A stretch of DNA of 64,000 nucleotides from Cystobasidiomycetes sp. EMM_F5 (lineage: Eukaryota), in contig JBPGPT010000009.1 of the NCBI GenBank assembly GCA_051047955.1, positions 372,001 to 436,000 on the forward strand, read 5' to 3'. A program made the translations under genes and the position numbers. The notes beneath the pieces are model-generated. The model saw only the letters and a program-made list of their open reading frames with translations, had not been told where the DNA came from and did no database searches. This document shows positions 1 through 64,000 of the stretch, piece after piece (the first letter of the stretch is position 1; every line of letters begins with the position of its first letter).

Positions 1-223
1 TTTTAAGTGCGGTTGTCAAGCTGGCGTTGCTTGGGAACGGCGTATTTCAAGTGGCAAAACCTGTATTGTAACACGTCGAGTCGCGGTGCACGGTCACAGA
101 TGTTGATGCATTGGTGCCGGTGTATAAGACAGACTGTTGATGTCCAGTTTGGACAAAATGAGCATCTTGTGAAAGCCAATGCAGGGTTCGGAAGCAGGTT
201 TGCAAAGTCAACTTTCTGACGCA

Positions 224-1072
224 TCAGCCTGCTGGATTCGGAGGTTGCTCGGTCGCTAGGTCAAAAAGACTCGGTATCCAGTAGATGTTCTCCCCAGCTG
301 TGGAGTCTTGACCTTCGTCAAGCCAGACGATGCCTTCGTCGAGGAGAGCTCTCTCCAAAGCTGTTCGCGCACGGCGCTCAGACCAGCCGTTTGCTGCAGT
401 CTTCACCGCTGCCTTGCTCTTGTGTGCTGTCCAAGCTTGCAGAGAGGATACGGAGACATGACCGCTTCCTGCTTCTCCAGCACATTCGAGGATGGTTAGC
501 GAGTCACTGTCAAACTCGGCTGCGACACTGCGGACCATCTTGCGATTCCCGACAGTCAGTAGTTTGTATCCACATCCTAGCGGCTCCAGTGCATCGATAG
601 CCCGAGCAATATCTGAGGGCGTCACGGCTGAAGCTGCAGCTTTGTCTGTCACCGAAACACTGTCGGATCGACCAGTGCGCAGACGAGTGACTCCGCGAAT
701 GACTTCGTCCACTTCGATGAGCCCGCCATTCTGCTCGCGGGTCATCAGGCAGACGTCCACCACCTGGACGGCTAGCGCATACGTCCATTCGCCAACACCA
801 AGATAGTCCCACACGCCTTTCCTCCCGCCAGAACCAAGCGGATCAACGCCAAGCTGGTTGCACATGTCTGCAAAATGCGTGCGGAAGACTGGATCAGACA
901 GAATCTTGGCCCGGTGCTTGGTCGCAAAGGTCCGGAGGGCGGTCTGGAACGTCGTCAGCTGCGACTGCAACGAGGACAGCTGCTGAGTGGACAGCTGATT
1001 CGACAGATTCGAGTACGAAGCGAGAGCAGCGCTCTGCGAGGACAGCGACGATATGCCCACATGCCGCCTCAT
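224..1072 (-). CDS. SNF8: ESCRT-II subunit Snf8/Vps22 (EAP30), intronless
   Basis: 282-aa ORF with MRRHVGISSL start, FRTHFADMCNQLGVDPL, YALAVQVVDVCLMTREQNGGLI and LLDEGIVWLD, all typical of the EAP30/Vps22 family. Confidence 0.93.
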   Translation of the reverse strand: MRRHVGISSLSSQSAALASYSNLSNQLSTQQLSSLQSQLTTFQTALRTFATKHRAKILSDPVFRTHFADMCNQLGVDPLGSGGRKGVWDYLGVGEWTYALAVQVVDVCLMTREQNGGLIEVDEVIRGVTRLRTGRSDSVSVTDKAAASAVTPSDIARAIDALEPLGCGYKLLTVGNRKMVRSVAAEFDSDSLTILECAGEAGSGHVSVSSLQAWTAHKSKAAVKTAANGWSERRARTALERALLDEGIVWLDEGQDSTAGENIYWIPSLFDLATEQPPNPAG

Positions 1073-2207
1073 ATTGTGACAGGCCTAGGAATTGGATAGA
1101 CGCGACAGTGCGAGACGGCCAGCAAACAAGACCCTTCAATCATTTCCTTACTATTGGATGATACCAGTAACGCAACGCTGATAACATCGAAGGCCTGAAG
1201 GTCGCCTAAGCGTTCTCCCACGGCTGCTCACCGTGAAGTATGGGCGGCATTGGATATCGACATCACGCGTACAAACCCGTAAAACTGACGCCTACGTTGA
1301 AGCACGACTATTCTGACAACAATGACTGTACACTGCATTGCGTTTGGACGACTCTCCGACCATCGGGTCGGACAGTGCCGCTTCGTAAATACGCCAGCCT
1401 CTTTACGCGCTCTTTACCATGCTCCGAATCGCGATTCCCGCGATGTTCCCAGCGTTGTGGATACGTTGTTGGCACGTCGTAGTCGGCAGACCTTCGACAA
1501 TGGCGGAAAGAGTACATTCTCTCGTATAACGCGTAGTTTGCGTAAGACCGACCAAATGCTGTCAGAGCATCAGCCTTCGGATTTGCTCTTTGTTGAAACA
1601 GCACGCTATGCCACGCTGTCAGCTCGACACTGTTGTTTGTGTCTTTATTGTAGCAGTGCCGATCAGCATTTCTCGTGAAACAAAAAGACTCTTTTGAGAG
1701 GCGCCGAAGGTCCAAGCGTGGTCTCTGAGTCGGCAGAGTTGTGGATTACCCATTGAAATGGCACAACGACAGGCGAAAGGGGCTGGCTTTTGATGTGTAT
1801 GTAGATATCGATGCTCGCTGTCAGGTGGATACATCAAGACTCGCACTCGCGCAGTTGGCAGGACACGTAGCGTCCGGTACCTTGGCTTGCATAACCTAAA
1901 ACAGCCCAATCTGCCCACAGACTGCTGGGGCAGCTCAACATTTCCGATTTCTCACCGACGTCTGGCAGCTGTGAGACCCCTTCTTGGCTAATCTTTGCAC
2001 AGGACATCTTCGGCAACCGTTAACACACAGGCGTGGGCGTGACTCTGGAAGACCCGCCCGGACATCGAGGCGGTCGGAAGGTGGCGGAGGGCTGGAGCTC
2101 GCAGTCGACATTTGTTACGCAACCCTAAGCATCGTCTTCCGCGAATCGGGTTTCCTTTCTTTGCACCATCAGCTCCTGAATATTTCCCTGGCGATTCCTT
2201 TGGCATC

Positions 2208-4006
2208 ATGGGTTGCGCGCAGAGTAGCAACGCTGCGGCAGATGGCGGTGGACAGGATGCTGGCGCAAAGCAGCGTTCAGACGAGATTGAGCGGCAGCTG
2301 CGCAAGGAAAAGTCAGACAAACGCAGCGAGGTAAGGATACCAAGTTGTGGTGGATGCCACTGCGGGCGAATTATGCGCCACAACGAGCTGACAGGATGAC
2401 CTAAACACGTACGGCTCACAGATCAAATTGCTGTTCCTTGGCGCCGGAGGTAAGCTCATACACTACTCTGATTCATGCAATAGTTAGCTTATTGCTCGAG
2501 TCTGCAGAGTCTGGCAGTACGCACATCACGCTCAGGCACAGAACGCGCGAACTTTCGTTCCTGACGCCCTAATTTTCCGCAGAATCTACCGTTCTCAAGC
2601 AATTCAAGATGATTTACGGGAATCCCATGGAAGATGTCAGTAAAGCTCCGCGCCAATGATGAAGTCTACCCTTTGGCTCAAATATCGCATGCTTCGCAAA
2701 TTTACAGGAAGAAAGACTAGGGTATCGGGAAGTTATCCTCGCAAATACATTTCAGTCCCTGGGTGTTGTTTTAGACGCAATGGGGGATTTGGGTATTGCC
2801 TTTACCAATCCACGCAGTACTATAGCTGCCGAGGCGGTAAACGATCTTGGACCATACCCAGAGGTACGAACGGCAATGTTAGCACAATTCAGCGGTGCTG
2901 ACTTTGTATTGCTTACACCAGTGGCCTGTCGATCCGAGCATATCTTCAGCAGTATCCACCCTATATGCGGACGAGGGCGTGCGGATAGCAATGTCGAGGA
3001 GAGCTGAATATCAGCTCAACGATTCAGCAGAAGTAGGTCGCGGCGACGCTCGGTCGCGGCTTCCGCGAGCTAATTACCCATCTACTACAGTATTTTTTCC
3101 AAAATGTAGGCCGGACAACCCAGGGCGACTTTCTGCCTACCGATGACGATATTTTACGGTGCCGAGGTATGCAGTCACTGAATCTGCAGCATAGCGAGAC
3201 GTCAGTGCTGACCTACAGTGCACCACTCCACTGCGATAGTCAAAACAACGGGCATAAGTGAAACATACATTCCCATAGGCCAGCTCAAGTACAGATTACT
3301 GGATGTGGGAGGTCAGCGAACAGAGAGGAGAAAGTGGTACGTTCGCCGTAGTGCACAGGAGTCGTTATTTATGCTAAGATCCGTCTGTTGCATAGGTTGA
3401 ACTGCTTTGAGGATGTGACAGTGCTGCTGTTTCTCGTGGCGATCCAAGAATTCGATCAAACATTATACGAGGACGAGAGCGTCAACCGGCTTCAAGAATC
3501 CTTGACACTCTTCCAGTCAGTCAGCAATTCCAAATGGTTTGCCAACAGTTCCATCATACTCTTCCTGAATAAGATTGATTTGTTCGCCGCGAAATTGGAT
3601 TCTGGCGTACAATTGAGTGACCACTGTCCCGACTACACGGGTCCGAACGAGTACGAGCCAGCAAGTCAATTCATGGCCAAGAAGTTTAGGAATCAGTACG
3701 CTCGAGGTAACGAGCTGTGTGAGCCTACTTTCGATCGGGCTTGAAGGACGTCAGGACTGATGGGCGCACATCTGGCAGATCATCATATGACTTGTGCGAC
3801 CGACACAAAGCAGTGAGTGCGCTCGTGTAATCCTGAAGCATCTGATTTGACTATACCGTTGGCTTTCAGAGTAAAAGTCGTTCTAGTCAGCGTTAACGAT
3901 ACTATTTTGAGAAAGAATTTGGCCTACTCGTACGTCCTCGCAATGCTCACGCGAATTTCAACATGCACTGACACTTCCTTTCCCTGGCGGTAGTGGTCTA
4001 ATGTGA
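2208..4006 (+). CDS. Heterotrimeric G-protein alpha subunit (about 12 exons)
   Basis: Spliced product starts MGCAQS (myristoylation/palmitoylation site) and contains [37 protein letters not shown] and TCATDT; ends LAYSGLM*; all introns GT-AG. Confidence 0.95.
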
Positions 4007-4256
4007 TGTTATATTGCCGTCAGTCGGTTAACGTATTTGGACAGTCGAGGTCAGGGGACGGTTTAGTAACAGGGATCGACTATATCAAGGGTCGCAGTCT
4101 TCGCAGAGTCGTTTAGCCGCGTTTATACTATATCTTGGGCTGCGCATCTTGGGAGTTTCAAAGAAGCACACGGGTCTACAGCTGTTGCTTTGCTTTGCCA
4201 CTGCCCAGTGGGTTCGCTCACCGCAACAACAAACTGCACGAGCGTAATGAGATACT

Positions 4257-7200
4257 ATGACCGAGGAAACAGTGGAAGGAAAGAGCGCGCAAGCTGCTGC
4301 GAGCTCTGGACCTGCTGCAGCTAGGCAGGCTCGAAGAATCCAGCTTCGCACCGCTAGCTTGGCCGCCTGGAACAAAGGCGATACTCAGGGAAATGGTAAA
4401 TAGATACCTGCTAGACCTTACGTTGGCCTTGCGGAATGTGCTGAGTCAACAGCCAATAGACCTGGGATCGTTGGATGCGTCCTTGAAACGCAATAGTGCC
4501 TACATCAAGCGGCTGAGGACTTCGCTGCACGCACCAGACGCAGTGCCCTTCTTGCTGAAAGAGGTAAAGTCGCTCAGTCTAGAGAAGTACACCAGCGAAC
4601 TGGTGTCCGCTGCTGCGGAAGGCTTAACGAAATGCAAGAGTGGACAAGAAATATACGCTGCAGTTGACGTATGTCGGCCATGCGGTTTCCGGCTTCACGT
4701 AACTCGCGGCAGGCTCATTGGCTTTCGTTTCTACAGGTTATCTGTGCCATTCATGAAAGATTCCCGTTTTCTTTCTCCGTGCTGCTGGTGACCGACATTC
4801 TCGCTTCACTGCAATTGCCCTCCAGAGCAACGTTAAATGCTTTCAGTAACGAACAACGCGAACGGGAAGAGACAGCAAGAATCCTGAGGCAAAGAAGCCT
4901 AATCAGAGTGTACGCTGAATTGGAACTTGTCGGTGTGGTACGCCCGGATTCCAAAGCCTCAACAGGCAATGCTACTTTCACGGTACTACGAGATCTGGTT
5001 GGTTTCTATCCCTACGCTCCTGATTTCAAGAAGTGCCCGCGCTTACCTACACAAATACCTAGCTCGTCTCGGATAAAGACTTCCTCGTGCCTTCTATACC
5101 GCTGGCTGTCGCTTTTACCAAGTATCTCGGCAGCGTCTTCGTGATGTCACCGGAGGCTATGGAAGTAGTGGCTGGCCAAGGCGCTTCAGATGTTACCGCC
5201 AAGAACGAGCTTCTCATCGTCAACCCTGTACAACAAGACAAATTCCGCAAAATGTTCTGTTCTTTCTACGAAGCCTTGTCCAGAAAAGCCGTTCGCGATC
5301 ATACAGTAAGATCCTATCTATAGCTGACGACAAGCCCACTAATGCGAGTCTCTGATAGCAACTGCTCGAGACTGACCGACGCAATCACGATGCCTATATT
5401 CGAAGCGGAGAAATCTTCGAAGATCGTGCGCAGACCTACGAAAAGATGGCGCGTAACTGGGAAAGGGTATGGTCAGGTGTCCAGAGGTGCGTCGTGTGGA
5501 GAAAAACGATGCTGGCAATCGGCTCATGCGTTCCACAGCCTGGCAGAAGCGCTCGCCCTTCCTTTACCCACATTACCCCCTCTGCCAACCTCGTTCGTAA
5601 TAACCAGTATAGGTGCGACGAGCACTAACGGCAGCGCCAACGACGATGCGAAAGGCGCAGACGGAATCTGGAGTGACGAGGAGGAAAAGCGCTTCTACAC
5701 CGACCTGTTAGACTTACAAGGGGAAGTACCACCATATCTACTGTCATCCTCCGGCAAAGAAACCGACCACAAAGTGCTACGGGAAAGTGAAGAGGATCTT
5801 GATGCTGACGCCTTTGGCGGCGACATAGCGCACGATGGCGTTAGCGATGATGCAGCTCTGAACGCGAATGCAGAAAAAGACAACGAGGATGGCGGTCTCG
5901 CGCCAGCGCCTGCAGCCCAATTAACAGCGCTGTTTGGTCGGTTGCCCGACATGAGCAGCCTTGCTGCAGTCGATAAGGCGGCTATCGACTTCGCCATGCT
6001 TAATTCCAAGGCTGCTCGGCGTAGACTCGTAAAGGTACTCCGCAATGTGTCCGATTGACCAGAAAGTCGTGTTTGCTGACTCTTTCGTTAGCAACTCAGC
6101 AGTGTACCGCGCTCGCGCCAAGACTTGCTACCTTATTACAGCCGTCTGGTAGCCATACTTGGCAGATACATGCCTGACGTAGGCAGCGGTGTTGTGGCCG
6201 CAGTAAGGAACAGTCGTGCCATATGGCAAGAGCTTGATGATGATTGTTGCGCCGATAGCTTGAGGATGAATTCCGATACTTACAGAAGCGAAGATTGCAA
6301 GACTTGGCAGAGACGCGTTCCAAGGCAAGCTTATCCTACACGGCGAGCATTCTAGGACTGACACTTTGACTGCAGAACATTCGTTTCTTGTCGGAGTTGA
6401 CGAAGTTTGGGATCACGCCACTGCATGTGGCTCTGCACATATTCAAAGTGTCTCTGGACGACTTTACCACCCCTAGCAGCATAGAAAATATGTGCGCCTT
6501 GCTCGAGGGCTGCGGCCGATACTTGTTGAGGGGAGATGCGACTCGCGAGCGCATGACTATCATGCTGGACGTTTTCAAACGGAAAAAAGCCGTACAAAAC
6601 GTCGACTCTCGTCACCTAACCATGCTAGAGAACGCTTACTATCAGTGTGACCCTCCCGACAGGGTCGCTGTTGCCCCGAAGCAACGAACTCCGACGCATC
6701 TCTTTATTCATCACCTAATGTATGGAATTCTAGCCAAGCCAACAATTGACGAAGTTTATCGCTTGCTACGGAAATTGCACTGGAACAGGCCGGAGGTCAG
6801 CTTACAACAACGTCACTTACCTTCTTTGTCGCTAATCGTCCATGCGCGACAGACGGTCCACAGGTTATACAATGCATTCACGAAAGTATGGAAAGCGAAG
6901 TTCAGCAATATTTATTTGTTTGCTATGCTTCTACACGACCTCGCACGTCATCACTCCGATTTTTGCGTGTCTGTTATAGACGGCATTCTGGAGAATATCA
7001 CTGCGGGAATGGAGCGAAATATCTTCAAGTACAACCAGCGCAGAATTGCGACTCTGAAATTTTTAGGAGAATTGTATGTGTATCGAATGGTCGACGCGAG
7101 GATCATCCTCGATACTCTGTGGAGTATAACGACATTTGGCCACCGTAAGTACAGCTTGGCATTAATGGCTAGCTACTAAACATACGATGCCATAGCCGAT

Positions 7201-8340
7201 GGACGACCTGTGCCAGAATCTTTGTCAACACTGGATGCTCCCGATGACTTTTTTCGAATCAGGCTCGTTTGCACCCTGCTAGATGCGTGCGGAGTATATT
7301 TCGATCGGGGGTTCCTGCGAAAGAAAATGGATGTCTTCTTATTGTTCTTCCAGGCAAGTGATGCTCAGACTCGCCCTAAACAACTCGGCTGATTCCTCCT
7401 ACAGATGTATATCAAGTGCAAGCGCAACGTGCCCATGGACATTGATTTCATGATCACGGATACATTCGAGACTCTGCGGCCAGACATGCGTCTATGCAGC
7501 AGCTTTGAGGAAGCAGCTCTGGCTGTTGATGCGCTCTTTGCACAGCAGGCACAGCGTACGAATGAGTCCATACAATATTGCGTACTTCAACTAATGTTGC
7601 ACTATGGATACAGAAGGAGCCGGTCCTAACGGGCCTGATAATGATGCATCGGACGATGAACAGCAGCCATACAGGTTACGCCGTTCGTCCATCGCCTCCT
7701 ACGGCAGCACGACAGGTGCTGAAGGACTCGAAAATGACGAAGTGATTATCTAATCTCATGGACATGTGAGAGCCGAACTAACGTCTGTTGCAGGGTCACA
7801 CTAGTGAGAACGTTGACGCGATTGCGGAAACAAGCAGTGACGATGATGACACACCGGACGACGAGCCCTCCAGCGAGAATGATGACGAATTCGAACAGGA
7901 GTTAGCGAGAATGATGAGTGACAATTCATCTGTACGAAGGTCCAATGCGAAGACTGCTATCTCGGATGTGAACATTCTGGCAATCAAGCGTCAAGCCCAA
8001 GCAGCTACGGCTTCAGATGACGAATCAGTTCCTGATCCTACCAACATGAAGTTTACCATGCTGCTGAAGAAAGGTGCGAAGCAGCAGGTGAGAATCAACC
8101 CTTCAGGTACCTTTGCAGAGTCAGCTGAAATTTTTACAGATTCGTTCAATGGATGTGCCCGTTGCATCAGCGCTCGCAGTCCACACCATCAATCGCCAGC
8201 AAGAAACGCGGGCTGAACAGCAACATCTCAAGCGATTCGTATTGGACTACGAAGAGCGTGAAGAAGCCGAGAAGCGACGTCTAAACATAGAGCACGCCGC
8301 CCGCCGGGGTATACGCTTGCGGTATGCTGGTCAAGGTTAG
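4257..8340 (+). CDS. UPF2: Nonsense-mediated decay factor Upf2/Nmd2 (MIF4G repeats)
   Basis: LDASLKRNSAYIKRLR, LLPYYSRLVA, NIRFLSELTKF, LENAYYQCDPP, KFLGELYVY, LDAPDDFFRIRLVCTLLDACG, acidic region and C-terminal Upf1-binding segment; about 14 introns, two of them GC-AG. Confidence 0.93.
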
Positions 8341-9010
8341 GCCAATGCGGTCTTCCTGCGGATACTACAACCACGATGACAAGCAGCACATTGTTGATGC
8401 CACCAATCGCTGTGATCAAGGTCTTTAGACTCAGAGCCACTGGTCGGATCGCCACAAGTCGGAATACGGTCTTCAAAAGACGCTCCGCTTCACGGGAACA
8501 CGCAAGCCTGGGCCGCGATTACGGCCGGTTGCAAAGATCTCGCGGGGGATAGTTCACTTGGCGCGTATTACGCGTCTCTGGGCCAGCCTATGAATGCGAC
8601 CAGCGGAAAACGAATATCATAGGCGGTGATGTCCACCGGAAGGTGTAGAAGATGCGTTCGTGGAGATACACCGACTGCTGCCGGCGGCGAGTGTTTCGTA
8701 CTCCTCACAACTTTGCAACTATTGTGCGGAATCCGCTGATACAGATCATTCTACGACGTCTTGATGGTACAGAGGCGTCCCTCGCCGGGATAACACGTTG
8801 TTATACAATGTCAGCCATGCGAGGGCCATCGGGCGCGTCAGACGAAAAAAATTGTGGACGACGGTCGGGCTGATCAGCGGGACTTGACGAAGCCAATGAG
8901 CAGTAGAGTCGAGCACGAGACTTATTGGGCCTAGTCTGGACAGACATTTGAGATGAGCAAATTGTAGCCATGCGTCATGGAAATGTAGTACCTGCTTTGC
9001 ATCTCACATA

Positions 9011-10353
9011 ATGCAAACACCTCCGCACACTGTTAGCATTGCGGAATTCCTGGAAGCACAGACGCAGCTCGAAGAGGAAGCAGCTGAAGCCATCCCATTC
9101 GCGTTCTCTTCGTGCACGTTTCCCAATCTCGCCGAGTCCAGACAACCAATTTTTAGCTGTTTAACGTGTCGGCCTCAGCCGCTGAAGGCAGAGGATAGAG
9201 CAGGAATATGCGCGGGGTGCAGCGTGTCGTGCCATGGAGACTGCGAGCTAGTCGAACTCTTCTTCAGGCGGAACATGACTTGTGACTGTGGCACGAGTCG
9301 CTTGCCGACGCGTAAATGCGCCATCACTCTCCGCAACAACGAATCTCCAAGCTCCGAAAACCACTACGACAAGAACTACGATGGAATATTCTGTTCATGT
9401 AACATACGATATGATCCCGAGACAGAGTAAGTCCAAGCGATATCATCTTGTTTAACTGCTTACAGTACTGAGATTATCCTGATCTAGAGAGGATGAAATG
9501 GTACAATGTCTCATGGTAAGGGCTTCGCCAACAGCATCAACGCCGTGCTGACCATATCTTGAATTAGTGCGAGGACTGGTTTCACACCGACAAATGCTTA
9601 GGCCTCCGCAAAGGCGCAGGACCTGCTGGTGACGGATTCAAAGTCGGCGATTTCGAGCATTTAGTCTGTCAGGCATGCGTTGAAGGACCGGGACTTGCAA
9701 CTTTTGGTCGATATGCTGGAACCCGACATTTTACTTTGTTACCAACGAAGGCACAGCTTCGGCTCCAGTCACAACATCCTGTCACTGCCACAAGCAGTAT
9801 AGCAGAGCCCGACTTGACGACTAGCAACTCTTTGGTCCGAAAACGCTCTGCAACCGCAGATGACCACGCAACCCTGGTCTCTAGGCTGAAGCGACCGAAG
9901 CTGGACAATACCGCGAGTACGGAATGCAGTGCACCAGATCGCGTACACAAAAACGGGCCGCCGCGAGGACACATCTTGTTACAAGAAGGCTGGCGTGACC
10001 AGTGGTGCCGGTGCGGCCAGGTACGCGGGCCCTCCTTCTCTGAGTTTTGTAAACTCATGTTGCATACCTCACAGTGCTCGCCCTTGTACGTGGACCTGCC
10101 GTATCTCTTGGAGGAAGAAACCGTTTTCGAACCGCCAGACGATCCCGATGCCGAGCGATCCTTGCATGATTTAGGCATTTCAGCGCTTTCTCAACTGCCT
10201 CGGGATCAAGCGATACAAGGGCTGGAGGCGTACCAAACGGTCAAGGATAAGCTTATGTCGTTTCTAAAACCCTTTGCACGAGAAGGCAGGGTCGTCAGCA
10301 AGGAAGACATCGAGGCCTTCTTTGAATCACAACACATTAGTTCTGACGCGTAG
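9011..10353 (+). CDS. UBR7: UBR7/Mlo2-like UBR-box + PHD-like zinc-finger protein
   Basis: RQPIFSCLTC, CAGCSVSCHGDCELVELFFRRNMTCDCG, MVQCLM|CEDWFH, and C-terminal LKPFAREGRVVSKEDIEAFF. Confidence 0.88.
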
Positions 10354-10599
10354 ATGCGTTGTAAGCCTGTATTTGACTATTTGACTGTTCGCTCGGGCCA
10401 GTACAGCAGTATCCTCAGACTGCCCTAATTCCTATCCTTACAATCTCCTTGTGTCTCCTTCGTTCAGTCCGTTTCAACGCGGGTCTCAACATATCACGGT
10501 GATTGTCATCGTTCGCGCGCTGGTTCTCGATATCATCCACTGCTAGGCTGGTTCTCGTGTGTTAATTGTGACAGTCTCCGCCTCACTCCAGCTTGTTAC

Positions 10600-11867
10600 G
10601 CTTGACCGCACTTTAAATGGGAAACAGCGTCTTCCATGCTTGATTCATTGCAATTTTGAAATTGTTCAACTTCTGCATCTCTTCGTCTGTTTGCTATGCT
10701 CAGCTTTGCTATGGCCGCAGAAAAGCGGTCTGAGGCTCACGAAACGAAGTTTCGAATTCATCAACTACATTTAGCTTCTCGCGCAGAGTACACGCTGCAC
10801 GGTTGTCGGCGATCCTTTGTCCACGTTCGATCCACTTGGACATCTTTGCGCTCAGGAGATTCCATTCTTTAGAGAAAGCTGCCAAAGAGGACACATTGAG
10901 GTCTAGAAATCGTATACTCGATTCCGCACTTACCAAGGACTTCATCATCGAGCTGATCCTCAGCTTGTTGATTCTGAAAGTTGATGTACTCGAGATCAAG
11001 GTCTTCCACCTCGGTTTTGCGATGCTTCTCCGCATCGTCTTTCGATACTTGTTCTGCGTCATCGTGCTGACCATTGTCGCCTGAGGCCACAGCGGAAGCC
11101 GTAGCTGGGGTTTTCGTCTCCTTGGCGTCGCTTGTACGTGCATCATGATCTGCTGATGCTCGAGTAGACGAAAGGTCAGAAAGGCCTTGACCTGATGATG
11201 ATGTCTGGTCTGCGTGAAATGCAGCCCCTGCAGCATCGGTGTGACTAGATGCTTCTCGCATCAGCATCCCATCACAAGGCTCTGGCTCGTCATCGTCCGT
11301 CTGCATGTCTGTCTCTGTCATGTTGGTCTTGCTCGACGTGGGTTTGCTTGATACGACCTCGACCAGGCCTTCGATGGACGTCGTGCCGTCGGCTGTAGCA
11401 TCGCCGTGCTCGTGGACGTCATGAAGTAGCTCATCCGCGCTCGTGAGCGTGTCTTGTGAAGCTTTGATCCCCTCCGCAGCGCGTTCGTCCGACATGGCAA
11501 GGTCATAGCTTGCGGTTTCGATATCTTGAGAATCGCTCTCTCCGTGCTCTTCTTGATCTTCTTGTACGTCATCATCTGGCATTACAGTATCGTTATTATC
11601 CTGCTGATCGGGGTCTGATCCGACAACCTCGGCGTCATCGTTGTAAAGTGAAGGAGAATCTCGAATGTAATCCATCGGATTAACGGATGGTGTTACAGCA
11701 TTCTCGGACATTTGACTTGAGGAGATGTCTGCAGTGTCGGGTGCAGCTATGTCATGCTCATCCTCGAACGCTTCAGGAGGTCCGTGCGTCAATGTGCCTT
11801 CAGCAGACATTGCTGCAGTGTTATCAAAGTCATCAGAGTAGCCTTGACTCGACGATTCTGCTTCCAT
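10600..11867 (-). CDS. Hypothetical acidic/disordered protein with a possible Sds3-like C-terminal coiled coil; 3' end uncertain
   Basis: Long open frame from ATG 11867 (MEAESSSQGY...) to a GTAAGT donor at 10933; downstream helical segments (AIAKLSIANRRRDAEVEQF) cannot be spliced unambiguously. Confidence 0.5.
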
Positions 11868-12224
11868 GTTAGCTGTCAGTATTGGATGTTTAACAGCTAG
11901 CGTGAGTGTGTGAGTGTTGTGTCTTAGGATGGAGTGGATTGGATTGGTGTGGAGGAAGGAAGCGTATGGCGGCAAAATCAGATTTGAATCGTCACCAGCA
12001 CACCATAAAGAGGTAAGGGAGGCGCATTTGAATGCGGCAGCCCTTGGTGGATCGCGTATGATGATGCAGGCAGTTAAGATGCCGAAACGAAGGACGACAA
12101 ACATACACCGATACCTACTATACAATGCCCCAAACACGGGTTGGCGGTATGAAAGACTTCGCGACGTCTCGCATACATGTCACGAGCAGCTCCAGTGGAA
12201 AGAAATCGACCTGCCGACGATACT

Positions 12225-13241
12225 TCACTTTCTATACCAGCTGACTGCTTGTCTGCTCCTCCTCATCTTCTTTTGTAGTTGCATCATGCCGTACAGCAGG
12301 GCTTCGGCCGTAGGCGGACAACCCGGAACGTACAGATCCACTGGTACGATTCTGTCGCAGCCTCGGACAACCGAGTACGAGTAGTGATAGTAGCCTCCGC
12401 CATTCGCGCAGGAACCCATGGAAATCACCCAGCGAGGTAGAGGCATCTGATCATAGACTGCAAGGGTGTGAGCATTGATATGAGTGCTATGCGGTCGCAC
12501 TTACCTTTTCTCAACGCGGGCGCCATCTTGTTGGTGAGCGTACCGGCAACGATCATGATATCACTTTGGCGTGGTGAGGCACGGAAGACGACACCTAATC
12601 GATCTTGATCATAACGAGAAGCAGCCATATGCATCATTTCGACGGCACAGCATGCCAATCCAAAAGTCATTGGCCACATTGATCCTTGACGAGCCCAGTT
12701 GACAACCTTGTCGGCGGTAGCTGCGAATTGTTGTGAGTTCGTCATGTTGCGAGTACGGAATGCACATGCTACTCACACAACACATACTCCATTCCATTGC
12801 GCGGCGTTTCAAGACTCAATTGGTTGGAACCCTTGTTTGCGATATCGAAAACGCTCTCGCTTTTGTATAGATCATTGCGCATGGCGGCAGACGTAGGTAC
12901 TGGGGGGTCGTTGGCCTTGGAAGACGAGGACGAGCTGAGGGCCCTGCATTGCTGCTTGAAGGGTACTAGGGATGTGACTGCTTCTGAATGATCGGGACAG
13001 TGAACCAGCGGATGAACGGAGATACAAACATCAGCGGACAGGCTGAGTGCGGTGCAAGAGTTTCTACTTACCTGTCCGAGAAGTTGAGGCTGCCGAGCTG
13101 AACGTTCTCGCTTGAAGCGCCAGGCCAGCGATGCCTGTGCATCGCGGAAGCTGGAGAAGACCTGAACCAGCGGCACTAGTCAGATCTGAGCCGCGCAGCC
13201 TAGTGTTATTTATGCAGACCTGTTGCTTGTCTTAGCGCCAT
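12225..13241 (-). CDS. NDUFS7: NADH:ubiquinone oxidoreductase 20 kDa Fe-S subunit (PSST)
   Basis: [68 protein letters not shown]; 5' exons approximate. Confidence 0.96.
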
Positions 13242-13390
13242 GTTTATTCCACAGAGTCAGAAATTTTATCGATGGTCTGGTCGCAGGAGGGCAGCGGTCA
13301 TCTTTGTCGCAGCCAATAGAACGCCACTCATATCGGTGGCCACGGACTTGACAAAAGAGCAACTGGGCAAATACAAATATACGCTCGTAA

Positions 13391-13916
13391 ATGCTCGAAA
13401 GCCTCAAGTCATTCCTGTCCGGACTCCTGCCCCAACCCCCCTCCGAGCAAGACCAAAAGATGGCCGCAGCCCGGATAGAGCAGCTTGTTGCAAAGTCGGG
13501 CTCTATTGCAGTCTTCTCTAAATCTTACTGCCCATACTGTGTCGTGAGCACTTTTGACAGAGCTCATGGCGTCCGCAGACTCAAATATCAATCTTTCAGC
13601 GCGCCAAAGGTATCCTGTCGTCATATTCTGGAGTATCATCCCGAATGACAGTACTGGAGCTGGATCATATGGGCAAGGAAGGACAGACAATTCAAGACCA
13701 ACTGGCTCAGAGGTTGGGCAAAAGCCACGTCACGGTGCCGCAAGTCTTCATCAACGGGAAGCTTATCGGAGGGTGTAGTGATGTGGAAGCAGCATGGGCG
13801 AACGGATCATTGGAGGACCTGATAGCGGAGCTCAACAAGATGCGTACGTCAAGTATGGATGTGTTGACCGATTGTCGAAACGGCTAATGCTACCCAAAAT
13901 GACAGCGGCCACATAA
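13391..13916 (+). CDS. Dithiol glutaredoxin (CPYC)
   Basis: VFSKSYCPYC, TVPQVFINGKLIGGCSD; two GT-AG introns. Confidence 0.93.
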
Positions 13917-14138
13917 ATCGAATGTGTCCTTGACTAGCGACCGTATCCTTCCCAGCCGTTACAGCTCATTGTTCGTCTATGTTGTGCAACAAGCTCAGGC
14001 GCTACATCCGCACGAGTGTTGCTCTACTGTCAGATTCCACGTCAGCGGGCATGCCGGTCGTGATGTAGGGGTCCCATCGTAATATGACTCGCGCGTGTAG
14101 TTGTCTTTGTTCCATCAATTCATGTAGAATGTTTAGCT

Positions 14139-17100
14139 ATGCCCCGTCAAAACCAGGCAGCTGCAACTGCGGATCTGTTGCAGCTCAGTCTGTCAGACTG
14201 TATTGCCGTTGGGACGCTGCGATTAGACGGGCTGAGACTCGGCCCGAGTTCGAAAATATTGCTAGATGAAGCGCTAGCTAGAGACGCAGACACCGATGAA
14301 GAACAATACTGCGACCGCCCGTCATCACCGTCAACGTCCTTCTATTGTTCTCCGACCGGAAACTGGAAACCCTTCGAGTCAGGCTTGTTTTTGGATAATA
14401 CAGTCGCAAAGAATGTGCAAGTCACGCCCAAGCGGAAACGTAGCGAAAGCACGCCAGCTAAGGGAAAAGGAAAAGCAGCAAGTGATCCCGAGATCCCGAC
14501 CGTCGCGGAACTATTGCACCTTCAAGCCAAAGCTTATGTGATGCTTGAATACTCTATCATTCATACAGAACCGCTGTCTGGCCACGGATGTGATAATGAG
14601 GGACCTGTACGTGATCGAGCGTATAGCATTCTTCTCCGTGTCTATGCGGTCGCAATGGATACTCCTGGCTTGAACGAGAAGATCGCTCGAGCTAACATGG
14701 GAAAGATCCGCTCGACTACTGCACGAAGTTCAGCATCGCGTATATTCAGTAGATTGATGTTCTATACCCGGTTCAGCATCAGCGAATGGATGTCGGGCCA
14801 CGCGGACGAATGTCCCAAGTGGCTGCTGTACAGGACAGAACAGCCAGCTTCACTGCTGGAGGTATACAACGGACTAGACGATCCGGATCCGGCCACAATA
14901 TTGAGCGCATCCAGCGAGGTCAACGCAATGCTGCGAGACATATTGACAGAAGACGCTCCGGAAGGAATGTCAAGTCGACTATACGATTTTCAAAAGGCTT
15001 GCTTATGGAAGCTCGCTTCAAGAGAGCTCGTACCGCAGAGAATGTCAGACTTGACATATTGTCGTCGGACGTCTGTAGCCGACTGGGACAGGACATACTT
15101 TACCGACTCTAACCATCTCGTGTGGAATACCGCCCCGACCTACCTCGAGCCAAAGAGTGCAATCGTTGCCGAAGGTATGGGCACTGGAAAAACATGTATT
15201 TGCCTGGCGTTGATTCTCGTTACGAGGCATAAGCTTGCCCAAGTCGCGTATGGAAAAACCTCGAGCGAGCTTTCGACTGTCCGCACAGCGCGATACGAAA
15301 CATTTCCGTGGAATGTCCACGGATCTGTGCCACCACAACGTCCGCCTACCTTGCGCGAGCTCGCCCTCGACGCTCTCATGTGTAACAATCACCACGCGGC
15401 TTTGTCTAAAGAACCCAAACTGGCCGTTTTTGGATTACCCTTACATGGTGATCTCCCTTACCTCTGGGAAGAGCCTCTCAACAAGGGCAGAGAAGACACG
15501 AGATCAAGCACTAACCATCGTCGCAAAATCTACATTAGCGCAGCAACACTGGTGATTGTTCCAGACATACTTGTTGCACAATGGCTAGACGAGCTAGCGA
15601 AACATGTAAAGCTCGGTGCTCTTACGTACGTCAAGGTTGATAAAAATTCGCCTATTCCCTGCGCAAGCGAGTTGGCATCGCTCGACCTAGTGCTAGTCAG
15701 CGAGACCAGAGTTCGACATGAAGAGTCAGACTTGTGGCCTATGGCGGGAGGAAACAGCTGTCAATGTCGCAAAAAGGCCAAGACGTCGACATCAGCCTGT
15801 ACATGCAGGCGCCGCCGCAATACGTCTGAATCGCCTTTGCTGGGCGTTTATTGGAAGCGGCTGATTATTGACGAAGGTCACAAGATAGGTGGTCAAGGTG
15901 GTCTTGTCCGTCTGTGCATGCGGATCTATACAGAGTCTCGATATGTAGTATCCGGCACGCCCAGCAAAAATCTCGTCGGTATACAAGATGTCAAGGGGAG
16001 TAGCACAGCATCCGTAGCCAATCTCACAAGCGGTACCTCAGTAGACACAGAGCGTATCGACTTTGAACGCCTTGCAAACATTGCTAGCTTTATGGGCATG
16101 GAGCCATTCTGTTCCAGCAGTAATGGGGATACAAATGCATTCATGCGAGCCTTCTTCGAGCCTTATCGCACGAGAGGCGAGACAGCCCATATACAAGGCT
16201 TCTTGGAGCGTGTTACTGTACGTCATCGTATACCCGATATTGCTTTACCGCCTATGACTCGCGAGACGGTTGTCTTGGACTTCAATCATTTGGAGCGTAC
16301 TACTTATAACGTGCTGCTTGCATTCTTTGCTGCTAACTCAGTGACATCTGAGCGGCAAGATCAGGACTATTTCTTTCATCGTACGTCGTGGCCCTGTCGG
16401 GTCGCTGGGTATACCTCAAGCTGATGTATTTCATTAATATAGCTAAGCAGAAGAGTGCTCTGAATGAGCTACTTAGCAATTTGGCAGCAGCTCACTTGCT
16501 GTTCTCCTCCGGCGAACTCCTTGCAGGTATTGCCAGCACTATACCCACTGTGAGGCAGGCTATAAAAAAGAACAGTGAGCTGGACCCTTCTGCGCGCTGG
16601 TCGCCTTCAGATCTGCGCCTCATCAACGAAGCTCTCGCACATTTTCAAAATGCCATGGATGTCCATCTATGGCGACATTCAATGACCGGTGGCTTAACAT
16701 TCGGGGTGTCAGGCCTCGGAGACTCCGTCATCTGCGCGTGGGATGGACTAAAGTTGGAAACTGGCTTGTTTATCGCGGGAGAGAAGCTGCAAGATCTACG
16801 CTCAAGCATCGGTAAACTGGCAGAAAAGGACGATACCTTGACATTGGATGACGACGATTTCGAAGAAGAGTTGATTACTGCTATTCAACGGGAGAAGCAT
16901 GAGATACGGGAACAATTAGGCGCGTCGTCGATTTCAGTCAAGCGTACAGCCAATAAATTGGGTGAAGACCAGCCCTCCGCTCGCGCTGCAGCGACAGGGG
17001 CATTTAAGAAGGGCTTAGGACAAGCTGCAAAGAACTATGATTTCAAAAACTTGCCAGTCACTTCCCGCTTGCAATATACCAGCATCCAGTCCGTCGCATC

Positions 17101-18165
17101 TACGAAGATTGCATATATCGTACAGCAGGTCTTGAAACACTCAGATGACAAGTTCCTTGTTTTCTGCGGTGGCTCATCCAGCAGTATGCAAGTCACGAAC
17201 AACAACTTGTACTACATATCCGAGGCTTTGGGATTTGCGGCTATACAGCATCTAATCTTCACCCGACTGTTATCGCAAGACAAGCTGGCCGCATACGCGG
17301 AAGCCTTCAATCGCTCGCCGACTTTCCGGGTCCTCTTGCTCGACTTGAAGGTGAGTCGAGGCGAGACCATTGCTCAAGAATACTAATAGTTGCATGCAGT
17401 TTGCAAGTCGCGGATTGACGCTAACTTCCGCCACGCGTGTGATCTTTACTGAGTGAGACATGCGCTCTGCCTTCGACAATCGGCACAGAAGCTGACTTTG
17501 GCATGTAGGCCCATCTGGCATAAAGATGAAGAAGCTCAAGCGGTTAAACGTGCACATCGGTTGGGGCAAGATCGCCCAGTTCACGTGCAAACGCTTGTCA
17601 TGAGGGGATCGTTTGAGGATTCCGTCATGCAGAGGGGGCTTCACCTCAGTCGACAAGGTGTGAAGAGCGTGCTTCTCGTTTAATGTAACACCGTCTGACA
17701 GATCCGATGGCAGAAATGATGGGCGCCAAAACACCTTTCGAAGATATTGAGCTCGCCAAAGCTCTTCGGGCCATGCAATTCTTGCAGAGCCCGCCGAACA
17801 CTGATAAATTGGAATCAAAGCGGCTCACGCCACTACAAACACCACTCAAGCTCCTAGCAGAGTATCAAAGTGACGATGATCTCGAAAGACGTATTAATGC
17901 AGAAATGGCACATGCCATCGTCGCTTCAACTAAACGAGACAAATCAAGTGTTGAGCAACTGCGACATTCCGCATTAGACGAGACTCTGTCCACGCCCCCC
18001 CTATCGCCTTCGCCGTCGACAGATGGTACGGACGACTGTATTACAGTCGCCAGCAAGCGCCGAAAGCCAATTTCAGAAGATGGCGACTTGGTGCCACCGA
18101 CATTCAAATTGCGTTTCGTTTTCACTCCGTCCAAAGAATCAGAGTCCTTGATCGAAAATGCATAA
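14139..18165 (+). CDS. SNF2-family (Rad5/Rad16-like) ATP-dependent helicase
   Basis: Walker A AEGMGTGKT, motif Ia TLVIVP, motif II IIDEGH, motif III SGTP, C-terminal ASRGLTLTSATRVIFTEPIW and QAVKRAHRLGQ. Confidence 0.88.
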
Positions 18166-18391
18166 TCCAGGGCTGTCAACGAAAATTTCCGGACCCTTTG
18201 CCTTAGGCATATACCTGAGGAGATCATCGCCATCGATTTTGTAGCATTGGGTACACAAGGGTTCCCCGTTATGTCGGAAAGACCATATTCGCGTCATGTA
18301 GAAACCTCTGTCAGATGACTCAACAGGCCAGCAGCCAATCTAATTTTACGACATGTTAATGTAATACATGTTAATGCTACACATGCTGTTT

Positions 18392-20300
18392 TCAGTCTAC
18401 CGAAAGGAAAAGCCTGATACTACTGAAGTAGCAGTCGAACTTATAGCATCTGGCCTTGATGACGTACTTTCACTAGTGTCTGTGTCGGATTTACTGCTTG
18501 TATAGCCTGCCTTCGTAATCAGACCTGTTGACGGATTTAGCTTTGAAGGGGATTGTGGGCGTGCCAGCTCGGAGAAGGGCGAGACATTGCGCCCTGTGGC
18601 GTTGGGAGAAGTAAGCGGAGACGTTGGTAGGGAAGGTAGTGGCGGAATGGCTTCGGAAGTCGGACTGCCACTCTGGGCTTCCCGGACTGCCAGAGCGAAA
18701 ACACAAGGTCAGTCGGCGTATACGGGCAACATTGACAGGCTCTCAGCGCAGACTTACGCAAGTACTCGACCCAAAGGTTTGAGAAACTTTGCTCCATTCC
18801 TTCGCTTGCAAAAGCGCTAGACGTGTCATCGAAGCCCTTGCCTCTTGGAGTTGGCCTAGACAATGCTCGCCGCCGAGAGCTCGCCATCGTAATATTGGGC
18901 CGTCCATTTCCGACAACAGAACTACCTTTAGACCCAGTACGCTGCAGGCCAGCTTGTTCTCGCTCATCATCGTCCCAAGAAAGTATAGAAGCAAGCAGTG
19001 ATAGCATCTCAAAGCGTTTCGAGTCTGCTCGAGGAGTAGTGATGAAGGATATGAGAACGTTGGTGACGAGACGCCGATCAACGGTGTTTTCGCCGGACTC
19101 TTTCTTCAGACGGCGCAGCGCCTCTATTAAATGCTCGTTCAGAATGACAGCTGGTGCAAGGGATTTTAGCCGATGTTGAGATTGCAAGCAGCAGATTGAT
19201 CACACCTTCGTGCCGTAATTTGCCTATCAAAAGATTCTTATCCTTCACTTCCTTGGCTAGCAAGCTGGATTTTTCGTTGTCAGATTGCGAAGTCAACAGC
19301 TTGGCTTCGGCGTCTTGCGCGCGCTTTTGAAATTCGCGTAAACTCTTGCTGGACGCTTGCAATGACTGCTGCAATTCTCCTAGGGTCGCCCGTATCTCCT
19401 TGTCTTTGGCAGCTTGGAATTCCTCGAGCACGAGATGCAGATTACTCGCTGATTCCGCCTGTCTATCTCGCTCGGTTCTGTATTGCTCGCATGTCAAGCG
19501 TGTTTGCGAGAGTTCTCGTTCCAGTGTATTCAGTTGCATTTCGAGCGTCTCCCGTTGCACCCGTTCCTTCATCGCTTCATTCTCCCAATCCTCCCTTTCA
19601 GACCGACACCGCTCGAGATCCTCCGTCACATCCCTTAATTGCACTTCCCTTGAGGACGCTTCCTCTAGTAACGTCTTTGCAGAGTCATCAGCACGCGTTC
19701 GCAGCTGTTCAACTTGTGTATGCAACTTGTCGGACTCTTCGTTGCTAGCAATCAACTCGTTTTTCAACGTTTCGATGGCTTCGCGCAGATCGTCGTTTGT
19801 CGCTTGTAGAGTGAATATTTGCTGCTCTCGCCTATCCAGTTCGTCCTGTTGTGAGTTGTCAGACCATCATCCGGCGTCCATGACATCGTCCAGCAAGGGG
19901 GACTTACAGCATCCTGACGCAACTTTTCGCCAAGCGTACTCCTCATGGTCGTGAGTTTACCGAGCAAGCTTCTATATTGCGTTTCCAGATGGTCTTTTTC
20001 GCCAGTGACCCTTTCCAGCTCTGCCTCCAGAGATACTACTCTGGATGTAGCATCGCTCGCACTGCTGAGTACGCTTGCTCTCCGAATGCCCGCATCTCTG
20101 GAGCCCGTATCCAGGTCAGTACTGTTACGTTCATCGAAACCTGCCGCTTCTTCTTGTATTGTATCGCTGTTCACTGCGCCTGCAGCTGCGACCGGCGAGC
20201 GCGCTGAGGTATGGGCAGGTTCGTCCAGAGAATGGCGCGACATGGGTAACGGCGTAGCTTCAGCATCTCGCTGGGCAGTACCAGTCTGCTCATCGCTCAT
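18392..20300 (-). CDS. RUD3: Golgin Rud3/GMAP-210-like protein (coiled coil + GRAB domain); 3' end approximate
   Basis: YRSLLGKLTTMRSTLGEKLRQDA, long coiled coil, VKDKNLLIGKLRHE, VDRRLVTNVLISFITTPRADSKRFEMLSLLASILSW. Confidence 0.85.
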
Positions 20301-20398
20301 CGTCCGCCAGCAGGGTCAGGATCGGTAAAGGGTCAAGGGTCAAGGGACGGCATTCAGTAATTTACGAAAACAGCTTGGCTTCTGACAATACAGTAATC

Positions 20399-21322
20399 AT
20401 GCCTTCACGAGATGAGCTCAAAGATGACGCTGTCTCTAATGAGGAAGCAAGGGCAACATCCTCACGCAAGCGCAGCGACTCTTACGATGATCTGCTGGAA
20501 TCGGCCCTGAACGCAATAGACGACTATGAAAACGCCAACGCTGTACTAAATGCCAAACTAAAAGACGCAAGTCATGTTTGTCCATAGTTTACTGCATTCC
20601 TTCTGACTTAAACGTCTGAACACGTAGGCATTCTTTCATTTAGCACGCGCAAAGCTCGCTTTGGGACCTTCGCGAATCAGCCCCGCTTCTTTTAGGAATC
20701 AACGCGTAGAGCCGGTCCTAGTGGTGTAAGTTTGTCCATGTCAATCGACAACTGTTGCACATTCTGATATAACCCAAGCAAAGCAAACGCTGACAACAAC
20801 GAAGATGGGAGACTTGCTGAATTCAGCCTAGCTCGACGGCAGATTCACCGTTCAGTGCAAGAACAGCCCCTTACGAGCACTGAGAAGGATAGCACAGTCC
20901 CCGATGGGCATTCTGCGCCTGTAGACACCTTGGTGAGCGGAAGTGAGCAGCATGCATCCGGTCTCACCAAGCGTACGGCATTCGAACATGGTGAAGATGG
21001 GCCGACTGCCGCTCAGATCAAGGACGAACGGATCTCGACTATCAAGAAATCCGGCGATGCCAACAAAGTCAGGGATCCATTGAGCGTTTCTTCAGAAGGT
21101 GACAGTACTACACGCACGCAAGATTGTGTGCCCGAGTTCGTGGCCGACCCAATGACACAATTCTCAGCTTTCCCTCCGCCATCGCTTCGACAAGCACAAA
21201 CGGCCTTTGAAGCATCACTAGATGCTTGCTTCCGAGTGTTGACAGCACAGCGGTTGTACGACTCCGCTTGGAAGAAGGTGGCAATAACACAGGCAAGCGA
21301 CATGACACGGAACGAGCGCTGA
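20399..21322 (+). CDS. VMA22: V-ATPase assembly factor Vma22/CCDC115
   Basis: DDLLESALNAIDDYE...LKD|AFFHLARAK and DPMTQFSAFPPPSLRQAQTAF; first intron is GC-AG. Confidence 0.8.
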
Positions 21323-21379
21323 ATTAAGGCAGCACAATTCTTGGAGTCTCAAAGACTGTGCCCAAGTCTCCGCACCGAC

Positions 21380-22634
21380 TTACAACTCGCCAAGCCTTTC
21401 TGCAACGCGTAAACAATCCGCTACTACGCCCATGGCGGTCACATCAGCGCCTGCGCCTGAGCCCTGAACAATGAGGGGACGCTTGCTATACCGCCCCGTT
21501 GTAAAGCTTATGATGTTATCAGAGCCACCGAGCGATGAAGCGAAGGGGTGGGAGAAGGAGTATCGCTCTAATCCGCACTTGACGTGGCCATTCTTCACAT
21601 CGATAACGCCTACATACCGAAGGACTTGGTCGTCATCTTCTGCTTCTTTGCGCATCTTTTCGTAGTGCTCGTCGAACTCTGGCAGTCGTTGAACGAATTC
21701 ATCACCAGTCGCGATGTTGGCGAGTTGTTGAGGAATCAACGTTTCCGTTGGAACAGATTCGTAACCCTTTTCGAGTGTAGCGAGCGAAGGTATCAGTCGA
21801 GATAGAATGCACAATTTCCTAGCAACGTCTGATCCAGATAGATCGTCTGCAGGATGTGGTTCCTAGCGTAATGCATGAGCCGACTGTATCAAATTTGGTC
21901 ATCTGGCATGGTCTAGTCTTACTGTATAGCCTTGCTCCTTCGCGACTTTGACAACACTCGAGAAGCTTGGCGCCATGACTCCCTTGACTGGCTTGGAAAA
22001 TTCGTTGAAGATGTAACTCAGAGTGCCGCTGAGAACACCTTCCACTTTGACAATTTCGTCGCCCGTTGCAACGAGGTCGTTCAGCGTGCCGATGATGGGT
22101 AGTCCCGCACCAACAGTAGATTCTTGATACACTAAGGCTTTGTCTGACTTGGCGCTTTGTATATCAGCAAACAGGTCTGATGCTGCCGAAAAGGCCTTCT
22201 TGTTTGGCGTGACTATAGAAATACCACTTCGCAATAAGGTGGGGTATAGCGCCGCGACGTCATTTGAGGAAGTGCAGTCGATAAAGAGACGCGGTTTTCC
22301 AGAGCTCTCGTTTGACAGACTCTTGACGAAGTCTACCAGCTTCTGCTCAGTAATTTGAAAGCCCTGCGGCGCTGGCTTTGTCGCTTGGCCAGAGGAGGCT
22401 GGCAGATGAGAAAGGACTTCTGCAATATTGCTACGGTCTGTCGAAGCATCTACGTGTAGCTGGTATTTGCTGTTTGATATAATATCGATACGCAGCCGTT
22501 TCGCAATTTGTTTGGCTGATAATTGAAGGGCTACCTGTGTGCCGACAAGGCCGGCGCCGACTGCACGGGAACGTTAGAGAGTGTAATTGAAGGGAGTAGC
22601 CTGACTAACCCAAGTATACTGGAATGGGAGTCAT
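21380..22634 (-). CDS. HOM6: Homoserine dehydrogenase
   Basis: MTPIPVYL|VGAGLVG, IVTPNKKAFS, ESTVGAGLPII, EGVLSGTLSYIFN, EPHPADDLSGSDVARK, QGSGAGADVTAMGV. Confidence 0.95.
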
Positions 22635-23536
22635 GGTTGGGTGGAAAAGAGAGCCGTCGTGCACCAAATTTCAGTGCACGTGATTCAAAAGAACAACGCC
22701 GGATACTCGGCGGATGGTCGTGTCTACCTCTAGACGCTCCTACATCTATTGTATGCTCGTGCGATGTCGAAGCTGGATAAGCAAGGTCGGCGTTAGCGGA
22801 AAATACAACAGAAGCAAGCCAGGTTGTATACAATCGATGCATGCGGAAAGTTATGCAGCCGAAGCAAGATGCAGACTCTCCCTGCGCAACATAGGGGGGA
22901 CGAACTTATGACCGCTCCTCCTGCGATAGTGACATGACGATCTGGAGCCAATGTACAAAAGCTGCTACGACAGCCGGCCAAAAATCGTGTCACCATCTAA
23001 AGGATTTGAACCTTTGAACGCAGAGCGCAACAGATATCGAACGAATTCAAGTCTGTCTCCTTAACCACTCGGACAAAATGGTTTTCGATCGTATTCAACC
23101 ATAATCCAGCTTCTCGTTTATGCCAAATATCAACGGCAACAACCTTGCAGCAAGAACGAGACTATTTCACTGCCCCGCTCGAGCGGCATGCGTTGCTAGC
23201 CTAAATTACGGTCATATATGTACTAGAACAATATTAAGACGACTTACACGTCGTAGGCCATCATCAGTCGTTTGCCACACTATTGCGGAGAAATCGAAGG
23301 TCGCGTTGCTGTTGCCGTTCTGTAGGTGTTGCTCGTCATCGGCATCCAGTCAATGGCAAGCGAAGTAGAACTAGTAGCATTGAGTTGTGGCCCGGTATGG
23401 CCAGTCCCCTTCATCGAACCTCCACATATTGATACGCGCATATACCCTAAGTCGCTACAGCAGGCTTGTCTGTTTATTCATTTGATTTGTATATACCGTC
23501 GGGGTCTGCTTGTGAGCCATTCATTCCTCTCTACTA

Positions 23537-25072
23537 TCAAGCATTCATATCCAGAACGATGCGGCCAGCCAGCTTGCCGTGATGCATATCATCATAAATC
23601 TTTGGCAGATCCTTCAATGGCAAAGTCTTGTAAATGGTCTTGACTTTGCCGGAAGCGGCAATAGCCAAAGCCTCGTGAGCGTCCTGGCGGTTGCCTACAT
23701 ACGAGCCGACAAGACGCTTGGACAAGAACACGGTAAAGAAGACGTCAACGTGGACCTTCGTGTCAGGCGGAAGTCCAACAGCGACACAAGTGCCGTGGGG
23801 TCTGTTAAGAACGACATGTGTAAGCGGATATTCTTTGCCGCGTTTAAGACAACGTACCGAATGTACTCCATGGCTGGTTACGAAGGAGCGAGTCAATCAG
23901 CAGAAGGACACGACTTCTAAAGTATGACTCACCCTGTTCGTAAGCAGCGGCACCTGCAGCAGCCACAACAGCGCCGTGAGGGCCTAGTCCGTCAGGAACG
24001 GCAGCCTGTACGGCCTTGACCATGTCCTTCTCCGTCTTGAAGTCAATCCACTTCTCAGCGCCCATCTTCTTGCAAAGCTGCTCCTTCTCCGACCCAGTGT
24101 CGATAGCGATTGTCCTAATACCCATGTAGCGGGCGTACTGCAGGGCTAGATGGCCAAGACCGCCTCCGGCACCTGGTATGACTAGCCATTCGCCTGGCCT
24201 TACGTTGGACTCCTTGATTGCCTTATATACCGTAACACCTGCACAAAGGATCGGGGCAGCATCCTCGAGCGACAGGCCGTCGGGAATCTTGGACAGCTGA
24301 GAGGTGTACGACACAGCATACTGCTGGAAGGAGCCATCCACAGAGTACCCAGAGCACTGGGCAGACTTGCACAGGGGCTCATAGCCTTGTCGGCAGAACT
24401 CGCACTTGTTGCATGAATGCGCAATCCACTTGATACCGGCGCTGTGGAAGAAGCCCAAAGTCAGCTTTCTGGCAGATTACAGCCTGTTGTTAGGTGTACG
24501 CACTTGTCGCCGACCTTGAGGTCGGTATTGTCGTCATTGATGGCGACGATGCTAGGTGGTATCCTTCAGTACATGGATTAGTGGGACCAATCTGGAATTA
24601 TTTACTAGCCGGCGCCTAAGGGATTGTCTGAAAGTTAGGCACCGCTATTCACTGCAAAGGTAGTTGCTGACCTTCATGACCACCAATCAGTGGGAGCTTG
24701 TTGGGTACGGGCCAATCACCAAGCATTGCCTGCAGCATAAAGTCAGTAGCTGCAGCTTTACTCGCCACAAAAGCGGAGATAGCCTGACATGCAAGTCGGT
24801 ATGGCAGACACCGGAGTCTGCGTACGCATGGCTTCAGCTTAATGCCGAAACTTATTACGAGTTTAACTGACACAGAACTCGAACAAGGGCTTGTCCCGGC
24901 TTAAGCTCGTTGGGCTGCACTACTGGCACATCCTCAACAGCTACAGGTCCTCCTTTCTGATGAAAGATGCATGCCTGCGATTCACAAAGACTATGAGGAT
25001 TAATAGACCTGAGAGTCAACGGTGACAGGCTACCTTTTGGGTTTTGGGGATATTCATGTCGCGGTTGGCCAT
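23537..25072 (-). CDS. ADH1: Zn-dependent alcohol dehydrogenase (Adh1/AlcA type)
   Basis: YSGVCHTDLH, GGHEGAG, CNKCEFCRQGYEPLC, APILCAGVTVYKA, GAGGGLGHLA, GSYVGNRQD, GRIVLD. Confidence 0.95.
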
Positions 25073-25994
25073 ATTGAGGGTAGTATATCTGAGTAGAGAA
25101 AATCCGTAGGACTTGGTACGGTGAAAGAGGAAGAAGGAGCACAGGACTAGCTTCTGAGAGATTTATGCCGAGTTCTTCAGGCTCCCGTGAGGCTTCATGT
25201 GACCTTATTTTGCTGCAGGCCTAAGTACTCCGCGAGCGCGGCCACCTAGACCGTTGCGGCCGGCAGCTGACCACGTCTCGTGCTTCTAATTTATAGAATG
25301 CAAATACATTTTATTAGAATCGGATCTGCGCAATATAAGCTAAGGGCTGGCCGCGAGAGCCAAGCTCAGGTGGGCAACTTAAGTACATATACGCGAGCGA
25401 GCGCGCTGCTTCTGCATTCGATAATGCTAAAGCCGAACAGTGTATCTGCAAGTCGTGCTTCCGTCGGTGGTATGCGGTAGCATGGGCGGGGCTCCGCAGG
25501 TCTGACAGGGGTCAAGTCCAGGCGGGACCCCACAACACCTTGAACAAAAGCCCTCAGTACTCGAATGACAAGAATGCACACGCCTTTGCGCAAATTATCA
25601 AGCAGAAATCAGGCGTACACAATGTGTATGAGCTGATCTTATCCGCAGGCTACCTCGGCACTCCGCGGGGTCATGGGGTCTCCACTACCTCCTGACCGGG
25701 CTTTGGAGTCTGGTCTAAAAATTGCGGGAAGCTACGGCATTTTCCGCGGGGTTGCGTAGAAGCATTCCACAATACTCTTGGGCTCGTCTAGCCCGTTGTT
25801 GGAAGTATGCAGGGCATTTCAGCATAAACGCTTCCAATTCGCCACTACCGGGCCTGTCCACGAGACTTAGCCGACCAAAACCCTCGCGCTTGCCGCACTC
25901 CGAAGGCACTTTTGCAGAGAGGTCGGACACTTGCTTGCCTCTGCTACAACGCAAAAGTTGCGACTACATACAACGACAAACAGTACACTCCAGC
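25073..25994. promoter_or_regulatory. Bidirectional ADH/ALDH promoter with clustered SYGGRG (CreA/Mig1-type) and TGCGG/CCGCA motifs
   Basis: SYGGRG or its complement at about 25228, 25486, 25492, 25528, 25661, 25665, 25680 and 25746; TGCGG/CCGCA at 25255, 25473, 25494, 25643, 25723 and 25893. Confidence 0.6.
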
Positions 25995-28170
25995 ATGGCT
26001 CCACCAACATTGAACCTCAGCTTCGGCTCTGAGACTAGCCTCAAAGGCTCATCCTTCTCAGGAGGTGCGCGGAAGATGCCTGAACGTTCGAGACTCCAAC
26101 TGACTGTGCTCGACATCTGCAGGTCTCTTCATCAACAATGAGTTTGTGGAGGGCGAGGGCGGAAAAACCATCGAGGTGCGTTTGTGACCTTTCTCTTTCG
26201 TGCCTGGCGGCAGTCGCTGATTCGCTCGACCTGCACCGCATACACCAGGTCGTCAACCCATCGACAGGAGAAAAGATTGGAGAGGTATCCGAGGCATCGC
26301 CAAAGGATGTCGACCGTGCAGTCGCCGCGGCCCAGAAGGCGTTCGACACGGTCTGGGGCTTGCATGCGACTGGCACACAGCGAGGAAGACTCTTGATGAA
26401 GCTAGCTGATGCAATCGAGGCCAATCTCGAGGAGATTGCTGCAGTTGAGGTATGTTGTGCATTGCTTGTTGTCCCCCACGCGTTTCTACCTTGTCCTACG
26501 TGCTCGCCAAGGGTCACATTCACATTCACATTTGCTTTCACAGACAAGTCGACGCATGTGCTCGGCTCTGTCATTCCCAAAACAGCATCTCATCTCATCG
26601 GTTATCGTACTGACAAGGGATCTGGTTTGACCTACAGTCCCTAGACAACGGAAAGGCCTTCTCTATCGCAAAAGGCTTTGACATTGCCGAGGTTGCTGGA
26701 TGCTTGCGCTACTATGGTGGATGGGCAGACAAGAGTGAGTTGCAGGCACGACAAAGATATATTCATGGGTGACTGACTTGCTCGCCACTCCTCCTCGCAG
26801 ACCACGGCAAGGTCATCGAAGTCAACGAAGATAAGATGGCATACACTCGCCACGAACCTATTGGTGTTGTTGGACAAATCATCCCATGGAATTTGTGAGA
26901 GCCGTTACAGCTAAAGCGTGAATGTCTGAGGATACTGACTCCCCGCAATCTGGCTAGCCCCGCACTCATGTTGGCCTGGAAGCTCGGACCTGCTTTAGCC
27001 TGCGGTAACACTGTAGTCTTAAAGACTGCTGAGCAGACTCCGCTCTCCGCCCTCAAGATTGCTGAACTCATTAAGGACATCTTCCCACCGGGTGTCGTCA
27101 ATATCATTACCGGATACGGACGCATCACTGGTGCTGCCATTGCTTCGCACATGGAGATTGAAAAGGTTGCATTCACCGGCTCTACGCTTGTTGGACGATC
27201 AATCATGAAGGCTGCTGCCGAATCCAACTTGAAGAAAGTCACTCTGGAACTCGGTGGCAAATCGCCAAACATCATTTGCGATGATGCCGACCTCGAAGTT
27301 GCCGTCAAGTGGGCAGCATTCGGCCTCTTCTTCAACCATGGACAGTGCTGCTGTGCCGGATCCCGAGTCTACGTTCAGGAGAGCATTTATGACAAGTGTA
27401 GGTACCATAGCCTGACGCAAGCGGAAGTCAAGCTGAGATCAGATGCTGTAGTCATGACTGCATTCCAGAAGGCGGTTGAGTCGCTCAAGGTTGGCGATCC
27501 ATTCAAGGCCGACACCTTCCAAGGACCCCAAGTTTCGCAGCTGCAGTTCGACCGAATCATGTCTTACATTGATGATGGCAAGAAGAGCGGAGCTACGACC
27601 TTGACTGGCGGCAAGCGACTGGGCGACAAGGGCTACTTTATTGAGCCAACAATCTTCACCGACGTCAAGCCAGATGCCAAGATCGTTAAAGAGGAGATCT
27701 TCGGACCCGTCTGTGAAACCGTCTCCACCACATTTTCAGAGTACTAATGATCTGAACCACATAGGTCGTCGTCGTTACCAAATTTAAAGACGATCTGGAT
27801 ATCATCAAGGTTGCAAACCATAGCGTTTATGGGCTGGAAAGTGAAGCCACACATTGTTGCTTGTCAAATTACTGATGATCTTGCTTTTACAGGCCGCCGC
27901 CGTTTTCTCCCGCGACATCTCTCGCGCACTGAATATTGGTCACAAACTCAACGCTGGCACAGTTTGGGTCAACTGCTACAATCAGCTGCACAGCAACGTA
28001 CCGTTTGGAGGTTTCAAGCAGTCGGGTATCGGACGAGAATTGGGTAAGGCAAAAGTCGTAAGAAATATGGTGAGAGCCTGCTGACTTTTTTCGAAGGTGA
28101 ATACGCGTTGGCCAACTACACCAACATCAAGGCTGTTCACATCAACATCAACGCTCCCCCTCCCATGTAA
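25995..28170 (+). CDS. NAD-dependent aldehyde dehydrogenase (AldA/ALDH1-2 type)
   Basis: [53 protein letters not shown] (catalytic Cys), [22 protein letters not shown]. Confidence 0.96.
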
Positions 28171-28690
28171 GAGCATTGTTAACGAATGTCACAAGTTAGC
28201 ATTTCCCCGAACATCAACGAATGAGCGATTGGGATGGCACAGCAATGCAAGCAGGAGAATTATCACGGCATGAGTGTTGGTTGTGACTGTTGCGGAATGA
28301 GCCCCGCCCACAAGAGTGTATCTTTAGGAAAGCCAATGGGCAATTTCAATTTTATTCGTCTTTGGGTGGATTATACATTGCGTTGGAGCGACATGTTATA
28401 TTTCACGAAGCTTGCTGCGTTGCTTACTATCTTACTATTCAAAAAGCCCAATCTTTTGTCCACACCGTATAACCAAGGTACCGGTACACCTCGACTTTAC
28501 CGGACGGCAACAATGCGTGACACCCTGGATCAATGAAATAAGCAGTACTACTGCGATGAGACATCTTCTCATCACATCATCTTCTTGAAGGACTTGGCGC
28601 GAAAGTCGCCCTCACAAGCTCTTTGCATTTGGGCACGGGACAGAATCACTTTCCAAGCAGCAAGGTCTGGACAGCAGCTGCTTCGACGAC

Positions 28691-30305
28691 ATGTCTTTTG
28701 TACCACCTCAAGGGGCTTCAAATCAGCATTTCCAAAGTGAATCCAGCAGGACTGCAAGATCACCGTCTGGACGCGGTAATCGCAGCTCATCTACAGGCAG
28801 CACATCATTCGGCAGCAGCAGTAGCAGCATAACACTGTCCCTCCTACCACCCTCACCGCAGCCTGTGTATGCTGGCAATGTTGCATCGCCCAAGTCGCCA
28901 GTCTCGTCGTCCGGGAGTACGGCTTCTGCTAGTTCGCCGCAAGCGTTTCATACACCGGCTCTATCGTCATACTCCGATAATTCTGGTCCGTTTCGAGACT
29001 ACGAGTACGACTCTTCTTCGCGAGACGCTTCTTTCAGGGGCCGACAGTACTCGCTTGATGGAGGAGCTGACTTAGGCGACCGGACAATAACGCTGAATTA
29101 TTCTCCTCGAGCGACGTTGGCTGCACCGGCGGATACGTCAAGCAGTCATGGAAAAGGGAAGGAGCGTTTGCGAGAGATTACTTTCGACGATACGGCCGCC
29201 AACTATTCGCCAGACTTTGACTATGACGATCCACCAGAGACGGAAGAGTCCACCAGGCGTATAGAAGAGGTAGGCACTGATGTATCCGAGTAGTTTGGTT
29301 CATCTATTGAGTGTCTATGTACACACACAGAATCTAAAGCGATGGGCAGCGCAGGAGAAGCTGCGACGAGCAAAAACCCGGGGAAAGCAAGGATCGACCA
29401 CGTCCATAACGCCCAGCCTGGCCAGTGATAGCGTTTCTGCAATCCAAGGACTCGCTCGAAGGATGAGTGGGTCAAACAGTAGATCAATACAGGTCAACGG
29501 GCATCCCAAACGTCCCGGAGTGCGCATCGACAGCCTGGACTCGGCCAGCGAGGCAAGTAAGCAATCATCGACAGACGACTACGAGATGCAAACGCAGCCA
29601 CCTAGGCGGCCTGGACATATTCATACGCTATCCCAAATATCCACTACCTCAATAGACCAGAACCCCTTCGCGTCACCCGTAACGTCGCCCTCTGAGCGTC
29701 CGCTAAGCGCTGTCAGTACAGATATGGCAGATCGAGTGGAACGGGCTGTCCGAACGGGCAGCAGGTTCATCGAGGATCTTGAAGATCCAGAAGTTCGATC
29801 CCTACATTCCTACGATGGAGCTCCTCAAGCGCAGACATATGCAGAGCTGAACTCTCCTTTGGCCAGTCCTATCACCTCACCTATTCGGTCTAGTGGGCAA
29901 GGAGACAGCAAAACGCCTAAACCCAGCAGATTTCGGCGAAAATTCGGGTTTCGGCAGGATTCAATAGCCTCGCTTGCTTCGTTGAATACAATAGATAGCA
30001 AGGAGACAGTCACACGGTTCTCACATTCTTCGAATCGCGCATCCAGAACAGTCGATAGTCCTGTTGATCAGAACTACTTCCCGCATCTCGAGGACGAGAG
30101 CATGCACCGTCTCGTGTCTGCTCGTCATGGTGCGCGAGATTATCAAACTCGCATACATCCAGAAGCAGAGTACAGCGAGGAAGACGACGAGTACAATCCG
30201 CACAGGCCCGTTGGCTGGCTGGAATGGATCTTGTGCTGTGGCTGCTGTAACTCGGCAGTCCGGCTGGAAGACGACGAGCAAGCCGGCCGTACGTTCCCTG
30301 AATAG
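28691..30305 (+). CDS. Hypothetical Ser/Pro-rich disordered protein with a Cys-rich C-terminal motif
   Basis: Two long ORFs joined in frame by a GT-AG intron at 29270-29330; ends WLEWILCCGCC...EQAGRTFPE. Confidence 0.75.
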
Positions 30306-30581
30306 TGTGAATTGACCATCACTACATATTCTAGCTACATGTATCTCGGGCAATCAGAATTTGTATCCGCTGCATTTAAAGCACAACTGTGCCGGGAGCA
30401 CTGCCGTCTAAGTCAAGATCATTTACGAGACTTTGCTACTGAAGGCTATCAAAGCTCTAAGACGTTATGCATCACAGTGAAGGGTATCAGCCTATTGGCT
30501 TGGCATTCGCGTAGCATGCTGATAGAGACATGTGATATTGGAACACCATAGAACTAGGGCGTCATCTCACAACGGCCACGA

Positions 30582-32435
30582 CTACTTCTCGGACAGCGCC
30601 GCAACACCCGGAAGATTTTTGCCTTCCAAGAGTTCCAAAGACGCACCTCCGCCTGTGCTTACATGGCTGAGCTTATCCTCTGCATCATATTCTGGGACGA
30701 AAAGTCAGTTCAGACCAATCAAAACATGAGAGTAGCGATACGCACTCGCAACAACGGTAGCTGTGTCTCCGCCACCTACAATGACGGTGGCACCCTTCGA
30801 GGCAGCCTCCACGCAAGCATCAAGCGCAGCTTTTGAGCCAGCTGCAAAGTTGTCGAATTCGAATACGCCTGGTGGGCCATTCCATAAGATAGTCTTGCTA
30901 GCCAAAATAGTCTCCGCAAACAGCTTCTGCGACTTTGGACCGATATCCAGACCCATCCAGCCATCAGGGATGCCTTCGGCATCAGTAGCGCTGCCAACTT
31001 GGGCTTTGGCATCAAACTTGTCGCCAGTGACGTAGTCAACGGGGAAGATGATCTTCACATTGTTCTTCTTTGCCTTGTCAACAATGCCTTGAGCCTTCTC
31101 GCTGCCGGGCTTGTCAAACAAGGAATTGCCAATGCTGACGCCCTCGAGCGTTTTTTTGAATGTAAAGGCCATTCCGCCGCCAATGATGATGGAGTTGACC
31201 TGAATGACATGTTAAGGGGATCTTAAAGGTACAAGTATGATCTTTACCTTGTCTAAGAGATTGTCGATCAAGGAAATCTTATCGCTGATCTTGGCGCCAC
31301 CAAGGATAGCCAGGAATGGCCTTTCCGGACTCTCTAGGGCTCTGTAATATGACAGTCTCATGAGCCATCCACATAATGATGAGCGCATCGATTCCTTACT
31401 TTGCGAAGAATTCCAGTTCCTTCTTCATCAAGAAGCCAGCAGCCTTTTGCGGTAGCTCTACCCCGACCATCGAGGAGTGGGCGCGATGAGCCGTGCCGAA
31501 AGCGTCGTTGATGTCTGGAATGAAGGATGTTATGAACTGATACTCCCATCGCGTTGGTAGACAGCTTACAAACATCGCCAAGCGCCTATGTATGGCTCAA
31601 TATCGTCAGCAGCGCCCAGTATCAGTCCACTTCATGAATGTTATACTGACGGTAAGCCCTTTTCGGAACTCCTCTACCTTGCCCTTATCGGCCTTTGTCT
31701 TGTTGCCCTCCTTGTCCTTCGAGGAGCCCTCCTCTTCGATATGGAATCGCAGATTCTCTAGCAGGACGCTGGTGTAGTATTTTCAGTCAGAGACACTAGA
31801 GCTTGTAAAAATAGTCTCACATTTGGCCGTTGCTTGCAGCATTGACTTTCTCTTCAGCTTTTGGGCCAACGCAGTCTTCAGCGAATTCAACAGGCTTCGA
31901 CAGAACTGTGGGGTCTTTAGCAATTCGAAAGGCAATACCGTTGCGTGTGATTAGTTCTTACGCTTGGAAAGCTCCGCAGCTACTGGCTTCAGGCTGTATT
32001 TCTCCACTACCTTGCCGTCGGGTCTGCCCAAATGAGACATGAGAATGACAGCCTTGGCCTGGCTGTCGATAGCATGTTTGATGGTGGGCAGAGCTGCCAC
32101 GATACGCTGCAGAGACAATTTTGCAGTAGCCGACTTCAGCTCCTAGCCTTCGCATGCGGTAACAACGATCCGGAAACTGACGGCATTGTTTGTGATTTCT
32201 CCAGAGGAATTGAAGGGAACGTTGAAGTCGACGCTGGAGACGCAGACATATTGCCCGAGTCAGAACATATTCTCGCTGACGGACTTTCGGGCTGCCTTAC
32301 CGGATAAGAACCCGCTTGCCTTTGAGGTCGACGTCGTTTATCGAGAGCTTGTTGGAAAGCGACTGCGAATTGCAATGTTGAGAGAGCGGCGTCAGGAATG
32401 GCAAAGGTCAGGCTGCAATGCGCAGAACTGACCAT
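30582..32435 (-). CDS. PGK1: Phosphoglycerate kinase
   Basis: [82 protein letters not shown]. Confidence 0.97.
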
Positions 32436-32782
32436 TCTGCTTGATATCCTGATTACGACTGTTCGCCAAATGATGAAAGTGTCAAGCGGAGAGCTCAACA
32501 GGCACAGGCAGTCGCGTAGGGCCAGGTCGGATCAAACAGGAAGCATCAATTCCGATACAACAGCCCATAAATCACAACATTTGGCATCGCCCTATATGCG
32601 ATAGATACATGCCACGTACTACGCTTCGAACTCGCGATGCGCTGACCCTGGAGAGGCTGAGCAAACTACCGATAATGACAGCTTGTGTAGTCACGAGTGG
32701 AGAATCTCACGACGCGCACGAAATGCACGTACAACGGAGGACAGAGGATCCATTCCTGCTGTACGAGTGAGAGGTGCACTGG

Positions 32783-33755
32783 TCACGTCCGAGGCGCATT
32801 GGCTCGCGCAACCTCCCGAACCTTTTTCTCGTATGCAACTTTGTCCTTCCTTCAAGAGACGGGGACATAATCAGACATGCTGCCGGCAGGAGATTTGCAC
32901 ACTACCCACCTGTACAGAGCGAAAGCATCGGTCTGCGCCGGATCATCGTTATTAGGTGTATTTAGCAAGTCTTGTATACCGAGACAAATCTAATGAGAAG
33001 ATATGCGAATCAGCCCATCTGACGCGCATTCATAGTACATGATGGTATTGGCCTACCTGTTTGACGGATATCGCTGGCTTCCAGGCCTTTTCCTCATTCA
33101 AGATAGACAGGCAGATGGTGCCGGAAGGGTACACATTGGGATGGAATAGAGGAGGATCGAATTTGCCTAGAGCTCGGATCAGCCATCTACTAAGGTAATT
33201 GTCAACCCTACGATTCTGCCCTACTTACATTTCGGAGGCTTCGCAGGGTATTCTGAAGAAACGTTGTAGAGTCAGCCAGAGTACGAAGCAGACGCACGAC
33301 CCAGGACGGACCGTCTGGGAAAGTAAAGACGACCTTGTACACTCCACCTTCCCAAGGAGTCTATAGCAACGGCATGCATCAGCAAGACTGAGCCTCGGTC
33401 TCATCGCGACAAGGAATGTAGCTAAACGACGTACGCCTTCCTTGCCAGGTATGCCTATGTCCCACACTAATAGATTGAGTGCGTCGCCTTCCTTGCGCGG
33501 TTTAGCCCAGAATCCCTAGATTGTGTATCGTATCGCGTACGGTCAAAGACCATTAGGCATTCAAGGTGTGAACTCCCCGTCAGCCTGGGAGTTGCGGTAC
33601 ATTTGCAGTGATCCTGGCTCACGTATGGATGGTCTTTGCGCCATTGCTTGCGCTCCTCCGTCAGACGCATCTTGCACACTGTTTTCGGCCCGCGAGGTTC
33701 AGTCTATCGAGTATGCTTGCCCTTGGCCATGGCTAGACGCACAGCTCGTGGCCAT
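32783..33755 (-). CDS. UBC9: SUMO-conjugating enzyme Ubc9
   Basis: [62 protein letters not shown]. Confidence 0.95.
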
Positions 33756-33970
33756 GTTTGCAGATTATTTCAGCACTTCCTTGCTCCGAGCGCGCAACCT
33801 GCAGCTTGTAGTCAACGTTGTGGTCGAAGCAAAGCTGGCACCCTAACAGACACCCCTCGTACAGTGTGTGGCAAAGTCAGACGAGACGAAGTGAATTTAC
33901 AAACACCTATGTTGACAACGACAAGCCTAGCATTCGTGATATTCGCGAGCAAACAGCAGCTCATCTCTTC

Positions 33971-36900
33971 TCAGGCGCTCACGCGCATGTAGGAAAACAC
34001 GCTCGATAACGAAACGTATCGCCTACCGCATCTTGCCATGTATTTCTCGATGGCTGATGAGATCTGGTCAAAGCCTTCCTTGTTTTGTGCTACAAGAACA
34101 GTGGTCTCCTCTGTAAGGTTCTGTCAGTCTTCCCTTCTGTACGTATCCGAAACACTTGGCAACACCTACCAGACTTTGGCGTTCCTAACGCCTTCATTCT
34201 GGCTTTTTCACCATCGAAGAGCGACAGGAAGTATAGCATTTGGTTGTATAGCCTCGAGTCAGAGTACTGTGTTCATTCGCGTTAGTAAAACAGCAGCTAC
34301 GAAGGTATCAGCGTGGATCCTGACCTCGTTGTGCATTTGGCCCCGACAATCCGGCTTTAGGCAGCGACGACCGAAGACGCCCAGCATCCTCGTTCTGTTA
34401 CCGCAGGACTGATCATCGCAAACCAGCCAACTTTCGTAAAATTTGCTGATGACAGCTCGAAGCTGATTCTCCACTTGAACTTGCACCGAAGCGGTCGGTA
34501 GAATGGTCATGCAATCCGGATTCGAGCAACGTATGCCATCTGGCTGCAGCATACCTTTGACATTATCGAGTATACCCGGAAAGGGGCTTTCTTGTCGGCA
34601 GTACCGACACCGAAGGTTGAGTGGATCACACAGTCGGAATCGCTCGGCGTCCGATATTTGCGAGTCCAAGCTGTGGAACTCTCGTTCATTCTCGACAATA
34701 GCCTGTTGTGACCGGAATCGAGAAGGATCTAGACCGAGAATCTCTGCAAGCCGAGCGCGATCAGTTCCCTCGATGGGATCGCAAAGACGCTCAACAGGCG
34801 GCAGGACTTGGAGGGAAAGATAGAAATCGTAGTCTAAAGCAGACCCAATCAGTCGGTAGCCAAAGTTGTGATATCAAAGGCATCGTACCGATTTTTAGTG
34901 TTGTTCCTGTCTTGCGCAGTTCGTCGGGGTGGTGTGCACGGTCTGCTTTGGCCGACTTTGCAGTGATGCTATCCTCGCCCATACAGAAAACATACGGGAT
35001 TACGTCGCCAGCTTTCACCGACTGGCCTTTAGCTTGCATGCGCAAAGCTACCTGTACATGCGGCTGAGACTTTGCGTCGGGATAATCCTGAGGGTTCTTT
35101 CCCAGTCGTTTCAAGATGATGAATTCCTCCAAGTCAATCTCCGATGCTCGGACACGCTTGCCGAGGGCTTCAAGGTAGTCGTGGACGAGGCCAATGACAT
35201 CCTCTGTGGCTTCGCCCGATAGAATCTGTTGGAGCACGTATCTGTATCTAACAGGTAAGAAATCTTGCGCATCGACAATAGCAGTAACATTACTCACGTG
35301 GAGACTGTCTTCGAAAGCGGACAGAACTCTCTTCGCTTCATATCCAGACCCTTGATTTCCATGGCCGACGTACCGTCTTCCATTTTGAGGGCTGCATACT
35401 TCTTCTTTTGCAATAGCAAGACACGTTGGAACACAGCGTCGATATCGATCTCCAGGAGGCGATAGCGCTCGTTGACCAGCTTCTTAAACTCGTTGCCTAT
35501 CTTCACAGCCTCCGGCATCTCGGTAGCGTTCGTGTTCACGAAGACTGAGTCGGTATCACCGTAAATGACATCGAGCGTCATGCCCTCGGCCAGCTCGCGG
35601 GTATTCTGTAGGATTTCACGACCTTTGAAGGTAGTGAGCGCAGCGAGGGGACGTGCGTAAAAGCGAGATCCTTCAAAACCCAAACAACCGTACATGGAAT
35701 TGGCTGTGAGTTTGAGGGCTTTCTGCTTGATGTCCCACTGCAATACGATCAGGTCAACGACGTGGGAGCTTGCAGCCTAGCTTGTCCATACCTGAAGCTG
35801 CTTTGCAGGGCTTGCAGATTTATCTTTCATCAAACTCTTGACTTGTTTACGGCGATTAACAAGCGTAGCGATAAGCCGAGGCAGTACGCCTTGCTTTGCT
35901 TCGGGAGAGGGAACTTCTGGCATCTTGTCGTCGTCTTCGTCATCGGCACCATTATTCCGCTCGATTGTTGTGAAATCGATATTGTATTCCTGAATGATAC
36001 TGGGATATAGCGAATTGAAGTCCATGACCAAGACAAACTTGTCCCATAACCCTCTCTTTGGCTCGAACACCAGACCACCCTTATACTTGTCACGCTTTGC
36101 CGACTTCTTGCTGACCTCGACGGGCTCCTCATCGTCAGGATCAGCTGCCGCTCGATTCATAGACGCCTTCTGCCATCTCGATATCTTGTCAGGGCATACG
36201 TACTTTTGACGATGGAACTCATGCAGCAGAATGTATTCATTTCGCTCGGCGCGACCACCGTTTATCGTTTTGTTCCTGTTATGGAGAAGTCAGATCTTTG
36301 CCACAGCTCTGAAGACTACCGACTCACCAAGAATTACCAGCCAAGTTGCACAACTGCTTTGTAAGCGGCAGCAGCTGCACCTTGCTAGCGAGGGCCATCT
36401 GGAAGTATGAGTCGGCCTCGCAGTGCCTGACGAAATGCAGCAGCTTGTTTGGGGCCGCGTACGAGTCGAAGTAATCAGGTGTATCATCGGGATCGATGTC
36501 TTCTCTCGCAATCTTCAAATGTGTCTCGCACATTTCCGTCAGAGACCACGTAGTCGATTGAATCATACTCTTCGAACCGTCACTGGCGAGATCGCAGATC
36601 AGACGTCCACTTAGTAAGCCTGTGTTCATGCCGGCTTTCAAGTTGGGCCACTTCATCCTTCTGAAGCGCCCTATACGAGAGTAGTGGTCTGCCTTGAGAT
36701 CTCGCAAGCGATGCAGGATGACATCAAGCATCACCGTCGAGAATTCGTGACCGACTATGACGTCCGGATCATACCTCTGTATGATGACTGCGAAGAATGA
36801 CACTTCAGCAGGAGATAGGGCGCAGAAGTGCCCTGACGAACTCAATAAATGATTCAGAAGGTGCCGCTCGTTCTGAGCAGTCATAACTTTGCTCTTCTGT

Positions 36901-39200
36901 GTGCGAGCTAGGTTTTCGAAATTTGCTGGATAGTCAAAGAGCGGCCTAACGGTCGTATGCACCGTACAAGGCTGCTTCTCGATAGGTGTGGGATCATCGA
37001 TGTTCACTAAGCCGAGGTAAAGCGTTACGTGAGTGGGGAGCCGCTTTGTCGAAGCTTATAATACTGACTGTCTTGCCAAATTCGTGCACTGGTAGCCACA
37101 ATCTCCTTCTTGTTGGCCTGGTGATTGATGATGCTTCTCGCTGACAGGCTCATGATTGTCAATGGCGGCATATCCTTGGGCGCAGCATCGTCGTTCTCCG
37201 AGAATGGCTTGACTGCCTTGGGGTCTGTGACCAGAACCTCAAGCTTGCACCACGATATTGCTTTATCGCTAAATTCTGGATCTTGTATGTTGAGCCAGCA
37301 TGGTCCCATAATGCGGCGTTTCAGGACAAACAGCTCGAAAGCGCTTGTGTTGGTACCAAAGACTCGACTGAACGTTTTGCCAGAGCAGTCGAGTGGTAAA
37401 GCAGGTTCTATACAGACTCATCAGCACTCTCATGTAGCAGGATCCAGTCAGTGGCGACCTACGGTCGTAAGAATACAATACTTTCAGGTAGCTCGCTTCT
37501 TTCGGAACATCGGGTAGCTCGAAAGCATATTTCCGGTCAACTTGCTTGCCCATCCATTCCTTTATATTGTGTTTCGAAGCAACCTGACCAAACTCTTCGT
37601 AGACTTCGTCTTCCGTCGGGGCCGGTGTGTCATTGCCGTACTCATCTGTCCCTGCTTGCCTGGGAAGGACAAAGAGATTTCTATCAATGCCGTCAACCGT
37701 GACGCAGCATGACACGTATTTTCTTGTCTCGCGATCAAACACCTTGCCAATAAACTGTAAGACTCCATTGTTTTCAGTATAATCGAGCCAGTAGAAGCGT
37801 AGACTGCCATCCTCCTCGAGTGCTTGCACTTTGGCGCTTGAAAAGCTGACACCGCCAGCGGAAGGCGCTTTGAACTTCTTGGGTTTCGCAGCAGATGTAC
37901 TGGCCGCGGAGTCAAAAGCATCTGCGTCGACATCCATGCTATCGTCTCCCTCTTCGCCCGTATCGAGCGTGGCTGCGGCTGCAGCAATTTGCCAATCCAG
38001 ACCCTTCGCCTTACGTTTACTAGCATCTTTCAATGTCGTGATGGGCTTGATGTCTGGCTTCTTCTCGTCATCCTGATCATCGCCGAGGTTTACAGCGGGT
38101 TTTGCGACTTTGATCGATGCCGCATTGACAAGTTGCCGCTTGCGAGCATTGTTGGACTTGGTCACAGTCTTGACCTGCAGCAAATTTTCATCTTCGTCGC
38201 TTTCGGATATTTTCCCAATCTTGCCATATACTGAATCATCTGCAAAATCATTACCATCCAGCGATGTGTCTAAATGCAAATTTCCAATGTCGTCTTCCGC
38301 CCCGCTAACGCGTTGCTTTTTGAGACTACGATTTGACGCGTCTCCGAAGAGCAAGCTATCGAGTCCTTCGCTAGAAGGACCAGTCTCGCTAATGAACGAG
38401 GAGGATCCGTTCAGACCTGATGTGTTGTCGCCAAGTATGGGATCTGACGATGTTGCGAGATGACTGCTAGACGCGCCGCTGCGAGACGCGCTACCTCTAT
38501 AACTGCCGTAGGATGTATCACCGCTCAACCCGTTCAAGCCGGATGGAGTCTTTCGCTTCTTTACAGGCGGCGAGGGCGATCTCAGTGGAGCAGTCTTGAC
38601 TGCGTTGTCGAGGTCTCCGAAAATGTCTGCTAGCGCGTCCTCCTCTCGTTGGACCGTGACGGCCTTTTTGTAAGGATTGGCCAAAACAGGTCTGGGAGGG
38701 GGCAAAGCCTTCTTGGGTTTCCCGTTGGTAGTTGTAGCCTTGCGTGGGTCAGCATTCTCCTTCGATTTGCTGTCACTCCCGCCCTTCGACTTCTTCTTTT
38801 TGCGGCGACCTGCAACACCGCGTCAACTGCCTGGCCTGCGCTATCAACACATTGCATCACGAGTCCCACCATCGTCACTGCTTCCTCCTTCGCCATCACT
38901 AGATGGACGGTCAAAGTCGTCCATGCCATTGTCCACGTAGCCAGATCCATCGTCGTCTTCGATAAAGTCGTCCTCGTCCAGCCGCTGCTTCACGACCATA
39001 CGGTACTCCTCCTCTGTAACCTTGTCGTAGATCTTGGACGACCGCTCTTCCTGCTCGTTGATAAGCCAATCAGCACCGCTACAAATACTGCCTCTGCCTC
39101 AGTTCGAGCCCACCTTGTACTCCTTGCTCCGGCTGATTTCCCCAGCCCGGGCGCGCTTGAGCTCTTCGAGCTTTGCCAGCCTGGCCTTGCGGTCTGCCAT
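33971..39200 (-). CDS. POL1: DNA polymerase alpha catalytic subunit
   Basis: [58 protein letters not shown], two C-terminal Cys4 zinc fingers. Confidence 0.97.
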
Positions 39201-39274
39201 GGCTGCCTATGGAGTTGCTGCAGCCTGCTCAGGTTTGTCAGACTTGCTTTGATTGCAGAGTCAACAGCACGGCG

Positions 39275-39302
39275 TCGCGTCTTGGGAAATAAACACACGC
39301 GT
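39275..39302. promoter_or_regulatory. MCB (MluI cell-cycle box) elements upstream of POL1
   Basis: ACGCGT at 39297-39302 and ACGCGA (minus strand) at 39275-39280, 75-100 bp upstream of the POL1 ATG; fungal DNA-synthesis genes are typical MBF targets. Confidence 0.55.
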
Positions 39303-39441
39303 AAAAGAGCGATCGACTCAAAGTGTACAGTCGCAAGAGCAATACTTGGAAAGAGGCAGTCTATGGCACTGAAACTGATCGCACTGCACTCTCTAATGCT
39401 ACTGGATAACGACTGAATTAAAAAGAACCATGCAAGCTGGA

Positions 39442-40597
39442 CTATGACCGACGGTGAACCCTGTTGAGCTCTTCAACAGTAGCATGGCCATCGACGACGT
39501 CTTTGACTGTCGCCTTGACTTCTGTGAATGACTGGAATGGGACATATGGCACGTTCCGCTGGTCGCAGTACTTTGACAGGTCGTTTGATCCGCCTGGGAC
39601 AATTTTCACGAAAAGAAGGTCTGATTCGCCTGCAGCAGACCTACGCCATAAATGCCGGCATCAGCCGTGTACACAGATGCCCATTGAAGACAACTTACAT
39701 ATCGCTGACGCCATCACCGCAAAAGAAGATGGTAGGGCGCGAGCCTGCAGGCAATTGCGAGTATTCGCGCAGCGCTTTCGACTTGTCGTGCCCGAATCCG
39801 CTCTCTGGGTGCCGGTAGACAATCTCAAACGTGCCATCCGGAGCTACCTTGGCTTCATTCGCAACAATGTCTAACCGAGCAGCATCCTCTTCGCCAAGCA
39901 GATTTTCCAGTATGCTCCGAATGATGGGTACCATGCCTGACGAGACAATCACAACGGGCACATTGGCTTCCTTTGCCCAGTCTGGAATCATCGTATGAGT
40001 GACTGTAATGCGACACGGTCATCTATGAATAGACCCACCAAAAAAGTCCTTGAAACCTGGATCCAGGATGATTGCTGAATGGTAGTGCTGGAATGAGCAT
40101 AGGCGGACTAATATGTACAGCGATGCCCTCACCCTTTTTCAAAATCTTCTGGCAATCCTCAAAAGAAGTGCCGCTATCAGACACGCTCTTGAGCATTTCG
40201 TGAAATGCGTCACGAAACGTGGTCTTTCCGCTGAGAATATCGACATTGCCAGCTCGTCGTTTCTCGCGGCCATACCCGATGTTGTCAGTCATGCTGAGGG
40301 ATAGGTGTTGGGAGAGTCATTCTATTGACGCAGCCATGCAACACTTACTAGTCATTGCTATCCTAAATGCCCAAACAACAGTGTCAGTGGCAGCAGTCCG
40401 CTCTGAACAGCATTTCCGCCTACTTCGGTAGTGATTGTACCTTTGTTGGTTCACAACGCATTAGGTATCGTCCAACAACGAGCTACGTCTGTGGATTGCG
40501 CACCATCGAAATCCGAAAAGACGACAAAGGGGCATCCAGCATATTTAGGCAAGGACAGCGCAGCGGAGGCAGATACTCCGTTAATCGAGCCAGTCAT
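39442..40597 (-). CDS. HAD-superfamily phosphatase (Pyp1/YNL010W, MtnX-like)
   Basis: FSDFDG|TIT motif I, VIVSSGM motif II, FGHDKS, FFCGDGVSDM motif IV. Confidence 0.88.
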
Positions 40598-40931
40598 GGT
40601 GAGAAGTAGGGAAATATGGCCGCAATCGGTGCAAAAGCAAGCTGTAAAGGCAACCCTGGAGCACAAATATTTGGATTGCCGGAGTGGCGGCTGGAGTGAA
40701 CAGCTTTGGTGGTCGGACTTGCTCTTTACTCTTGATATGTACGCCATGCTCGCATATAATGATATTGCGCTTGTGCGCTTCTGAGCATGCAGGCTACTGG
40801 CACTTTCGGCTCAAACAGTCGCGGCTTTACTCTTGACGTCGTGAACCTTTCGGACAAGCCACTCCTTTACAGCAAACTCCGTAATGACCCATCAAGCACT
40901 GCATGCCTTCGGGGCGGCCAGCGCGGCAGAT

Positions 40932-42541
40932 ATGGCCATCAACATATCGCAGCGTCACCTAAACTACCACGACTCCGGACTCGTCGGGACCGGAGGAGCA
41001 ATGACGGTGAGCCGGAGAAAGTAGTCAGCAGTACAAGAGAGCTGACCTGTAACGACGTAGATTCTCCGCGCACTCTTTCACAACCCATACTCCTTCCGTA
41101 TCACTCTCTCGCATAATAATCTGGGCGATGACGGGACAGCCGCTCTTTGTGCCGGCATTGTAGACTTGCGCCGAAGGGGTCGAATGGTCGCAGACATTAA
41201 AGAGATCAATCTGTGTGAGCATGTCCCTGTCCATGCGAGATTGTCATTTTACAGTCTGAATGTGCCGAATCATCAGCTAGTAACAACCTCAGCGATAGAG
41301 GTCTAGACTCCATCATCCAATACCTCCTCCTACCGTCGCCATCTCCACAATCACTGCAGCCTACTGTACAGGAGCTGATCCTATCAAACAACGACATATC
41401 CTTGGCAGGTCCTACTTCCCATCTACTATCTACAGCCCTGTCACACCCTTCCTGCTCATTGCAATCATTGCATCTAACAAACAATATACGCATATCCCAG
41501 GATCCCATACACCTCCATAGCTTCTTCAAGCATCTCGAACCCGTCTCTCTAGTACAGCTTCAGATGAATGTCTGTAATCTAGGTCCGGCAGACGCGCTCA
41601 CTATTGCTCAATGGCTTGCTGATCCGAAAAGAGGTGGCAGGCTATCCCATTTCGAGCTAAATGCAAACGCTTTCGGTACCGATGCCCGTGGGACGAATCG
41701 CCTAGCAAAAGTAGTCTATGCCGGTCTCAATACCAGTTTGTTGCGTCTCGAGTTGGCGGCAAATGATCGCTCGACAGATGCGGACGGCCCGGTGCTAGAC
41801 GTCAACGTTGGACAACTATCGCTGTCACCATCACATCCAATTTCGAATGGTTCCGATGCGACTAAGCAGCAACTAGACGCCAATGCTTTCCTGCTAGGCG
41901 ATGAGTTACCCTATGCTACAATCAAGCCATACCTTGATAGTGCTCTCCTGCGCAATCGAGTCCTTCGTGATGCAACGCAGCACACTGCGCTCCAGCTCTT
42001 GCCCAGAGCAAGGGTACTGCTACATGTTCGAATTCGGTCGATAAACACGGCTCAGATCAAGGAACAGGTATCTGGTGTCGAAGCAGCTTTCGACGATGCG
42101 GTAGCATGGGTCAAGAATATTGGAAGGAAAGCCTCAAAGCCGAAGCCGAACGTTACTGTCTACAAAGAGGCTCCAGATGGGAAGACACCTCCAATGCTGA
42201 AGCTACCGCCAGAAGTCATCATACACATCCTTCGCTGCCTCTCCGCATCTGACGGTATCCCATTGCCACCCCCGCCTGGACAAGCAAAGTCTTTCAACCC
42301 TACACAACCGTGTATGCCAATCATGGCCAGCGCGTTGAGCGAAGCCCAATTTACGAGAATCCTCACACTCGCTCGGGACAGAAGTACCCTGTTGGGGATG
42401 ACACAGCGATATCACAATGCCGGACAGCAGAAAGGACGGTCAAAGAAGGATAGCCGTGATCAAGGACGGTTAAGCTTGCACGATGCCGCAAGCTTTCTCA
42501 GAGTTGTGGCTTGCACAGACTACGAGAGACAAGCTACATAA
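40932..42541 (+). CDS. RNI-like leucine-rich repeat protein
   Basis: Repeats LSHNNLGDDG, LSSNNLSDRG, LSNNDISLAG, MNVCNLGPAD, LNANAFG; F-box-like KLPPEVIIHIL near the C-terminus. Confidence 0.75.
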
Positions 42542-42607
42542 CGATAGAATGGAGAATTATATACAGGCGATGCAGTATGTAGCGGGGCGCCTGCTCCAAC
42601 GACTATG

Positions 42608-45600
42608 CTAGCTCCGCCTTTCTGACCTTTCCAGCCATCCTACGCTCCATTCTCCTAGTTTCCGCTGACTAGGCGGGTGAATAAGGGTACTGCGCTCGAG
42701 AGTATCGCTCAATACTTTGCAGATGCGAGCAGGGAGGATATAATTCGAATACTCGGCCTTGCCAATCAACTGCTCGGCAGAAGAGTTATTCCAGCCTCCT
42801 GGTGCGACATGATACAGAATCTTGCAAGTGGTGATTGGGGACGCTAGTGAACTAGAGGAAATGCGCACAAAGGGGTTGAACAGCCATATGACCAGCCGTA
42901 TCGTGCTATTTTCGCGGTCTTCGACAATGAAGTGATGTGAGGCTTTGGCCAGCGATGTCTCGAGTAAATGTGCCGTCACGTGGGAGGACAGAGATTGCGA
43001 AGGCATCAGAGCCGATCTAGCGAGACATGCAACTCGGAAGCCATCCACCAAGACGAAGGAAGATTCACTCACATAGGTGGCTTGACTGCATACTTCCACA
43101 AGTACGTGAAGGAGGGTGGAGCTGTCGGAGTCACATCGGACCGCCCGACTCTCTCAAGGCACGCAGATCCGACCAGAGCGTTGCATAAACTACATCGTAC
43201 GAAGGCCCAGCGTCCTTCTGGTCGATCCACTGGCTAAAGGTATACGAGAAAAGAGCATATTAGATATTTCCTCGAGCTTAGCCATCACGACTGGGTTACT
43301 CTGGTCTGGAAGGTCTGTTTCGCAAGAGGAGATACAATCTAGGGACTCTAGTATCGGCGCAGCGCTTCGTGGCATGATGACATCTGCGCACTGCACAGGC
43401 GCTTACGTTGAGCTCCTGAGTTGTGCGCAGATTGCGAAGGCCGGCCTTCTAAAGAGCCCGGAGAAAGGGCGGATATGAAAGAGTGGTCTCAGGACTCATT
43501 ACTCACCTCGATGTCATGATCCGTTTTCAAACACATCGTATTGCAGGCATCCAGAATGACGCCGTCCGAGCGAAAAAGGGCTTGATCAGGACGCGGCCAG
43601 ATGTTGTTTCCTTTGGCAATTAGCTCTGCGGATAATGATTGATCTTGATGACACATCCATGCATCAAGGAGCTCTGCCCAATGTTCAGATGGCAGATCAT
43701 TGTATTTCGACACTCGGGACAAATCGGCCAGCTGAGCTGCACACTCCACGCACGCAAGCGTAGCCGGTCTGTGGGTTCGGAAATCCAGTGCAGAATATGG
43801 TGGTATGAATTCGAGGTCGCTTCGAATTCGAGTAGGCTGGGCCGCTTCCGAGGTTGGCAGCCGTAGCTCATAATGGTCATGCTTGAAAACGAGGTCCATT
43901 GATTTCGACTGCTTGACAAGCCTGGTGGCAGGCACTGCAAGCTTTATCGTTTGTAAATCTCCTCCTGTAGCTTCGCTGCGCAATTGCAATGTGGAGGCAT
44001 CAGCTAGAACCGCGGACCAGCTTTCTGAGGTACCGTTTGCCGGCAGGCCGTCTTGATGACTGTCGCCCGCATGCTTTTCCACCCATGCGCGTACGATTAG
44101 CGATGATAGATTACGCATCTCTTCTACTACCCAAGCTAGTTGCATCGGAGCTGGAGTTCGGGGAATCAGTCAGCGTACCAAAAGCAACATCAGTCGACTT
44201 ACGTTCACCATGAACTGAAGGGGGTCTTGAGGCAGAAGGGGATGTCCGGCTACGGCTTCGCGACATAGTAGACCCAAGCGCTTCTTTACTACCCGAGAGC
44301 AGCCGAGTGACCGAAAAGCGTTTCTTGACGGTATTGGACGCTTGCCCTTGCTGCTGTCCTTTGTCATGCGAGTGCCCGACTTGATCCGGCATTGTGTTAA
44401 AATCGCCGTCTAATGTGTGCGCACGGCCTCGCGAATTGCTCCGTCGCATGGCGCTGGCATCTTCTTCATTATCAAAGACATGAGCATGTGATCGTCGTTT
44501 CATGGATAACAAAGTAGGTTGGAGATTAGATTTTCCCGGATGCGATGTGCGGTTGTGCGTAAAGGAGGCGTCCTGAGATGTCAGCCTTCCTTTACCGACT
44601 TCGTCGAGTAATTGCTCCCTGAAAGCTCGCTCGTCTGCATCTAGAGCGGAGAATGAGCTGGTCTTGATGTCTGTATGGGCATCTTGGCGGTTACGTAGAC
44701 CCTCAGCAGCTAGGCGAGCTGTGGTGCGAGCGTCTGATATTGCTTTGCCATGTCGAGGAGTGAGTGATACGCGTTGGTCACTCATGGTTCTGCTAGCTGC
44801 TCTGTCGATCGAATCAAGGAGGGCATCCAGGCTTCGCTGCATATTCTCAGCTTGTCTCTCTTTTCCTGCCTTGGTCGAAGATCCATTGATGTGACCTAAA
44901 GTCTCGCTTGTACCAAGTACAGCTCTTTGCTCTTCTAGTCTGCCCTTGCTTAGTCGCTCGATAGCAGTACCAAGCTTGGCCAATTGCATTTCGCGTAGTT
45001 GCAGCCTGTCTATCTGTATTGACTTATTTGCTGAGCCGTTCAAGCTTCTCGAGATGGCTTCCACCCGTTGATTGGCGAGTTGTGGAGACGCGACGTGCAA
45101 TCTTTCAATGGCCGCGGTCATGCGGTCGAGATCGGATTGCATCTTTTCGTCTGAAGCGCTGACACGCCGTTGTTGCCGTCTCGGCGCTACGACATCGAAG
45201 TCGTCCGGATGCTCATCGAATCTCTCCGTAGGTTGCTTCTCGTCTAGACCCTCGTATTCGTACTCTGGCGGATCGAGCGAAGCATATTCAGGCAGGTGAT
45301 GGTGACTAGTGAAGATTGACGCATCAGACGCCATCGCAGGTGTCGGTCCAAAAAGATGGTAATCGATGCCGGTCCGCATATCCATAGACCGTAATGCGTT
45401 TGTATCACTGCTGTTTTCCGCGAGGACCATCGGTATCTTGTCGGCATTGGCGATGTCGCTGAGCAAGTCGTCCAGCCTTCCCCACAGCAAGTCCAATTCC
45501 GCCTCCTCTACCGCTCGTACGGCACTCAAGCTGCTTGAACTCTGCTGACTGTCCTGTCGCAACAATCGACTCGATTGTAAAGTTCTGGCGTGCTTTTGGA

Positions 45601-46497
45601 GAAGATGGTACGACTTGACTGTAGACAGATCATTCTGGCTAGTGAGCATGTCGCCTGCTGTGCTACTGCGGTCTTGCAGTTGTGAACAATCAGCATCCGC
45701 CAATCCCGGCGAATCCCTATATATCGCTTGCAGCCGGTCCGTACAACCCAAAACGGAGGAAAAAGATCGTATAAGTTGGCAGTCTGAGTCTGAAGCGTGA
45801 CTTGCAGCTAGCTGCAACGCGAGTATATCCGCTTTGCTGCGTAAGCTGCGAAGAGTCGAGCCATCGCCATCTGGAACAATCTGTTGCATATCCTCGTTGT
45901 TGTCTGCAAAGGGATTCGTGGTAGCATCACATGCTGCAACCAAATGATTCAAAAGAGCTTTGCGGGCGGTTAATTTGCTGTTTGTCGGTTCTTGAAGGGT
46001 AGCGGAGGTCGAAGCTTCTGCGGTCGTGCTGGTACTGGTACAGGGGGTGATTTGCAGCGGCAACGCTCTCTCTTGCTGATCCACATTGCACGTACGTAAT
46101 ATCAACTGATGAAACGCGTTGATGATGTCTGATTCAGCTGCCTCGAGATATTTAAGCAGTTCCTGCGCAAATGTTCGCCAAAGCCCCAGTGAGCCTCCTC
46201 GAAATCCAATCAGATACGACTAACGCGTACCTTTTGAGCAGTGCTGTCTCCACTTTGAGCATCCTGAGATGTGATGGCGGTTGATGCTAACACCTCCGGG
46301 ATGTGCGTCGTCTGCAGCGGATCATGTGGCCGTTGGATGTGAAGGGGCCTGGTCGTGGCCGGGGTGCTCGAGTGCTGTTGAAGCTGGTTCCAGCTTGACC
46401 ATGAAGGTGCTTCGGGTGCTGGCCCAAGATTCGACGGAGTCTGAGTGATTGCTGGCTGGAACTCGGGGTAACGACTCCGCTCGAGCTGGAGTTCCAT
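42608..46497 (-). CDS. IPA1: HECT-like (HECT_2) Ipa1/UBE3D protein with a long N-terminal extension
   Basis: CVECAAQL...DLPSEHWAELLDAWMCH, second CxxC (VRCSLCNALVG), LVIWLFNP, CKILY; the two overlapping ORFs are joined by a 52-nt GT-AG intron at 44151-44202; start approximate. Confidence 0.8.
43234..43506 (-). other. 273-nt structured intronic region in the IPA1/UBE3D gene (candidate cis-regulatory RNA)
   Basis: GTGAGT donor and CTTTAG acceptor; nested helices GAAGG/CCUUC, UUCGCAA/UUGCGAA, UCUGCGCAC/GUGCGCAGA and GAUAC/GUAUC. Confidence 0.55.
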
Positions 46498-47361
46498 TAT
46501 CCACGACTAGCCAGCCAGGACGGCATGGGGCATGTGCAGCAATATCGGTGGACTAGTGAGATTATACCCCCAGCCAGACTTGGTGTTTGTCTGCAATGCG
46601 GCAATGGGCAAGCCGTAGATTTTATGGCGCGCCGTTCCTGATGCAGCCGCACGCAGATCAAATACAAACACACAGTTTGTAGCTGAGCCTAAGAACAAGT
46701 TCATGCGACGATGCAACTAAATCTGCCTCATTCAGCTCCTCGCAAGCAAGCAACTCGTTACTTCACTTCCGCAGCCAATGGCTCTCAACATGGCTTCGGG
46801 GTTCGGCATCGCTTAGCTTGCAGTCTGTTTCCGTTTGATTTGCTTTGCTTTGAGCTTGTCTGACTGGCAGCGAGTCAACACGGCGTTCACTCGTATGGGA
46901 CGCAAACTTCTCTCCAAGGCCTCTTTATGGGTCCTCTAATTGTAATTCCACTTCGTCACCATTGTCTGACACTCGTTCTGGCGTGGATGCCTATACAAGC
47001 CGCCATCAGTACACTACTGGGAATTTGAGAAGTCGGTTGTAGAGATGGCTCCATAGAAGTCGTTTGTGTCGTTTCGCCAGTGTTCTTGTCGTCATATCGT
47101 TCGGGATCCGCAGGTCTAGAATGTCACCAAGGTCAAAGCGAGGCTGATCGTGGCCGTCCTGAACAATCCTCCTTTCCATGTTCATTGTGGACGCTTGCCG
47201 GTTTCCATAGGTTGATTCCGTCTCAGAGAACCCAGATCAAGTCGACCGTACGGGGATCTTGCAAATGGCGACTGGTCGAATACTAGACTGAGAGTGCGTC
47301 TCATACGTCCACTCCGAGTCGCCTAGTCAAAGCCTCGTCTTTCCAAGATATACGCCATGCC

Positions 47362-48675
47362 ATGACATCGGCCATACGTCGCACGCTGCCGGCCATTGCA
47401 GCTGCAATCCAGGACGAGAAGGATCCGCTGCTGCCGCTTCATCCAGAGAGCCGGGCACTGGTCGCCAGCAAGCAGCTCCGGAGACTTGCTCAGTTGTTAG
47501 GGAAAGAAGTGCATCTGCTCGACAGGATTCGGTACAAGCAGAAGAATCAGCACAAGTCGGCGACCTGGTGGAGACATGTCGCTGGGGCTTTCAAGGCAGC
47601 CAGATTGGTACACAACGAGCTGGATGGTCAGTTACTACACTGGTACACTCCTACGGCGACATCGTGAGCTAGTCTATACATATCCGCTGGACTTTGTTTG
47701 TTCGGCTAATGAATGTAATATCTCTACGGCGGCGCATCTAATGCCACGCTCTCACCGAAAGGTCTTCCATCGCATCAAATTCACTAATACGCTTATGTGA
47801 AACTTGCTTGCGTTTATTATTCTTGCTGGAAAATGTGGGTTGAATCTCCGGTCGCGTAATTAATACAAATTCTTACCTTGTCGGGCATCGCAGGCGCATA
47901 AAGCATATCACAAAGCAGCAGCGTGAGAGGTGAAAGCCACTCGTGCAGTACTAAGTATGCTGACGAAATTTGTCCTCGTCATACAACAGGGCCGTACAGC
48001 AATTACTACGCGCAGCCCTGTTCATGCCGCTGGCAATGACGCTCAAGACAATTCTAGCTCGCTTCCACACGCTCTCTACACTCCTTGAACAAGAAGTCGG
48101 AGGTGCACTGACGCTCTTACGAGATTCTGCTGCGAGAAGCGTAGGTTTACATCGATCCGACTTAGTCGCGCCTGCGCCAACACTCGCGTTTTCATGCTCA
48201 GCCAAATGCGTCGCTTCTCGATGACTTGCAAGCACGCATTACTAAACTCCCTAGACAGATGAGCAGATTCTACACACAGGCTCGAGCGAGAAAACGAGAA
48301 CGAGATAGAGTTCCCGCAGAACAGGCACAAAGTGGTTTGGGCACCACTAAGCCCACACGGACAGGCACACCGCTGTCATCCACTGCCGGCACGCCCCATC
48401 TAAAACTTCCACACACGGATGTAGCGGAAGATGACCCTTCGTCACTCTACTGGAAAGTCCAACAGGAAGAAACCCCGCCCTCCAGCCGTCCACGCAGCCT
48501 AGATTCGCAAGAAGTAGTTTCCGATGTCACGCAAATCGAATACGGGTCAAATCGCATTCAGCAGGAACCCACAATATCAAAAGAAGAACTCCCGCCGCCG
48601 GCTCCAAGATTGCGGAAAAAGCGAAAACCGATCAAGCCAAAGGACGACATTGATGATATCTTTGGTCAGATGTAG
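47362..48675 (+). CDS. RMP1: RNase MRP protein Rmp1/NEPRO-like
   Basis: LLDRIRYKQKNQHKSATWWRH, FMPLAMTLKTILARF, and C-terminal KKRKPIKPKDDIDDIFG. Confidence 0.7.
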
Positions 48676-48820
48676 CGACACGAAAGGGGTGTACCAGTAT
48701 AGAGCATACGGATTTGTTTGCGCATGAAAAGCTATCTCGTCTCGATGAAGGGTTCTGTATCACCGAGTTGTCTCTTTGGATTGTAAGGGCTGGTAGTTTG
48801 CCTGTATCGCTGACACGTAA

Positions 48821-50215
48821 TCACGCTATGGTCGTAAATTTCTGAGCCTCTCTTGGTCTCCTTGCCTCATATCCTTTGACTTCCTCCTCAACGCTCCCAA
48901 TCATCTGCTGCTGCGTAAAATTCGGGACGGTACGGACGAGGACCCAAGGTGCCGCAGCCTCCTTGGTCAAGAGTTGAAAGCACATATTTTCCACGACTCG
49001 TTTCGGCTTGTCGTGGCTGCCCGAGCCAGGTAAGATGCGCCCGTACTCATCGCGCAGGACGACACTCTGCATCGTATCGAAAACGATCACAGTCTGCACT
49101 ACTTCCTTCTTATCGGCGTTCTCTGACAGGCGTGTGCAGGCTTCCTTTATCGAGTTTATGGAATGAAAGCGCCAATCGCCTATTGCTCGTAATTGCCGCA
49201 ATTGTACAGCTGTCGCCCGAGTAGAGGCCTGGAGAGTATGCGACATCTGGTTTTTCAGATGTCGTGAATCGCCCCTGGCCAACACAAAGTAACGATGAGG
49301 ACATACGCAGGAATATTGGTCAAGACAAAATTATATCGATTCGTCAGCCGCGTCCGTTGGGGTTGTGGGTAGAATGTAGGGGCCCACGTCGCTTGAGCTT
49401 CACATAACGCCTTGTACAGCGGAAACAGCGTCTTTGTAATCACTTCTCTCCGCTTATTCCGGTTCTTGCCAATGAGATTTGCCCAGAACCCTCCCCACAC
49501 AGCTTTGCCGCTGCCATTGTAAGAGCATCGTGAGCACTACGGTTTTTTGAGACATGAGGCTTCCACAACAGCCTCACTTGTGTACTGATTGATACCAGTT
49601 GATGGTTCGACTAGCAGCGTAAGCTAGCCACTTTTCAATGCTATATCCATAAGAGACCTTTTTCGGCGGGACATAGAATGCTGTTGTGATACAACACGTA
49701 AGTCTTGCTGTCAGCAAATGCCAAATCCACTGCTGGCATCAAGAGGATATTTTGCTCACCGTAACATGCCGCTGGATCAAGCTTCATACCAGAAAAAGCC
49801 ATCAGTGCTCATCAATCAGAAAGGAAACGGCTTCCGTCAAACCCCGAGAAAGATAACGTACCTTCACTTCGCTACCAGCTCGTTTAGACTCTTCTCTAAC
49901 GGCCATGCTCTCCATCATTTTTTCCTCGTCTGTCTTTATTCTCGTCTGCTGCGTCGACAACAGCTTTGGCGATGTCGTCTTTCCGCCTTTCGTGACAGCA
50001 GCAGGTGTGGGAGTCGTACTGGATGTCATGTTGGTCTGCTGAATGTTGGCAGCAGCAGCCGACGGCGCTTCTCTGGTCGTTGCATAATTCCGATAGCTGG
50101 AGTGCAGATTGTAGACTTCTTTACGGCGAACAATGGACTGCGTTGCAAAGCGCTTGCATAGCCTGCTGCAAGTACCTAGATACGGCCGTGACGATGGTCC
50201 AATGAGCTGGTTCAT
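48821..50215 (-). CDS. Mitochondrial Tim44-like domain protein (Mba1/mL45-like)
   Basis: Arg-rich presequence-like N-terminus; LYKALCEAQATGDSRHL, VVQTVIVFDTMQSVVLRDEYGRIL, VVENMCFQ...PWVL. Confidence 0.65.
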
Positions 50216-50339
50216 GATGTGCGAGCGGACGAGTTGATCAGGATCCGATGTGAAGGTTCATTCAAGTACGGTGGATATAGTATGCTCTATACTTTTGACA
50301 AGGCTTACAATGCCTGTTGCTATCTTGCACATTCGAACT

Positions 50340-51795
50340 CTACAACTGCGCGTTCTCTCCAAAGTAGTGATTGTATGCTGCGCCGACCTGTTTGAGCATA
50401 TCGCTCGCCTGCATCGATCTTCCATTCTCCGCGAACGCTCTGTTTGAGCAGTATCTCGCAATACACGCACCGCCGTACGCTGCAAGTAACGGAAGTCGGT
50501 CTGTGGGAACGGGCGTCTCACCCTCTGGCCTTCCTACGCCTTCCTCGTAGTTTTTTGCCCAGCCGAGCAGGCAGCCGACAGAGCCAGACAGGACATCCCC
50601 TTGACCTCCAGACCGCTTTAGTCCTCCTGGAATATCACACTTCAACACTTCATTCCCGTTGGACATGATGTCCACCTGGCCTTTTTGGAGAATTGTAACG
50701 TTGCCCAGTGCGGTCGCCAGCTGTTTGGCGAGCGAATCTGGATCGCCTTTCGGATCGATTTTCTAGCAAGCACATCAGTACATTCTCGTGAGCTTGGACT
50801 TCGACCTTTTTAGCAAATTGAAAGAGCTCACCATCGTCTCGCACAATCTCGAGAATTCCACAACGTTTGGGGTGAGGACGGCTCTCTTGTAACCCTTGAT
50901 GATACTCGGGTCGGTACCAACGAGAAACAGCCCATCTGCATCGATGACAATGTACTGATTCTTTGCCTTTGCGAGCTCGATCGCCTGTCGCGCCGCATTC
51001 TGCATAAAGTCCTCTCTGCCCAGTCCAGGCCCGACGACGATAATGTGAAGCCGTGAAATGACACCGTCCAGATCCTCCTTGAGCTTTTCTTTCGAAGAGG
51101 ATTCTTTAATGAAGCGGTGCACGATGAGATCGGGAGTATAGCCTTTGATTACAGCTCCGGCATCCTCGTGGCAGATGACTGGAGAAGCAGGCAAGAGTGA
51201 TTGATAAGGAAAGTAGGCGTATCAGCAGGTCCAAAGATGATGTCGATGGCGTGTTGATATCGATGGAGACGACAACAAGGGCCAGCATACAGTGATGTGT
51301 TGTGACAAATATGAGATTGAACGAGATGAAGGAGTATAAATAATGGCGCAAACGTAAGCAAGCCATGCTGATAGCTAATGTGCAAAATGACCCTACCATG
51401 AGCCAGATCCGCGCCTAGTCTCATTGCCGAGAATGACGAAAAGTAGGGAGCTCCGGTATAGCTTAGATTGCGGATGGCGTCAGAAGTCCATCTGTGTAGT
51501 GAGTACTTGTGATAGACTTACTCTGGACTACCGCCTACGACGCCCACTCGTCCTGCGAAACACTCCCAGTTCAGACGTGCTCGAGATGCATCGAAAGCTG
51601 TAGAGTGAGGACCGCACCAGCCTGTCCTTTGTGGAGTCCTTCGCTGAGAGGTGGGATGAACCGCTTGACTGTATTAAGGAATATACAGGCGAAAGCCCGT
51701 CAGTATACTTCTATATACGTTGCTTCGCTCCGGTGCGAGTTTGTATAGTACCCACCCTCTTTGAGTAATGACTTTGCGCTCTGTGGAATAGACAT
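50340..51795 (-). CDS. NNR2: ATP-dependent (S)-NAD(P)H-hydrate dehydratase (NAXD/CARKD)
   Basis: [58 protein letters not shown]. Confidence 0.94.
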
Positions 51796-52340
51796 GGCTG
51801 CTGGATGTGTTGTTGATTTGTTCAATTTGACTGGAGAAGGCCTGTCTCCTCTCTCTTTCAAACTACTGATCTTCTCGCAGTGACGTCGTCGGAGCAAGGC
51901 AGTCTGTGCCTGAAACGGGGACGCGCGAACGGGGATATATGCGACACGCGAAGCGAGCATACACCGTACCCGGACATCTACTACGCGTACAACACAGAAG
52001 TCTCAGATCATGCAGAGTGAGCGGCTGTGCCGCTAACTGGCTGTACGTCCAATTACCATCGTCACGTTGAATGTGTGGAGCGCTGGTGAGTGTCTTCTGG
52101 GGCGCCGCTTGATGTGCCGATATCTAGCGACTCGCTTATTGTGCATGGCTTCCTGACAGCGTGTATTAACCTTGCTTCTGCAGGATAGAATATGCGGTTT
52201 TCCGCGGTGTCTCTACAATTGAACCCAGTCGAGCGGGATGGTCCATGCGACAGGGACGGCGTAGCCGTACTACGCACTGCAGCGTTAGGAGGTTAGCCAG
52301 GTTAGCCATCTATTACTCGTAATAGTGTACACAGTCAGTA

Positions 52341-52406
52341 CAGTCTGTAGTTTTCCATCACCCCGGTCAGTCTGTCAGTCTGTCAGTTGTCAGTCTCCAG
52401 TCTGTC
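52341..52406. repeat. Degenerate CAGTCTGT tandem repeat upstream of HSP90
   Basis: cagtctgt...cagtctgtcagtctgtcagttgtcagtctccagtctgt read directly from the sequence. Confidence 0.6.
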
Positions 52407-52504
52407 CATCAGCGGTTAGAAGGCTACACTTGGTCGACACTCGCTCTTGCTTGCACTTCTCCATCTTGGACACACACCCCTCAGTCGAACTCCTGCAATC
52501 CCCC

Positions 52505-52517
52505 TTCTCGAAAGTTC
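52505..52517. promoter_or_regulatory. Heat-shock element (three-unit HSE)
   Basis: TTCtcGAAagTTC, three alternating nGAAn units about 145 bp upstream of the HSP90 ATG. Confidence 0.75.
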
Positions 52518-52660
52518 TCGGTCTATTTGCCACTCACTTCAGGGGCAATAAATCTGCTGCTCGTCTGCGCAGACTGACTCTCCTCCCTATCCGTCAGGAG
52601 CTGCACAGGAGAGGACACTCACAAAGACACCTGCATTAGTCATCCACACACTCTGTCACC

Positions 52661-55142
52661 ATGTCTGCACAACCAGAGACGTTTGGGTGAGTGTGGATGA
52701 ATGGAGATATGGAAATATTTCAGTGCACGATATGAAACATGCACTGGAGTATTCTCGGGAGCTCGTCACGTGCTAATGTATGTATACTCCTCCACGCAGC
52801 TTCCAGGCCGAAATCTCGCAATTGCTGGATCTGATTGTCAACGCATGTGAGGAGCCGCTCGAAATTTCAAATCACGTCCAACGCAGGCTGAAGAATATTC
52901 ACAGTCTACTCCAACAAGGAAATCTTTCTCCGAGAATTGAGTGGGTAGCTTGTACGTTTTATATTGGCAAACGCTGACACTCTCAAACAGTCTCCAACGC
53001 TTCCGATGCCATCGACAAGCTCCGCTATGCCTCCCTCACCGACCCGAGCCAGCTCGAGTCTGGCAAAGACTTGTTCATCCGCATCATCCCAGACAAGGAA
53101 AACAAGATTCTCACAATCAAGGATACCGGTGTAGGCATGACCAAGGCAGACCTCGTAAACAACCTCGGTACGATTGCAAAGTCTGGCACAAAGTCATTCA
53201 TGGAGGCAATGTCTGCCGGTGCAGACATTAGCATGATTGGTCAGTTTGGTGTTGGCTTCTACTCTGCCTACCTCGTTGCAGACCGTGTAGAGGTCATCAC
53301 AAAGCACAACGACGACGAGCAGTACATTTGGGAGTCGTCGGCAGGTGGTACCTTCACCATTGCCGAAGACAATGTAAACCCGAGCATCGGCAGAGGTACA
53401 GAGCTCCGTCTTCACATGAAGGAGGATCAGCTCGACTACCTCGAGGAGCGTCGGATCCGTGACATCGTAAAGAAGCACTCTGAATTCATCTCGTACCCCA
53501 TCCAGCTCGCAGTCACAAAAGAGACTGAGAAGGAGGTAGAGGAGGAGGAGGCCGACGACAAGGATGATGACACCAAGGAAGCAAAGATTGAGGAAGTCGA
53601 CGACGATGACGAGGACAAGAAGAAGAAGACCAAAAAGGTAAAGGAGAAGACTGTCGAGAACGAAGAGCTCAACAAGACCAAGCCCTTGTGGACTCGCAAC
53701 CCGTCCGACATTACGACCGAAGAGTACGGTTCTTTCTACAAGTCACTCACCAACGACTGGGAGGAGCACCTCGCTGTCAAGCACTTCTCTGTCGAAGGTC
53801 AGCTCGAGTTTAAGGCTATCCTCTTTGTCCCCAAGCGCGCTCCCTTCGATCTCTTCGAGTCCAAAAAGAAGCGCAACAACATCAAGCTCTACGTCCGTCG
53901 CGTCTTCATCATGGATGACTGCGAGGACATCATCCCCGAGTATCTCAACTTTGTCAAGGGTATCGTCGACTCTGAAGACTTGCCACTCAACATTTCCCGT
54001 GAGACTCTGCAACAAAACAAGATTCTCAAAGTCATCCGCAAGAACATTGTCAAAAAGTGCATGGACATGTTTTCAGAGATTGCAGAGGACAAGGAGAACT
54101 TTACCAAGTTCTATGAGGCATTCGGAAAGAATCTCAAGTTGGGTATCCACGAGGATTCCAACAACCGCACAAAACTTGCAGAGTTCCTGAGGTATAATAC
54201 CACAAAGTCCGAGGAACTTACTTCCTTCAAAGATTACATTACCCGTATGCCAGAGATTCAGAAAAACATCTACTTCATCACTGGCGAGTCGCTCGCGGCC
54301 GTCAAGGAGTCCCCCTTCCTCGAGGTCTTCAAGAAGAAGAACTTTGAAGTCATCTTCATGGTTGATCCCATCGACGAGTATGCTGTCACTCAGCTCAAGG
54401 AGTTTGAGGGCAAAAAGCTTGTCAATATCACCAAAGATGGTCTCGAGTTGGAGGAGACTGACGATGAGAAGAAGGCTCGTGAGGCTGATGCCAAGGCTTA
54501 CGAGGACCTCACAAAGGTCATGAAGGACATCCTTGCCGACAAGGTTGAGAAGGTAACCATTTCAAACCTCATCACTGACTCGCCGTGCATTCTCGTGACC
54601 GGTCAGTTCGGATGGTCTGCCAATATGGAAAGAATTATGCGATCCGTACGTCGTTTTCTTTTGCGCGTTTCAAGACATCTTTGACTTAAAAGTTTTTTCC
54701 CCCTTTTTTTTTCCCCCTCGCGTTTTCAGCAAGCGTTGAGGGACTCTTCCATGTCTTCCTACATGCAATCAAAGAAGACAATGGAGATCAACCCAACCAA
54801 CCCCATCATCAAGGAGCTCAAGGCCAAAGTCCAAGAAGACGCGGCCGACAAGACTGTCCGCGATCTTACCAACATTCTCTTCGAGACCGCCCTACTCACT
54901 TCCGGATTCACTCTCGAGAATCCAGCAAACTTTGCTGACCGCATCTTCAAGATGATCTCGCTTGGTCTGGCCATCGACGATGATGTCGCTGCCGATGACG
55001 ACACCGCTGCTGCTGCATCCACTGATGCACCGGCTGTAGAGGAAGTCTCGTCTTCTAGTTTGATGGAGGAGGTCGAGTTCGTTCTACAGCAATTTTGTGG
55101 GCGACGGAGCACTCAGGCTGATGATTTTTTTCCACCAGCTAA
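52661..55142 (+). CDS. HSP90: Heat shock protein 90
   Basis: [70 protein letters not shown], terminal MEEV(D split by intron)*. Confidence 0.98.
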
Positions 55143-55449
55143 ACAGAAAAAGGACGAAGAGGCAGGGAAGATAGCTAGCAGCTCAGCTTCTCCCTGTTGC
55201 ATTCCTACAGTAGTGAAACCGATTTCTAGGGGGAGCATCAAATAGTCGCATGAACGAGACTGTTGTAATTGCAGGAGAAGGAGACTTGCGCCACCAGTAA
55301 TGGAATAAAAATTCTGCACCACGCGGCTTTCACGATGTGTTAGTAGGCATACTAAGCGTACAACGACACCGGACACCAGTTGCGTTGGTCTTGCGATCTC
55401 GTCGCTCCCGACCGTCACATCTCATGCTAAGAATACAATGTGGGCGCAA

Positions 55450-56203
55450 TCAGGCCGATGCTGTGAATCTCGATGCTAATTCTTGCCGAATAGCAGATAG
55501 AGGCTGAGCGGTATAGGCGGCCCCACTTTGCCCAGTCAACGTAAATTTACTCGATGTGAGCAAAGATCCATCCTTCGCGAACTCTGCCTAAAGAAAACGC
55601 CATCATGATTTGGAGAAGGTCCCGCTTCAAGCGCCTCAATGCGTCTCACCTCTACACATGCCGCGACCGATCCATCAAGATCGCACACAACCCCATCTAG
55701 GACCTTCTGCAGACTCTCATCTTGTTCAGCGATAACTATCCTGGTCGGGGACAGCTCAATTTCGGCTAAAAGATGTTGCTCAATTCACTCAATCTGCTAT
55801 GAGCGGGAGTCTGACCCACCAATAAGGGTAGTTTGCGAAGCTTGCCCATTCCGTGTCACTGGAACGGCGTCTAGCTCAATAAGGCTGATGAGAAAAAGGT
55901 CACCAGGGCGCAAGTGAGCCTCAACACCTCTGGAGGAGTCAGGCAAAAGTGCTCACAAAGTATGATCGGATGCATCAGTCTGGCCTTGAGCGATGTAAAC
56001 GGTATCACCGGCAGCGTCTCGCGCATCACCCCAGCCATGCAAGATCATCATGCCTGGCAATCGACAGCATCAGACAGAGCGGCCAGAAAAGGTCAACCTT
56101 GAGTCATGCTACCATCAGACGACGTTACCGTAGGCAGAGGCGTAGCTTTTACCAGGGCGTGAACGTGGTGGAGGAGTGTTGCAAGCCAATAAAGCAGAAG
56201 CAT
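55450..56203 (-). CDS. Small putative secreted protein, about 168 aa, 5 exons (absent from the ORF track)
   Basis: Four consecutive GT-AG introns of typical size splice in frame: MLLLYWLATLLHHVHALVKATPLPTVTSSDG...VVCDLDGSVAACVE...SRFTASA*; hydrophobic N-terminus. Confidence 0.7.
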
Positions 56204-56610
56204 CGTACACGGGAGGGACAGGTCAGGTCGGCAAAGTGGAAGGGAGGAGGAGGAGTGATCTGATATAGCAGAAGCGCCACGATTCCGTATGCAAACGTAA
56301 AGAAAGAGGCGCAGAGGGTCTGTGCGGGACGGGGCGTCAGATCAGGGGGTCCGTCAGTACGGAATATGCAAAAGCATTGTCACTGCATGCCTATGATACA
56401 AAGTTGTTGCAATGTCCCCTATTACTGCTGTCGGACGGTATTGCTACTGAAAGGGAGGAAGCGCTGCCGTTTCTGGGTGTTGTTACATGTTTAGAATGCT
56501 CACTGCAAACGACTGATCGGTCGCGGACAGCACACTGAAGGGAACAAGTGTAGCGTGGTACGCATGTGGTATGCTTCTGAAGACGTCGATCGCATCAGTG
56601 ACAATCAGCG

Positions 56611-58766
56611 TCAGGGCAGATCGACAGTCCAGAGCCAGCGGTCTTCTGCATAGCCGTCGAGCCTGTGCACAAAACGCCTCAGTGTCAAGACACTTACACA
56701 GGAGCGCCACAACTTACGTATCCTGCATCATGATGTGATGTCGCTTCTGTACGTAGACTGATTTGTCCGTCGTCTTTGCTCGCAGAGCGGCAATGTCTTC
56801 TGCCTCGAAAGGTGTTTCGAGTAGCTCGGACAGGTTCTCAACGGCCATTTCGAGGTCCCTGCAGAGAAATAATGTGCTCATGTCAGCTAATAGCTCCGCC
56901 ATCGTCCGCCGTACCAAACGATACCACGCACCTCTGATTATCTTCGAAGATGTAGGTTTGATTGTTCTTTTGGAGGTAAAACGCCATTGCGTACGTCCAC
57001 TTGAGCGTCGCTCGACATTCACCGAGAATATCGACGGCCTTTTTCAGAAACTGCACCTCGATCCAAGACAGATTCGACTGCAACTGCATATCCTCCATTC
57101 GCCGTTCGATTCGCACATACGTCTCCTTTTCGAGCTTTGCAGACTGCTCGTGGTTGGCCCATCGATTGTAAAACTGTCCAGATCAATGCCACATCAGCTG
57201 CGGCTGGCTAAGGAACCGCTTGAACACGCACATGCAAGTACCGCTCTAGCGATGCTCGGCTCTTGCTCTGATTGTCCTTGTTGCCCTTGGCGTCCTTCTT
57301 CTCGTCGTACCGGTTACAATTATACCATGACGTTCCATGCACGGCCCATTCGCCCATACAGATCCAGCAAAACTCATACTTGCACTTTTTGCACGTCATG
57401 TGGTTACATCCTCCATTCTTTTCAATCGTCGACGCGCACTTGGGACACTCTTTCGTGTTTGCGGAAATCCAATTTGCAGTCTCGGAATCGTCGGCACACT
57501 TCTTGAGCCACAATTTGACAATGGCGCATACGCATGGCTGATGATCCGCATCGGCATTGCAGCCAAAGCAGAACTTGTGACCGCATGCGCACTGCACAGT
57601 GGGAACGATGTGGTACAGGGATTTGGGAGTGATGCCTGGGCATCTGATGGCATACTCGCAGTTTGGCGCAGGGCACCAACGGAGGGAAGGGTCGTCATCG
57701 ACGTAGCTCCTGTTGAGCAGTTCGCGGTACCTAGAACAAGGGTGGGAGAGAGTTGGCAGAGTTTTCGAAGAGTTGCGGCCAACGACGAGCTTACCTGTCG
57801 AGTGTGTCGTGATCGATCAGCAGAGCTACTGTCCGCTCGTCCACAATGATATTACAGTCGGCTGCCATGCATTCGATGGACTTTGCTTCTCCTTCGTTGC
57901 TAGATGCGTCAGGATTCGTCAATTCAGCCTGTCCACATGCGTTGTACAAAAAGCCAAACACACTTGATCTTGTTTTCCAGATAGCTGGCATAGCAGTCCC
58001 TGCAAAAGCGATGGTTGCATCCCAAGGCTATCGTCTCGCGCGATGACTGCGAGTCGTCACAGCAAATGTCACAAACAAAGCCTCGTATCCGCTTAAGCCG
58101 TGGTTGCGACTTTGCAGGAGATGCCGAGGTCGAGGCTTGTGGGAGATCAATACCGGCATCGTGACGGAGTTTGTCTGCGTCTTCCATGTAGCGCTGTGGA
58201 GCATCGTTCGAGTCGTTTGTAAAGACACAATTGGAAATTGTCAGTGGCGAAACACAAGAGCCAGTCAGCAGGGACCTCTGGAAGAGCCGGCCTCATCAAA
58301 GTGTGCTCACATCAATTACACGCTCCTTGTTCCACTTCAAGTGCCGCAAAAGCGCAGCCGCATCCTTGTCCTGCCAATAGAAGCGGGTCTCAGCGCGCGT
58401 ATAGATTGCCGTGTGTTCCGAGCGAGCGACTCACATTCAAGCTGAGCGCGCTGGCTACGTGACCGATCTCCTTTGCCATCTCCTTCTGCAGGTCTGTCTT
58501 GCTGATGGCCGTATAGTCGACCTGGTAGTTGGCCTTGCCGCCCGGATTTCCCGCCGACACGATAAACTGGTCGTCGCCGTCGACCGACGAAGCGTCGTCC
58601 GAATAGACTGCTCGAATATAACAGTAAGCTGCAACTAAAACCATCGATTCGTAACTCGAGCCTCACCTGGCCCCTCCAGCTCGTCCTCTGAGCTCGGCAG
58701 CATCACCTCGTCGTCGTCGTCGTCATATTCCTCGTCTGCGATATCCGACAGCTCAGAGTCGCTCAT
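56611..58766 (-). CDS. ARI1: Ariadne-family RBR E3 ubiquitin ligase (Hel1/ARIH1)
   Basis: Acidic N-terminus, RING1 (CDICC...CNHRFCRDC), IBR (WCPAPNC), RING2 ([31 protein letters not shown]), Ariadne domain ([21 protein letters not shown]). Confidence 0.95.
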
Positions 58767-59074
58767 GGTGGTAGATGTCGGTGTGGGTCTTTGAGTGAGC
58801 GTCGATGGAGGCTGTCGCAGCTTGAGAGCGCAGAGTCTGAACAAATCCAAGCCTCAGCACCAGTCAGTTCAGTTCCAAGTGTTGATTATCAAGTTGGCAG
58901 CTTTGGGTTGTAATTACGACAATTGCAGTAATTGATGCGTGCAAGTAGTTGCAAGACTGGCGTAATACTCACAACTTGCCCGACGTACTCGTGACAACAC
59001 GACTTCAGTAAGACTGTTAAAAGATACAACGCCACAGACCATCCGACAGCGACAGTGTCCCAACCGAATGACGC

Positions 59075-60151
59075 CTACTCTATCCGCTCTTCATTCTCAT
59101 CCTTGACCGCCGCAAAGCTGAGCGTCTCCAATCTCCCTTTGCCCTTCAGCTCGCTCTGGATGAGCTCATTGATGACCCTAAACTGGCCGGGGTCAATCAG
59201 AGCGACCAGCTCCCACTCGTCTCCCCACTCGTCCTCTTCTACAGATTCCGTCTTTTCGAGTATCTTGTCCTTTAACCGCTTGCCGTCCTTGCTCGGCATT
59301 GTCAAGCGGACACGCATCCTCGCCCGTTGTATGGGTATCGTATTCGCTTCTTGTAATTGTCTGATTGCGGCGAGAATCTGTACAGGCACTTTGTTCAGCC
59401 CTTGTCGAGAGACCGTGTAGCGGTCTTCCGACGCACCTGGCCTTTGACCGGCTTATTCGCTTGCGGAGAATAGTGAATGTCATTCAACGCCTTTTCGATG
59501 AGCGATACAGGCCAGGCTGGACATATGATATAAACATGCGTCAGTGCATTTGAAGCCTTTCTCGTAATGTAAACTCACGCTTGTTTGAATCTGGATTGAA
59601 GCACCTTTCCGCAACGCCCGTCGCAATTTCCTTTCGCAAGCTATCGAGCTGCTGCTCCCTCTCCTTTCCCGCAACTTGCACTTCGCCCTTCTCGAGGATA
59701 GCTTTACACACTGCAAGCTTGTCTGTCGTTCCAAACGCCTTTTGCAAATCGGCCTGTTTGGCAACCTGTGCCTTTGACACGTTTTCATACACTTCCTGGA
59801 TCTGCAATACATCGTCGATGTTTTGCTCAGTCTTGTTGCGCCATGATGAGACCTATTAATCCCCACCAAACGTAATCAGCTTGGAATTTGCATCTTGCTA
59901 TTCGAATTCGTCGTCATTGGATTGCTGTCGAAACGACTCGTAAACTCACGGTATTTGGATAACAGGCGCATTCGAAGCGTTTACCAGCCTTCTTCAGCCG
60001 CACGATGGAGATATTGACAAACTTGATGCTGCCGCCGGGCTGCAGGAAGCAGTATTTTCGAGTAAATATCAGTCACGGCACGATATTTCGTTCAGTGACT
60101 CGGACGGCTCCTATGGCCCACTGTATGCCGAAGACAGACCTGGTTGATCAT
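59075..60151 (-). CDS. SDO1: Ribosome maturation factor Sdo1/SBDS
   Basis: MINQ|PGGSIKFVNISIVRLKKAGKRFECACYPN, NVSKAQVAK, ILEKGEVQV, IPIQRARMRVR, LIDPGQFR. Confidence 0.94.
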
Positions 60152-60442
60152 GTTGGCGCAGCTTCAGTCTGTGTATGCCTGGGTGTTGCACAGGTCCAGC
60201 AGCTTAAAAACGACGGAGAAGTGTCAGAGTCTAGAAAAGCTGACATTCATGAAGGCGGAGAGAATCGAAAGCTCCTCGATACTGAACTTGCTACAACAAC
60301 GAAGCTGCCTATCTGACTTTTAACTGCTATCCAAGTGATGCGCCCGTGTTGTTATTCCGCATACACTCAATCCCACTGCTTGTTCTCCGTATATTACGTA
60401 ATATTACCGTCCCATACGTGGCATCCCCTCCACAAAACACGA

Positions 60443-63300
60443 TTACACATCCATATCGAATACAAGCTCATCCTCGTCGTTGGATGTATGCGAAGCGGCC
60501 CTATTGCCTTGGTGCTGGTGAGCGAAATGGCCGTGCTGCTGGAGGTGGGCTGATGCTGGCGGGCCAGCAGAGATGTGCACTGGAAACTCGCTGCGAGCCA
60601 GTGGACTTCCGACATGGTGACCGTGGAAATTACCAAACTGTATAGACTTTGCTGCTCCGACGCCTTGTGTGGTATGCATCCCAGTCGCACTGCTACTGCT
60701 GTTGGCGAATGTGTTGTACGATGCTGATGGCAGCCGTTGAGAGGTGGTGCCCGAGGGACTGCTAGTATGGGTAGTCCTGAATGCGGTAGGGCTGAGGAGG
60801 GAGGCATTGGAAGGCGGAGATACGCTGACCGGCGGAGAGCCGACATACGACCCAGAAGGAGTATATCCTGTATGCTGTGTACCAGCCGGAATCAGGTGGA
60901 GCCTCGACAAGCCGGCTGCCAGCCCTTGCGGAAGGGATGTGCCGGCTATTGCAGATAGCGATGCTAAGTTGGAAGGAGAGGCAACCGGCGGTGTACCATG
61001 GAGCCCGTAACTGTCGTGTGAAGGTCTCGCTGCGAGAGTGTTCGCGCCTGCGGGCGCCGGAGGCATATATGATGACGAATAGAAACCTCGTTCGACATAG
61101 GTCGGTTGTGGTGTATGGTGACTGTTAATGCTGCCAGCATTCAACAACGTCCTCGGACGTGAATGATCGCCTTTCGACGAGTGCGTCGACAAGACAGGCG
61201 ATGTTCCAGGCGCCCGACTGAATGGCGCGGGTGGGTTTACGGTAGTATAGGTTTGCGACGAGGCAAAGTATGCCGATTGCGCTGGCACACTCCTTGAATA
61301 CCTTTGCGCATCCGCTTCGATTACGTCTCCAGCAGTATCATCGAATGGATTCCAGAAATCGGAAGATTTGCCCGAAATACCTGATCGACTGTCCCTTCTC
61401 GCCTTTTCGTCGGGCGTCAAGAGGTGTTTTAGTGAACTCGGGACCAGCTCCTCTTCCACAACATCGTCCTCATCGTCTCCCACGCCCCCAAAATCGCTTC
61501 CGATGGCTGTTCCATTCAACCGTCGTGGGGCGGTAATGGTACCGCTCCGTTCGTGCCGCTTTGGACTCCTATCACGTTCTGCACCAGGTGCGCGACTGAG
61601 TGATCTTGAAATGTATGCGTCTTTATCATCGTCGAATGACGAAGCCAGGAAAATGGCATTGTTCCCAAAAGGCGAAGTACCAAAGACTGCTGCGCTGGAT
61701 GGCGTTCGTTGGCCATTACTGCTAATACCCGCAGACATTGGCATCGAAGGTGTTGCAATTCCATTTTTCAGGCCGTACAGACCCTGTGTACTTGCCGCAT
61801 GCGAGTGCGAGTGCTGCAGCGGCGGTGGAATGTTGTGCGATCTTGTACTAAGCTGGTTGTGTAGCATAGATGGCTTATGCGGTTGCCCGTGCGCAAAGCT
61901 ATCTGTATACTGTCCACTTCTCGTGCTGCTGAATCCAGGTAGAGTCTGCTCGGCAGGAACAGAAGAGCTTAATCTCGCAAACTGCGAAGACATGGTCGGT
62001 GACAGATTTGGTGGTATTCTCGCAGTGTTGAGAGTAGAAGCCGCGGAAACGAGCCCGGATACACTGTGTGGTGCTTGCGAATGCGGGACATCCGACGGCT
62101 GGGACTGTTGCGTGGCCGTTCTTGCTGTTGACGGTTGCGCTTTGGTTGACGTTGGAGATACTGAGCCGGATCCCGATGAGGATGCTCCTGGCGCTGCAAC
62201 TGCACTGGCATAGGAGAAGGGTTTTGCTCTTTGCGTGCTTAGCCCGCTCGCCAGTGACGAGCCCGGACGAGCTGTACTGGCCGCACCAGGTAAGGCCGTC
62301 AAGTCGGCAGGGAGTGGCAGTCCCATAGGTGACATCCCAATTGCTACACCGTCATTGTCAGACTGCGATGCTCGATACGCACTCTCGACCGGATCGAATG
62401 GTAAACGAGTTCTGCTTTCATTTTCTTGGGTATTGCCCGTCGATGCTCCTCCTTTCGACAACATGTTCGATAGTCCGCTAGGAGCAGCAGAGGTGGCTGG
62501 AGTCGACTTTGATGCCGTATCCGACAGCCCGACATTCATGGCTGGCGAGCGTGGAGATGTGATTGACGCCGCAGTAGCTGCTCCAGACCCAGCTGAACCA
62601 TTTGCACTACCGGAAGCTTCTGCTTGAGCGGCCAACTTGGAAGCCTTCTTGTTCTTCCTGCAGTCGAGTAATGACAAGCACTTAGATCAGTACCCGTTTC
62701 ACACGCATTTCAAGATCGCCCTACCAATCCATAGAAGGTGGTTCTCCAGGAAGGATGTGCGCATTTGCGCATTTATGTCCGAATCGACATGATCTGTCAA
62801 ATACAGACAATGAGCATGCGTTTACTCGAGTATCACCACTGTAGCTCACCCCTTCAGGTACCACTTGCAGGGTATCTTTGCTTGGCCGGGCTCCCTTGCC
62901 GAATGCGAGAATGGGCACGATGATCCGGCTGTGCGATGTAGGTCATCGATTGTAGTCGCAGTAAGTTGGCGTATCCGTGAGTGTGTAGTTGGAGGCGGGG
63001 TCGATTAAGCGCGTAAAGTGCGAGTCAGTGGGTATCGTCCGCATAAATCGCACGCGCAAATCGCACCTGTGCATGCTCCGACACGGAAGAAGCGGCATGT
63101 TACGTGTGACAGGTCCTCTGCAGTATTAACGAGACGATGGAGTGGGGATTGACGGAGGTTGTCAATGCAAACCACGTCAATTCCAAGTCACCCCAGCCGC
63201 AGGTAATGCTATCCCACGCACTCTTTCCGGATTGCTTGCCGTTACCGCCCTCGCCGCCGTGATGGTCCTCGCTCCCCGACAGGCTGTTGTCGTCGTCCAT
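60443..63300 (-). CDS. Tandem CCCH zinc-finger protein (Lee1/Cps3-like) with a long Ser/Pro-rich tail
   Basis: HVTCRFFRVGACTAGSSCPFSH, CKWYLKGSCRFGHKCANAH, EEELVPSSLKHLLTPDEKARRDSR, terminal FDMDV. Confidence 0.85.
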
Positions 63301-63588
63301 GTCTGATATGTCTGATATGTCTGATGCGATGGTATGGATATGTGACCAATCCAGGCAGTACTGCACTAGGGCCTGCTTCACCCGAACCAGTCCACGATGC
63401 CGTTATATCGTCGTCGTCGTCGTGTTTTTGCGATATCGCGTCCACCCCGGCTATCGAGTGACGCCCTTTGACTGCGCTACAACGTCGGAAAGCCCCGAGG
63501 TCACCCAGCAGCAGGACTGTATTCGAGTCGGAATATCGTGGTGCTCGCTCGCAGTTGACAGTCTTGTGGTTGGAGACTGGACAATGCA

Positions 63589-64000
63589 ATGGCCATCATT
63601 GAGCAGGTAGACTCGGATTCCGATGTCGAGGACATCCAATACCATCAGCAGAGTACACCATCGCACGTCAAAGCTGCCCCGACATTGCGAACCCCAGCTA
63701 TCCCAGACTCGCTGCGCAATTCGACAATCTACCGGCAGGTCCTCAAGTCGAAACTTGCATTGGACGGGGTGTGGGTGTCTTTAAGCAAATTATGGCATGG
63801 CATCAGTGACTAAGTGTTATGTCTTCGATAGACAACTGAATGGCTTGGTCGCAGCTCAAGGCGTACAGAGCGTTTTGGAGCAATTGGTCGACATAGCTAT
63901 TTACACGTTGCGAGACCAAAGTGCAGACAAACTGGTGGGCATGGACAATCCTGTATGCGGAAAGCGACTGAGTCACCATACAGGACCTCACGCTAGTCGA
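63589..64000 (+). CDS. 5' part of a hypothetical protein running off the window end
   Basis: ATG in a divergent arrangement with the CCCH gene; MAIIEQVDSDSD..., followed by a probable intron near 63770-63830 and further open frame. Confidence 0.5.

Follow-up and report, generated by a model that had tools for sequence, protein, structure and literature searches.

On the minus strand of the 64-kb stretch of DNA analysed here (hereafter, the window) lies a gene of the HECT_2 (Ipa1/UBE3D) type. One of its introns measures 273 nt (GTGAGT...TTTAG as read from the sequence), while the remaining two measure 52 nt (44151–44202) and 56 nt. The original prediction had already singled out this long intron, and the sequence, the proteins of relatives and a spliced contig all confirm it: joining DHDIE to PVDRPEG agrees with the two closest protein relatives (P0001 and P0003) with zero inserted residues, and the identical junction is found in L001, a spliced, cDNA-like contig from the nearest relative. 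If the intron is retained, an in-frame TGA follows after 5 codons, again as predicted. Three DNA metagenome runs covered the region with only two short contigs and two reads, in which one substitution was seen, at 43442, a coverage too thin for conclusions. The features of the gene and of its intron are collected in Table 1.

Table 1. Host gene exons, the long intron and the parts of the predicted RNA carried within it (positions in the window).
Feature	Position	Strand	Basis
Host exon, N-terminal half of HECT_2 domain, end ...DHDIE	43507..44150	-	Pfam PF09814 E=2e-19; homologues
Host intron, 273 nt, exon ...DHDIE to exon PVDRPEG...	43234..43506	-	sequence; P0001, P0003 and L001 junctions
Host exon carrying second CxxC (PVDRPEGRWAFVRCSLC...)	43073..43233	-	translation; relatives' proteins
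Final host exon, HECT_2 C-terminal part, after 56-nt intron 43017-43072	42611..43016	-	Pfam PF09814 E=2.7e-17
Predicted box H/ACA snoRNA, ~200 nt	~43262..43461	-	fold z=-3.54; R1 match 43262-43363; 29 aligned homologous loci
Lower stem of 5' hairpin, 5' strand GGGCUCU	43453..43459	-	pairs with AGAGUCC in minimum-energy fold; homologous stem covaries
5' pocket, 5' strand UUAGAA; AGAA invariant, complementary to U2 U44-U47	43447..43452	-	columns A13 G14 A15 A16; pairing count
Upper stem and apical region of 5' hairpin, with UCUGCGCAC/GUGCGCAGA hairpin	43356..43446	-	minimum-energy folds
5' pocket, 3' strand GAUACUA; GAUAC invariant (G108-C112)	43349..43355	-	7 contiguous bp with U2 U35-C41
Lower stem of 5' hairpin, 3' strand AGAGUCC	43343..43349	-	minimum-energy fold
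H box AGAUUG	43335..43340	-	A123 and A125 invariant in 30/30 rows; 15 nt past upper stem
3' hairpin: lower stem UCCUC/GAGGA, weak upper stem	43270..43330	-	R1 match with 4 non-standard pairs; homologous helices 2 and 3 covary
3' pocket strands ..GAAACAGAC (43313-43321) and GCUAAGCUC (43274-43282)	within 43270..43330	-	R1 alignment
ACA-box position, AUA here, then UCU (3 nt) to predicted 3' end 43262	43265..43267	-	aligned to the ACA of the model

The layout of these parts indicates that the long intron very probably hosts a box H/ACA snoRNA (or an RNA of the Cajal-body type) of ~200 nt, encoded on the host strand and with a 5' pocket directed at U2 snRNA. We are equally confident that the predicted guide RNA carried inside accounts for the great length of the intron. 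The ends of the snoRNA (43262 and 43461) were set from the model described below and from the box rule, and A 43349 is placed twice, as the end of the 3' strand of the 5' pocket and as the first base of the 3' strand of the lower stem. The A-N-A of the H-box consensus ANANNA is present in 30 of 30 aligned rows with a variable sixth position, so that the AGAUUG of the window fits ANANNN only. The ACA box is present in 26 of the 30 rows; it is replaced by AUA in the window and in L031, by AGA in L033 and by GCA in L009. AUA may be a functional variant of the ACA box. Guides with an AGA box are mentioned in PMC8216456. The H box lies 14–15 nt past its upper stem, and the AUA/ACA box 15 nt past its own; this spacing agrees with the rule by which the target U precedes the H or ACA box by 14–16 nt (PMC2780460). 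It should be noted that the copy in the window is a somewhat weak representative, with AUA in place of ACA, an H box ending in G, a U2 duplex of 4 bp on the 5' side and a weak 3' hairpin.

The comparison set consisted of 54 metagenome loci, on contigs without species names. The snoRNA element was found in the same intron and on the same strand in 43 of them: 29 loci aligned with the window, 12 further loci that match the model strongly (E from 5e-22 to 6.5e-10), L050 with a weak match and L003, in which the element is truncated by the contig end. Four Ascomycota-like loci (L051–L054) hold the motifs of the 5' hairpin only, and no ACA box was found in them before the 3' splice site; the exon of L053 is 82% identical to a protein of Endocarpon pusillum. 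The remaining seven comprise L001, the spliced contig, plus six loci in which no more than 229 nt follow the exon match on its downstream side. Motifs of the form GAAGG...CCGATAC, which the original prediction had put forward for other fungal HECT_2 genes as a hypothesis only, do recur there, in 42 of the 54 loci. The host proteins of the compared loci are only 27–58% identical, yet the sequence blocks, the stems and the position of the element are conserved. Moreover, the strands of the internal loops are invariant, and the surrounding stems vary.

An alignment of the orthologous introns with a covariation check had been proposed as a test, and a check of this kind against slid and shuffled controls was positive. 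In the alignment (A3; 30 rows, namely 29 loci and the window, with 21 pairs), 83.7% of the cells hold a pair, as compared to 38.5–48.2% when the partners are slid, and 89 cells are altered on both sides as compared to 19–52 in the slid controls, cell counts that are inflated by the choice of seed rows by motif and by the many close relatives among them. The covariation score of 0.492 exceeds that of the controls (at most 0.192) and was matched by none of 500 shuffles. For the lower stem of the 5' hairpin (28 of the 30 rows, five pairs), 85 of 112 cells are paired, a count that 0 of 1000 shuffles reached (their mean is 70.7, sd 3.1), and the fifth pair of this stem occurs in six standard pair types. 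Overall, covariation backs all four stems (28–30 sequences), and the earlier proposal of a conserved structured RNA in the long intron is thus borne out by conservation and covariation.

For an independent search, we built a covariance model (R1) of the 3' half of the element from the 29 loci without the window. On both strands of the 64-kb window, its sole significant match was the full-length one listed in Table 1 (24.4 bits, E=2.2e-4), and the next-best match had E=3. The score of the window, with its four non-standard pairs, is low compared to the 49–101 bits of strong relatives outside the seed. Rfam, which had also been suggested as a check, gave no match at E<=10 to any family, snR81 included, in positions 42000–45000. 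At the gathering score, nothing was found in 20 loci, and no family matched the element regions of eight loci at E<=10, with only two chance-level C/D matches outside the element; in the whole window, Rfam reported one tRNA only. It should be noted that snR81 was also missed by sequence-based searches in Candida species (PMC5033589), so the Rfam miss is weak evidence against membership of the snR81 family. Other identities had been considered, namely RNase P/MRP (from a CR-I-like GAAGGUC), a TPP riboswitch, a hammerhead ribozyme, U6-like motifs and an antisense C/D snoRNA (AUGAUGA, plus strand); all were dropped once the alignment revealed the two-hairpin H/ACA layout.

We then compared the 5' pocket with U2 snRNA, using yeast U2 nt 31–53 as given in PMC4712673 as the reference in place of the U2 of the host species. 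In 30 of 30 sequences, the pocket forms 9–12 contiguous bp with yeast U2, with at least 4 on each side and with U42-G43 left unpaired; the duplex of the window comprises 4+7 bp. The same dinucleotide is left unpaired by Saccharomyces cerevisiae snR81, and the experimental minimum for guide pairing is 8 bp, both according to PMC6049503. The 5' pocket most likely directs pseudouridine at U42 of U2 (yeast numbering). By analogy with the established biology of intronic snoRNAs, the RNA would be released after splicing and debranching, with exonucleases digesting the intron back to the portion shielded by Cbf5/Nop10/Nhp2/Gar1. Through its internal loop, the 5' hairpin would then pair with the U2 sequences flanking U42-G43, as the complementarity of that loop suggests, and U42, which lies immediately downstream of the branch-point recognition sequence, would thereby be positioned for conversion to pseudouridine. 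In yeast, this role belongs to the 5' hairpin of snR81.

A genuine box H/ACA RNA that leaves U2 unmodified, because the complementarity is a relic, the RNA is an orphan or its target lies elsewhere (e.g., in rRNA processing), is unlikely in our view. Such an RNA would be compatible with a target assigned from complementarity alone, with the 5'-side duplex of only 4 bp in the window and with a conserved 3' pocket directed at some other target. However, all 30 sequences surpass the 8-bp minimum around exactly U42-G43, and both strands of the 5' pocket stay invariant over ~40 divergent loci while the stems change, which fits selection for complementarity to a target that does not vary.

A separate conserved pocket, formed by the strands ..AACAAC and GCUAC.., is present in the 3' hairpin, and the predicted target of this pocket, 5'-GUAGC|UN|GUUGUU-3', is distinct from that of the 5' pocket. 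A similar motif may occur close to the 3' end of 25S rRNA in budding yeast. In its apical loop, the 3' hairpin carries an NNAG motif (UGAG in 10 of the 30 rows) that is reminiscent of the CAB-box consensus of Cajal-body RNAs. Ψ1051 of 25S rRNA was rejected as the target of this pocket on the basis of composition: with at least 5 G/C, the conserved strands are too G/C-rich, since the yeast snR81-25S Ψ1051 duplex is described as 12 bp with 10 A-U and 2 G-C (PMC8096250), 9 bp on the 5' side and 3 bp on the 3' side (PMC6049503, PMC8096250).

The original prediction had instead seen in the intron a cis-acting RNA of the IPA1 pre-mRNA, which would couple IPA1 expression to 3'-end processing activity by masking either a cassette-exon donor or a cleavage site within the intron. 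We consider this very unlikely, even though several of its observations were accurate. The complementary segments it named are all present, as are the TTTAG acceptor and the GTAAGC donor of the cassette; the host is a gene of the Ipa1/UBE3D type, and retention of the element in the same intron in Basidiomycota- and Ascomycota-like loci would fit a role in cis too. The multi-branch fold, however, survives only in the UCUGCGCAC/GUGCGCAGA helix, which forms the top of the 5' hairpin, whereas the conserved fold is hairpin-hinge-hairpin-tail. The outer helices GAAGG/CCUUC and UUCGCAA/UUGCGAA appear in neither the minimum-energy nor the centroid fold and lack conservation; moreover, they would join the 5' hairpin to the pocket of the 3' hairpin and thereby clash with the conserved fold. 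Nor does the GAUAC/GUAUC helix hold, as GAUAC appears instead as an invariant single-stranded guide. The residues of the cassette exon (43407–43448), which would fall within the 5' hairpin of the snoRNA, occur neither in the proteins of relatives nor in L001. No support was found for a regulatory loop tied to Ysh1/CPSF73: the conserved single-stranded blocks correspond to putative guide strands and to H/ACA boxes at rule-conforming distances, an anatomy that points to a trans-acting guide RNA. Assembly of the snoRNP might still influence the splicing of its host in cis, although nothing in the present data points that way.

Folding energies were compared with those of shuffled sequences, as had also been proposed. 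The whole intron folds with z=-2.31 (3 of 200 shuffles fold as well), and its 200-nt core with z=-3.54 (0 of 200 shuffles), giving a minimum-energy fold that is identical to the centroid and shows the hairpin-hinge-hairpin-tail order; the 5' hairpin recurs unchanged in the whole-intron fold. The main support for the snoRNA is conservation and covariation across loci, rather than folding energy. The opposite strand, too, has a fold more stable than those of its shuffles (z=-2.52), and the strand can therefore not be chosen from folding energy. It is nevertheless highly improbable that the conserved element functions at the DNA level (e.g., as a promoter within the intron) or through the opposite strand (e.g., as an antisense transcript): every model match is on the host strand, the H/ACA boxes, their distances and the U2 complementarity are legible on that strand only, and the G-U pairs of the covarying stems (GU 22, UG 9–13 in several pairs) would read as A-C mismatches on the opposite one. 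The reading as merely a long intron of the ordinary kind, with hairpins formed by chance or left by a decayed repeat, is scarcely credible; a whole-intron z of only -2.31 with a similar value on the reverse strand would suit it, but it is contradicted already by the alignment, the covariation and the model searches, with blocks, stems and position kept at such low host protein identity.

The predicted box H/ACA RNA can be compared with known guides. Like it, yeast snR81 (U2 Ψ42 and 25S Ψ1051) has two hairpins and a 5' pocket that pairs around the unpaired U42-G43 (PMC6049503). The commonest 5' pocket among our sequences, UAAAGAA with GAUACAA, has 11 A/U and 3 G/C, the same composition as the snR81-U2 duplex (11 A-U and 3 G-C, as given in PMC8096250). 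With regard to the features that define the snR81 family, a 5' pocket for U2 Ψ42 is predicted by complementarity; unlike snR81, the 3' pocket does not appear, from its composition, to be a 25S Ψ1051 guide, and no sequence homology was detectable via Rfam. The intron RNA is also intron-encoded, whereas snR81 is not known as one of the intronic snoRNAs of yeast. In a survey of fungal snoRNAomes, the snR81 family is described as genus-specific to Saccharomyces (PMC5824354).

In vertebrates, SCARNA4/ACA26 and, outside the eutherians, SCARNA15 are H/ACA guides for the equivalent U2 position, and human and Xenopus SCARNA4 are reported to restore Ψ42 in snr81-deleted yeast (PMC5733568); introns encode most vertebrate guide RNAs (PMC2780460). 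The second pockets of SCARNA4 and SCARNA15 are likewise directed at U2, and these RNAs belong to a different kingdom; the likeness drawn here is one of predicted function. The Pezizomycotina 'H/ACA snoRNA intronic' of Gao, Jones and Rivas (2021, PMC8216456) was also found through conservation and covariation and has likewise been fixed in one host intron for hundreds of millions of years; it differs in its host, a 'vacuolar sorting protein' gene, and in its predicted target, SSU rRNA. The main text of that paper, supplements aside, contains no mention of snR81, IPA1 or YJR141W. Another fungal H/ACA guide for U2's branch-point recognition region, pugU2-43/44 (SPNCRNA.1709) of Schizosaccharomyces pombe, targets the adjoining positions (yeast 44/45 equivalents) and not 42 (PMC5733568). 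In the openly accessible literature on fungal snoRNAs, introns, host genes and Ipa1, we found no report of a snoRNA in an Ipa1/UBE3D intron, and the same sources yielded nothing relevant on box H/ACA RNAs and U2 in Cryptococcus.

The odd intron thereby receives a simple explanation, and one predicted gene is added that annotation pipelines, to which Rfam offers nothing here, miss. According to PMC5824354, several Pucciniomycotina, including Rhodotorula minuta, seem to have lost most H/ACA snoRNAs; at odds with that survey, our results suggest that an RNA-guided route to U2 Ψ42 may be widespread in Dikarya, carried by an RNA that would evolve fast and retain little beyond its guide strands, boxes and host intron. 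One may speculate, although we hold it to be unlikely, that functional coupling has held the U2 guide in the Ipa1/UBE3D intron since before the split of Basidiomycota and Ascomycota (e.g., snoRNP assembly would set the efficiency of host splicing, so that spliceosome modification and the available amount of a 3'-end-processing factor are linked), and that the 3' hairpin directs a fungal rRNA pseudouridine not yet mapped, at the site GUAGC|UN|GUUGUU. Because its address in the host intron is fixed, the RNA should be easy to locate in any fungal genome, and this address also eases tests of the role of the U2 pseudouridine in the splicing of intron-rich fungi.

The element lies in a single intron of 273 nt in a HECT_2 (Ipa1/UBE3D-type) gene; the remaining two introns, read from the sequence, measure 52 and 56 nt, and the unusual length noted in the original prediction is therefore real. 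The coding blocks on either side match Pfam HECT_2 (E=2e-19 and 2.7e-17), and homologues, with up to 52% identity overall and 45% for the best named one, from Cystobasidium minutum, put the organism among Pucciniomycotina-like basidiomycete yeasts. The proteins of the two closest full-length relatives agree with the junction and run continuously across it (...EIEPTEGPDGRWHSVRC and ...DLEPTHAADGKWQAIRC), indicating that no residues are absent between the two exons. The contig of the nearest relative (L001, 58% identical) looks like a spliced cDNA, since both introns of the corresponding gene part are absent from it. Its one-base frame break (L001:395-430; ..GADG / W..), 23 nt past the exon junction, could be an assembly error or another junction in that species.

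Upstream, a 702-codon open frame without a Pfam match (window 44151-46219, minus strand) appears to continue in frame into the HECT_2 part across an intron of 52 nt (GTAAGT...CAG, 44151-44202). Over 616 aligned positions it shares 36% identity with the N-terminal part of a 1270-residue Cystobasidium protein with a C-terminal HECT_2, and Microbotryomycetes homologues mostly have 1050-1270 residues, which indicates a long fused host protein in this lineage. Elsewhere in the window, a 92-nt tRNA match (22991-23082, minus strand; 47.3 bits, 71-position model) may hold an intron.

Searching metagenome contigs with the conserved host exon recovered 54 loci, in most of which 300-370 nt separate the exon end from the next exon. 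These gaps share the blocks AGAAGG, CUGAUAC, UAAACAAC and GGCUAC. The 7-mer C[CT]GATAC occurs 3' of the exon in 43 of the 54 loci, and in ~40 of these it is 190-300 nt away from where the exon match ends. Because the spacing between blocks shifts by 1-2 bases among loci and the window has stops in every frame, the shared blocks are non-coding. R1, a covariance model covering the element's 3' half and built from 29 loci with the window excluded, gave 12 strong host-strand matches among the 25 loci outside its seed (E=5e-22 to 6.5e-10) and a weak one in L050 (E=0.024); none was found in the spliced contig L001, in six loci with at most 229 nt of downstream DNA or in L051-L054, and L003 is truncated by the contig end. 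On both strands of the 64-kb window, its sole significant match, with 24.4 bits and E=2.2e-4, was full length and covered minus-strand positions 43262-43363, the next having E=3.

RNAalifold on 13 agaric-like loci yielded a pair of hairpins, both containing a large internal loop. Read from all sequences in register and from A3, an alignment of 29 loci and the window, the layout is that of a predicted box H/ACA RNA (see table).

Features of the host intron, of the aligned element (A3) and of the window's copy
Feature	Sequence or layout	Window position	Strand	Basis
Exon before intron	ends ...DHDIE	to 43507	minus	sequence
Host intron	273 nt, GTGAGT...TTTAG	between 43507 and 43233	minus	sequence
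Exon after intron	begins PVDRPEGRWAFVRCSLC	from 43233	minus	sequence
5' hairpin lower stem	5 bp, GGACG/CGUCC and variants			A3
5' hairpin pocket, 5' strand	ends AAGAA			A3
5' hairpin upper stem	variable length			A3
5' hairpin pocket, 3' strand	begins GAUAC, then lower stem's second strand			A3
Hinge after 5' hairpin	N-A-N-A			A3
Second hairpin	lower stem, ..AACAAC strand, upper stem, GCUAC.. strand, lower stem			A3
3' tail	ACA + ~3 bases			A3
Window 5' hairpin lower stem	GGGCUCU/AGAGUCC		minus	fold
Window 5' pocket	6+6 nt, UUAGAA and GAUACU		minus	fold
Window 5' hairpin upper stem	long, irregular		minus	fold
Window hinge	contains AGAUUG		minus	fold
Window second hairpin	weaker		minus	fold
Window tail	AAAUAUCU		minus	fold

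In A3, the H-box A-N-A does not vary (30/30 rows), and ACA is present in 26, with AUA in the window and L031, AGA in L033 and GCA in L009. The boxes come 14-15 nt after their upper stems, the published rule for H/ACA RNAs being 14-16 nt (PMC2780460). Covariation was scored on A3, whose rows were picked by motif, are in many cases closely related and also served to derive the structure. Across three of the stems (21 pairs, 614 cells), 83.7% of cells were paired versus 38.5-48.2% with partners slid by 1-3 columns, both sides had changed in 89 cells versus 19-52, the covariation score was 0.492 versus at most 0.192, and 0/500 column shuffles matched these values. The fourth stem, out of register in MAFFT, was scored in 28 of the 30 rows (L033 and L034 left out) from fixed anchors set at the unvarying GG and CC. 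Its first five pairs form in 25-28 of these 28 rows, with six standard pair types at the fifth, and 85 of 112 cells are paired at positions 3-6 (shuffle mean 70.7, sd 3.1; 0/1000).

In the 3' hairpin, the apical loop (A3 columns 279-298; window ~43294-43303) has NNAG at the same alignment position throughout (10/30 rows with UGAG, otherwise CGAG, GGAG, AAAG etc.), resembling the CAB box of Cajal-body H/ACA RNAs. In L009 (745-800), a branch-site-like ACUAAAC immediately follows the GCA; in the window, CUAAU (43259-43263) lies across the RNA's predicted 3' end and 26 nt from the 3' splice site. The snoRNA tail may adjoin the branch point.

For the window's 200 nt (43461 to 43262), the minimum-energy and centroid folds are both the two-hairpin H/ACA layout, and 0/200 shuffles were as stable (z=-3.54). 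The opposite strand also folds below its shuffles (z=-2.52), so the strand is not set by energy alone. X1, a contig from a phyllosphere metagenome, is almost identical to the window across 43351-43501, with a single C>T (plus strand) at 43442, within the irregular upper stem of the 5' hairpin.

The complementary pairs from which the original prediction built a multi-branch fold are all present, but minimum-energy and centroid folds keep only the UCUGCGCAC/GUGCGCAGA hairpin; the whole intron exceeds shuffles modestly in stability (z=-2.31; 3/200 as stable). An Rfam search of the intron region gave no match at E<=10. The original observation is partly right, the conserved RNA being real; the proposed feedback of 3'-processing activity on the host mRNA finds no support here, though a cis effect on the host is conceivable.

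Pairing in an H/ACA pocket is split: upstream of the target U the substrate is bound by the 3' loop strand, and downstream of U-N by the 5' loop strand. On yeast U2 (nt 31-53, AGUGUAGUAUCUGUUCUUUUCAG; PMC4712673), GAUAC would pair with G37-C41 and AAGAA with U44-U48, leaving U42-G43 unpaired. Contiguous pairs number 9-12 in 30/30 sequences, at least four per side (4+7 in the window). The 5' pocket of the Saccharomyces cerevisiae snoRNA snR81 makes U2 Psi42 with U42-G43 likewise unpaired, 8 bp being sufficient (PMC6049503), and vertebrate SCARNA4 can replace this pocket for Psi42 (PMC5733568). Given this complementarity, the element is predicted to act like the snR81 5' hairpin. The best reading, and a very probable one, is a box H/ACA RNA, encoded in the intron, that guides modification of U2.

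Orthology with snR81 is unsupported. The snR81 3' pocket pairs with 25S rRNA through 10 A-U and 2 G-C (PMC8096250), whereas the element's conserved 3' pocket strands are too G/C-rich for such a duplex, and the target they predict has the form 5'-GUAGC|UN|GUUGUU-3'; Rfam searches of the window region and the relatives' loci gave no link either. In a survey of the fungal snoRNAome, Saccharomyces is the only genus listed with the snR81 family, and several Pucciniomycotina are reported as seeming to lack most H/ACA snoRNAs through loss (PMC5824354), and snR81 is likewise undetected in Candida surveys (PMC5033589). A fungal covariation screen describes another intron-resident H/ACA snoRNA in another host gene, and its main text names neither snR81, IPA1 nor YJR141W (PMC8216456). 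Among the papers listed for fungal snoRNAs and introns, host genes or Ipa1, none placed a snoRNA in an Ipa1/UBE3D intron, and a search for box H/ACA RNAs and U2 in Cryptococcus turned up nothing relevant.

At the same exon boundary, L051-L054 have a short 5' hairpin whose pocket is unchanged and whose stems show compensating changes; the lower stem of their second hairpin is compensated too, but no ACA box is visible. In the Ascomycota-like loci L053 (3266-3520) and L054 (706-960) the 5' hairpin spans only ~75 nt, compensation in the second lower stem is complete (GGGGCU/AGCCUC vs GAAGAC/GUCUUC), and the apparent 3' splice site has no ACA triplet before it. Since the exon of L053 shares 82% identity with a protein from the ascomycete Endocarpon pusillum, the host-intron address seems, on these metagenome contigs, to predate the Ascomycota-Basidiomycota split. 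The element is a predicted addition to the known class of box H/ACA guide RNAs encoded within introns.
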